From: Candidatus Peribacteria bacterium
Lineage (GTDB): Bacteria > Patescibacteriota > Gracilibacteria > UBA1369 > LOWO2-01-FULL-3
Assembly (NCBI GenBank): GCA_943359415.1
Contig: CALRHQ010000001.1
Location: 1-38,069, forward strand
DNA length: 38,069 bases
Direction: 5' to 3'
In this document: piece by piece, positions 1-38,069 of the stretch
Position numbering within the stretch: the first letter of the stretch is position 1
How the letters are laid out: every line of letters begins with the position of its first letter
Program-made: the position numbers and the translations under genes
The notes under the pieces: generated by a model
The model's database searches: none
The model's input: the letters and a program-made list of their open reading frames with translations, nothing else
What the model was told of the DNA's origin: nothing

Positions 1-620
1 TCAAGAAAAAATCCGGTTTTTTGCCCACCCAAAACATCTACATAAAATTTTATTCCATTTTCTTCGAATACAACTTCATCATCAACATTTCCGAAATGAA
101 CAACAGGTTCAAGTACTTTTAGCCCTTCCTGCTTACGTATTTCGACATCAGATCTCTCAACGATCGCAGAAGGTTTAAAAGCATTTTTCAGAGCTGAAAC
201 GATTTCTTTTCTAAAATTATCCATTCCGGCAGTATGGATTTGAAAAACAAATACATCAGCATATCGGTCTACAATAAGCCCGGGAAGAGAATCCGCGTCA
301 GCATAACAAAGTCTATAAGCATTAGTGTTTTCCGGAATAATCTTTTTCTTAGAATCATCAAGCTCCTTAAATCGTTTTTCAAAAAACTCACTATCGAAAA
401 CTTCTCCTCTATTTCTAGACAAAATTCTTACGCTGATAGAGCCTTGTGGATTGAAATATCCGGTTCCGACATATTCACCGCCATCAGAAAAGACCTCTAC
501 GATTTCGCCAATGTTCTTTGCTTCACACTTAGATATTCCATTCGAAAATATCCACGGATGACCTGAGGCAACAGGCATGTCTTTTTTTGGCTTTAAACTT
601 ATTTTAGGTGCATAAGGCAT
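1..620 (-). CDS. Class I SAM-dependent rRNA methyltransferase, RlmI/YwbD-like (PUA region and start of the MTase domain); 3' end runs off the window
   Basis: Absent from the ORF track because no stop lies in the window. My minus-strand translation from the ATG at 618-620 reads MPYAPKISLKPKKDMPVASGHPWIFSNGI...AYRLCYADADSLPGLIVDRYADVFVFQ...VDVLGGQKTGFFL. The HPW(I/V)FS, LPGLIVDRY and GQKTGFFL blocks are typical of PUA-containing RlmI-type methyltransferases. Confidence 0.6.
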   Translation of the reverse strand, partial: MPYAPKISLKPKKDMPVASGHPWIFSNGISKCEAKNIGEIVEVFSDGGEYVGTGYFNPQGSISVRILSRNRGEVFDSEFFEKRFKELDDSKKKIIPENTNAYRLCYADADSLPGLIVDRYADVFVFQIHTAGMDNFRKEIVSALKNAFKPSAIVERSDVEIRKQEGLKVLEPVVHFGNVDDEVVFEENGIKFYVDVLGGQKTGFFL

Positions 621-631
621 TAATCTTTAGA

Positions 632-1558
632 TTACCCTTTAAGACCTCCACCAAATAAAGAAACAGGATCAAATTCTTTGGCATCCTTAGGAGGTTCAAC
701 AATTACAGGTTTATTTATATCACCTATTGATATTGTTAATACGCCATCAACTTTTGCACCTGCCACAGGATCTGTAGCTTCAAAATCAAATTTGAATTTA
801 TGAACAGTTTTATCAGCTACTCCAACCCAAAAGTCAGCCTTTAACTGAACACCCTTAAGGTTATCATCAAGAGTTTTCAAATCTGCTTCAGAAACAGGTT
901 CTTCATATATTTCTCCTGATTCCTTTACGAAAGTTTTTATAGCTTCTTTATCCAAAACTGTTTCATAATGATAATCTCCATTTTCTTCACCGATATATTT
1001 CGCACCACTAAAGAATTGAGTATCTTTGAGTAAATTTTTCATCTTTTTTTCTTCAGAAGTAAGCTTGGAATCATCTCCAACAAGAGCGGAATCCTGTAAA
1101 GAATCAATCATATCTTGTGGAACTTGAGTTTTCCACCATTGTCCAAGCATAGGTTTAACCATATCTGCAGGTACAAGTCCTCCAAAGCTGCTAAGCTTGG
1201 AAACAATAAAGTACAAATCGGATTTATCAACTTTTACTTCCGCAGAAATATTTTCACCTTGTCCATCCATCATTCCAGTACCGTCAAATTTGAAATTCAA
1301 AAGAAGATTTTCAGGATCTCTCATGTCACCTGAACCTGAAAAAGCAAGATCAACACTCAAATCTTTTGCAGCTTTATCTACAATCTTTCCTGTAAGAGTT
1401 CCATCTCCTGAAGAAATATTTACATCATAAAAATTCTTAAGACCTTCTTTAACTATTTTATCTCCATCTTTTTCCGGATTAGGTGCCGAAAAACTACATC
1501 CTGAAAAAACGGTCAAAATCGCACCAACGGCAACTAAATTGCGAATAAATTTATTCAT
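632..1558 (-). CDS. Hypothetical lipoprotein
   Basis: 308-aa ORF with an ATG start. N-terminal signal peptide with lipobox (AILTVFSGC). Coding-like composition. No family recognised. Confidence 0.6.
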   Translation of the reverse strand: MNKFIRNLVAVGAILTVFSGCSFSAPNPEKDGDKIVKEGLKNFYDVNISSGDGTLTGKIVDKAAKDLSVDLAFSGSGDMRDPENLLLNFKFDGTGMMDGQGENISAEVKVDKSDLYFIVSKLSSFGGLVPADMVKPMLGQWWKTQVPQDMIDSLQDSALVGDDSKLTSEEKKMKNLLKDTQFFSGAKYIGEENGDYHYETVLDKEAIKTFVKESGEIYEEPVSEADLKTLDDNLKGVQLKADFWVGVADKTVHKFKFDFEATDPVAGAKVDGVLTISIGDINKPVIVEPPKDAKEFDPVSLFGGGLKG

Positions 1559-1617
1559 AAAACGTTTATAAAAAAATAAGGCACAACAATGCTATTTGAA
1601 TATAGATATATTGTCAA

Positions 1618-2253
1618 TCAAGCTCTTTTGACAGCTTTTATGATTTGGTTTATCCATATCCCCTCTTCATATACAAGTTCATCGCTCTCTATTTCGAAAA
1701 AAGAATCTTCAAGCGCTGCAATCACATGTTTAGGCATGTGATAAAAAGATTCTATGATAACTTCATCATTATAAATTTTCAATTTTGGAGGTTTTCGTTG
1801 GTTGATATTACTCAAAATAAAAATTCCGCCTTTCTTTAGAACTCTGTACGCTTCGTCAAAAGTCTTCCTAAGATCTCCAAGATGAACTATAAGAAAAAGA
1901 GCCGTAACAGCATCAAAAGATTCATCTTTAAAAGGCAGTTTTTCACTGTCAGCAAGCACAAATTCAGTTTTTTTAAATTTCTTCTTTGCAATCGCAAGCA
2001 TCTTTTCAGAGACATCTACTCCACAAACTTCAGCCGCTTTAAAATCATATAAATGTTTGATTCCCCTACCAGTACCACATCCCAAATCCAAAACTTTTTT
2101 ACCTTCAACACATTTCAGAATCATATTCAAAGCAGTTCCCTCTAAACTATCCAAAAAAGACAAAGTTTTTTTATTTTCGTAATAATTTGCCCATAAATCA
2201 TATCCTTCAGCTGAAGAATAAATTTTGTTTATTTTTTTCCCTTTATAAGTCAT
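1618..2253 (-). CDS. Class I SAM-dependent methyltransferase (Methyltransf_11/25-like)
   Basis: Motif I VLDLGCGTGRG and post-I/II blocks (GVDVSEKML, FDAVTALFLIVHL). I trimmed the start to the ATG at 2251-2253 (MTYKGKK...). The 40-aa upstream extension in the track is Cys/Phe-rich and looks non-coding. Confidence 0.8.
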   Translation of the reverse strand: MTYKGKKINKIYSSAEGYDLWANYYENKKTLSFLDSLEGTALNMILKCVEGKKVLDLGCGTGRGIKHLYDFKAAEVCGVDVSEKMLAIAKKKFKKTEFVLADSEKLPFKDESFDAVTALFLIVHLGDLRKTFDEAYRVLKKGGIFILSNINQRKPPKLKIYNDEVIIESFYHMPKHVIAALEDSFFEIESDELVYEEGIWINQIIKAVKRA

Positions 2254-2283
2254 ACTCACATTATAGCATATAACTTTAAGATT

Positions 2284-2658
2284 ATGGGAGTCGGAGGCAA
2301 AAAACCGGAAATGAAGGAAATAGATGAAACAAGGTCGGCAGGTAGAGACGATGCATTTGAAGCAATCGTACAAAGGATAACTTCAGCTGGAGGTGAAATT
2401 ACGGAAGACGAAACACATCCATTGTATATGGATATTGGCATGCAGGAGCTTGAAGTCGGAACTGAGCGAAAAATAAAGTTCAACATGCACAAAATGGATT
2501 TTGAACTTACGAGAAGAAAGGAGACTTCTCGTCTTCAGGGTATAGGTTCGAAAAAATATTTAGAAGAAAATCCTTCTCCAAGAATAGTTATGAGTTTAAA
2601 AAGAAAATCAGAACTATCTAATGAATGGCAAAGTGTGGATTTAGACGCACTACTTTAG
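2284..2658 (+). CDS. Hypothetical protein (124 aa, acidic/basic, no recognised domain)
   Basis: Intact ATG ORF in an otherwise unoccupied interval. Its TAG stop (2656-2658) abuts the GC-rich repeat copy. Confidence 0.45.
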   Translation: MGVGGKKPEMKEIDETRSAGRDDAFEAIVQRITSAGGEITEDETHPLYMDIGMQELEVGTERKIKFNMHKMDFELTRRKETSRLQGIGSKKYLEENPSPRIVMSLKRKSELSNEWQSVDLDALL

Positions 2659-2704
2659 GCGAGCGCACGGCGCGAGCGCGTAGCAAGCGAAGCCTACAGA
2701 AAAG
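2659..2704. repeat. GC-rich interspersed repeat, short copy: 22-mer GCGAGCGCACGGCGCGAGCGCG + TAGCAAGCGA + AGCCTACAGAAAAG
   Basis: The exact 22-mer also occurs at 30353-30374 and 30431-30452. The terminal AAGCCTACA(A/G)AA box is shared with 30417-30428 and 30493-30504. It fills the gap between convergent genes. Confidence 0.8.
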
Positions 2705-2706
2705 TT

Positions 2707-3162
2707 TTATCCAAGAATTTTCTTGGCCCATTTTTCCATCTCTTCCTCTTCTTCATCATCATTATGATCAAACCCAAGGACGTGAAGTAGTCCGTGTCCA
2801 AACAAAATTCCAAGTTCTTTTTGAAGAGGATGATCATGGTCTTTAGCTTGTTTTTTTGCGGTATCCAAAGAAATAAATATATCACCTACTACAATATTAT
2901 TTCCGCCATGAATTGCAGAAGCATCTTTCATGTATTCAAAAGATATGACATCCGTTGGCTTATCAAAGCCACGATATTCTTTGTTTATTTTATGAATTTT
3001 TTCATCATCTACTATTATCAAAGAAATTTTGCCATTTCTTTCATTCAGAATTTCTGAGATTCTTTCAGAAAGTGTTTTAAGTAATCGTTCAAATATAGGC
3101 TTAAAAATGGAACTATTCACTTTTTCATTTGTTTCATTTGTGAAATCAAGTTTTAGGGACAT
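2707..3162 (-). CDS. ybeY: rRNA maturation endoribonuclease YbeY
   Basis: 151 aa. Zinc-binding signature HGLLHVLGFDH near the C-terminus. Size and layout are typical of UPF0054/YbeY. Confidence 0.9.
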   Translation of the reverse strand: MSLKLDFTNETNEKVNSSIFKPIFERLLKTLSERISEILNERNGKISLIIVDDEKIHKINKEYRGFDKPTDVISFEYMKDASAIHGGNNIVVGDIFISLDTAKKQAKDHDHPLQKELGILFGHGLLHVLGFDHNDDEEEEEMEKWAKKILG

Positions 3163-3164
3163 AT

Positions 3165-4148
3165 TTATTTTTTATTAAGCCATAATTCGTCGAAAGTTTT
3201 CCATTCATCCTCTGAAATTTCCCAATAAGGATAGATAGATATGCCGGAAAAAGTATCAAGATTACTTCTCAAATTATCAAGCCCCATAATAACACCAAGT
3301 ATTCCATTTTTTATATTTTCAATTTTTGGATCAAAATTATCACCGCCTTTTTCATAAGCTGGAATTCCAAAATAGATTTTTTTATTTTCAAATAAAGAAG
3401 TAATTCTTGTGACTTGCTCAACTATAAATTTTTTATAAAACCAACTGGAATGAAGTTTAGTATCATAAAGCATTACAACAATCTCGTCTGCATATTTAGC
3501 AACATTTTTATAATTGATCTCGGAATTTACATTCTCAAATTTCAAAACTTTCTCTGTAAACCACAAAAAAGATTGTGGGATAATATCCGGCAACGCAACA
3601 GACAAAACTTTTTCAGCAGTCATGTTTTCTTTACATTCTTTAAGAAGATTTACAAAAGCCAAATCATCATCAGACACAGGTTCTATATCAAAGTGAATAC
3701 CGTCAAAGCCGATAAACTGGCCAAGAATCTTACATTGATTAGCCACATTTTTTCTAATATTTTCATCATCTAAATCCAATTTACCGCGAATTTGTCCAAG
3801 CCATGCCTGATACTTGATATCCTTGTTTATTCTCTTCGCCTGCCTCAAAAAATAAGAAGAATAAATATATGATTTTTGTTCAATTTTTCCATCTTTTAAT
3901 AACGGCCCAACGTGCAAAAAAACATTTGTAATCTGATGACTTTGTAGAGTTTCAACAAATTGCTTGATCTGAGGTATGGTCTTCCTCTCTCCTATCCATT
4001 CATGGCCCGCCCAAACAGCATTATCACCTTTATTATACTCATGATCGCTACCAAATCTCGGAATTCCAACAAAATAAATTATCCCTAAAAACAGTGACAA
4101 AATAATCACTACGATAAGGCTCCAAATAAAAAAGCTAAATCTTTTCAT
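3165..4148 (-). CDS. Membrane-anchored glycoside-hydrolase-like TIM-barrel protein (GH18/GHL-like), function uncertain
   Basis: N-terminal TM helix (FFIWSLIVVIILSLFLGIIYFVGI). FDGIHFDIEP resembles the DGxDxDxE catalytic block of GH18-type barrels. No confident family assignment by eye. Confidence 0.45.
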   Translation of the reverse strand: MKRFSFFIWSLIVVIILSLFLGIIYFVGIPRFGSDHEYNKGDNAVWAGHEWIGERKTIPQIKQFVETLQSHQITNVFLHVGPLLKDGKIEQKSYIYSSYFLRQAKRINKDIKYQAWLGQIRGKLDLDDENIRKNVANQCKILGQFIGFDGIHFDIEPVSDDDLAFVNLLKECKENMTAEKVLSVALPDIIPQSFLWFTEKVLKFENVNSEINYKNVAKYADEIVVMLYDTKLHSSWFYKKFIVEQVTRITSLFENKKIYFGIPAYEKGGDNFDPKIENIKNGILGVIMGLDNLRSNLDTFSGISIYPYWEISEDEWKTFDELWLNKK

Positions 4149-4671
4149 TCAATTTTTTTAGGACTTCATAAACAACTATTCCATAACATGTTTCAACATT
4201 CAAAGAATTTGCGCGTCCAAGCATTGGGACTTTTATGGCCATATCCACAATCTCCATAACTTCATCCGATATTCCCTCAACTTCATGTCCAAATACAAGA
4301 CAAAGCGGAAATTTAAAATCGGCCTTATCATACGAAATACTCCCATGTGCAAGCTCTGTGGCGCATATTGTATAGCCATCTTTTTTTAATTTTTTTATTG
4401 TATCTATAGCGGAGTCGCAGTATTCCCACGGAACAATTTCATCGGCACCAAGTGCTGTTTTTGAAATTTCTTTTCTTGGAGGTTGTCCTGTAATGCCACA
4501 AAGATAAAGCTTTTCAATCATTACAGCATCAGAGGTTCTGAAAATAGCACCAACATTATAAAGACTTCTAACATTATCAAGTACTGCCACAAAAGGGTTT
4601 CTTTTAGCATCTTTTACGTCTTCGACAGAAGGTTTGATTTGGAGGATCTCCTCATGAGTTAATTTCTTCAT
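4135..4671 (-). CDS. SpoU/TrmH-family RNA 2'-O-methyltransferase
   Basis: 178 aa. SpoU motifs are present: LDNVRSLYNVGAIFRTSDA, LVFGHEVEGIS, IPMLGRANSLNV-like (KVPMLGRANSLNVETC). Confidence 0.85.
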   Translation of the reverse strand: MKKLTHEEILQIKPSVEDVKDAKRNPFVAVLDNVRSLYNVGAIFRTSDAVMIEKLYLCGITGQPPRKEISKTALGADEIVPWEYCDSAIDTIKKLKKDGYTICATELAHGSISYDKADFKFPLCLVFGHEVEGISDEVMEIVDMAIKVPMLGRANSLNVETCYGIVVYEVLKKLNEKI

Positions 4672-4672
4672 C

Positions 4673-6814
4673 TTACTTATTTATGAGAGAAAATGTTCTT
4701 ACAATCATATCGTCGAGTTCCTTCATAGTTATCGATTCATCAGGCCTGAAATATTCATATTGATCGACGATACCATTGTCCACAGCAAAATTTACATAAC
4801 GTGGATACCACCACATATAGCTTATTTTTGCGTTAATATCAACAAAAGATGAAGGTTGATTAGCCAATTTATCATTTCCGCCAAGATCTTTCGCCAATTC
4901 AAATTTATATTTAGGCCCTACAAGCTCTGTCGCTGTAAGAATAACTTTCAGGGCATCTATTCTGGAAATCGTTTCATCGGGCTTAAAAGGGCTATTTTTG
5001 TCATTTAAATAGCCATTTATAACTCCAAGCATTGTAGCAATGTTTATTTCTTCATAGTATTGATTATCTTTTTCAACATCAGGATAAAGAAGAAGGTCAG
5101 GCTCAAGAGTTATGCCGTCAAAAGAAGACATGGCCATAAAATTAAAAAGACAAAATTCTTTATAATTCAAACATTTTTGGATACTGTCTGATTCTTTATT
5201 TCTTAAATCAAATCTGTCGACGACCATTTTTATAACCTCCCCTCTTGAGACTACTCTTTCATTATCCAAATCGGAAATCGGTTTTTTTATTCCAAAAGAT
5301 TCTCCGTTGCCAAGGAATACAAAAGCTTTACCTCCATTTATTCTATTCGTTAAATCTGAATATCTGGACCCAACAAGTAAATCTTTGTTCAAGTCTCCAT
5401 TGAAGTCCAATATATCAAAGCTAAACCCAAACCAATCATCAGAATTTTCACCATGGATAACAGCGGAAAACTCATTTTTTCTTATACTGTAGCGAGATTT
5501 AGCCTCATCAATTTTAACGATATAAACATTCCCCTCTTTAAGGCTTATAGGATTTCCTATACCTGGAGCACCAATAATAACTTCACTTTTTGCATCGCCA
5601 TCAATATCTTCAATCAAAACTTTAGCACCAAGCAAAAGCTCATTTAAAGGATTTTCTATCACAAAGTCAGGTACAACAGATCTAATATTTTTCTTTGAAA
5701 AATCTTCTTTACCATAATAAATAGATACACGACTTTTATTTCTGGGTCCTTCGTATGGAAACGCTGAGATCGCAAAATCAGCTTTCTCATCATTATTTAT
5801 ATTTCCTGTAGCTATGGAAAATCCAAACCATTCATTGTCAAAAATACCGTTAACCACATTCGTAGGCTTATTTACAATTTTTTCAAATTTCTTATTTTCA
5901 TAAATATATACACGTCCAGTTTTATCCATGTTTTGAGTACCTGAATAATAAGCTCCAATAAGTAAATCAATTTTTTTATCACCATTTATATCCCCTGTCG
6001 CAAGAGAAGCTCCAAATCTCTCGCCTTTTGACTGTCCACGAAAAATAATATCAGCATTTGAAGCCAGAGGAGGATAAAAATAGATTCCGGATGATTTTCC
6101 ATAAAATACATACACCTTACCGCTTTCATCTCCGGTAGTGGACAAAGAAAAAGGTGCGGAAACGATTAGATCATCAATTTTGTCTGAGTTGATGTCTGCA
6201 CTTTCCATAAACATACCAAAGGCATCGTTGTCATCGAAACCATATATAGAGAAATCGGTGGATTTATAAGCTAGATCAATATTTTTTTCATTCCAAATGT
6301 TTTTTCCATGTACTATATATATCTGTCCTGGATGCTTATCTTTTTCGTAAGCATAAAAAGCCGAAGCATTGTATGCACCTATGGCTAAATCATCAGTCCC
6401 ATCTCCATTAAAATCCCCTGTCGTTAGGGAAGTACCTAACTGATCTCCTGAATTTCGTCCGGTAACTATAATATCAGCAGTAAAATTAAACGGATTTGGT
6501 TTTTCTGCAGAAAAGTTTTTATTCCCGAAATACACAAGAACCTGTCCATTCCATTTTTTTTCATCTATAGATGCGAATGGAGAGGCAATCGCGACATCTT
6601 GGATGCCATCATTATTAAAATCCCCACTTTTTGTGTCAGCACCAAATTGTCCACCAGGATAAATACCATCAAATTCAAGCTTAGAAGTGTCTACTGAAGT
6701 AAAGAGTTCATGTACATAGGCTTCGTCAAAATTTTCAGCTAATACGCTAATATTTAAAGACATTATAATGCAGACAAACACGGATGTTGAGACTAAAGTC
6801 TTTAAAGGACTCAT
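4673..6814 (-). CDS. Secreted FG-GAP (integrin-alpha-like) repeat protein with C-terminal SLH-like domains
   Basis: Repeated FG..xxxGDxNGDGxDDLxIGA units (GDFNNDGIQDVAIAS, GDFNGDGTDDLAIGA, GDINGDKKIDLLIGA, DFNGDLNKDLLVGS). C-terminal SLH-like segments (YPDVEKDNQYYEEINIATMLGVINGY..FKPDETISRIDALKVIL). Start moved to the ATG at 6812-6814 (MSPLKTLVSTSVF..., signal peptide). Confidence 0.8.
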   Translation of the reverse strand: MSPLKTLVSTSVFVCIIMSLNISVLAENFDEAYVHELFTSVDTSKLEFDGIYPGGQFGADTKSGDFNNDGIQDVAIASPFASIDEKKWNGQVLVYFGNKNFSAEKPNPFNFTADIIVTGRNSGDQLGTSLTTGDFNGDGTDDLAIGAYNASAFYAYEKDKHPGQIYIVHGKNIWNEKNIDLAYKSTDFSIYGFDDNDAFGMFMESADINSDKIDDLIVSAPFSLSTTGDESGKVYVFYGKSSGIYFYPPLASNADIIFRGQSKGERFGASLATGDINGDKKIDLLIGAYYSGTQNMDKTGRVYIYENKKFEKIVNKPTNVVNGIFDNEWFGFSIATGNINNDEKADFAISAFPYEGPRNKSRVSIYYGKEDFSKKNIRSVVPDFVIENPLNELLLGAKVLIEDIDGDAKSEVIIGAPGIGNPISLKEGNVYIVKIDEAKSRYSIRKNEFSAVIHGENSDDWFGFSFDILDFNGDLNKDLLVGSRYSDLTNRINGGKAFVFLGNGESFGIKKPISDLDNERVVSRGEVIKMVVDRFDLRNKESDSIQKCLNYKEFCLFNFMAMSSFDGITLEPDLLLYPDVEKDNQYYEEINIATMLGVINGYLNDKNSPFKPDETISRIDALKVILTATELVGPKYKFELAKDLGGNDKLANQPSSFVDINAKISYMWWYPRYVNFAVDNGIVDQYEYFRPDESITMKELDDMIVRTFSLINK

Positions 6815-6861
6815 ATATATAAGAATAGGAATGGGGGTAATTCGATTATAAGTCTCATTAG

Positions 6862-7226
6862 GTGGACAATCAACTAGACACATGTAGACAAATAGAATAA
6901 AATCATGCCGAAAGATGTCTACGTCTTGTCTATAGACATTAAAATAATAATAGACATGCAGCTAGTCAATACGTTGTCTACATATAGTTTAGATAGAAAA
7001 GCCGCAAGCCGCTTATTGAAAGTGTCAATAAGAACACTAGACAGGTATATAAAATCTCAAAAGTTGTCTAGTCGAGCTGAGAACGGGCATATTTGGCTTA
7101 GTAGAGAGGAGGTTCGTAAGTTTAAGAGTGGTCATGTGTCTACAGGTATAGTGGACAATGTCGACATGTCTACACGTGGTGTGTCTATAGACAAGACTGT
7201 GGACACGTCTATAGACAGTGTAGACA
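6862..7226. repeat. Dense array of TGTCTA/TAGACA hexamers (>=14 exact) including 12-bp palindromes TGTCTATAGACA; candidate operator/iteron-like array
   Basis: Exact hexamers start at 6875, 6885, 6916, 6927, 6933, 6951, 6975, 7038, 7065, 7137, 7167, 7182, 7188, 7212 and 7221. Perfect palindromes lie at 6927-6938 and 7182-7193, with a near-palindrome at 7206-7217. The variant GTGGACAAT occurs at 6862 and 7151. Confidence 0.85.
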
Positions 7227-7600
7227 GGGTTGAGGTGATTGAGGCTAAGGATAAAGAAAATTTGCCAAGAGAAGAAAAAGAGATATACAAAAAATTATAT
7301 TTCGACGTCAAAGAAGAGCTCAATATAAAACAAGAAAGGCTGGAAATAGCGAATTATAGAGTCGGGCAGCTTGAAGCTCAGCTCAGAAGCAGTATGCCGA
7401 TGCTTGAATTTCATAGGGATAAGTATCAAAGTGAAAAAGAGAAAGAAGACTTGAAGGAAAAAGTTGCAATCAAGGAAAAAGAGATTAAAGAAGTGTTTAC
7501 AAAGGTAAAAATAGAAAAATTTAATAAACGAATCCTTTTAATAATTCTCCTTTTCACGTTAGCACTACAACCACTTTGGCTTATTTTGTATTACGAATAG
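6905..7600 (+). CDS. Helix-turn-helix (excisionase/MerR-like HTH_17-type) DNA-binding protein with central coiled coil and C-terminal transmembrane helix
   Basis: LDRKAASRLLKVSIRTLDRYIKSQKL...HIWLSREEV is an HTH_17-like pattern. A long heptad-rich Glu/Lys segment (KEELNIKQERLEIANYRVGQLEAQL...KEKEIKEV) follows. The C-terminus is hydrophobic (ILLIILLFTLALQPLWLILYY). The start is ambiguous: ATG 6905 or ATG 6956 (MQLVNTL...). Confidence 0.65.
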   Translation: MPKDVYVLSIDIKIIIDMQLVNTLSTYSLDRKAASRLLKVSIRTLDRYIKSQKLSSRAENGHIWLSREEVRKFKSGHVSTGIVDNVDMSTRGVSIDKTVDTSIDSVDRVEVIEAKDKENLPREEKEIYKKLYFDVKEELNIKQERLEIANYRVGQLEAQLRSSMPMLEFHRDKYQSEKEKEDLKEKVAIKEKEIKEVFTKVKIEKFNKRILLIILLFTLALQPLWLILYYE

Positions 7601-7602
7601 GA

Positions 7603-8226
7603 TTATTTCATCTCTAGCACATCCTTTTGATCAATAGAAATGGATATTCCTCCGAAAGAGGCTCTTATTCTGTCAAAAATGCCTCCAGAAGCACTCAAAG
7701 CATTTTGTAGTGTTATCGCTTCACCTATAGCATTAAAAACATAAGGGGGGCTTAAAATAGTCCCATTAAGGTAGATTTGTCCTTTTGGCAGAGTGTCGAA
7801 TCCTGAAGATTCATTCGTTATACGTATGCCATTTATGTTCACAGCCTGTGAACCTGCATGAAAAAGTTCATTTATCAGGTCAACCATCCATGGAGAAGTG
7901 ATTTTCCCATTTATAGAAATAGAAATGCCTGGACCGTAAACAATATAATCACCTGAAAGTTTATTATATTTTTCTATTTCATCCTGTATGGCTTTGACAG
8001 CTGAATCTTGATTTGAAAGGCTTGATAAAGAGTTTTCCAATTCCTCGGTTTCATCTCTAAGATTTTGATTCTCTTCTTTTAAAACTTTAATTTCTTTGAA
8101 AACATCGCTTTTGGAATCTCTCAAAATTATGTCATTTACTGCATCAAAAGATCGACTTTCTATTATGATAAAACTACCAAGTATAATTGAGATAACCAAT
8201 ATGTAAATTTTTCTTTTATTTATCAT
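7603..8226 (-). CDS. DUF881-family membrane protein (YlxW/YlxX-like, division-associated)
   Basis: N-terminal TM, a coiled-coil stretch (LKEENQNLRDETEELE), then GPGISISI..., LINELFHAGSQAVNINGIRIT and LSPPYVFNAIGE blocks typical of DUF881. Confidence 0.75.
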   Translation of the reverse strand: MINKRKIYILVISIILGSFIIIESRSFDAVNDIILRDSKSDVFKEIKVLKEENQNLRDETEELENSLSSLSNQDSAVKAIQDEIEKYNKLSGDYIVYGPGISISINGKITSPWMVDLINELFHAGSQAVNINGIRITNESSGFDTLPKGQIYLNGTILSPPYVFNAIGEAITLQNALSASGGIFDRIRASFGGISISIDQKDVLEMK

Positions 8227-8955
8227 TTATTTTACAATATTTAGATTATTGGCTTTGAAATCTCCATTGTAGATAGGGATAGATAAAAAAGCCTTTGGGT
8301 CAGCCTTAAAACGAATCTCTCCTTTCTTGGATCTTTTATATATTGAAGGAAGCAAAGCTTCGTTCAATATTCTTTGCATGATACTTCCGCTATCTCCAAC
8401 GGCATTTATAGTGAAAGGTGGAGAAATATAGCTGTTATTGATCAATATGCTCGTTCCAATCGAAGAAATAGGGGATTGAGCTATAATGCGTTGATTATTT
8501 ATTGAGATAGCGTCTGCTTTTGCAGCATTCAGCATATTAACTAGATCTCTAATATCCGAAGCCTGTACAAGTAAGGCGTCAGAAATATTTGCCCCTTCTC
8601 TGGAAGCTGTAGGACTATCATCTATAACAATTTCTATACCTTCTCCTTCTACAACACTAAGTCCGATCTTTCTCTTTGCTTTATCAAGAGTTTCTATGTT
8701 TACATCCTTGGTTCTTGATTCTATAAGGCTCTGAGCTTTTTCTATTTCATTACGCAAAAACACGATTCTGCTTTGCAAATAAGACTGTTCATCCAAAAAA
8801 CTTTTCAACAAATCTTTTCTTGCATCAATTTCATCAACAGGAAAAGTATCTCCTTTTGGAACTTCAGTTTTAAATTGCCAAGTAAGAAGAAGCCCTAAAA
8901 CAAGGCCTGTTAAGGCAAACGATACTGCAAATTTTTTATTCTTATCTTCAAACAT
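8227..8955 (-). CDS. DUF881-family membrane protein (second tandem paralog)
   Basis: Same block order as the neighbour: GEGIEIVIDD, LVNMLNAAKADAISINNQRI, ISPPFTINAVGD. Start trimmed to the ATG at 8953-8955 (MFEDKNKKFAVSFALTGLVLGLLL). The track's extension to 9243 overlaps the divergent neighbour gene and looks non-coding. Confidence 0.75.
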   Translation of the reverse strand: MFEDKNKKFAVSFALTGLVLGLLLTWQFKTEVPKGDTFPVDEIDARKDLLKSFLDEQSYLQSRIVFLRNEIEKAQSLIESRTKDVNIETLDKAKRKIGLSVVEGEGIEIVIDDSPTASREGANISDALLVQASDIRDLVNMLNAAKADAISINNQRIIAQSPISSIGTSILINNSYISPPFTINAVGDSGSIMQRILNEALLPSIYKRSKKGEIRFKADPKAFLSIPIYNGDFKANNLNIVK

Positions 8956-9034
8956 TACTACGATAATATTATAACTGGCTCTGCAAAGCAATTTTTGGTA
9001 AAATTTGAACCGATCAAACACTAAGATTTGAACA

Positions 9035-10639
9035 ATGGAAAAAGAAGAAAAAATCTGTAAAAAATTAAAAGTACCGGAATCAAAATTAACACCGGAGGAA
9101 AGAATCAAACTTCTAATGTCATTTAGAAACGAGTGGAAATTATACAAAAGAAAATGTGATGCCACAGGTGAAGAAATATTAAGTGCATACCATCCTGACA
9201 GTAAATTCAAAGTATATAAAAATGAATACTGGTGGGGAGACAAATGGAATGCTTTAGACTATGGTCGTGATTTTGATTTTTCACGTGGTTTTCTTGATCA
9301 GTTCTCAGATCTTCAAAAAGTTGTTCCACGTGAAGGAACGTCTGTTTTTAATTGCGAAAATTGCGCATACAATAGCCATATTAGGGAATCTAGGAACTGC
9401 TATCTCAATTCACTTGTTTATAAATGTGAAGATATTTATTTTTCATACTGGATGGTAAACAACAAAGATGTTTTCGACTCAATGTGTATGCATGACAGCA
9501 CTCTTTGCTACGAATGTAACGAAGTAAGACAAAGCTACAATTGTATAGCATTGGGGGAATCCACAAATTGCCATGATTGCTATTTCTCCTACCAACTTCG
9601 AGGTTGCGATCACTGTTTATTTTCTTCAAATCTTAGCAATAAAAGCTATTATATTTACAACAAAAAATGCACTGAAAAAGAATTTAACGAAGAATTAAAA
9701 AAATATATAAACGGCTCTTACAAAGCATGGGAAGAAGGATGTAAAAAATATGTTGAGACAAAAGAATCGGCAATCCACAGGGCGACTCATGGCGTGAATT
9801 ACGAAAATTCAACAGGCGATCACATCTACAATTGCAAAAATTGTATAAATTGTTATGACAGTTTTGACAGTGAAGATTGCGAAAATTCGATTTCCCTAGG
9901 AAATTCAAAAGATTGCGCCTCTGTTTATTCAGCAGGCTGGCCTGGATGTAATGTGGTTTACGATTCTGTAACGACAAGGGGCTCAACAGAGATAGCTTTT
10001 TGCGTATACACATGGTTTTCCAGCAATTTACGTTATTGCGAAAGCATGAACGAATGTGACAGCTGTTTCGGATGCATAGGCTTAAATCACAAACAATACT
10101 GCATTCTAAATAAGCAGTACACAAAAGAGGAATATGAAATACTTATTCCGAAAATAATAGAACACATGGGTGAAACAGGGGAATGGGGGGATTTTTTCCC
10201 GAAGAACCTTTCCGCCTTCGCATACAATGAAACTGCCGCAATAGACTTCTTTCCTATGACAGAAGAAGAAGCAAAGAAAGAAGGATTTACATGGAAAGCA
10301 AAAGATACAAAAGAGTACAAGCCCACAGAAATAAAAAATATTCCAGACATGATCTCGGAAATAAACGATGATTTTATATCAAAAGTTTTGGCCTGCGAAA
10401 ACTGCGAAAAAAATTACAAAATAATAAATCAGGAATTAAATTTTTACAGAAAAATGGGTTTACCGATACCTAGATTTTGCCCTGAATGTAGGCATAAAAA
10501 TAGATTTGCACAAAGAAATCCAATGAAGATTTTCACAAGGAAGTGTGACAAGTGCGAAAAAGAAATAAACAGCAGTTACAAACAAGAAAGAAAAGAAAAA
10601 ATATTTTGTGAAGAATGTTACATAAATAGCATACAATGA
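9035..10639 (+). CDS. Cys-rich zinc-ribbon repeat protein of unknown function (paralog 1)
   Basis: 534 aa, about 36 Cys by my count, no signal peptide. A central run of ~12-aa C-x2-C/S units is followed by a C-terminal double ribbon: CENCEKNYKIINQELNFYRKMGLPIPRFCPECR...CDKCEKEI...FCEECY. Long conserved blocks are shared with 20335-21903. Confidence 0.8.
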   Translation: MEKEEKICKKLKVPESKLTPEERIKLLMSFRNEWKLYKRKCDATGEEILSAYHPDSKFKVYKNEYWWGDKWNALDYGRDFDFSRGFLDQFSDLQKVVPREGTSVFNCENCAYNSHIRESRNCYLNSLVYKCEDIYFSYWMVNNKDVFDSMCMHDSTLCYECNEVRQSYNCIALGESTNCHDCYFSYQLRGCDHCLFSSNLSNKSYYIYNKKCTEKEFNEELKKYINGSYKAWEEGCKKYVETKESAIHRATHGVNYENSTGDHIYNCKNCINCYDSFDSEDCENSISLGNSKDCASVYSAGWPGCNVVYDSVTTRGSTEIAFCVYTWFSSNLRYCESMNECDSCFGCIGLNHKQYCILNKQYTKEEYEILIPKIIEHMGETGEWGDFFPKNLSAFAYNETAAIDFFPMTEEEAKKEGFTWKAKDTKEYKPTEIKNIPDMISEINDDFISKVLACENCEKNYKIINQELNFYRKMGLPIPRFCPECRHKNRFAQRNPMKIFTRKCDKCEKEINSSYKQERKEKIFCEECYINSIQ

Positions 10640-11448
10640 TAGCACTATTTGATTCAGGCTACGGCGGACTTACTGTCCTAAAACCAATACTCAAGCTTTT
10701 ACCAGAGTACGACTACATGTATTTGGGTGACAGCGGCAGAGCTCCATATGGAAATCACAGCACGGAAAATATAAAAATGTTTTCAGAGCAAGCTGTAGAG
10801 TATCTCTTTAGCAAAGGAGTGACGTTAATAATATTTGCTTGCAATACGGCCTCAAGCACATCTCTTCGATATGTTCAGGAAAAATATTTGAAAGGTAAGG
10901 ACGAACAAGATAGAAAAATATTAGGTGTTCTTATTCCAGCTGCAGAAGAAGCTGTAAAAATGACAAAGAACAAACGTATCGGAGTAGTCGGAACAAAGGC
11001 TACTATAAACTCAAAAGTCTACGAAACGGAAATTCACAAAGTGAATAAAGACATCAAAGTCCAGGGAAAGGCGTGTCCACTTCTTGTGCCTCTAATAGAA
11101 GAAGGCTGGCAAAACAAACCGGAAGCTCATTCTATTCTAAAAAAATATCTTCGAGATATAAAAAACTGCAATGTAGATACACTTATTCTCGGATGTACTC
11201 ACTACCCATTAATGATAAAAAATTTCAAAAGAATATTGGGCAAAAAAATCCGTATAATCGAATCTGGAGAAGTGACAGCACAAAGCCTAAAAGGCTACCT
11301 TGAAAGACATCCGGAAATAGAGGAAAAACTATCCAAGAATGGCAAAAGAGAATTCCTCACAACAGATGATCCGGCACGATTCAAAGACTTCACAGAAAAA
11401 TACCTCGGCATGAAAATAAAAATGCCTGAGAAAATTAAACTAGTATGA
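10636..11448 (+). CDS. murI: Glutamate racemase
   Basis: FDSGYGGLTVL, IIFACNTASS and LGCTHYPL catalytic Cys motifs. ATGA overlap with the upstream stop. Confidence 0.9.
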   Translation: MIALFDSGYGGLTVLKPILKLLPEYDYMYLGDSGRAPYGNHSTENIKMFSEQAVEYLFSKGVTLIIFACNTASSTSLRYVQEKYLKGKDEQDRKILGVLIPAAEEAVKMTKNKRIGVVGTKATINSKVYETEIHKVNKDIKVQGKACPLLVPLIEEGWQNKPEAHSILKKYLRDIKNCNVDTLILGCTHYPLMIKNFKRILGKKIRIIESGEVTAQSLKGYLERHPEIEEKLSKNGKREFLTTDDPARFKDFTEKYLGMKIKMPEKIKLV

Positions 11449-11454
11449 AAGTTT

Positions 11455-13257
11455 CTACTCCCACTCGATAGTCGCAGGTGGTTTGTTTGTAATATCGTAA
11501 AATATTCCATAAACACCTTCCACTTTTGCAAGCCTTGAAGTAAGCTCGGCCAGCTTTTCAAAATCCATTCTATAGAAGTTTGCAGTCATGGCCTCTTGGC
11601 TGTTTACCGGCCTAAGAACTATGCATTCCTCAGGTCGACTATCCAAAGACAGGGGAATAAGAACAGTTGGAAATTGCCATATATCATTCAAGATATTGGC
11701 TTCTGTAATATAGTCCATGACGATCTTGTCAGCGCGTTGGGTAGTCAAAATTCTGTCAGGAGTGAGGTATTTTTTATGTATAGCCGTAGAGGTGATTTCG
11801 CTAGGTTGCAAGCACAAGAGTACGCGATTGATGTCAGCGAATTGATTAGTCAGTTGGGTAGCCAGAGTGGATAGGCTGCCCCAATCCGAAGGCTTACCTG
11901 TAAGCAAAAGTGGATGACGATAAGTCCTCTCATCTCCCTGAACTCCAACGCTCTTTATAGGAAGGATGTGGCCTTTAAAGCCTTTGTCAGCCAAAAATTC
12001 ATTGATTTTCACTTCAGCATTTTTTAGTTCTTCTGAGTAGTCGGCTTCCTTCGCACAAAGTATACGAACAGCCAGTCCAGGGCCTGGGAAAGGATGCCTC
12101 CATACAAGTTCTTTCTTGATTCCAAGTTTTTCTCCAACCATCCTCACTTCGTCTTTATAAAGTTGAGAGATAGGTTCTATAACTTTTCCTGCCTCTATTA
12201 ATTTTTGGATTTTCTCAACTCTATTGTGGTGGGTTTTGATTTTATCGGCATGTTTTGTACCGCCGGTTTCGATAGTATCCGGATAAATAGTCCCTTGTCC
12301 GAGAAGCCATTCATCTGGATTTAGCCCAAGTTCATTTGAAACTTTCTCCTGAATAGTCAAAAATAAATCACCAATGATTTTGCGTTTAGCTTCAGGCTCA
12401 TAAACTTCTTTTAGCGCATCGATATATTCCTTTCCAGCATCGTAAACATGTAAATTTGTTACTCCAAGTTCTTTTAGCGCAGCAGAAACTTCCTCTTTTT
12501 CATTCAATCTCATGAATCCTGTATCCACAAAAAGCCCGTATACTCGCTCAGCTCCTATTGCCTTACAGATGAGCGCAAACGCGACAGTGCTATCAACACC
12601 ACCACTGATCATAAGGAAGACTTTTTTATCTCCAACTTTCACTTTTATTTCAGTAATAATTTCATCAACATATGTATCAATACTCCAATCACGAGTAGCT
12701 CCAGTCATTGCCACAAAATTTTCCAAAATAATATTTCCACAAGGTGTGTGTGTAACCTCAGGATGAAACTGCATAGAATAAATATTTTTTTCATAATTCG
12801 CCATAGCCGCGACAGGGCAGTCCTCAGTAGAGGCAACCGATATAAATCCTTCTGGCAATTTTACAACCTGATCAAAATGACTCATCCAAACATCTTCATA
12901 GTCTTCAATGCCTAGAAAAACGCCTTTCTTTTCTGAAAATTTCACGTTTGCATGACCATATTCACGCACATTTCCATGTTCAACATATCCGCCAAGAAGA
13001 TGAGCGATCAGCTGATGTCCAAAACAAATTCCAAGTACCGGAACTCCGATATCAAAAATCCTTTTATCACACTTCGCGCTATTCGGATCATTCACGCTTG
13101 AAGGCCCGCCGGAAAGGATAAGTCCTTTATAATCCAAAAGTTTTTCATAAGGCGTTTCCGGATCCAAAATCTCAGTATAAACACCAAGCCTACGAATCCT
13201 ATTCGCAATCAAATGCGAATACTGTCCACCAAAATCTAAAACTGCAATCTTATTCAT
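11455..13257 (-). CDS. guaA: GMP synthase (glutamine-hydrolysing), long form
   Basis: GATase (LGICFGHQL), ATP-PPase P-loop (SGGVDSTV), and C-terminal KPPATIEWE. At 600 aa it is longer than typical bacterial GuaA. Confidence 0.95.
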   Translation of the reverse strand: MNKIAVLDFGGQYSHLIANRIRRLGVYTEILDPETPYEKLLDYKGLILSGGPSSVNDPNSAKCDKRIFDIGVPVLGICFGHQLIAHLLGGYVEHGNVREYGHANVKFSEKKGVFLGIEDYEDVWMSHFDQVVKLPEGFISVASTEDCPVAAMANYEKNIYSMQFHPEVTHTPCGNIILENFVAMTGATRDWSIDTYVDEIITEIKVKVGDKKVFLMISGGVDSTVAFALICKAIGAERVYGLFVDTGFMRLNEKEEVSAALKELGVTNLHVYDAGKEYIDALKEVYEPEAKRKIIGDLFLTIQEKVSNELGLNPDEWLLGQGTIYPDTIETGGTKHADKIKTHHNRVEKIQKLIEAGKVIEPISQLYKDEVRMVGEKLGIKKELVWRHPFPGPGLAVRILCAKEADYSEELKNAEVKINEFLADKGFKGHILPIKSVGVQGDERTYRHPLLLTGKPSDWGSLSTLATQLTNQFADINRVLLCLQPSEITSTAIHKKYLTPDRILTTQRADKIVMDYITEANILNDIWQFPTVLIPLSLDSRPEECIVLRPVNSQEAMTANFYRMDFEKLAELTSRLAKVEGVYGIFYDITNKPPATIEWE

Positions 13258-14776
13258 TTGATGGTCTCATTAAAGGAAACAAAACACTATCCTTCAAATT
13301 TTCCTGTCCTGTAAGCAATGTAACAAGTCGATCTATTCCCATTCCCCAGCCGGACATACAAGGCATTCCATGTTCCATTGCAGTCAAATATTCTTCATTC
13401 ATCATCATCGCTTCTTCGTCTCCGCCGGCTTTTGCTTTTGATTGAGCCTCGAATCTCGCTCTTTGATCAATCGGATCAACAAGTTCACTATATGCATTCA
13501 CGACTTCCCATCCATTTACCAAAAGCTGGAAAGTATCACAAATAGTTGGGTTTTCATCATTCTTTCTAGCCAAAGGTTTTGTAAGTAGGGGATGATGAGT
13601 TACGAAAGTCGGTTGTACAAGTTTTGGTCTGGAAACCTTTTTATAAAGCGCATCAACCAAATTTCCATACCCTAAAGTTTCAGCTTTTTCCAAAACTATT
13701 TTTTTCGCTTTAATAGCCTTTAGAAGACCTTTTGCATCATCAACATAATTCAATACATCGATGCCAGAGTCTTGTTCAATCATTTCTGTAAACTTCCTTC
13801 TTGGCCAAGGTCCTTTGAAATCTACTTCTACGTCTTGTCCATCCCTATCTTTCACATTTACTTTCAAAGTGCCCAAAGATTTTTGAAGTAAATACTCAAA
13901 CATTTTTTCCGTGAAAGCCATGTTGTCCTCAAAATTCCAATAAGCCGCATAATGCTCAACCATCGTGAATTCCTGCAAATGACTCGGATCCATTCCTTCA
14001 TTTCTAAAACATCTCGCAACTTCAAAAGTTTTCTCAAAACCTCCGACGATGGCCATTTTCTGCCAAAGTTCACCGGCCGCAATTCTCAAATAAACGTCTA
14101 TATCAAGCGCATTATGATGGGTGACAAAAGGCCTTGCAGAAGCTCCCGAAGAAATATTTTCCAAAATCGGAGTCTCTATTTCAGTAAATCCTTTCTCCCA
14201 ATAAAATTCACGAAGCGCCTTAATAAGCCCACTTCTGAATACAAATCTATCAAGAACAGTCCTATCCATGACAGTATCCAAATATCTTTGTCTGTATTTT
14301 TGCTCTTGATCCTGAAGCCCGTGCCATTTCTCCGGAAGCGGTCTTAGAGCCTTAGAAAGCAAAACAAAATCATGTACAAGAAGAGTCGTTTCGCCATGTT
14401 TGGTCTTGAAAAGTTCACCTTCAACTCCGACAAAATCGGCAATATCAAGTTTCTTTAAAAATGAATATCTTTCTCCGATCAAATTTTGCATGAAGCAAAT
14501 CTGGATTTTTCCGCTAAAGTCCTGAAGATTCGCGAAAGCAAGTTTTCCATGTTCTCTGAAAGTCATAAGTCTTCCACAAAGTTTTATAAGTTTTTCTGAA
14601 GGTTTTTCAAGGATTTCTTCAACATCTCTAGTCCCATCTTTTTCCGCAAGAGCTAGGGCATCTTGAGACATATGAGTTCTTTCGTATTTACCAACATACG
14701 GATTTTTTCCGTCATCTCTTAAGTCAGAAAGTTTTTTAAGCCTATCATTATATTCATTTGATTGCGCTACTGCCAT
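13250..14776 (-). CDS. lysS: Lysine--tRNA ligase, class II
   Basis: OB-fold N-domain and class II motifs (FRNEGMDPSHLQEFTMVE; GWGMGIDRLVTLLTG). Start trimmed to the ATG at 14774-14776 (MAVAQSNEYNDRL...). Confidence 0.95.
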   Translation of the reverse strand: MAVAQSNEYNDRLKKLSDLRDDGKNPYVGKYERTHMSQDALALAEKDGTRDVEEILEKPSEKLIKLCGRLMTFREHGKLAFANLQDFSGKIQICFMQNLIGERYSFLKKLDIADFVGVEGELFKTKHGETTLLVHDFVLLSKALRPLPEKWHGLQDQEQKYRQRYLDTVMDRTVLDRFVFRSGLIKALREFYWEKGFTEIETPILENISSGASARPFVTHHNALDIDVYLRIAAGELWQKMAIVGGFEKTFEVARCFRNEGMDPSHLQEFTMVEHYAAYWNFEDNMAFTEKMFEYLLQKSLGTLKVNVKDRDGQDVEVDFKGPWPRRKFTEMIEQDSGIDVLNYVDDAKGLLKAIKAKKIVLEKAETLGYGNLVDALYKKVSRPKLVQPTFVTHHPLLTKPLARKNDENPTICDTFQLLVNGWEVVNAYSELVDPIDQRARFEAQSKAKAGGDEEAMMMNEEYLTAMEHGMPCMSGWGMGIDRLVTLLTGQENLKDSVLFPLMRPSNE

Positions 14777-14853
14777 ATTTGGATAAATTAAAAAATCTGC
14801 GCCAATATTACCAGTCTTTACAGATATTCGCAAAGCCACAAGGATGCGCTTCT

Positions 14854-16227
14854 TTATTCCATTTTTGCATAATCATCAAATTTTCTTTTCGTATCCATAT
14901 CTAAAAATTTCATCTGCTCCTTTTTGAATGCAAGTTCTATGTGACCAATAGGCCCATTTCTATGTTTTCTGATAAACAAATCCGTGACACCTTTTCTATC
15001 AGTATCTTCCTCATAATAATCTTCACGATACATCATAAGAACAACATCCGCATCTTGCTCAATCGCTCCAGATTCACGCAAATCACTAAGTTGAGGGATT
15101 TTGCTTGGTCTCATCTCAACAGCACGTGAAAGCTGTGAAAGCGCCAAAATCGGAATAGAAAGATCACGAGCCAAAGCCTTCAAAGATCTTGAAATTTCAG
15201 AAATTTCTTGTACACGATTTGTCTGAGAACTATAGCTGGAATTACCGGCACTCATAAGTTGCAAATAATCAATCACAAGGAAATCCAATCCATTTTCCAT
15301 TTTAAGCCTTCTTGCCTTAGCCTTGAGCTCCGCGATAGAATTTCCGATAGAATCATCTATGAAAATTTTCATGGAATTAAGCTCATCCATGATAGATCCG
15401 ATTCTTCCAAAATCATCATCACTAAGTTTTCCAGTTCGCATTTTCCATGAATCTACTGCAAGAAGAGAGCAAAACATTCTTTCAACAAGTTGTTCCTTGG
15501 ACATTTCAAGAGAAATCAGTCCGACGCATTTACCTCTCTTTGCCACGTTTTGGGCGATATTAAGGGCAAGTGCAGTCTTTCCCATAGATGGTCTAGCCGC
15601 AAGAATAACAAGATCTGAAGGCTGAAGTCCTGACAAAAGATTATCCAAAGATTTAAATCCGGTAGGAATACCGCGATATTTTTCTTTGGCTTCAGGATCG
15701 TGCAAATCGGAAATTTTTTCATAAGTTTTATTCAAAACGTCTTTAATATGCACAAAACGATCACTCATGTACGTCTGAGAAACTTGAAAAAGTGAACGTT
15801 CGGCTTTCTCGATAAGCTCTTCGACATCTTGTTCCTCCATGTATCCAAGCCCTTTTATATTATCTCCGGCCAAAATAAGTTTTCTTAAAATAGATTTTTG
15901 TTTGACGATTGTCGCATACTGAAAAATATGTGTTGCAGTCGGAACTTCGTTTGCCAAAAGCGCCAAATAAGAAGCGCCACCAATAATTTTAAGCTCTTTT
16001 TTCTCTTCCAAAATATTCGTCAAAGTAACCAAATCGATAGGAATTCTTTTATCATAAAGATCGTTCATTGCCTGATATATAAGCCTATGAGCATCATGAT
16101 AAAAATCCTCACTTTTCACAAAATCGGAAATTTTAGTGATAGCATCCTTATCTATTAAAATAGAACCAATAGTAGATTTTTCTGCCTCCAAACTATGAGG
16201 TGGAACAAAACCGCTTCGTTCAGACAT
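14854..16227 (-). CDS. dnaB: Replicative DNA helicase DnaB
   Basis: PPHSLEAEKSTIGSIL N-terminus, Walker A ARPSMGKT, and DYLQLM / LSQLSR motifs. Confidence 0.95.
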   Translation of the reverse strand: MSERSGFVPPHSLEAEKSTIGSILIDKDAITKISDFVKSEDFYHDAHRLIYQAMNDLYDKRIPIDLVTLTNILEEKKELKIIGGASYLALLANEVPTATHIFQYATIVKQKSILRKLILAGDNIKGLGYMEEQDVEELIEKAERSLFQVSQTYMSDRFVHIKDVLNKTYEKISDLHDPEAKEKYRGIPTGFKSLDNLLSGLQPSDLVILAARPSMGKTALALNIAQNVAKRGKCVGLISLEMSKEQLVERMFCSLLAVDSWKMRTGKLSDDDFGRIGSIMDELNSMKIFIDDSIGNSIAELKAKARRLKMENGLDFLVIDYLQLMSAGNSSYSSQTNRVQEISEISRSLKALARDLSIPILALSQLSRAVEMRPSKIPQLSDLRESGAIEQDADVVLMMYREDYYEEDTDRKGVTDLFIRKHRNGPIGHIELAFKKEQMKFLDMDTKRKFDDYAKME

Positions 16228-16372
16228 AACCTTGAATTATAGAATTCTTTGCATTGCCAATTACATGCGGATCACAAGTATTACACGAAAAAATCTTCTT
16301 CTTCAACAAAGATTTTAGAAAAATTTAATATCCATGGTGTATGACTAGTCAAAATGGAATAAACCTTTACTG

Positions 16373-16744
16373 ATGGACAAGATCTCTTTCGGAAAAATAG
16401 GCGAACTAATAGCTGAAAAATTTCTTATTGCCAATAATTACAAAATCTTGCAAAAGAATGTTCATTTCAGGGAAGGGGAGTTGGACATCGTGGCTTTTGA
16501 AATAATAAAGCAGGAAATAGTTTTTGTTGAAGTAAAAACCAGATCATCCGATCTTTTTGGAGAACCGCAGGAAGCTGTAACATACGAGAAAAAGATGAAG
16601 ACGCTTAAAGCTGCGATAAGATTTTTAAATATCGCAAGAGAAATACGCTTTAAAAGTTGGAGAATCGACGTCATTGCCGTAAAATTAACAAAAGAAAAAA
16701 GATTTCTCGGAATAAAACATTTTAAAAACATTTTTGATGGATGA
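16373..16744 (+). CDS. yraN: YraN-family (UPF0102) endonuclease-like protein
   Basis: 123 aa. GELIAEKFL...GELDIVA...VFVEVKTR...EAVT pattern typical of YraN. Confidence 0.85.
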   Translation: MDKISFGKIGELIAEKFLIANNYKILQKNVHFREGELDIVAFEIIKQEIVFVEVKTRSSDLFGEPQEAVTYEKKMKTLKAAIRFLNIAREIRFKSWRIDVIAVKLTKEKRFLGIKHFKNIFDG

Positions 16745-17735
16745 TGAGCAATACAAAACACCGGAAGAGGAAGCCAAGAAAAGACGTAGAAAAATTTTAT
16801 TTCTGTTGATAATACTATTCCTTCCGATTTTGTATTATATTTGGTTCATTTTCTTGGATTTCGGAAAAGTAATGATCCATGGAGAAGCTCCATTTAAAGC
16901 CGAAATCTTCGGCGGCGAAACTTTTTATTGTAATGACTCTCCATGTGAAATTAAACAAAAAACAGGGACAGCTCAGTTGATAGTTTCAAAAGAAAATTTT
17001 CAACAAAATTTGATGGAGATAGATTTTAAATTATGGGCAAAGAGTGACTACACAGCAATATTCAAGGTAAATCCATACATTGAAAAAACTGACACAATCC
17101 CCGAAAAAGACAAAGAATTTTCATACGACATAATGTTTGATGACGAAACAAAGAGTTACAAACTTTTTGATAAATCAGATGCGGAAAAAATAGCACTGAC
17201 ATATTTTCCGGAAGAAATAAAAAATCCAAAAATTTTTGGATCAAAGTATTCTGTAATAATAGTGCGAAGCACTACCTCCGGCATATCAAGAGGGCAAAAA
17301 TCAACAATCTCATCAATACAAACTCAAGAAGCATATTTAGTAAACCTTTCCACTAAGACCAAAACGCCTCTTCCTGACTTTGATTTTTCATTCATCACTG
17401 AGTGGAAATTTTCACCTGACGGAAGTTTCTTCCAATTTCAAACTTCAGACTCAAATTACTGGTGGACAATGGACTTAAGCCAAAAAACCATAAGCACACC
17501 GACGCCAACAAAAATAGAAAACACACTAAAAACTGACTGGATTTACGGAAACAAGATAGTTTTCATAAGCCAAAATTTCAGTGCAAATATATATGATTTA
17601 AGACAAGATAAATTTGAAAATCTTGGAACATTTTCAGAGATGAAAGAATATCCTCTAAACATTATCGCAGGTGCAAACGGAGGAGTAATTTACATAGAAA
17701 CAAAAAATCAAAAATTCAGAATAATTCTTCAGTAG
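16737..17735 (+). CDS. Hypothetical membrane-anchored protein
   Basis: N-terminal basic patch plus TM (KKRRRKILFLLIILFLPILYYIWFIFL), then a beta-rich extracytoplasmic part. The first ATG is at 16737; the track starts at the TTG at 16734. Confidence 0.55.
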   Translation: MDDEQYKTPEEEAKKRRRKILFLLIILFLPILYYIWFIFLDFGKVMIHGEAPFKAEIFGGETFYCNDSPCEIKQKTGTAQLIVSKENFQQNLMEIDFKLWAKSDYTAIFKVNPYIEKTDTIPEKDKEFSYDIMFDDETKSYKLFDKSDAEKIALTYFPEEIKNPKIFGSKYSVIIVRSTTSGISRGQKSTISSIQTQEAYLVNLSTKTKTPLPDFDFSFITEWKFSPDGSFFQFQTSDSNYWWTMDLSQKTISTPTPTKIENTLKTDWIYGNKIVFISQNFSANIYDLRQDKFENLGTFSEMKEYPLNIIAGANGGVIYIETKNQKFRIILQ

Positions 17736-17858
17736 CTTTCCTGCCATCTATCAATAACATCAAGAGGACTGGCTGTGATTTTAGAAAAATTTTAAGAAAA
17801 TTTCACGATTATTTAATGTCGACCTGTCATAGTGCGATAGTTTTCTAACAAAAAAACT

Positions 17859-19382
17859 ATGGCAGAAAAAATATATTCATGTTCGTTTACGGGTCTATTA
17901 TGCCGAATAATAGAGGTCGAAGCGGACATTTCAAATGGTATGCCGTCATTTTCGATAGTCGGTCTTGGCGATACTTCGGTACAGGAATCAAAAGAAAGAG
18001 TACGTCTCGGAATAAAAAATTCTGGAATGCAATTCCCACAAACAAGGAAAACTATAAACCTCGCGCCGGCACAAGTTCGCAAACAAGGTGCACTTTTCGA
18101 TTTGCCCATAGCGCTGAGCATTCTCATCGACAGCAAACAAATACCAAAAGAAAAATTTGAACACTCGATAATCGTTGGAGAGCTTTCCTTAACGGGAAAA
18201 GTGAATCGTATCGCAGGTGCACTTTTGATAACTCAATTTGCAAAAGAACAAGGTTTTGAGAAAATATTTTTGCCAGCAGAGAACGCATTGGAAGCAAGTT
18301 TTATCGAGGGAATAGACATAATCCCAATCGAAGATTTGAAAGAGATTATCGAATTTTCCACAGGCAAAAAAATAATTTTGCCATACAAAAATGACAATGA
18401 AGACTTGGATCAAAATATTTGTGATTTTACCTTTATCGATAAAATTATAGGACTCGAGAAAGCTAAAAGAGCGCTTGCAATAGGCGCTTGCGGGAGGCAC
18501 AACATTTTACTTTACGGATCTCCCGGTTGTGGAAAAACAATTCTTTGCAGAGCTTTCAAACACTTACTTCCATCGATGACAAAAGAAGAAATTTTAGAAA
18601 CTACAAAAATTTATTCGGTCGCAGGATTATTAAATGCAGATTCTCCACTTGTAAAAACTCGACCATTTCGTGAAGTGCATCACACCGCAACGACATCTTC
18701 GATAATAGGTGGAGGAAATATTCCACGTCCTGGTGAAATATCTTTGGCACACAACGGAATTTTATTTTTTGACGAAATAGCAGAATTCAATCCAACAGTT
18801 TTAGATTCATTACGCCAGCCTATAGAAGATAAATTTATCAATATTTCGCGAATAAATTTGGCAATAAAATTTCCATCAAATTTTATGTTTCTCGCGACGA
18901 TGAATCCTTGTCCATGCGGATTTAAGTCAGACAAAAAGATCAGATGTATTTGCACGGACTCACAAATAAACAACTATCAAAAACGGCTTTCCGGTCCACT
19001 TCTAGATCGTTTCGACATTTTTGTGGAAGTAGAAAAATCAAACATAAATGAAGTTCTCGAAAAAGAAATTACACAAAAAATTTCGCAAAAATCATCACAT
19101 CCATCCTTCATGGAAAACGCCGAAAAAATGCAAAAAGAAAGATTTTTAAAATCGGCAATTTCACGAAACGGCGACATGGACATAGATGATATCAAAAAAT
19201 ATTGCGACCTAACACAAGACGCAAAAGACATACTAAATCGCGCCGCAGAAAAACTAAATCTATCAAATCGCGGTTACCTAAAAGTAATAAAAATTTCCCG
19301 CACAATCGCCGACATGGACCTCAAAGAAAAAATCGAAACATCACATGTACTCGAGGCATTGCAGTACAGGAGGACGAGTTGA
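17859..19382 (+). CDS. comM: YifB/ComM family Mg-chelatase-like AAA+ ATPase
   Basis: Lon-protease-like N-domain, Walker A GSPGCGKT, Walker B ILFFDEI, and C-terminal ChlI-C region. 507 aa is typical. Confidence 0.9.
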   Translation: MAEKIYSCSFTGLLCRIIEVEADISNGMPSFSIVGLGDTSVQESKERVRLGIKNSGMQFPQTRKTINLAPAQVRKQGALFDLPIALSILIDSKQIPKEKFEHSIIVGELSLTGKVNRIAGALLITQFAKEQGFEKIFLPAENALEASFIEGIDIIPIEDLKEIIEFSTGKKIILPYKNDNEDLDQNICDFTFIDKIIGLEKAKRALAIGACGRHNILLYGSPGCGKTILCRAFKHLLPSMTKEEILETTKIYSVAGLLNADSPLVKTRPFREVHHTATTSSIIGGGNIPRPGEISLAHNGILFFDEIAEFNPTVLDSLRQPIEDKFINISRINLAIKFPSNFMFLATMNPCPCGFKSDKKIRCICTDSQINNYQKRLSGPLLDRFDIFVEVEKSNINEVLEKEITQKISQKSSHPSFMENAEKMQKERFLKSAISRNGDMDIDDIKKYCDLTQDAKDILNRAAEKLNLSNRGYLKVIKISRTIADMDLKEKIETSHVLEALQYRRTS

Positions 19383-19397
19383 AAAAAACAAGAAAAT

Positions 19398-19658
19398 TTA
19401 TTTTACCATCTTTTTGTCGCGACTTATTAAGGTGAGCTTCTCCTCTCTGCTCAGCCCTTTAACCTTACCCTCAGCTTTCGATGCAGTAGATCTATTACGA
19501 AACTTTTTTGAGTAAACAAGTTCCACAGGTCTGCGTGCACTTGTGTATTTAGCACCAAGTTTTGAAGTATTATGTTCATTTATTCTGCGCTCCAAATCGA
19601 CCGTGATTCCGGTGTACAAAGTGTCGTCAGCGCATCTGAGAATGTAGAGGTAATACAT
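19398..19658 (-). CDS. GIY-YIG nuclease superfamily protein (UPF0213-like)
   Basis: YYLYILRCADDTLYTGITVDLERRINEHN is the canonical GIY-YIG N-terminus. I prefer the ATG at 19656-19658 over the track's TTG at 19673. Confidence 0.85.
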   Translation of the reverse strand: MYYLYILRCADDTLYTGITVDLERRINEHNTSKLGAKYTSARRPVELVYSKKFRNRSTASKAEGKVKGLSREEKLTLISRDKKMVK

Positions 19659-19721
19659 TAATTCGATTAACAAACAGTTTTTTTAAGACTACACTGAAAC
19701 CGCTTAATCTACAAAAACCAA

Positions 19722-20279
19722 ATGGAATACTTCGATCTTTACGACAAAAACGGAAAACAATTAAACAAAATAAAACTTCGCTCGGAAGTACACAGAGATG
19801 GAGATTGGCATTATGCTGTGGATATTTGGATATTGAATAACCGTAGAGAACTACTTTTACAAAAACGTTCAAAACAAAAAGAATCATTTCCAAACCTTTG
19901 GGAAGTATCTTGTTCAGGGCATATTTCATCCGGAGAAGATTCAAAGACTTCAGCATTACGCGAAATAAAAGAAGAACTTGGTCTCGATATTGAAGAAAAA
20001 GCATTAAAATTTATTTTCAAAGCAAAAGACTCTAGTATTACAAATAAAGGCACATTTATAAACAATGAATTCAAAGATGTTTATTTGATAAAAAAAGACA
20101 TAGAGCTTCATGAATTAAAACTTGATCTACTCGAAGTTTCAGAAGTGAAATTCATAAGTATAGAAGACCTGAAACAACACATAGAAGACAAAGACAAAAC
20201 TTTCGTTCCACACGAAGAAGTTTATAAGAAATTATTTGAGTATCTAGCTTCACATGGACCAGAAAATAAAAAATTGTAA
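19722..20279 (+). CDS. NUDIX hydrolase
   Basis: Nudix box GHISSGEDSKTSALREIKEELGL (GX5EX7REUXEEXGU). Confidence 0.85.
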   Translation: MEYFDLYDKNGKQLNKIKLRSEVHRDGDWHYAVDIWILNNRRELLLQKRSKQKESFPNLWEVSCSGHISSGEDSKTSALREIKEELGLDIEEKALKFIFKAKDSSITNKGTFINNEFKDVYLIKKDIELHELKLDLLEVSEVKFISIEDLKQHIEDKDKTFVPHEEVYKKLFEYLASHGPENKKL

Positions 20280-20334
20280 AAAATGTGAAGCACAATTTTC
20301 GATCGAAAAAGAAGATTAAGATTTTTACTCGAAA

Positions 20335-21903
20335 ATGAATGTTCCTTCTCCAACACTTTGTCCTCCATGCAGGATGCAGCGAAAAATGTGTTTCAGAAAC
20401 GAAAGAACTTTATACAAAGCAAAGTGTACTTTTTCGAATCAAGATATGCTTTCTGTATATCCACCAACAACAAAATACACAGTATACGAGCAGAAAATAT
20501 GGTGGTCAGACAAATGGAACGCACTTGATTACGGGATGGATTTTGATTTTAACAGGTCATTCTTTGAACAGTTCGAGGAACTTTGCCTTAAAGTACCAAA
20601 AATAAATCTAGACAACAGAGCAAATGAAAACAGTGATTACTGCAATGACACAAGCCAATTGAAAGATTCATATTTATGTTTCAACAGCGAGCAATCTCAG
20701 GATTTCCATTATTGCACAACAAGTGCTTACGGCAGAGACTGCATGGATATGTTTTGGGCATTACAATGTGAACTGTGTTATGAGTGCACAAAAGTTACAG
20801 GAGGATATCATTGCTTCTTTTGCTTTAATTCAAGCAATATAAGCGACTGCTTCTTTTGCGAAGATTTGGTCGGATGTAAAAATTGTTTCGGATGTATCGG
20901 TCTTCATCACAAAGAATATTGTTTATTTAATGAGCGATTAAGCAGAGAACAATACGAAGATTTTCTAAATAACTTTAAATTTACTTACGAGAACATTCAA
21001 GACTCAAAGAAAAAATTGGCAGAACTAAGGCTGAAAACTCCACATAAAAATCTAGAAATAGATAACAGTGAAAACTGTTTGGGAGACTACATAAGCAATT
21101 CAAAAAATTGCTCATACTGTTTTGACGTAATGGAATCACAAGATTGCAAATACGTATGGGATGGTATGTTAAATACCGGATATGATTGCTTCAACACGGG
21201 ATTGGATGCAAATTTTATTTACGAATCGGTTGGAGTTTACAGGTCGAACAACGTAAAATTTTGCAATAAATGTTCGCAAAGCAACGACATACTTTATTGC
21301 GATTATTGCTATAAGCTTAGCAATTGTTTTGGATGCACAAACCTAAACTACAACGAATATTGCATCCTAAATAAAAAATATACAAAAGAAGAATACGAAA
21401 AACTATTGCCAAAAATTATTGAACACATGAAGAAAGATGGCTCATGGGGTGAATTCTTTGATGCCAAAATAAGCCTCATCGGATACAATAGCTCAATGGC
21501 TCAGTATTATTTTCCTTTAGATAAGGCAACAGCGGAAAGACAGGGATTTATATGGGAAGATTACGAGAAGCCTAAAACAGAACTAAAAAACATCAAAGTG
21601 AAAGACCTGCCAAACGATATCTCGGAAGTAAATGACGACATTTTAAACACAACAATAGAATGCGAAAAAGATGGGAAATCTTTCAAAATAATTCCTCAAG
21701 AATTAAATTTTTATAAAAAACACGGTTTAGCGTTACCGCATCTGTGTCACGATTGTAGGCATTTTGAAAGAAAAGGAAAAATGAATCCAAGAAAACTATA
21801 TGACAGGCAGTGTATAAAATGTGGAACAGAAATATCCACGACATATGCAAAAGGTCGCAAAGAAACAGTCTATTGTGAAAAATGTTATTTAGAACAAATC
21901 TAA
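20335..21903 (+). CDS. Cys-rich zinc-ribbon repeat protein of unknown function (paralog 2); N-terminal ribbon upstream is interrupted by an in-frame TAA
   Basis: 522 aa. Blocks shared with 9035-10639: WW(G/S)DKWNALDYG.DFDF, CFGC.(G/N)LN...YCILNK.YTKEEYE.L.PKIIEHM, QELNFY.K.GL, and C-terminal ribbons. In frame upstream (20254-20334) it reads MDQKIKNCKKCEAQFSIEKED*DFYSK. Confidence 0.8.
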   Translation: MNVPSPTLCPPCRMQRKMCFRNERTLYKAKCTFSNQDMLSVYPPTTKYTVYEQKIWWSDKWNALDYGMDFDFNRSFFEQFEELCLKVPKINLDNRANENSDYCNDTSQLKDSYLCFNSEQSQDFHYCTTSAYGRDCMDMFWALQCELCYECTKVTGGYHCFFCFNSSNISDCFFCEDLVGCKNCFGCIGLHHKEYCLFNERLSREQYEDFLNNFKFTYENIQDSKKKLAELRLKTPHKNLEIDNSENCLGDYISNSKNCSYCFDVMESQDCKYVWDGMLNTGYDCFNTGLDANFIYESVGVYRSNNVKFCNKCSQSNDILYCDYCYKLSNCFGCTNLNYNEYCILNKKYTKEEYEKLLPKIIEHMKKDGSWGEFFDAKISLIGYNSSMAQYYFPLDKATAERQGFIWEDYEKPKTELKNIKVKDLPNDISEVNDDILNTTIECEKDGKSFKIIPQELNFYKKHGLALPHLCHDCRHFERKGKMNPRKLYDRQCIKCGTEISTTYAKGRKETVYCEKCYLEQI

Positions 21904-21905
21904 AA

Positions 21906-22553
21906 TTATTTTTTTCTGTCCACCACGTTTTTAGGCATAGTATATCCTGGAATCCATCCACGCAAAGAAACAATACTTAAGGCTTTTCCTTTTACAGGAA
22001 AAGAAGTTTTTAAATCGAAATTTCTTCCACCTACCATCATATAAATATCTTTTGGATCTTGAAGATCTAATCTAATCCTTTCTCCAGCCTTCAAGTTTTC
22101 ACCAACATCTAAGAAAATAGAAATAAGTCCTTCGGAATTTTTATCAGTTTTATATCCAACATTTCCAAAAGAAATATATCCATTTTCTATATTTCCTTCG
22201 GACAAAATTTCTTCACCACTTTTCAAAATTGCTTTATCGATATTCTCAGAAAGCACGCCGAAAATCTTGAGCTTTAAGCCGTTTATAAGCATTTGATCAT
22301 CGTGAGTTCTGAAAGATATTTTCATCATATTTACATTCGTAGCTCCGGGGACAACAGATAAAACATCTTTGTTTCGAGATATTTCAAAATCAATTTTTCT
22401 GTCATCTACTTCGATAACAGAATGTTCAACTGAATTATATCCCAAAACATTCGCCATGAAAGTTTGAGTGTTTCTGTCCGAGCCAACGGCAACGGTTGAA
22501 CAAACAATCATCACTAAAAGAAAATAAAATTTAATTATTTTTTCTATATTCAT
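21906..22553 (-). CDS. Hypothetical secreted protein
   Basis: 215 aa with a signal peptide (FYFLLVMIVCSTVAVG). It overlaps the upstream SLH gene by 23 bp, so the two are probably co-transcribed. Confidence 0.6.
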   Translation of the reverse strand: MNIEKIIKFYFLLVMIVCSTVAVGSDRNTQTFMANVLGYNSVEHSVIEVDDRKIDFEISRNKDVLSVVPGATNVNMMKISFRTHDDQMLINGLKLKIFGVLSENIDKAILKSGEEILSEGNIENGYISFGNVGYKTDKNSEGLISIFLDVGENLKAGERIRLDLQDPKDIYMMVGGRNFDLKTSFPVKGKALSIVSLRGWIPGYTMPKNVVDRKK

Positions 22554-23841
22554 CTATAATATTTTTTACAAAATCCTGCGTTGCAGGTAAGTCAGGGCTA
22601 AAGTTGACGCCAAGTCCGTCGGCTTTCCCCTCAGCTAAAAAGCTTTGTACGTAAGGATAAACAGGAGAGTTGTCATCAACATCTTTAAAATGTTTTTCAG
22701 TACTTTGAGTAAGATCAGCTTCAAAATAATCCATTACCATTTTCAAAACATCACCTCTTGTGATTTTTTTCTCAGGAGAAAAACTAAGTGCAGAAGTATT
22801 CAAAAGTCCTAGATTGTAAACAGTTTGCACGTAAGGCGCATACCATTGATCCGGGCTTACATCAGTGTAAGAAAGTACTTCATTTACAGATAAAGTGATT
22901 TTTAAATAATCAACAAACGCTTTCATAAACTCAGCTCTATTCATCTCTTTTTGAGGGCCAAGTTCCACAACATCAGTTACTGCATAATATCCATTTTCAG
23001 GATTTGTGGCCTTAACGAAAACATAGTGATTATTTGTTGAGCCATATGGGTGTTCCGAAAATTTTACATAGTGAGAATTTTCCTCACTGCGGCCATCTCT
23101 AGCGAAATCAGTCTCAAGATTTTTTGCAGAATTCTCATAAACATAATATCCAATAGGAGTTGAGAAAGATGTATTTTCAAAATATTTTCCATCGCCACTT
23201 TCAAGCAAAACATTGTCTTTTCTCAAGAGTTCAAAATTGTGTTTTTTAACGACATATTTGTTGTCATTAAAGTTTAATTCGATTTTTCCATCAGATGAAA
23301 TATCAGAAATAAAAATATCTTTTATTTTTCCTGGACCTTCGAAAATTTTAGAAATAAAAACATTGTTTGTTTTATCTGCATCGGTTTTATCTGCTATATC
23401 CAGATAAATAGGAACATCTCCGCCGTTATAGTTCCCATCAAAAATAACTTCATAATCTTTGATTATATAAGTTCCATCTTTGGCCAAAGAAAAACCGTAA
23501 TCAGTATTTCTTACCGCTACGTTTTTTTGGTTACCATCTCCATGCAAAATAACGCGAGCATTTATAAGTCTTCCACCATTATTTTTTACAACAATGCTGG
23601 CTTTATATTTATAATAATTAAAATCTTCGGTTGGCTCTGATTCTTTATTTAAAACAATATTTACTATAGAAAGATCAGGCGCAGATGGAGCAAAGTCTTC
23701 ATATGTCGCCTTTAAAACGCTTAAAACAGACGTATTAATAATGTTGTAATCGCTCTTGTGTAACGCCTTATTCACAAAAATGCCTCCCACTACGGAAACA
23801 GCAATCAGGACAAAAGCTAACTTTTTTGAGGACACCTTCAT
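22531..23841 (-). CDS. Cell-surface protein with C-terminal S-layer-homology (SLH) domains
   Basis: N-terminal TM/signal. A CARDB-like segment (YKASIVVKNNGGRLINARVIL). SLH-like repeats (MNRAEFMKAFVDYL; YTDVSPDQWYAPYVQTVYNLGLL...ITRGDVLKMV; FKDVDDNSPVYPYVQSFLAEG). Confidence 0.7.
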   Translation of the reverse strand: MKVSSKKLAFVLIAVSVVGGIFVNKALHKSDYNIINTSVLSVLKATYEDFAPSAPDLSIVNIVLNKESEPTEDFNYYKYKASIVVKNNGGRLINARVILHGDGNQKNVAVRNTDYGFSLAKDGTYIIKDYEVIFDGNYNGGDVPIYLDIADKTDADKTNNVFISKIFEGPGKIKDIFISDISSDGKIELNFNDNKYVVKKHNFELLRKDNVLLESGDGKYFENTSFSTPIGYYVYENSAKNLETDFARDGRSEENSHYVKFSEHPYGSTNNHYVFVKATNPENGYYAVTDVVELGPQKEMNRAEFMKAFVDYLKITLSVNEVLSYTDVSPDQWYAPYVQTVYNLGLLNTSALSFSPEKKITRGDVLKMVMDYFEADLTQSTEKHFKDVDDNSPVYPYVQSFLAEGKADGLGVNFSPDLPATQDFVKNIIDEYRKNN

Positions 23842-23971
23842 TTTTATTTATTTTTGTTTTTTTTTAATCTCACAATTATAGCAGAAATAAGAGAAATTAT
23901 CAATCCTTTACAGCCTCAAAAGCATCCAAAAAGGTTTAAATTTAGGAGAAAATCTGTATAATGCCTTCGTT

Positions 23972-25225
23972 ATGGCTAATTTTATAATAAAAGGAGGCAA
24001 AAAACTTCAAGGGGAAGTCACGGTAAGTGGCTCAAAAAACGCTGCACTTCCTATAATTTGTGCATCACTTTTGTCAAAAGAAAAAGTAATCCTTGAAAAT
24101 GTTCCAAACATAGAAGACGTAAGGTCAATGATCAAGATTATCACAGCACTTGGAGCAAAAACGTCATTTGAAAATCACATTCTCGAAATAGATCCTTCTA
24201 AAATTTCAGACCAAGAAATTCCAAATGAAATGGTTACGAAAATGCGCGCATCAATTTTGATACTTGGTGGACTTTTGCCAAGAACCGGCAAAGTAAAAAT
24301 GCAATATCCGGGTGGATGTGTACTTGGAAAAAGATCTGTAGATGCGCATACCCATGCTTTCAAAGAACTTGGATGCGAGGTGATAGATGACCAACAAGGC
24401 TTAAATATAAAATGTAATATTCTGAAAGGTAAGAAAATAATCCTTCCGGAATTAAGCGTCACGGCAACAGAAAATGCGATAATGGCATCGGTTCTAGCTC
24501 AAGGAGAAACGGAAATCAGGCTTGCAGCCTGCGAACCACATGTACAAGATTTATGCGAATTTTTAAATAAAAGAGGAGCAAAGATAAAAGGAATCGGGAC
24601 AAATGTTTTAAAAATAAAAGGCGTTAAGAAATTAAAAAAAGTAAAATATAGAATTACCGGTGATTATTTGGAAGCTGGAACAATCTTGATCGCCGCAGCA
24701 GCAACAGGCGGAAGCGTACTTGTAAAAGGATTTAATCCAAATGATTTAGATAGTCTTTGGCAAAAACTTGAAGAAGTTGGCATTCCATTAACTATAGGAA
24801 AAGACAGTGTGAAAATAAATACAGCACTTAATCTTACTGCAGTAAAAACGCTTAGGACAGCTGTATTTCCAAGTTTTCCGACAGACCTGCAGGCACCGTT
24901 TGCAGTCCTTTTGACTCAAGCACATGGAGTTAGCAAAGTTTTCGAAACATTATTTGAAGGTCGATTAAATTATATTTTCGAACTGGAAAAAATGGGCGCA
25001 AAAATAAATCTTTTAAATCCACACCAAGCTTTGATCTCAGGACCAACACCTCTAGATGGAGTACCTATCGCAAGTTGCGACATAAGAGCTGGGGCGGCAA
25101 TGGTTATAGCTGCACTAATAGCAAATGGCAAAACTGAAATTTCAAATATAAATTACATAGATAGAGGTTACGAAAAAATAGAAGAAAAACTTCGAAATCT
25201 TGGAGCAGATATAGAAAGAATTTAA
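23972..25225 (+). CDS. murA: UDP-N-acetylglucosamine 1-carboxyvinyltransferase
   Basis: GSKNAALPI, the catalytic-loop region YPGGCVLGKRSVD, and a full-length 417-aa EPSP-synthase fold pattern. Confidence 0.95.
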   Translation: MANFIIKGGKKLQGEVTVSGSKNAALPIICASLLSKEKVILENVPNIEDVRSMIKIITALGAKTSFENHILEIDPSKISDQEIPNEMVTKMRASILILGGLLPRTGKVKMQYPGGCVLGKRSVDAHTHAFKELGCEVIDDQQGLNIKCNILKGKKIILPELSVTATENAIMASVLAQGETEIRLAACEPHVQDLCEFLNKRGAKIKGIGTNVLKIKGVKKLKKVKYRITGDYLEAGTILIAAAATGGSVLVKGFNPNDLDSLWQKLEEVGIPLTIGKDSVKINTALNLTAVKTLRTAVFPSFPTDLQAPFAVLLTQAHGVSKVFETLFEGRLNYIFELEKMGAKINLLNPHQALISGPTPLDGVPIASCDIRAGAAMVIAALIANGKTEISNINYIDRGYEKIEEKLRNLGADIERI

Positions 25226-26037
25226 AAAATTATTTCCACTTTTCCGTCTAAATCAGTTCGGTAAATTTTTATGCCATATTTTTCAAGTCTATCCAAAACA
25301 ATTTGAGTCGGGAAACCATATGAATTGTTTTTACTGCAACTTATGATGGCAATTTTAGGGCCAATCTCCTGTAAAAACGCATCGCTTGAAGATTTTTTAC
25401 TTCCATGATGAGAAATTTTCAAAACATCTGATTTTAAATTTTTATATTTCGCAATAATCTTTTTTTCTATGCTTTCTCCGATATCTCCACCAACAAAAAT
25501 AGACTTATCTTCGTAAATAATTCTCATTACAACAGATGAATCATTTACATCTTTAAAAGTTTGTCCGTTGATTTTTGAAAATGGATAAATTGTATCGACA
25601 AAAGTACTTCCAAAATCAAAATCAGTTTCACTATCAGCAACAAAAATCTCAGCACCTTCCTCTTTTACAGCTTTTAAAAAATTTGCATATACATCACTCT
25701 TATAAAGAACAAAAGTTGCCATAACTCGTTTAACGTCATAGTTTTTAAGAACAGAAATAAGCCCGCTAACGTGGTCAGCATGTGGATGAGTAAGCACCAT
25801 AAGATCAATAGTTCTATCAAAGAAAAACATAGTATCTCCAATTTCTTTTGATACGTTATTCCTAGGGCCTCCATCTATCAAAATATGTTTATTTTCAGGC
25901 GTTTTTATGAGCAAACTATCACCCTGTCCGACATCCAAAAAATACGCATGAAACCTGTTGTCAGGTAGGTCAATGATGAAAATAGCGCATGACACACCAA
26001 CAACAAAGATTATTTGAAAAATATATTTAAAAAACAT
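25222..26037 (-). CDS. Metallo-beta-lactamase-fold protein, ComEC/Rec2 C-terminal-domain-like (stand-alone)
   Basis: N-terminal TM, VGQGDS, HPHADHVSGL (HxHxDH), and a late HHGS motif. This matches the MBL domain of ComEC, but the competence channel domain is absent. Confidence 0.75.
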   Translation of the reverse strand: MFFKYIFQIIFVVGVSCAIFIIDLPDNRFHAYFLDVGQGDSLLIKTPENKHILIDGGPRNNVSKEIGDTMFFFDRTIDLMVLTHPHADHVSGLISVLKNYDVKRVMATFVLYKSDVYANFLKAVKEEGAEIFVADSETDFDFGSTFVDTIYPFSKINGQTFKDVNDSSVVMRIIYEDKSIFVGGDIGESIEKKIIAKYKNLKSDVLKISHHGSKKSSSDAFLQEIGPKIAIISCSKNNSYGFPTQIVLDRLEKYGIKIYRTDLDGKVEIIF

Positions 26038-26104
26038 GCCCCCATAATACGAAAGGAAGATTAAATTTATATTAAAAAAAATTAAATTATTTCTAAAATG
26101 TCGA

Positions 26105-26206
26105 GTTTACTTCGAAATATTCTTTTGAACGCATTGTGTTCTATTCGTAAAAAGATTGTGAACAGGAAAAAGAAGCATAAGTTCAAAGGAATATTTCGAA
26201 GTAAAC
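26105..26206. repeat. 26-bp inverted repeat (25/26 complementary) flanking a 50-nt spacer; long hairpin or MITE-like element
   Basis: Left arm 26105-26130 is GTTTACTTCGAAATATTCTTTTGAAC. Right arm 26181-26206 is GTTCAAAGGAATATTTCGAAGTAAAC. It lies between the stop of the FN3 gene and the start of the MBL gene, both on the minus strand. Confidence 0.8.
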
Positions 26207-26215
26207 CGTTTGAAA

Positions 26216-27691
26216 TTATTTTTTTCTTTTCGTCACAACTTTTCCAAGGGCTACAGACAAAGCCAAAAGTCCAAGCAATTCAGGTCCAGTCTCAGCCAAA
26301 GTCACTTTCTTTATAATACCTTCACTTTCATTTCCTGCTGCATCTTTTTGAGTGATTTTGAACCAATATTCTCCAGGAATAAGATCTTTCACCGAATATT
26401 TTGTATCAGTGCCATCTAGACTGGCTTTTTTTGCATAGCTTGTTCCTTGATCTTCACTCATGTAAACAAGTTGTTCTTTTGTATCAGTTTTATTTTCCAC
26501 TGGATTTTCCCATGAAAGATTTACGACATATTTTCCTGCATCAAAAACATATGCAGCCATAAGTTTAGCCACATCTTTTGGTGGCAAAATATCTTCAATA
26601 TTGGCAGGAGGTTTCACTTCTTTTACTCCGGTAAATTCACCGGTTGCTTTAGAAGAACTGATTTCATTTCCACCATTATCTTTTAATCCAAGGACTGAAA
26701 CCGTGTATTTCTTTTCAGCTTGAGAAGAAGTTGTCACGATAGCTGAAGAATCTTCAACATTTTCAGTATTTTTCCCAAGTTCAACACCCAAAACCTGCAA
26801 TTGTTTAGTAGCATCTGCAGCTTCCACGATATTAAAATTTTGAGAAGGATCAATTCCTAAGACAATAGTCTCGTTGAAAGTCACAATAACATGGGTATTA
26901 TCCATTGGTTCGACTTTTACCACTTCAGGTCCTTTCGTATCTTCAGCGACCTTATTTGCACCACTACCGTCAAATTCTGCGGTATCTGAAGTTCCACTGA
27001 TTATAGTATTTCCAAATGTATCCTCTACATCGATTCCAACAGTAAGTTTATATTTTGATTTTTCTGTCTGTGGAGCAGTTGTAAGGACAACGGTTTTATT
27101 ATTTTTATCCTCTTCGTCCATTTCAGCTTTTAGAATTGCTAAAGGTTCAAGAGTATCTTCATCTTCTATTTGAAAAGCATCTTCAGGTTTATCTTTTGGA
27201 ATAACGACAGCTTCAGAAAAAACAACTTTTACTTGTTCTTTACTCAGAGCTGTAGCCTTTGAAACTTGAGGCGCAGTGTTATCTTTTGCTTCAGGAGCAT
27301 CGGCAGTTGGAGTGACGGATGCTTCCGGAGCTCCCCAGTTTGCACTTTCATTTTTCGCTTCATCGTAGGCAATTATTGAAAAATAGTATTTTTTACCATT
27401 TTCAAGACCTGTAACATTGTATGTTAGAACATTGCCAACATCCTTGATGAAAGCATATTTTTCTCCTGGATTTTGCACAGACTTAACGTCATAGTGCACT
27501 TGATATCCGGCAACCTTCAAATTGTCGGTTGCAGCGTCCCATGAGATTTTTGCACCTGCATTCAGGGCAATTCCTTTGAGACCTATCACGTCACTTGGCG
27601 GGTTTTTATCAACAGCAGCAAATGCCGTAAAGCCCATAGACATGACCACAACGGCCAGTGATGCAATTAGTTTTGAGAATACGTTCTTCAT
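26216..27691 (-). CDS. Surface protein with FN3 and Ig-like domains and a C-terminal LPXTG-type (LAETG) sorting signal
   Basis: Signal peptide. FN3 patterns (ISWDAATDNLKVAGYQVHY...YYFSIIAYDEAKNES; LSWENP...YWFKITQKDAAGNES). The C-terminus LAETG + GPELLGLLALSVALG + KVVTKRKK has the motif/hydrophobic/basic-tail layout. Confidence 0.75.
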   Translation of the reverse strand: MKNVFSKLIASLAVVVMSMGFTAFAAVDKNPPSDVIGLKGIALNAGAKISWDAATDNLKVAGYQVHYDVKSVQNPGEKYAFIKDVGNVLTYNVTGLENGKKYYFSIIAYDEAKNESANWGAPEASVTPTADAPEAKDNTAPQVSKATALSKEQVKVVFSEAVVIPKDKPEDAFQIEDEDTLEPLAILKAEMDEEDKNNKTVVLTTAPQTEKSKYKLTVGIDVEDTFGNTIISGTSDTAEFDGSGANKVAEDTKGPEVVKVEPMDNTHVIVTFNETIVLGIDPSQNFNIVEAADATKQLQVLGVELGKNTENVEDSSAIVTTSSQAEKKYTVSVLGLKDNGGNEISSSKATGEFTGVKEVKPPANIEDILPPKDVAKLMAAYVFDAGKYVVNLSWENPVENKTDTKEQLVYMSEDQGTSYAKKASLDGTDTKYSVKDLIPGEYWFKITQKDAAGNESEGIIKKVTLAETGPELLGLLALSVALGKVVTKRKK

Positions 27692-27796
27692 TTTTATTTT
27701 TGTTATTTTTTCTTTGTATCATGGAATTATAGCAAAAAACGCTGGATTTATCAACCCCCTTTTCATTAGAATGTCCTAAGAAATAAAAACGACAAA

Positions 27797-28570
27797 ATGA
27801 ACATCAAGATAGACGAAAGTATCTTCAAGCAATATACAGGCCTAAAAATAGGTGTAATAATAATAAGAAACATAAACAACAATAGACGGATTTCTTATAT
27901 ACAAAGTCTGCTTCGTGGTATTTGGGCTCAACGCCAAAAAGAATTTGAGAACAAAGAAATACATGATGAACCGTACATAAAAGCATGGGACGAGGCATTT
28001 GGAATGTTTGGAATTTCACCATTAAAACATCAACACGTAGTTGCAAAATTGCTTTCTAGAGCCAAAGAAGGGGAGGAAGTAGTTCATAAAACTTCACTGG
28101 AAGACATATGTAGATATTTTAATCTTAAATATTTACTTCCAGTTCGTGCAAAAGATATAGATTGGCTTTGTGGAGATCTAAATTTGCTTTATACAAAGGG
28201 TGGTGAGCCATTTAGACCGGTAAATTCGATAGAGGTTTACAATGCAGGTGAGGGGGAAGTTTCATACATGGACAAAGGTGGAATAGTGCAGAGATATTGG
28301 AATTATCGCGAATGTGAAAGAACAAAAATAACAATGCGTACAGTAAATGCGACATTTATTGTTGAGGATTTGAGCAATATGCATCTCGATAAATTTGGCG
28401 AAATATTACGAGAAATGGGAATGAATATCATAAAATACATAGGTGGCGAAATAGAAGAATACATACTTACTCCGGAAAATCCTTCGGTTGAATTGGGAGT
28501 GGAAGGTAGGCGAACGGCGGACGATTCAAAAATTCCGCTTCAAGAAAAAGCCTATTTCTTAAAAATCTAA
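27797..28570 (+). CDS. Stand-alone B3/B4 (PheT-like tRNA-binding) domain protein, COG3382-like
   Basis: 257 aa. Layout and blocks (GVIIIRNI..., KAWDEAFGMFGI..., LLPVRAKDID, ...YWNYRECERTKIT..T.NATFIVE) resemble B3_4-domain proteins. Assigned by eye only. Confidence 0.55.
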   Translation: MNIKIDESIFKQYTGLKIGVIIIRNINNNRRISYIQSLLRGIWAQRQKEFENKEIHDEPYIKAWDEAFGMFGISPLKHQHVVAKLLSRAKEGEEVVHKTSLEDICRYFNLKYLLPVRAKDIDWLCGDLNLLYTKGGEPFRPVNSIEVYNAGEGEVSYMDKGGIVQRYWNYRECERTKITMRTVNATFIVEDLSNMHLDKFGEILREMGMNIIKYIGGEIEEYILTPENPSVELGVEGRRTADDSKIPLQEKAYFLKI

Positions 28571-28573
28571 AAA

Positions 28574-30286
28574 ATGACAATAAAAGAACAAGTAAAATCC
28601 ATCCTTGAGAAAGCTGTATCAAAAACACTTAAACGTAATGAGCCTATAGACATGGCATATCCTGCAGATATTTCACACGGAGATTATGCGGCAAATATCG
28701 CGATGAAACTTGGAAAAATTATGCAAAAAAATCCAAGAGAAATAGCTGCTCAAATAGTGAAAAATATTCCAAAAAATACACTTATATCAAAAATCGAAAT
28801 AGCTGGACCAGGGTTCATAAACTTCTTCATTTCTGAAAAAGCCCTAAAAAGCGAAATGCTAAAAGTGCTCAAAGAGAAGGCAAAATATGGAAAATGTAAT
28901 GAAGGGAAAAAGAAGAAAGTCATCGTAGAATATAGTGCTCCAAATATTGCAAAACCGCTCGGAGTACATCATTTATTATCCACAGTCATAGGTCAGACAA
29001 TAAACAATATTTTGGGGTGTATCGGATACAAAACGATATCCATAAATCACATCGGAGATTGGGGAACACAGTTTGGAAAATTGATTTATGCATACAAAAA
29101 ATGGGGAAAAAAAGAAATTTTGGAAAAAGATCCCATCAACGAAATGCTGAAACTTTATGTAAAATTTCATGATGAAGCGGAAAAAGATCCAAAACTTGAG
29201 GACTTCGCAAGAAAGGAATTCAAAGATTTTGAAGAAGGAGATAAGGAAAATAGAAAATTATGGAAATGGTTTGTAGCTGAAAGTCTTAAAGATATAAACA
29301 AAACATACAAAAAATTGTCAGGAATAAAATTTGATTTCACTCTTGGAGAAAGCTTTTATGAAGATAAGATGGCGGATATTCTTGCGGAAGGAAAAAAGAA
29401 AAAAATATTTGTTGAAGGGGACGAAGGCTCATACATAGCAAAATTCGAAGATGAAAATATGTCTCCACTCGTGATTCAGAAAAAAGATGGGGCAACTTTA
29501 TACTCAACAAGAGATATCACTACTTTGCATTACCGCATAAATCACTGGCATCCGGAAAAGATTGTATACGTGGTAGATATGGCGCAAAATATGTATTTCA
29601 AGCAGTTGTTTGATGTTGCAAAAAGATTTTCATGGTACAAAAATGAAGCTGTTCACGTAAGTTTCGGAAGAATGAGAATGGCCGACATGCAAATGAGCAC
29701 AAGAAAAGGAAATATAATATTGCTAGATAAAGTGCTTGAGGAAGCCATAAAAAGAGCAAGAAAAATAATAGAAGAAAAAAGTCCTAATTTGAAAAACAAA
29801 GATGCTGTAGCAGAAATAGTGGGTATAGGTTCAGTAAAATACAATATACTTTCACAAAATCGAACCACTGATATAGTTTTCGATTGGGACAAAATGCTTT
29901 CTTTGGAAGGTAATAGCGCGCCATACATGCAATATACTTATGCAAGGGCTAGAAGTATTTTGAGAAAAGCAAAGATGGCTAAATCTTCAGGAAAAACAGT
30001 GGAGGATAAGGCAGAAATTTTAGAAAAAACGTCACAACTTTTACGCACAATTCCTAAATTCAAGGAAGAGCTGATTTATTCTGCACGTGAGTACAAGCCA
30101 AATTTATTATGTCAGTATTTATACGAATTGGCTCAAAAATTTAATTCTTTTTACAACTCAGTTCCTGTTTTGACAGCTAAAGAACCAAAAGATAGATTGT
30201 TTAGACTAAAAGTGGTCGAATCGGTGAGCCAGATCCTACAAAACGGCCTTGATTTACTTGGGGTTGCGGTGGTAGAAGAGATGTAA
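28574..30286 (+). CDS. argS: Arginine--tRNA ligase
   Basis: Class I HIGH-type motif (PLGVHHL), the DALR anticodon-binding C-terminus, and a terminal ...VVEEM typical of ArgRS. 570 aa. Confidence 0.95.
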   Translation: MTIKEQVKSILEKAVSKTLKRNEPIDMAYPADISHGDYAANIAMKLGKIMQKNPREIAAQIVKNIPKNTLISKIEIAGPGFINFFISEKALKSEMLKVLKEKAKYGKCNEGKKKKVIVEYSAPNIAKPLGVHHLLSTVIGQTINNILGCIGYKTISINHIGDWGTQFGKLIYAYKKWGKKEILEKDPINEMLKLYVKFHDEAEKDPKLEDFARKEFKDFEEGDKENRKLWKWFVAESLKDINKTYKKLSGIKFDFTLGESFYEDKMADILAEGKKKKIFVEGDEGSYIAKFEDENMSPLVIQKKDGATLYSTRDITTLHYRINHWHPEKIVYVVDMAQNMYFKQLFDVAKRFSWYKNEAVHVSFGRMRMADMQMSTRKGNIILLDKVLEEAIKRARKIIEEKSPNLKNKDAVAEIVGIGSVKYNILSQNRTTDIVFDWDKMLSLEGNSAPYMQYTYARARSILRKAKMAKSSGKTVEDKAEILEKTSQLLRTIPKFKEELIYSAREYKPNLLCQYLYELAQKFNSFYNSVPVLTAKEPKDRLFRLKVVESVSQILQNGLDLLGVAVVEEM

Positions 30287-30330
30287 TATAATTCGCGAGC
30301 TTTAAGATAACGACCAATCCTAAAAGCAAA

Positions 30331-30507
30331 ACGGCGAGCGCACGGAAAAACGGCGAGCGCACGGCGCGAGCGCGTAGCTAGCGAAGAATATGGCTCTGCC
30401 ATTTCTGAGCGACGCAAAGCCTACAAAATAGCGAGCGCACGGCGCGAGCGCGAACAAGTGAAGCGTGTGGCTATGCAACCGCTGAACGCAGTAAGCCTAC
30501 AAAATAT
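30331..30507. repeat. Tandem GC-rich repeat units immediately upstream of tRNA-Ser(UGA)
   Basis: ACGGCGAGCGCACGG occurs at 30331 and 30350. The exact 22-mer GCGAGCGCACGGCGCGAGCGCG occurs at 30353-30374 and 30431-30452. Each unit ends in AAGCCTACAAAATA (30417-30430, 30493-30506). The two ~78-nt units are diverged copies of each other. Confidence 0.85.
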
Positions 30508-30597
30508 GGAGAGATGGCCGAGTGGTTGAAGGCGACGGTCTTGAAAACCGCTAGGGGTGCAAACTCCTCGGGGGTTCGAATCCCTCTCTCTCCGCCA
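30508..30597 (+). tRNA. tRNA-Ser (anticodon UGA), CCA encoded
   Basis: Hand-folded. Acceptor stem GGAGAGA/TCTCTCC. Anticodon loop CTTGAAA with TGA at 30542-30544. Long variable arm AGGGG-TGCAAA-CTCCT. T-arm GGGGG-TTCGAAT-CCCTC. Discriminator G plus CCA. Confidence 0.9.
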
Positions 30598-30608
30598 TTA
30601 TTATAGTT

Positions 30609-30669
30609 GAGGGATGAGAAGTTTATGCCCCGCAGCGAAGCGAAGGGGTAAATCCCTCTCTCTCCGCCA
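30609..30669 (+). other. tRNA-Ser-linked module A: conserved arm + variable loop + exact copy of the upstream tRNA 3' end
   Basis: AGGGATGAGAAGTTTATGCCC (30610-30630) and GAAGGGGTAAATCCCTC (30642-30658) are identical to 33723-33743 and 33745-33761. The last 19 nt (30651-30669) equal tRNA positions 30579-30597. A T-run follows, then the ATG at 30687. Confidence 0.7.
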
Positions 30670-30686
30670 TTTTTAAAAAACTTCAC

Positions 30687-30920
30687 ATGCCAAATTGGAT
30701 ACAGCAAGAAAAACAATTAATCAAAGAATTTAGTTTTAAAAACTTCGTAGAAGCCATCAATTTCGTTAATCAAGTTGGGGTACTTGCTGAAAAAAACAAT
30801 CACCATCCGGATATTTTTATTTACAATTATAAAAATGTCCGACTCTCATTAAGAACACATAGTGAGGATAAAGTTACCGATAAAGATTATAAATTAGCTG
30901 AAGAAATTGATAAGATCTAA
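30687..30920 (+). CDS. Pterin-4-alpha-carbinolamine dehydratase (PCD/DCoH family)
   Basis: 77 aa. F.F.NF..A..F.N.V...AE..NHHPD....Y..V...L.TH pattern with the HHPD core. Confidence 0.8.
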   Translation: MPNWIQQEKQLIKEFSFKNFVEAINFVNQVGVLAEKNNHHPDIFIYNYKNVRLSLRTHSEDKVTDKDYKLAEEIDKI

Positions 30921-30977
30921 TTTTGTGAATTTATGGTATCCTAGTCGAGCATAAGAATAAATCAAACATAATAAAGA

Positions 30978-32630
30978 TTGGTACTAGAATCAATAATAAA
31001 TCTTGACCAAGCAATCCTTGCAAAGATCGAACCGCTTCAAACGGAATTTTTTATAAAAGTTTTTAAAATAATGACAGACTTCGGAAGCGTAGCGGCTATA
31101 CTTATTTTTACAATTTTACTTCTGATATTTTTACTTTCAAAGAAGGAAATCCAAAAATTTTACGCTGTTGCGTTTACTGCATTTGGAGCATTTTTGACGG
31201 AATTTATATTGAAATATACTGTGCTACGAGAACGTCCTGAAAGGATGATTGTATTTGAAGATGATCCAAGTTTTCCAAGTGGACACACGACAATGTCTTT
31301 CGTATTTTTCATGCTTTTATTTTTTATATTTAAGGACAAAATAAAAAACAAATTTTTGAAATTTATATTTTTTGTAAGCTGTTTGACATTCGCATCACTA
31401 ATAGGATTTAGCAGATTATATTTGCATGTACACAATCCATCGGATGTATTTGCAGGAATAGTTATTGCCATATTTTGGCTCAGCATAGGGCTGAATTTCG
31501 CAGAGGAAGTCATTGCACTGAAAAATATGATACTTAAATTTTTATACAAAAACATTGTAAAAAGAATTGTTTTTCTTTTTGATCCGGAAGATATACATGA
31601 TCATTTCAATAAGATTGGAAGATTTTTGGGAAGCAATGTTGTCACAAGATTATTTACACGGGCGATTTTTTATTATAAAAATGAAGTACTTAAGCAAAAA
31701 ATTCTAGGAATAAAATTCGAAAATCCGGTTGGACTTGCGGCAGGTTTTGATAAAAATATCGAGCTTTATAAAATTCTTCCTGAAGTTGGATTTGGATATG
31801 AAGAAGGTGGGTCAATAACAGGAGATAAATGCTATGGAAACCCAAGACCAAGACTGTGGAGGCTAAAAAAATCTCAAGGGCTTATAGTATATTATGGGTT
31901 AAACAATAAAGGTGCCGACGAAATTTCAAATAGGATTAAAAAAGAAAAATTCAAATTTCCATTAGGCGTAAGTGTTGCAAAAACAAACTGCGAACGCACA
32001 GCGATGTCGGATGAAGGAATCAAAGATTATTTAAAAGGATTTAATCTCACAAAAGAAATCTGTTCATACATGACGATAAATATTTCATGTCCAAATACGC
32101 ATGGAGGACAGCCATTTACGGATCCAGAGTCGTTAGCTAAATTGTTAAAAGTGATAGCGAAAAATAGAAATAAAAAACCTGTTTTTTTGAAAATGCCACC
32201 GGACTTAAAACGCTCGGAAATCGACGACATAATAGAAATAGCTGCAAAGTCTAAAATAGATGGATTTATTTGCACAAACCTCACAAAAGACAGGACAAAC
32301 AAAAAAATGATGACGAAAATTCACGAAAAAAATATCGTAGAATTTGGTGGGATAAGCGGGAAACCTGTCGAAGATTTATCTAATGAAACGATAAAATATA
32401 TTTACAAAAAAACGCAGGGCAAATCAATAATCATAGGAGTTGGAGGTATATTTAATGCAGAGGATGCTTATAAAAAAATACGACTTGGTGCATCACTTTT
32501 GCAGATGATTACTGGCATGATTTTTGAAGGACCTCAGGTCATAGGAGAGATCAATCAAGGCCTTGTAAAACTTCTAAAAAAAGACGGCCTTGAGAATATC
32601 TCGCAGGCCGTCGGAATCGATAACAAATAG
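30978..32630 (+). CDS. pyrD: Fusion protein: N-terminal PAP2 (type 2 phosphatidic acid/undecaprenyl-PP phosphatase-like) membrane domain + class-2-like dihydroorotate dehydrogenase
   Basis: TTG start at 30978. PAP2 motifs KYTVLRERP, PSGH and SRLYLHVHNPSD lie in residues ~79-156. From Met184 (ATG 31527) a full PyrD follows: LFDPEDIHD, FENPVGLAAGFDKN, GNPRPRLWRL, NISCPNT, GGISG, IGVGGI. There is no stop between the two parts. Confidence 0.8.
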   Translation: MVLESIINLDQAILAKIEPLQTEFFIKVFKIMTDFGSVAAILIFTILLLIFLLSKKEIQKFYAVAFTAFGAFLTEFILKYTVLRERPERMIVFEDDPSFPSGHTTMSFVFFMLLFFIFKDKIKNKFLKFIFFVSCLTFASLIGFSRLYLHVHNPSDVFAGIVIAIFWLSIGLNFAEEVIALKNMILKFLYKNIVKRIVFLFDPEDIHDHFNKIGRFLGSNVVTRLFTRAIFYYKNEVLKQKILGIKFENPVGLAAGFDKNIELYKILPEVGFGYEEGGSITGDKCYGNPRPRLWRLKKSQGLIVYYGLNNKGADEISNRIKKEKFKFPLGVSVAKTNCERTAMSDEGIKDYLKGFNLTKEICSYMTINISCPNTHGGQPFTDPESLAKLLKVIAKNRNKKPVFLKMPPDLKRSEIDDIIEIAAKSKIDGFICTNLTKDRTNKKMMTKIHEKNIVEFGGISGKPVEDLSNETIKYIYKKTQGKSIIIGVGGIFNAEDAYKKIRLGASLLQMITGMIFEGPQVIGEINQGLVKLLKKDGLENISQAVGIDNK

Positions 32631-32635
32631 ATTTA

Positions 32636-33454
32636 CTATTTTACCGGAAAGCTTTTTGAATCAGTTATATCAACAAAACTTTCTACTCCATCAACTTCGC
32701 CTTTTTCAGCTGCAGTTACATAGTATTCAACGCTTTCAGTGAATTTAAGCTTTAGATCACTTTTGACCTGTATAACCCCATCCTTTTCTGTGACAAGAGG
32801 CTTTGAAGGAACATTCGGTTCAACTATTACAAGTTTGTCATCTTTTCTTTGAACAACGTAAGCCGCTCCATCAAGACATGGATTAATTCCATTATCCGCA
32901 TAAGCTTTACACATGTTAACTTCAACAGTATATTCATCGGCTCCAACATCTTTGAACTCTACTAAGAAAGTTTCATCTTGTTTTGGTAGAGCACTTGGAG
33001 CAGAAATAGCCGGAAGCTCAATTCGGTCAGGCATAGGTACAGAAATTTCTTTCGATACATAAGTTCCATCTTCAAAAGTTATTTTTATAAGGAAATCATT
33101 AGAGCTTTTTTTGATATCATCTCCTTTCAAGACAACGCTACATTTGTGAGGAAATCTAGGCCTGTCACACATATTTCCACTTTCAGGTTCTTGATCACTT
33201 GTCTCACTTACATACATAAGTTTTGGATTTATAGCATCTGACAATTCAGAAGAATATAGGTCGCCAGCTTCATTTTCAGGCTCACTTAAGCCAAGATCAG
33301 GACGCTCCAAGTAAAGATCAAAATTCAAGAATTTATCCCCTCTCCATGAAATATTATCAAGAGTAAGATTAACTTTACTTGATGACGTAGCGCATCCGGT
33401 TAAGACAAACGAAGTAATAATAACTCCTGAAACTAATAATTTTAAATTCTTCAT
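32636..33454 (-). CDS. Hypothetical lipoprotein
   Basis: 272 aa. Signal peptide with lipobox (SFVLTGC). No recognised domain. Confidence 0.6.
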   Translation of the reverse strand: MKNLKLLVSGVIITSFVLTGCATSSSKVNLTLDNISWRGDKFLNFDLYLERPDLGLSEPENEAGDLYSSELSDAINPKLMYVSETSDQEPESGNMCDRPRFPHKCSVVLKGDDIKKSSNDFLIKITFEDGTYVSKEISVPMPDRIELPAISAPSALPKQDETFLVEFKDVGADEYTVEVNMCKAYADNGINPCLDGAAYVVQRKDDKLVIVEPNVPSKPLVTEKDGVIQVKSDLKLKFTESVEYYVTAAEKGEVDGVESFVDITDSKSFPVK

Positions 33455-33519
33455 AATTATTTTGTTAAATAGTAACTATATTTATAACTTTGATTAACCA
33501 AAAAAACAAGAAAATCACC

Positions 33520-33548
33520 TAGACTTTGTGTAATGTTTTCCATATAGT
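33520..33548 (+). promoter_or_regulatory. Candidate sigma70-type promoter for tRNA-Ser(GCU)
   Basis: TAGACT (33520-33525), a 17-nt spacer, then TATAGT (33543-33548), about 30 nt upstream of the tRNA 5' end. Pattern match only. Confidence 0.3.
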
Positions 33549-33578
33549 GATGTAGCTTTTTGACTAGCAAAACCCAAT

Positions 33579-33709
<131 letters not shown>

Positions 33710-33721
33710 GGATAAGATTGG

Positions 33722-33772
33722 TAGGGATGAGAAGTTTATGCCCAGAAGGGGTAAATCCCTCCCTCTCCGCCA
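33722..33772 (+). other. tRNA-Ser-linked module B: same conserved arm as module A + short loop + exact copy of the upstream tRNA 3' end
   Basis: The last 19 nt (33754-33772) equal tRNA positions 33653-33671, including the tRNA-specific CCTCTCC acceptor strand. A T-run follows, and the ppcA ATG is 35 nt downstream. Confidence 0.7.
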
Positions 33773-33806
33773 TTTTTTCCTACTCAAGATTTACCCGCCA
33801 AATCCT

Positions 33807-35315
33807 ATGAGAAAAATACCCGCAACAATGGCAACGCAGCATCCAGACAATGCTTCAGCGGCATATTTCACTGGAAAAAGATTTATTTCTGTTAACGATG
33901 AGATAGAAGAATGCGTCAGATCTTTCTCCGAACTGAATGTGGAAGAATATATGTGGGATTGGGAAGGGAAATTCGTAGACGAAGCGGTAATAGATAGACT
34001 TTTCAATAAATATCACAGTTTTTTTTCAAAGAAACAAATAGGCAGAGATGTATTTTTAACTTTCAGAGTTCCAAATATTTGGCTTGAGCCAAGCCACAAA
34101 CTTCCTCGTGCTTTCATGAGTATGATTACAGCAGAGAATGCTGCAAAGACTTATAAGATGCACGCTCCACCGCTTTTTGAAGTGATTTTGCCCATGACAA
34201 CAAGTGCAGATCAGCTTATTTATTTGCAAAAAACATTTTCAAAAATATCGAAAGCCACAAAAGAAATTTTTGAAATGAAATCCGATTTGAAAAGAATAGA
34301 CGTGATTCCACTTTTTGAAAAATTTGAAACACTACCGAAAATAAAATCAATTTTAAAAGAATATATCGATTTTCTTAAAAAGGAATATCACTTCAAACCT
34401 CAGTACATGCGGACTTTCACAGCGAGAAGCGATACGGCTATGAATAGCGGTTTTTTGCCTGCAAAACTTTTTTCAAAACAAGCAATAAGCCTTTATCATG
34501 AATTTGGAGAAGAAGAAAATATCAAAATGTATCCATGGGTTGGAGGTGGTGCATTGCCATTTAGAGGCGGAATAAATCCTGAAAACATAGATGCCGTTTT
34601 GGAGGAATATAAAGGAGTGGCAACGCTTACACTTCAGAGTGCATTTAGATATGATTATCCTCTGAAGGAAGTGAAAAAGGCCATCAAGAAGTTAAATGAA
34701 AAAATTCCGGAAAATAGGAAAAAATACATAAAAATCAGTGCAAAAGAGCAGGAACAATTAAATGATTTTAATAATTACGTTTCAAGATATTTCAAATCTG
34801 TTATAGAGCCGTCAGCGGAAATGATAAATCATTTAGGTAAAAAATTACCTCAAAACAGAGAACGTATACAGCATGTCGGACTCTTCGGATATTCACGCGG
34901 AGAAGGAAAAATAAAACTTCCACGCGCAATTATTTTTACCGGAGCTTTATATTCATTGGGAGTTCCTCCGGAGTTGATAGGGCAGGGAAGAGCGCTTTTG
35001 TATGCGAAGAAAAAAGGCATGTTGGATCTGATAAAACATTTATGTCCATATTTGATAGAAGATTTTAGACATGCCGGACATTACTTAAACAGAGAAAATC
35101 TTGATCTTTTATGCAAAAAAAACGACATATGGAAAGATGTAAGAGATGAGATAAAAGACATAGAAAAAATAATAGGAGTAGAAATCGGACAAGAAAAAAC
35201 GAGCCATATAATCCACAGAAATCTCACATCAAATATTTATCAACGATTAATTACTAATGAAGATTTTTCTGAAGACGCGATAAGGGCAGCGGAAATCAGG
35301 AAATCATTGGGGTAA
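33807..35315 (+). CDS. ppcA: Archaeal-type phosphoenolpyruvate carboxylase (PEPcase_2 family)
   Basis: N-terminus MRKIPATMATQHPDN is the hallmark (I/M)P..M.TQHPDN. ARSDTAMNSG, GGGALPFRGG, LQSAFRYD, PRAIIFTGALYSLGVPPELIG and a C-terminal ...RKSLG are present. ~500 aa, versus ~900 aa for bacterial Ppc. Start set at Met46 of the track ORF. Confidence 0.85.
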   Translation: MRKIPATMATQHPDNASAAYFTGKRFISVNDEIEECVRSFSELNVEEYMWDWEGKFVDEAVIDRLFNKYHSFFSKKQIGRDVFLTFRVPNIWLEPSHKLPRAFMSMITAENAAKTYKMHAPPLFEVILPMTTSADQLIYLQKTFSKISKATKEIFEMKSDLKRIDVIPLFEKFETLPKIKSILKEYIDFLKKEYHFKPQYMRTFTARSDTAMNSGFLPAKLFSKQAISLYHEFGEEENIKMYPWVGGGALPFRGGINPENIDAVLEEYKGVATLTLQSAFRYDYPLKEVKKAIKKLNEKIPENRKKYIKISAKEQEQLNDFNNYVSRYFKSVIEPSAEMINHLGKKLPQNRERIQHVGLFGYSRGEGKIKLPRAIIFTGALYSLGVPPELIGQGRALLYAKKKGMLDLIKHLCPYLIEDFRHAGHYLNRENLDLLCKKNDIWKDVRDEIKDIEKIIGVEIGQEKTSHIIHRNLTSNIYQRLITNEDFSEDAIRAAEIRKSLG

Positions 35316-35325
35316 AAATTTTAAA

Positions 35326-36528
35326 ATGCATAAAGAGAAAATATTAATCGCACTAACAGTTTTAGTAGACGTCATTGGAATTGGCATTATTATCCCTGTT
35401 TTGCCATTTTACGTGCAATCATTTGGAGCAAAGCCATCTGTGATCACTTTGCTATTTGCAGTGTTTTCACTTTTTTCATTTTTAAGTGCTCCATTTTTAG
35501 GATCACTATCTGATAAAATAGGACGAAGACCTGTTCTTATAGTCAGTATTTTATCAACAGCGATAGGATGGATAGTTTTCGCTATGGCGAATCAAATTTG
35601 GGTACTTTTCTTGGGAAGAATTATTGATGGAATGGCTGCTGGAAATTTACCAATCGCACAAAGTTATTTGACTGATATTTCAAAGAATGATAAAGAACGA
35701 ACTGAAAATATTGGCTTTATAGGGGCAATTTTCGGGATAGGATTTATCATAGGACCAATGATAGGTGGACTATTAAGCTCTGTTTCACATTCATTTCCAT
35801 TTTGGGTTGTAGGAGCACTTGCACTTATAAATTCAATACTGGTGTTTTTCTTTTTACCTGAGACAAATAAAAATATTGATAAATCAAAAAAACTTTCTTT
35901 AAATCCAATGACTCCACTGATAACAGCGGTAAAAAATAAAGAGCTTTTGCCTGCATACATAATATGGTTTTTCTTTGGAATGGCTGCGGTAGGAATGCAT
36001 TCAGTCTTTTCGTTGTTTTTGTCGCAGGCTTTCGGATATGGAGCATTTACGGCAGGAATATTTATGACAATGATAGGAGTGATTATAGCGATAAACCAAG
36101 GAGTTGCACTAAAACATTTTTGGTTAAAAAAATTCAAGGAATCAAACCTCACACTTTGGCTCATGCCAACGTTTGCAGTAGGTTACTTCATAATGGGGAT
36201 AGAAATATTACCGGTGTTCTTAGTAGGAATGGTTCTAATAACTTTTACTCAATCGGTTCTTAGAGTGACGTTAATGAGCCAAATAGCTGGCTCAGCAAAT
36301 CCAAACGAAAGAGGGGAGGTCATGGGCATTCTCGCAGCCGTAATGTCACTTAGCACGATCGCAGGACCTATTGTTGCAGGATATGTCTTTCAAGTACACG
36401 AAAGCTTACCGTTTATCTTTAGTGGAGTATATGCGCTTGTCGCATTCGGAATAATTATTTGTGTACAACGAAAACTTCAACACAAAATTTTGCCGGAAGA
36501 TATTAACGTAGCTCCTCAAGATATTTAA
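35326..36528 (+). CDS. MFS transporter (DHA1/tetracycline-efflux-like)
   Basis: 12-TM-like hydrophobicity. MFS motif A GSLSDKIGRRPVL between TM2 and TM3. Confidence 0.85.
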   Translation: MHKEKILIALTVLVDVIGIGIIIPVLPFYVQSFGAKPSVITLLFAVFSLFSFLSAPFLGSLSDKIGRRPVLIVSILSTAIGWIVFAMANQIWVLFLGRIIDGMAAGNLPIAQSYLTDISKNDKERTENIGFIGAIFGIGFIIGPMIGGLLSSVSHSFPFWVVGALALINSILVFFFLPETNKNIDKSKKLSLNPMTPLITAVKNKELLPAYIIWFFFGMAAVGMHSVFSLFLSQAFGYGAFTAGIFMTMIGVIIAINQGVALKHFWLKKFKESNLTLWLMPTFAVGYFIMGIEILPVFLVGMVLITFTQSVLRVTLMSQIAGSANPNERGEVMGILAAVMSLSTIAGPIVAGYVFQVHESLPFIFSGVYALVAFGIIICVQRKLQHKILPEDINVAPQDI

Positions 36529-37732
36529 TAGCTGCTTCTTTTTGGGTATCCTTTTTATTCTTCAAGTCTTCATCTTTCAGTTCAACAACAATGTCAGGAA
36601 TAAGGCCGACATGATTTACGCTACGTCCATTGGGCGTAAACCACTTTGCGATAGTCATTCTTATACTTGATCCATCTTCAAAACTATCCACTTCCTGAAC
36701 AGATCCTTTTCCATAAGTCTTAGTTCCCATCACAATTCCTCGTTTAAGATCTTGTACTGCACCTGCAAGAATTTCTGAGGCAGAAGCACTTCCTTCATTT
36801 ACTAAAACAATTAAAGGAACTTTTGTAAGCTTTGGATTTCCATTAGTTTTCATCATGTCGTTTTCTTTTCCACGTTGGCGAATTTCAACAGCATTAGTAT
36901 TAGCAGGCAATAAATAAGATAAAAGCTCTACAGCGCTACTTAAATAGCCACCGCCGTTATATCTCAAATCAACAATTAAACCTTTTGGTTCATCTAAAAT
37001 CATTCCAGAAATAGCTTTTCCAAATTGTTCATTTGTCTTCTCGTTAAATTGATTTACGCTCAAGTAAACAATACCACTTTTTGTTTTTTCCATAGTAACA
37101 CTATCGATTTCTATACTGTCACGGATGATAGAAACATCGAAAGTTTTATCAAGATTTTTTCTACCGATTGTAAGAGTCACGCTTGTTCCTTTTTTACCGC
37201 GAATAGCCATTATCGCATCAAAAAGAGACATGTCATTTGCAATTTTTTCATCTATTTTGTAAATAATATCTCCGGGAAGTAAACCAGCATTTTCAGCAGG
37301 ACTGCCTTTCATTGGAGTTACAATTTTTAAAAGTTTATCCTCAACTGTAAGTTCTGCCCCAATACCTTCAAGTTTTCCATCTATATTTTCTCCAAATTCT
37401 TTGCTTTCTTCAGGCGTCATGAAAACCGTATAAGGATCTTCAAACGAATTAACCAATCCTTTTATTGCACCATAAATTTTATCTTCTGAAGGAACCTTAC
37501 TTTCATCTACATATTCTTTATCAAGTTTATCCCAAATATCCCAAAAAAGATTCAAATTTTCATCATGTTCCACCTTGTCTGAAACTACTATATCTTCGCT
37601 TTTATTTGTTTCAAAAACATTGCCAAGAAGCCCGAAACTGCTTGCTTGCCATCCTACCAAAAAAGAAAAAATGGCAATAACAGATCCAACAAAAACTTTC
37701 TTTCCTGTGCCTGTATTTTCAAGTTCGTACAT
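36503..37732 (-). CDS. S41 family C-terminal processing peptidase with PDZ domain
   Basis: N-terminal TM, a PDZ domain (GSPAENAGLLPGDIIYKIDE), catalytic GSASASEI and TYGKGSVQ blocks. It overlaps the convergent MFS gene by 26 bp. Confidence 0.9.
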   Translation of the reverse strand: MYELENTGTGKKVFVGSVIAIFSFLVGWQASSFGLLGNVFETNKSEDIVVSDKVEHDENLNLFWDIWDKLDKEYVDESKVPSEDKIYGAIKGLVNSFEDPYTVFMTPEESKEFGENIDGKLEGIGAELTVEDKLLKIVTPMKGSPAENAGLLPGDIIYKIDEKIANDMSLFDAIMAIRGKKGTSVTLTIGRKNLDKTFDVSIIRDSIEIDSVTMEKTKSGIVYLSVNQFNEKTNEQFGKAISGMILDEPKGLIVDLRYNGGGYLSSAVELLSYLLPANTNAVEIRQRGKENDMMKTNGNPKLTKVPLIVLVNEGSASASEILAGAVQDLKRGIVMGTKTYGKGSVQEVDSFEDGSSIRMTIAKWFTPNGRSVNHVGLIPDIVVELKDEDLKNKKDTQKEAAIKYLEELR

Positions 37733-37741
37733 AAGAAAATT

Positions 37742-38069
37742 TTAGCTTATTTTTCGAAGTGGCGCAACGCTTATAGCAAGTTTCTTTACACCTATTTTTG
37801 GATCTTCGAAGGCAACAGTTGCGACTCCACCTGTTACGTTGACAATTATTCCACCACCGAAAACCAAATGTGCAACTCTATCTCCTGACGAAAGTTCTAT
37901 ATCAACGCCTTTATCAAGTTCAACAGGTACAGGTCGTCTTTCAATATCTGAGATAGAGAAATGTTTTCTCGTAGAATTTTGTCCGTAATTTCTATCTACA
38001 AGAGCTGCATCAATATCTTCCAAAAATTGAGAAGGAATATTGGCTTTGGATTCTCCATAAAGCATTCTT
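37742..38069 (-). CDS. UvrD/PcrA-family helicase, C-terminal fragment (5' end outside the window)
   Basis: ...PSQFLEDID, then a C-terminal Tudor-like GDRVAHLVFGGGIIVNV..GG.ATVAFED..IGVKKL pattern typical of PcrA/UvrD C-termini. The frame stays open to the window edge. Confidence 0.65.
   Translation of the reverse strand, partial: RMLYGESKANIPSQFLEDIDAALVDRNYGQNSTRKHFSISDIERRPVPVELDKGVDIELSSGDRVAHLVFGGGIIVNVTGGVATVAFEDPKIGVKKLAISVAPLRKIS

Follow-up and report, generated by a model that had tools for sequence, protein, structure and literature searches.

An array of a 6-bp motif over the promoter and coding sequence of a gene for a putative membrane-anchored winged helix-turn-helix protein in Peregrinibacteria

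A gene for a putative membrane-anchored protein with a winged helix-turn-helix (HTH) domain in Candidatus Peribacteria carries about 20 copies of one 6-bp motif, which are distributed over its promoter and its own coding sequence. These copies are probably half-sites of the encoded protein itself, an arrangement that would allow the protein to repress its own gene and to form a higher-order complex at the membrane. An earlier note on this DNA had proposed a multi-site binding array for the encoded HTH protein; this proposal is supported by the present analysis, and none of the computational tests suggested along with it refuted the idea. Autoregulation is well supported by the overlap of the sites with the promoter, and the architecture of the protein makes a centromere-like tether plausible. 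We infer that the sites are bound by the encoded protein and not by some other factor, and repression, oligomerization, and membrane tethering would likewise be properties of this protein. To our knowledge, nothing is known experimentally about chromosome organization or gene regulation in CPR bacteria, and the locus offers a clonable protein-and-site pair consisting of a 6-bp motif, a soluble 190-aa fragment, and a 370-bp target.

The hexamer array

The hexamer TGTCTA or its complement TAGACA occurs 22 times in the window, i.e., in both strands of the whole stretch of 38,069 bp that was analyzed. Of these exact copies, 15 are located between positions 6875 and 7226, and the other seven are isolated singles. 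The same stretch, 6875-7226, also contains six variants with one mismatch (TGTCCA, TGTCGA, and CGTCTA), and the degenerate form of the motif is TGTCYA/TRGACA. At a chance density of 0.38 hexamers per kb, determined from 670 kb of flanking DNA of related genomes, about 0.13 hexamers are expected in 352 bp, and the Poisson probability of 15 or more is approximately 1e-25. The earlier claim of at least 14 exact hexamers in about 350 bp, with well under one expected by chance, is thereby borne out. The coordinates previously given for two perfect 12-bp palindromes (6927-6938 and 7182-7193), for CGTCTATAGACA (7206-7217), and for GTGGACAAT (6862-6870 and 7151-7159) are right as well, as is the repetitive linker peptide VSTGIVDNVDMSTRGVSIDKTVDTSIDSVDRV read from the translation of the open reading frame.

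The copies at the promoter, designated cluster A, are described below. Cluster B (7137-7226) comprises six exact hexamer sites and five one-mismatch variants, all of which are located within the linker-coding region; as the site at 7182-7193 is a 12-bp palindrome, the six sites contain seven hexamer copies. Cluster B is located 230-320 bp downstream, and a distance of about 250 bp separates it from cluster A. Three further copies are assigned to the region of the winged HTH domain (6975-6980, 7038-7043, and 7065-7070), the second of which forms the codons for T-L-D-R of the recognition helix and the third those for K-L-S-S. The degenerate site GTGGACAAT at 6862-6870, with TGGACA at 6864-6869, abuts the -35 region of the putative divergent promoter on the minus strand. 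The orientation of the sites is mixed, with direct, inverted, and everted pairs. Among direct neighbor pairs upstream of the gene, 61 of 90 are spaced 10-11 bp apart, inverted pairs occur at distances of 4, 6, 17, and 28 bp, and everted pairs at 9, 20, 31, and 41 bp.

The encoded protein

The annotated open reading frame (6905-7600) has 231 codons for amino acids, and the probable coding sequence (6956-7600, plus strand) specifies 214 residues followed by a stop codon. The protein is predicted to be composed of an N-terminal winged HTH domain (6983-7126, plus strand; residues 27-74 in the numbering of the 231-aa form), a disordered linker (7133-7261, plus strand; residues 77-119, pLDDT below 50 in the AF2 model), a long α-helix that presumably forms a coiled coil (7268-7531, plus strand), and a C-terminal transmembrane helix, ILLIILLFTLALQPLWLIL (7532-7588, plus strand). 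In the AF2 model, residues 122-230 form one continuous helix of 109 residues, which includes the family-invariant block LEIANYRVGQLEAQ...P.LE.H. The transmembrane segment is directly preceded by KFNKR, is conserved across the family, and has a mean Kyte-Doolittle hydropathy of 2.64 over 19 residues. Only three residues follow it, so that the protein appears to be tail-anchored. The coiled coil may serve for oligomerization, as judged from a model of the monomer.

According to its AF2 model, the protein is a MerR/excisionase-type winged HTH protein of the BldC/RacA/Xis type. The domain was modeled with a pLDDT of 80 in a β-α-α-β-β-α fold, and Foldseek assigned a probability of 1.00 to its relationship with RacA, BldC, and Xis. 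The best match was BldC (6ama; TM score 0.78, rmsd 1.2 Å over 49 residues, 28% identity), and further matches were the DNA-binding domain of RacA (5i44), Xis, RdfS, and pSK1 Par on centromere DNA (8csh; TM score 0.68 to the model). The Pfam family HTH_17 matched 21 of 22 family members (best E value 2e-8) and MerR matched 13 of 22. RacA was the top sequence match in the PDB, although a non-significant one (E = 0.22), and a profile search of the PDB with the whole protein gave nothing useful. The invariant residues R43 and R47 of the motif SIRTLDRY align with the base-contacting residues K15 and R19 of RacA. No effector domain was found in the protein by Pfam, and neither Pfam nor the AF2 model revealed an initiator-like domain.

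Promoter, leader, and start codon

Of the 44 orthologous loci, 34 have a promoter of the form T[A/G]GACA, 16-18 bp, TAnnnT, which in most cases occupies the same conserved position, in comparison to 0.7% of background windows. In the locus described here the spacer has a length of 17 bp and one copy of the array represents the -35 element: TAGACA at 6875-6880 (plus strand), recognized by a consensus scan and by comparison of orthologues, many of which have TGGACA instead of TAGACA at the equivalent position. The corresponding -10 element is TAAAAT at 6898-6903 (plus strand), which is conserved among the orthologues and takes the place of the TAGAAT at 6893-6898 that had been suggested before. 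A second TAGACA copy lies within the spacer (6885-6890, plus strand), 10 bp from the first one. Transcription of the HTH gene would start near position 6910, and further sites are present in the leader (6916-6956), namely TGTCTA at 6916, the palindrome TGTCTATAGACA at 6927-6938, and TAGACA at 6951-6956, which shares one base with the start codon.

On comparative grounds, this start codon is most likely the ATG at 6956 rather than the annotated start at 6905, because most orthologues either start there or carry in-frame stop codons just upstream. With this start, cluster A represents the promoter plus the 5' leader; of the earlier view that it overlaps the promoter and the first codons, the former part therefore stands, and the supposed first codons probably belong to the leader. 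On the minus strand, a promoter-like site of the divergent gene (6845-6873; TTGATT, 17 bp, TATAAT), detected by the consensus scan only, has a motif copy on either side, at 6864 and at 6875.

The promoter elements bear on a very unlikely alternative, according to which a different factor binds the array, or the array is a stack of -35-like elements, and the link to the HTH gene is incidental synteny. TAGACA differs by a single mismatch from TTGACA and one copy does serve as a -35-like hexamer, but a stack of such elements leaves unexplained the presence of copies in both orientations, their helical phasing, the copies located past the transcription start site, and the selection on synonymous positions deep in the coding sequence, which is described in the next section.

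Selection on DNA within the coding sequence

The earlier note had asked whether the hexamers exceed what the protein sequence requires, and resampling of synonymous codons showed that they do: the coding sequence contains eight hexamers versus 0.79 expected, a number reached in none of 5000 resamplings, and all orthologues together contain 237 versus 34 expected. The excess is reflected in the codon usage. Aspartate in the linker is encoded by GAC in 76% of cases, compared to 27% in the background and 34% in the C-terminal part of the same gene, and in the [VIML]D context of the linker this codon is used in 174 of 191 cases (91%). Similarly, serine is encoded by TCT in 81-84% of cases versus 22%, isoleucine is encoded by ATA in 28 of 34 SID motifs, and the bias extends to the motif columns of the HTH domain. 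In one orthologue (L125), eight direct TAGACA copies are found in another reading frame (AGT AGA CAA, coding for SRQ), and its linker consists of SRQ repeats instead of VD/SID. Because of the excess over synonymous resampling and the presence of the same hexamer in another frame, selection acts on the DNA and not on the peptide. As an example of a binding motif that overrides codon choice, and even dictates a conserved peptide, in the gene of its putative binder, the locus is unusually clean.

In light of these data, we give almost no credence to the idea that the repeats act as RNA, with inverted copies folding the mRNA for translational control, or that the VD/MST/SID peptide itself is under selection. 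In their favor, this peptide motif shows conservation, although within the main clade alone, and cluster B folds strongly as RNA (-44.8 kcal/mol, z = -4.3). A role of the peptide is contradicted by synonymous codons fixed far above background and by the retention of the hexamer both in another frame with another peptide and in non-coding DNA. As for RNA, the leader has no excess structure (z = -0.27), a search of Rfam matched no known RNA family, two conserved copies are located upstream of the transcription start, and the orientation pattern is not conserved, all eight copies of L125 being direct and several orthologues having copies in the same orientation only.

Conservation and gene neighborhood

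For comparison, 44 orthologous loci from Peregrinibacteria MAGs were used. The array is kept at the same positions in nearly all of them, down to a protein identity of 35%, so that orthologues keep the array together with the protein, which the earlier note had proposed to examine; the copy number is 6-18 in almost all loci. Counted from the HTH anchor, the conserved upstream sites are those at -125, -114/-103, -97, and -87. More distant subfamilies have TRGACA arrays upstream of the gene in other genomic contexts. In one clade (L043-46) the VD/SID linker and the intragenic sites are absent and 7-12 upstream sites are retained. The L125 locus contains, 2.3 kb from the gene and between lysS and a racemase gene, a separate array of 23 copies without an open reading frame. 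The motif is not generally frequent, as the density in the 670-kb flanks given above indicates, and no other array was present within 10 kb on either side in the 44 genomes, with the exception of a cluster in L037. The latter consists of nine TGTCYA copies within the coding sequence of FG-GAP, and V-Y codons are probably the cause of these copies.

The gene belongs to the chromosomal core genes, is inherited vertically, and has a conserved synteny. Its divergent neighbor (4673-6814, minus strand; likely start ATG 6814) encodes an FG-GAP/SLH cell-surface protein according to Pfam, a synteny conserved in most orthologous loci, and downstream are two convergent genes for DUF881 proteins (7603-8955, minus strand; Pfam), which are conserved neighbors in most clades. 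Altogether, the conserved neighbors are the genes for FG-GAP/SLH, SpoU, GH18, DUF881 (two copies), racemase, and guaA. Where neighbors change, as in L043-46, which lack FG-GAP, and in several clades without the DUF881 pair, the array stays with the gene. This behavior, like the arrays of the distant subfamilies elsewhere, is at variance with the incidental synteny considered above.

A replication origin or iteron array of the phage λ O type, i.e., an initiator gene with its own iterons in the linker-coding region, is extremely unlikely. The layout does resemble the λ O arrangement, dnaB is located 8 kb away, and phage contigs exist in which the same 12-bp palindrome occurs five times in a winged-HTH open reading frame followed by an A-rich tract. 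In addition, the origin of Peribacteria was reported to contain short repeats and not to be obvious from gene content (PMC4736985). However, the replication-associated GC3 skew could be estimated in 28 loci, and in 23 of them its sign does not change between the left (-0.20) and the right (-0.13) of the array. An origin-type switch is thus absent, which disfavors the iteron-type origin function raised earlier. The neighboring genes are not typical for an origin either, and the protein is predicted to be membrane-anchored and lacks an initiator-like domain. A reading of the repeats as an origin with DnaA boxes was also considered and rejected, as there is no GC3-skew switch and neither dnaA nor dnaN is present in the window.

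Comparison with known systems

RacA of Bacillus subtilis, RocS of Streptococcus pneumoniae, and RicO of Staphylococcus aureus connect DNA with the cell envelope by way of specific sites that occur in clusters, and together with Par they represent DNA tethers in which a MerR-type winged HTH domain is combined with a coiled coil. The Peregrinibacteria protein resembles RacA, RocS, and RicO in fold and predicted architecture: like them, it has an N-terminal MerR-type winged HTH domain, which is predicted to be followed by a disordered linker (40-60 residues in RacA), a putative coiled coil, and a C-terminal module for targeting to the membrane or pole, namely ILLIILLFTLALQPLWLIL. The modules differ in kind, since the putative anchor is an integral transmembrane helix, in contrast to an amphipathic helix in RocS and RicO and a contact to DivIVA in RacA; by analogy, transmembrane and amphipathic helices may be equivalent in function. 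Further differences concern the sites, which are 6-bp units repeated about 20-fold on the protein's own gene as opposed to 9-25 longer sites distributed over 600-700 kb around oriC, and the lineage, Peregrinibacteria (CPR) versus Firmicutes. If the proposed function is true, this type of DNA-to-membrane tether (RacA, RocS, RicO, Par) extends beyond the Firmicutes, a spread that the authors of the RicO study named as an open question.

Par of pSK1, which mediates single-protein partition of staphylococcal plasmids, likewise combines a winged HTH domain with a coiled coil and binds sequence repeats; the structure 8csh shows its DNA-binding domain on centromere DNA. Its centromere repeats reportedly lie immediately upstream of par itself and, if so placed, follow the same logic of sites at the protein's own gene. 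We know of no sites within the coding sequence of pSK1 Par, which is plasmid-borne and has no transmembrane helix, unlike the chromosomally encoded and presumably membrane-anchored protein of Peregrinibacteria. Arrays of the ParR-parC or ParG-parH type have a partition NTPase gene next to them; no such gene is adjacent here, and no gene for ParA, ParM, or TubZ was found among the conserved neighbors.

BldC of Streptomyces, the best structural match, binds cooperatively to arrays of variable numbers of short repeats by means of its winged HTH alone. Yet it is a small stand-alone protein of 68 residues without coiled coil or anchor, whereas the protein analyzed here has 214-231 residues including a linker, a long helix, and a transmembrane segment. 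Moreover, BldC recognizes only head-to-tail direct repeats of the AATT-N4-C type, in contrast to the direct, inverted, and everted sites of the array. The protein also differs from classical MerR regulators in that the HTH domain is followed by the disordered 43-aa linker instead of a dimerization helix, no counterpart of their C-terminal effector domain was found by Pfam, and its promoter has a spacer of 17 bp, whereas the palindromic operators of MerR regulators lie in spacers of 19-20 bp.

Sites of a protein that are embedded in its own gene are known from λ O, with the iterons of ori-λ located in the part that encodes the interdomain linker, and from B. subtilis spo0J, which contains parS. 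These sites serve for replication initiation or ParB loading, unlike the present locus, which shows no sign of an origin and whose product has no ParB-like domain.

Proposed mode of action

In the mode of action that we propose, each HTH domain would dock on one 6-bp site, the helices would oligomerize the protein, and the flexible linkers of about 43 residues would allow the HTH domains to reach sites in either orientation. With their phasing of 10-11 bp, the upstream sites would all face the same side of the double helix, and many weak contacts could then sum to one cooperative complex. A point against the protein as binder is that half-sites of 6 bp in inverted orientation 4-6 bp apart are tight for two winged HTH domains. 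Since one copy represents the -35 hexamer, another is located in the spacer, and the 46-nt leader contains four more, occupancy would shut off the gene's own promoter and probably also the divergent promoter of the FG-GAP/SLH gene. Cluster B, inside the linker-coding region, would extend or loop the complex. Since every bound protein would be anchored in the membrane, the complex could also hold the chromosomal locus there, in the manner of RacA, RocS, RicO, and pSK1 Par with their sites.

A simpler but unlikely interpretation is a plain autoregulatory operator, in which a membrane-tethered repressor uses the sites only for tighter repression of its own and the divergent gene, a loop from cluster A to cluster B being one conceivable means, and no positioning of the chromosome occurs. 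Intragenic operators that act by looping are exemplified by lac O2 and gal OI, and the distance of about 250 bp between the clusters suits such a loop. In a conserved promoter, the sites extend over the -35 element and the spacer and into the leader, and the lack of further arrays within 10 kb is also in line with a purely local function. On the other hand, about 20 phased sites far exceed the normal needs of autorepression, and the array of 23 copies in L125 lies 2.3 kb from the gene and outside any open reading frame. Furthermore, the conserved core gene, the membrane anchor, and the invariant helix block suggest a structural role, and the closest architectural relatives are tethers and not classical repressors. 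Even if the protein were only an autorepressor, the locus would still be of use, as it would supply an uncultivated phylum with a defined operator and promoter.

The preferred reading of half-sites for autorepression and a membrane-held complex can tentatively be taken further. It is possible, though doubtful, that the locus is a chromosomal, self-marking membrane attachment site and functions as a one-protein centromere or organizing center in Peregrinibacteria. A tail-anchored, RacA-like protein would then be inserted into the membrane beside its own gene and nucleate on the approximately 20 sites in the promoter and the linker codons. Under this reading, the requirement for sites would have molded the linker of the protein, with the same DNA encoding a peptide and holding an array of binding sites. 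If true, this would represent a one-protein centromere in a lineage with a minimal cell-cycle toolkit.

Occurrence of the motif in metagenomes

The array was also present at at least 18 further metagenome loci carrying the gene. When metagenomes were scanned for the array pattern, the gene was found at 18 of 124 loci among the matches listed, and the remaining ones were unrelated, comprising microsatellite-like repeats, tandem repeats, phage iteron-like arrays, and loci resembling archaeal elements. As hexamer arrays thus occur in unrelated metagenomic contexts, the motif is not unique to this protein family. A second search for homologues, which yielded four more loci, showed essentially no variation in either the recognition helix S[IVL]RT[LVI]DRY or the TRGACA motif, and a test for covariation of helix and motif therefore has no power. 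In a single outlier (L174), the helix reads SVRTIDRLIKK and the repeats are GAGTCGACAATT.

Conserved hexamer array at the HTH gene

The 38,069-bp window contains 22 copies of the hexamer TGTCTA or its complement TAGACA, of which 15 lie within positions 6875-7226 and the other seven are isolated singles. The array consists of cluster A (6863-6980), which extends from upstream of the HTH gene into its 5' end, cluster B (7137-7226) within the coding sequence, and two extra hexamers at 7038 and 7065 in the HTH-coding part. One-mismatch copies are found at 6863, 7152 and 7200 (TGTCCA) and at 7206 (CGTCTA), and the palindrome TGTCGACA at 7159-7166 is counted among them. The frequency of the hexamer elsewhere was checked in 670 kb flanking orthologous genes; since its density there is 0.38 per kb, about 0.13 copies are expected in 352 bp, and a Poisson estimate gives about 1e-25 for 15 or more copies by chance. 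The local enrichment described in an earlier note is thus confirmed to be far above chance, and the positions given there for two perfect 12-bp palindromes, a near-palindrome and GTGGACAAT variants were all right, as was the encoded peptide.

Nearly all of the 44 orthologous loci contain 6-18 exact hexamers in the region from 250 bp upstream to 400 bp downstream of the start of the tblastn match to the window protein, the exceptions being L040 and L042 with two each, and the flanks of the arrays are at background density. Site positions are conserved when measured from the Arg codon of RTLDR in the recognition helix (+, TGTCTA on the gene strand; -, TAGACA): upstream at -166-, -156-, -125+, -114+, -103+, -97-, -87- and -68-, in the HTH-coding part at 7- and 34+, and in the linker-coding part at 121-, 130-, 136+, 151+, 157-, 169-, 178- and 190-. 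The array thus travels with the gene. In the most distant clade (L043-46, 35% identity), 7-12 upstream copies and no intragenic ones are present, and upstream TRGACA/TGTCYA arrays also occur in a second subfamily (query L096) and in the more distant members L172 and L175. At least 18 further metagenome loci with the HTH gene carry the array.

In L125 (contig RRYU01008972.1), an ORF-free stretch between lysS and a murI-like racemase gene (3592-4092) holds 23 TGTCTA/TAGACA copies and resembles a duplicated ~270-bp unit. The HTH orthologue is 2.3 kb away, and its own upstream array is down to one palindrome. Nine TGTCYA copies within FG-GAP coding sequence of the orthologous locus L037 (9102-9341) probably reflect V-Y codons in the FG-GAP repeats rather than a second array. 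The distant member L174 has the recognition helix SVRTIDRLIKK (Y to L) and, at 3880-3960 upstream, two GAGTCGACAATT repeats and a single TGTCTA, possibly a single hint of co-variation between protein and motif.

The HTH gene and its relatives

The identical protein is encoded on metagenome contigs with the same neighbour genes. Almost all of the 475 homologues detected, and of the 44 loci taken from species-representative genomes, carry the label of metagenome-assembled genomes of Candidatus Peregrinibacteria, Peribacteria or Gracilibacteria, a few loci being labelled otherwise or unspecifically (Nitrospirota, Patescibacteria group, plain 'bacterium'). Gene order is strongly kept, with GH18, SpoU, FG-GAP/SLH (leftward), the HTH gene (rightward), two DUF881 genes (leftward), a racemase gene (rightward) and guaA (leftward), the DUF881 pair or the FG-GAP gene being missing in some clades. 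The HTH gene is chromosomal and vertically inherited and does not belong to a mobile element. Since most orthologues either begin at a methionine that corresponds to codon 18 of the annotated ORF or have in-frame stops shortly before it, the true start is most likely ATG 6956, the A of which is shared with TAGACA 6951-6956.

Selection on the DNA motif

In the main clade, the linker peptide VDxVDMSTxxxSIDxxVDxVD is kept, and its codons are strongly biased. Linker aspartate is encoded by GAC in 76% of cases (174 of 191 in the [V/I/M/L]-D context), compared with 27% for neighbouring genes and 34% for the C-terminal portion of the HTH gene itself; serine of MST/VST/SID is TCT in 81-84% versus 22%, isoleucine of SID is ATA in 28 of 34 cases, and the codon following a linker aspartate nearly always begins with A. 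The same bias is seen at the T-L-D-R and K-L-S codons of the HTH. When the protein was back-translated with background codon usage, 0.79 hexamers were expected in the coding sequence of the window gene, where eight are observed (maximum of five in 5000 trials), and 34 were expected across all orthologues, where 237 are observed, so that the hexamers exceed what the protein requires. In L125, eight direct TAGACA copies of the linker are read AGT-AGA-CAA, giving an SRQ repeat instead of VD/SID, and the non-coding upstream region is filled with the same hexamer. Codon choice, resampling, the other frame in L125 and the non-coding copies exclude selection at the peptide level and indicate that selection maintains the DNA motif, the linker peptide being largely a by-product. 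As AlphaFold2 predicts the linker to be disordered, this would be the place where the motif constraint costs the protein least.

An action of the array at the RNA level would be in line with the folding of cluster B (z = -4.3). However, folding of the leader is not unusual, and the pattern of orientations that would permit pairing is not conserved, the L125 copies being all direct. No Rfam match was found.

Site geometry and promoter

A spacing of 10 or 11 bp is seen for 61 of the 90 direct pairs of neighbours in the non-coding cluster; the distances are 4, 6, 17 and 28 bp for inverted pairs and 9, 20, 30-31 and 41 bp for everted ones. Since these spacings step by one helical turn, the sites fall on one face of the duplex. 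Within the coding sequence the reading frame dictates spacings in multiples of three, and 9, 12 and 15 are seen there.

A sigma-70-like promoter (T[A/G]GACA, 16-18 bp, TAnnnT) is present at 34 of the 44 loci, mostly at the same offset, compared with 0.7% of background windows. In the window it comprises TAGACA 6875-6880, a 17-bp spacer and TAAAAT 6898-6903 (+ strand), so that one motif copy doubles as the -35 hexamer. Another hexamer (6885) lies inside the spacer, four copies (6916, 6927/6933, 6951) are located in the inferred leader of ~46 nt, and a promoter-like site of the divergent FG-GAP/SLH gene has its -35 flanked by the leftmost copies. If the array were merely a stack of -35 elements, or bound by some other protein, phased copies in both orientations under synonymous selection would remain unexplained, as would the fact that the array stays with the gene through changes of the neighbourhood.

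Architecture of the protein and comparison with known tethers

The window protein gives a weak Pfam match to HTH_17 (E 7e-4); across the family, HTH_17 is found in 21 and MerR in 13 of 22 members. AlphaFold2, supplied with a 55-sequence alignment, predicts a winged HTH at residues 27-74 (beta-alpha-alpha-beta-beta-alpha; pLDDT 80 for the domain on its own), a disordered segment (77-119) and, between 122 and 230, a single helix. This helix ends in 20 strongly hydrophobic residues (ILLIILLFTLALQPLWLIL) that come after KFNKR, and since only three residues follow them, the segment is a putative tail anchor. Fold matches comprise BldC on DNA (6ama, TM 0.78, rmsd 1.2 A), the DNA-binding domain of RacA (5i44, 5i41), mycobacteriophage Xis, the excisionase RdfS, N-terminal domains of MerR-family regulators, and the DNA-binding domain of pSK1 Par on centromere DNA (8csh). 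RacA was also the top PDB sequence match, which is not significant (E 0.22); in this alignment R43 and R47 of SIRTLDRY, both invariant in the family, pair with the base-contacting K15 and R19 of RacA.

Conservation across the whole family is highest in the helix block LE(I/G)A(N/H)YRVGQLEAQ...P.LE.H, which suggests a specific interaction beyond simple dimerisation. The invariant segment LEIANYRVGQLEAQL..S.P.LE.H (7313-7420) is more strongly conserved than the HTH across all subfamilies, has no match in Pfam or PDB, and could be a partner-binding site.

RacA, RocS, RicO and pSK1 Par share a common plan of a MerR-type winged HTH, a coiled coil and a C-terminal element reaching the membrane or pole (an amphipathic helix in RocS, RicO and probably Par; contact with DivIVA in RacA), and they bind clustered specific sites and tether DNA. 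RacA in addition contains a disordered linker of 40-60 residues between HTH and coiled coil. According to the RicO authors, it is unknown how far this family extends beyond Firmicutes. The family of the window protein appears to follow the same plan, with its long helix as a putative coiled coil, a likeness in working principle rather than proven homology, but its anchor is an integral transmembrane helix, its putative half-sites of 6 bp tolerate any relative orientation, and its putative sites are concentrated on its own gene including the coding sequence. BldC illustrates that a winged HTH of this type is able to oligomerise on short-repeat arrays.

Possible functions of the array

The interpretation in the earlier note as a multi-site binding array for the encoded HTH protein held up in all computational tests proposed there. 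We consider it probable that the array represents cognate self-sites which would mediate both autorepression and assembly of a membrane-tethered nucleoprotein complex. The main uncertainty is whether the array does more than autorepression. A role in autorepression only appears less likely. It would agree with the 44 genomes, which show no sign of another array up to 10 kb from the gene in both directions, but the number and phasing of the sites, the membrane anchor, the architectural relatives and the 23-copy ORF-free array 2.3 kb from the gene in L125 favour a higher-order, membrane-held complex. The other alternatives, taken together, are the least probable. A replication origin with iterons would recall the phage contigs with the same palindrome, which resemble classical iteron origins, and short repeats at the origin are mentioned in a Peribacteria paper (PMC4736985). 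It is nevertheless unlikely, because the replication-associated GC3 skew component has the same sign on both sides (-0.20 left, -0.13 right) and origin-typical genes are lacking beside the array. The array and its gene are conserved as a pair across a whole uncultivated lineage and show a putative binding motif that dictates part of its putative binder's own sequence, and the pair is directly testable in vitro.

Other occurrences of the motif and further observations

Five TGTCTATAGACA palindromes at a spacing of ~21-22 bp are found in the IMG/VR contigs L168 (8328-8460), L170 (1249-1400) and L171 (2053-2190) and in L077 (661-800), inside the ORF of an unrelated winged-HTH, rep-like protein and followed by an A-rich tract; on these contigs of 55-61% GC, they look like phage iteron origins using the same 12-bp palindrome. 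Dense hexamer arrays in L049, L069 (9792-10191), L102, L112 and L155, on contigs resembling archaeal plasmids or viruses, adjoin a conserved ~172-aa protein (..KETYRDRWLREHPRVS.YLD...) which looks like a ribbon-helix-helix protein, and appear to represent independent use of the motif. L157, a contig of 48% GC, encodes an unrelated HTH protein (MKIKELQERYNLKTRQSVYNWL...; 557-1141, - strand) with ~10 TGTCTA copies, a palindrome among them, directly upstream (1080-1240), which may be a parallel self-site array. At contig ends from unrelated bacteria (L054, 26-270; L159, 2-266), 21-bp tandem repeats with TCTATAGACA code for (A/V)LSIDNG repeats.

Elsewhere in the window, a single ORF (30978-32630) encodes an unusual fusion of an N-terminal PAP2 phosphatase domain and a dihydroorotate dehydrogenase domain. 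A 534-aa cysteine-rich protein (9035-10639), for which no Pfam match was found, has relatives that occupy different places around this locus in other genomes. Its gene is overlapped by the long ORF 8227-9243, in which the second DUF881 gene, of 242 aa in metagenome-contig gene calls, has probably been called too long.

Follow-up and report, generated by a model that had tools for sequence, protein, structure and literature searches.

Why is a tRNA gene followed by a second copy of its own 3' end? The question arises twice in the window analysed here, the whole 38,069-nt stretch of a Candidatus Peribacteria contig. Two serine tRNA genes in it are each followed by a hairpin, referred to below as the module, that runs into a repeat of the tRNA end.

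Two serine tRNA genes and their repeated 3' ends

The features of the two loci are as follows.

30508-30597, forward strand: tRNA-Ser(UGA) (ARAGORN; Rfam tRNA, 57.6 bits; sequence)
30579-30597, forward strand: first repeat copy of locus 1, the last 19 nt of tRNA-Ser(UGA), from T-loop A58 to CCA
30598-30608, forward strand: short AT-rich spacer without a terminator hairpin (sequence; fold)
30609-30658, forward strand: module 1 hairpin (sequence; covariation in 53 + 96 distinct copies; covariance-model match of 67.1 bits)
30609-30615 and 30652-30658, forward strand: helix P1 of module 1, 5' strand GAGGGAU and 3' strand AUCCCUC
30616-30625, forward strand: bulge of module 1, GAGAAGUUUA
30626-30631 and 30645-30650, forward strand: P2/P3 of module 1, 5' strand UGCCCC and 3' strand GGGGUA
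30632-30644, forward strand: loop of module 1, with GCGAAGC
30651, forward strand: unpaired A of module 1
30651-30671, forward strand: second copy of the tRNA-Ser(UGA) 3' end (AATCCCTCTCTCTCCGCCA plus TT), then a T5 run (sequence; repeat lengths)
33579-33671, forward strand: tRNA-Ser(GCU) (ARAGORN; Rfam tRNA, 53.2 bits)
33653-33671, forward strand: first repeat copy of locus 2, the last 19 nt of tRNA-Ser(GCU)
33672-33722, forward strand: spacer of locus 2, a terminator-like hairpin ('T1') at 33672-33708 (fold) and then a 14-nt linker
33723-33760, forward strand: module 2 hairpin (sequence; covariance-model match of 70.4 bits)
33723-33728 and 33755-33760, forward strand: P1 of module 2, AGGGAU with AUCCCU
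33729-33738, forward strand: bulge of module 2, GAGAAGUUUA
33739-33743 and 33749-33753, forward strand: UGCCC with GGGUA in module 2, closing a short loop
33754-33774, forward strand: second copy of the tRNA-Ser(GCU) 3' end (AATCCCTCCCTCTCCGCCA plus TT), then T6 (sequence)

At locus 1, AATCCCTCTCTCTCCGCCA was found at 30579-30597 and again at 30651-30669, with the identity extending 2 nt further (TT). At locus 2, AATCCCTCCCTCTCCGCCA was found at 33653-33671 and 33754-33772. Each repeat matches its own upstream tRNA and thus carries the single-base variant of that tRNA. These results confirm the 19-nt copy of the tRNA-Ser(UGA) tail claimed in the original prediction, which was also correct that this copy is not a second tRNA, and a like module with its own tail stands behind the other tRNA-Ser. 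The 21-mer AGGGATGAGAAGTTTATGCCC occurs exactly twice in the window (30610 and 33723) against 0 expected (100 shuffles), and a covariance model from relatives found only these two module sites in the 38 kb (67 and 70 bits). The two modules had been described as identical apart from a variable loop. This holds for the core, which is shared, but the spacers also differ, being about 11-13 nt at the first locus and about 51-52 nt at the second, where a terminator-like hairpin is present. Since the locus 1 spacer has no terminator hairpin, module 1 is expected to be carried on the tRNA transcript.

We also checked the window against all 4227 covariance models of Rfam 15, ribozymes, riboswitches and sRNAs included, and only tRNA reached threshold. 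A weak sX4 match (33 bits, gathering threshold 70) covered the tRNA plus the start of the module.

A conserved hairpin behind many tRNA genes

The module is not unique to the window: around 240 copies came to light, chiefly in Patescibacteria and Clostridia and also in a few other lineages. Comparison of the copies defined a common architecture. Helix P1 pairs (N)GGGAU with AUCCC(N'), and is followed on its 5' side by a 10-nt bulge of almost invariant sequence, (GAGAA or UCGAA)GUUUA, with a single A opposite. The bulge reads GAGAAGUUUA in the window and UCGAAGUUUA in many Clostridia. Next, U(G/A)CCC(N) pairs with (N')GGG(U/C)A to form P2/P3, and at the top of the stem is a loop of 3 to ~45 nt, frequently itself a small hairpin containing GCGAAGC. 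Hairpin length is 45-80 nt across copies; the window modules are single stems of 38-50 nt with a 3-13-nt loop.

The outer helix is derived from the tRNA. Its 3' strand belongs to the tRNA copy, from which it takes T-loop positions 59-60 and the 3' side of the T-stem, sometimes with the first acceptor bases too. Its 5' strand is an inverted copy of the same part of the tRNA, the T-loop and T-stem 3' strand. In module 1, the first 8 nt of the second tRNA-end copy (30651 onwards) supply the P1 3' strand, with the unpaired A at their head. The direct copy mostly extends to the tRNA 3' end, resulting in a repeat of 17-19 nt.

Pairing was assessed in 53 genome copies and, independently, in 96 distinct metagenome copies. 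Approximately 82% of cells were paired, compared with ~50% when the partner strand was slid. Six pair types were seen at the sixth P1 pair and four to six at the fourth P3 pair, including C-G, A-U, U-A and G-C, whilst the G.U of P2 was replaced by A-U or G-C. Where the upstream gene was a tRNA-Asn with T-stem CCAGU, the module helix became cUGGAU...AUCCAG, indicating that the helix tracks the tRNA. Thus, the module is a hairpin backed by covariation, and its closing helix joins two copies of the tRNA T-loop and T-stem, one inverted and one direct. The AGGGAT/ATCCCT and GCCCC/GGGG pairings first drawn from the window alone are borne out by this analysis (GGGAU/AUCCC and GCCC/GGG). Beyond 6 bp of P1, pairing was genuine but partial, with a mean of 2.0 contiguous bp against 1.0 in permutations. 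P1 enters the acceptor strand in only a subset of copies, and a full minihelix is therefore rare.

Other readings of the hairpin were tried and dropped. By eye, a mini-ORF running from an internal AUG to a conserved UAA loses its frame, as loop lengths are not multiples of three, and the core nucleotides do not fit a hammerhead or a K-turn, neither of which gave an Rfam match. Similarity to the XerD arm of dif after removal of the hairpin (TTATG..TAAAT) was too weak and wrongly spaced. No promoter was found within the module.

The exact 20-mer was present at 55 loci in species-representative genomes and at 117 metagenome loci. Patescibacteria made up the majority of carriers (Peregrini-, Peri-, Gracili-, Parcu-, Moran-, Falkow-, Magasanik- and Komeilibacteria). 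The others were Oscillospiraceae and further Clostridia, Micavibrio, Bdellovibrionales and some MAGs labelled Gammaproteobacteria. A relaxed-pattern search added the bulge forms UCGAA, UCGAG, UUGAA, GAUGA and AAGAA; GAGAA was the commonest variant, and the GAGAA and UCGAA forms each occurred in both phyla. There were one to three copies per genome, and tandem arrays of two to six units were found at five loci (L046, L040, L009, L035, L298). Among 35 tRNAs in 80 Patescibacteria loci picked for an unrelated gene, the module was present only in close relatives of the window. A 17-mer query of 2.9 million viral contigs (IMG/VR) returned only chance coding matches, and the 71-nt module (the short form) had no match in E. 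coli genomes, PLSDB plasmids or INPHARED phages.

The module lay on the same strand as the tRNA, 7-97 nt downstream (median 51), and terminators were often found on both of its sides. In 121 distinct tRNA-module pairs, 12 kinds of upstream tRNA were identified: Ser (75 pairs), Gln, Tyr, Arg, Val, Asn, Ala, Lys, His, Leu, Glu and Asp. We tabulated tails against upstream tRNAs, as had been suggested at the outset, and in 93 of these 121 pairs the tail equalled the tRNA from T-loop A58 to its end. In some copies the tail was imperfect, being decayed or broken by a GC palindrome. Copying of the tail from mature tRNA, as judged where CCA is absent from the gene, was rejected: it fitted 2 of ~14 cases, the chance expectation. 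An intron in the tRNA T-loop was likewise rejected, as all modules within 120 nt of a tRNA call follow a complete tRNA and the degenerate upstream copies at L022, L309 and L339 have no tRNA body before them. Three further copies without a tRNA (L030, L044, L032) have a left-hand identity of 5-9 nt.

Likeness to RtT and other tRNA-linked repeats

The original prediction knew of no described element with this layout. It is, however, the defining layout of the tRNA-linked repeats (TLRs) of E. coli, which are recognised by 18-19 bp of identity to the 3' end of the upstream tRNA or rRNA and number 22 at ten loci, with one to five units per locus (PMC8144298). As far as the literature examined goes, TLRs as a class (Egan & Landy 1978; Rudd 1999; Stenum et al. 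2021; PMC8144298) have been described only from E. coli and other enterics. Behind rrnA, rrnB and rrnD, the TLR is placed after terminator T1 and before T2; its transcript arises when polymerase reads through T1, and is then processed (PMC8144298). In vitro, rrn-linked TLRs bind Hfq and CsrA, a property shown for the rrn members only, and their repeated end has been proposed as an RNase E processing signal (PMC8144298). TLRs beside tRNA genes have no known function or origin (PMC8144298). Co-transcription followed by processing to a discrete RNA is known only for E. coli RtT and RrA/B/F (PMC8144298, PMC3318445).

RtT, or rttR, denotes the units of the tyrT-tyrV operon (Rfam RF00391; Bosl & Kersten 1991, as cited in PMC8144298 and PMC3318445). 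In E. coli K-12 tyrT-tyrV, AATCCTTCCCCCACCACCA occurs six times; the units recur every 178 nt, and each RtT unit reads ...GGGGAAGGAU GAGAAGCUU ... GAGUA AUCCUUCCCC ACCACCA. Like the module, RtT follows a tRNA gene on the tRNA strand and forms tandem arrays, and its last 19 nt are an exact copy of the tRNA 3' end, beginning at the T-loop AAUCC. The outer helix is GGGGAAGGAU/AUCCUUCCCC in E. coli and GAGGGAU/AUCCCUC and AGGGAU/AUCCCU in the window; RF00391 draws the same outer helix for RtT, with the E. coli units scoring 133-137 bits. Directly 3' of the outer-helix 5' strand both have GAGAAG(C/U)UU, tyrT RtT showing the same GAUGAGAAG bulge, and the extended bulge motif reads GGGAUGAGAAGUUU in the window and GGAUGAGAAGCUU in E. 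coli. The junction G-UA(A)AUCC and the interior GCGAAGC are also shared. The two differ in size and setting. In E. coli the unit measures ~130 nt and has a branched ~80-nt interior (two inner hairpins), whereas the window form is a single stem. RtT is enterobacterial and stands behind tRNA-Tyr, whereas the short form stands behind 12 tRNA types in Patescibacteria, Clostridia and others.

A model built solely from Patescibacteria copies (R1) matched all four RtT units (18.6 bits, E ~5e-4) and did not match tRNAs. In the reverse direction, the Rfam RtT model gave no match in window positions 30200-34000 at E up to 10 (gathering threshold 45 bits), nor did it match any of seven related loci at E up to 0.1. 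As the RtT model misses the window copies, the kinship rests on the helix, the 12-nt motif and the junction. With the wider TLR class the module shares its same-strand position after the tRNA, its arrays of units and the repeat itself, which is identical over 19/19 nt at both window loci and exact in most pairs elsewhere. The T1-unit-T2 layout of the rrn members is also seen in most long-spacer module copies. The rrnB TLR shares the repeat and the position between T1 and T2, yet lacks an obvious inverted 5S copy and the GAGAAG bulge, indicating that the TLR class is heterogeneous. This rrnB TLR lies inside the T1T2 terminator fragment that is common in cloning vectors.

The feature is thus a miniature tRNA-linked repeat and a short relative of the E. 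coli RtT unit, the kinship being one of layout. This short TLR/RtT-like form is more widely distributed than expected, and its conserved core is sharply delimited. The TLR architecture is therefore also present in Patescibacteria and gut Clostridia, reduced to a hairpin of ~45 nt with a nearly invariant 10-nt bulge. Nothing is overturned by this, but what has been an E. coli oddity since 1978 becomes a comparative, testable problem, with the short module as a minimal and comparatively defined object for tests of processing, partners or excision.

Insertion, persistence and possible roles of the module

Empty and filled sites were compared in 65 species sharing an identical 29-nt tRNA-Ser(UGA) end. 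The module was present in six of these, a longer insert with like ends (GGGAUUCGAAC...UCGAAUCCC plus tail) in five, and neither in the rest. In the filled loci L103 and L105, the DNA past the distal copy is the orthologue of what immediately follows the tRNA in the empty loci L408, L361 and L412. A filled site is thus an empty site plus the terminator, linker and hairpin and one extra A58-CCA copy. The module therefore arrived as a gene-less, repeat-flanked insertion of ~75-135 bp, and such pairs of sites reveal how tRNA-linked units arise.

We next compared the orthologous site between tRNA-Ser(GCU) and PEP carboxylase in five relatives (77-84% amino-acid identity). A GAGAA module stands there in the window and L156, a UCGAA module with remnants in L159, and a different insert of ~150 nt in L157 and L160; remnants of several kinds are found in the 3' flanks of tRNAs in these genomes. 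Between the window and L022/L156 (84% amino-acid identity) the tRNA is identical and the spacer, although homologous, is only ~50% identical with indels. The module core is identical at 21/22 and 20/20 positions, the one change being compensatory. In L156, GAAGGGGTAAATCCCTCCCT is unchanged and the loop has an 11-nt indel. The distal tail (CTCCGCCA... / CTCCGCCATTTT...) is deleted at the L022/L156 locus and the hairpin is retained. In five aligned Oscillospiraceae species, core and tail are identical, loops vary compensatorily and the downstream DNA is unalignable. Resident copies keep their core while their own spacer diverges, which implies selection in place. Thus, the site turns over, and other inserts can take the place of the module, yet the hairpin core is conserved while its flanks diverge.

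No gene family was found to accompany the module. All-against-all BLASTP of 408 neighbouring ORFs revealed no shared protein family, and Pfam scans of 193 neighbouring ORFs (84 + 109) no recurrent one. Pfam recombinase domains occurred near modules at two loci only (a large serine recombinase beside L033 and L010) and never between the repeats. Neither an integrase-bearing element nor any gene was found between tRNA and module in the ~240 copies examined. A single TnpA, an IS200-type transposase at L291, was a secondary insertion into the linker. With this TnpA secondary, the 17-19-nt repeat present and short-spacer copies consisting of a single hairpin, a palindromic element derived from IS200/IS605 was rejected.

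A direct repeat from the T-loop to the tRNA 3' end is, as reportedly described by Williams (2002), the classic signature of T-loop-targeting tyrosine integrases. The module shares with att sites and CIMEs this repeat, flanking DNA absent from relatives, species-polymorphic insertion, a terminator supplied beside the tRNA and tandem accretion. It differs in that the unit is only 75-135 bp with no integrase in or near it, and in that a structured hairpin conserved across phyla abuts the distal repeat. Integron attC sites may offer a second parallel. In these, too, two paired boxes form a hairpin in which one strand has unpaired bases and the terminal loop varies greatly in length, the sequence past the crossover is inherited from the partner site, and arrays occur. 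Unlike attC, the module has no R/L box consensus (GTTRRRY), no ORF cassettes and no nearby IntI, and it is conserved in sequence beyond structure alone.

As to function, we tentatively put forward a co-transcribed tRNA-end mimic, released as a small RNA with its bulge bound by a partner, and rate this at somewhat under an even chance. The proposal extends by analogy the one made for rrn TLRs (PMC8144298), and on that analogy the tRNA-3'-end mimic among the original hypotheses appears to be the best functional reading. The module would be transcribed with the tRNA, directly at 8-20-nt spacers such as that at 30598 and by read-through at spacers such as that at 33672. P1 and the single-stranded acceptor/CCA tail would imitate the acceptor/T-arm end of a tRNA, and nucleases that trim tRNA ends would then release the module as a stable RNA of small size. 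The near-invariant bulge, (GAGAA or UCGAA)GUUUA, for which a T-loop-like turn is possible, would be the putative partner-binding site. Several observations run against the mimic. A T-run or terminator lies between tRNA and module in 69 of 87 long spacers, which would limit transcription. The tail is lost in L022/L156 with the hairpin intact, and is decayed or interrupted by a palindrome in others. The full acceptor minihelix is rare, and no function is known for the tRNA-linked E. coli TLRs (PMC8144298).

The module may instead be a gene-less miniature integrative, selfish element, a possibility that we consider doubtful although worth serious attention. The unit of tRNA 3' end, spacer/terminator and hairpin would be moved in trans by site-specific recombination at the T-loop/3' end, with the hairpin acting as the recombination site in the form of folded single-stranded DNA (cf. 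attC and CTX phage attP) and the 19-nt repeat as an att-type core. This fits filled and empty sites that differ exactly by the unit and one repeat between orthologous flanks, the patchy occupancy of an identical tRNA end (the module in 6/65 species, another insert in five), the turnover and nested remnants at the orthologous site in five relatives, and the tandem arrays and tRNA-less copies (L030, L044, L032). Both bulge variants occur in both phyla, terminator insulation on both sides is common, and the G.T-tolerant, strand-specific pairing suits single-stranded DNA as well as RNA. However, recombinases were not enriched among the 193 neighbouring ORFs, with the large serine recombinase at two loci; the module was not found in 2.9 million viral contigs, PLSDB or INPHARED, so no vector is known; and there are only one to three copies per genome. 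A purely selfish copy would not feel the selection that keeps the core of resident copies despite spacer divergence, and a double-stranded circle of 75-135 bp is implausible as an intermediate. Of the original suggestion of an att-type or miniature element of a tRNA-Ser-targeting integrase, the insertion is borne out by the empty and filled sites. The integrase is not, as no gene is enclosed, and neither is the preference for tRNA-Ser, as 12 tRNA identities are used. A plain functionless attL/attR scar of a tRNA-targeting phage or island integrase is very improbable. It would account for the direct repeat and the varied remnants in tRNA 3' flanks, but the full element that relatives might have carried between the repeats was seen in 0 of ~240 copies, and a 20-nt core identical across phyla with covarying stems, conserved where flanks diverge, is unexpected for a decaying scar. 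Partial tRNA copies beside tRNA genes are here not automatically boundaries of prophages or islands.

Two readings look for a target in cis. In one, the 5' arm (GGGAUUCGAA, or GGGAUGAGAA with tandem G.A) would pair with the T-loop/T-stem 3' strand of the nascent tRNA until displaced by the 3' arm of the module, and this switch would time or check tRNA folding and 3' maturation. In the UCGAA form, GGGAUUCGAA is fully complementary to UUCGAAUCCC over 10 nt, the UUGAA and UCGAG variants preserve this pairing via wobble, and the module is always near the tRNA and on its strand. We nevertheless regard such an antisense switch as decidedly unlikely, as GAGAA, the commonest variant, weakens the pairing, a terminator separates tRNA and module in most Clostridia copies, orphan copies persist without a tRNA, and ~50 related species with the same tRNA lack the module. 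The other, a leader or regulatory element of the downstream gene, came from the original prediction and receives hardly any credence. Both window modules do lie 17-40 nt before same-strand start codons: a pterin-4a-carbinolamine dehydratase-like ORF starts at 30687, 17 nt past the copy as had been noted, and a PEP carboxylase gene follows 33772. This position is not general across loci. The next ORF was convergent, on the opposite strand, in 12 of 39 loci, distances ranged from overlap to >1 kb and the downstream genes were unrelated to one another; moreover, a terminator is frequent after the tail, and the module held no promoter-like site.

An RNA role and an integrative origin are compatible, as an insertion can be kept for an RNA function. 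A broader reading, speculative and on the whole unlikely, is that the module represents the ancient and minimal core of a superfamily spanning phyla, with RtT among its members. Such an element would carry no genes and be confined to tRNA 3' flanks, propagating by T-loop/3'-end recombination, with its folded hairpin (single-stranded DNA or RNA) recognised by a host enzyme. If true, this would be a new kind of minimal mobile element, one that repairs its target tRNA on insertion.

Inserts and palindromes at tRNA 3′ ends

Two further kinds of insert, and a short palindrome within the tail (the copy of the upstream tRNA 3′ end at the distal side of the canonical hairpin module), were found at the loci compared with the window (L-numbers).

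L025 (1650-2000, minus strand), L006, L008, L239, L362, L369, L373, L402 and L406: 'type-2' insert, 90-150 nt
L157 and L160, downstream of tRNA-Ser(GCU): third insert, ~150 nt, AGTAGCGAGATTTGCGG...GAAAGCTTAGCAAATCCCTATTGAAG
L015, L041, L050/L158 (2643-2860), L077 and L309: short GC-rich palindrome in the tail

The 'type-2' insert starts with GGGATTCGAAC; at its other end, (C)GAA(A)ATCCC precedes the duplicated tRNA 3′ end. This insert shares its end architecture with the canonical module but is longer and has a different interior, and an Rfam search with it returned no match. In L008 and L250, a canonical module has its P3 stem directly joined to this insert. The third insert occupies, in L157 and L160, the site 3′ of tRNA-Ser(GCU) where the window has its module; a 3′ remnant of the canonical module comes after this insert in L157 and L159. 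The palindrome, GCCTGCCGGCAGGC or GGCCGCCTCTGGCGGGCC, lies inside the copied tail directly 3′ of the P1 3′ strand, and its insertions in several loci are independent events.

Recombinase and transposase genes near modules

L033 2585-4171, minus strand; also L032/L281: large serine recombinase ORF
L291 3800-4310: IS200-type Y1 transposase gene, hairpins on both sides

The serine recombinase ORF runs antisense across the terminator, tail and module and extends into the tRNA 3′ end. A block consisting of CCGCATAAATAAAA, module, tail, terminator and recombinase 3′ end occurs twice on a single contig, the second copy without a tRNA. A homologue of this recombinase lies 1.5 kb from the module of L010. 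The Y1 transposase gene of L291 interrupts the T-run separating the first terminator from the module, and was judged to be a secondary insertion.

Repeats in L315 and E. coli rrnB

L315, around 5050-5200, minus strand: canonical module between 45-nt direct repeats
L423 (E. coli rrnB 3′ end) 240-470: tRNA-linked repeat (TLR) within the rrnB T1-T2 terminator fragment

The L315 direct repeats are not obviously a tRNA, and the upstream one is preceded by a hairpin, GTTGTGAGC...GCTCACAAC. In L423, AACTGCCAGGCATCAAAT at the 5S 3′ end is repeated between T1 and T2, and the TLR interior holds a GCGAAGC mini-hairpin. The T1-T2 terminator fragment is widely used in cloning vectors.

Surroundings of the first window module

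30328-30511: GC-rich direct repeats, immediately 5′ of tRNA-Ser(UGA)
30687-30920: small pterin-4a-carbinolamine dehydratase-like ORF
30978-32630: 550-aa ORF, following the dehydratase-like ORF

Homologues of the 550-aa ORF in Peregrinibacteria, Peribacteria and Gracilibacteria MAGs are 77-84% identical to it, indicating that the window belongs with this group. In more distant Patescibacteria the match is confined to its C-terminal part, ~370 residues starting at about residue 150-190; there, Pfam detected a dihydroorotate-dehydrogenase (DHO_dh) family among downstream ORFs, the L022 homologue being one of these ORFs. This suggests that an N-terminal membrane domain is fused to the rest of the 550-aa ORF.

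The upstream repeats include three copies of AAAACGGCGAGCGCACGG... and two of AAGCCTACAAAATA, the second adjoining the tRNA-Ser(UGA) 5′ end. A similar sequence, GCGAAGCCTACAAAAA, likewise lies 5′ of tRNA-Ser(UGA) in L050. The repeats stand out in the window, the rest of which has 35% GC.
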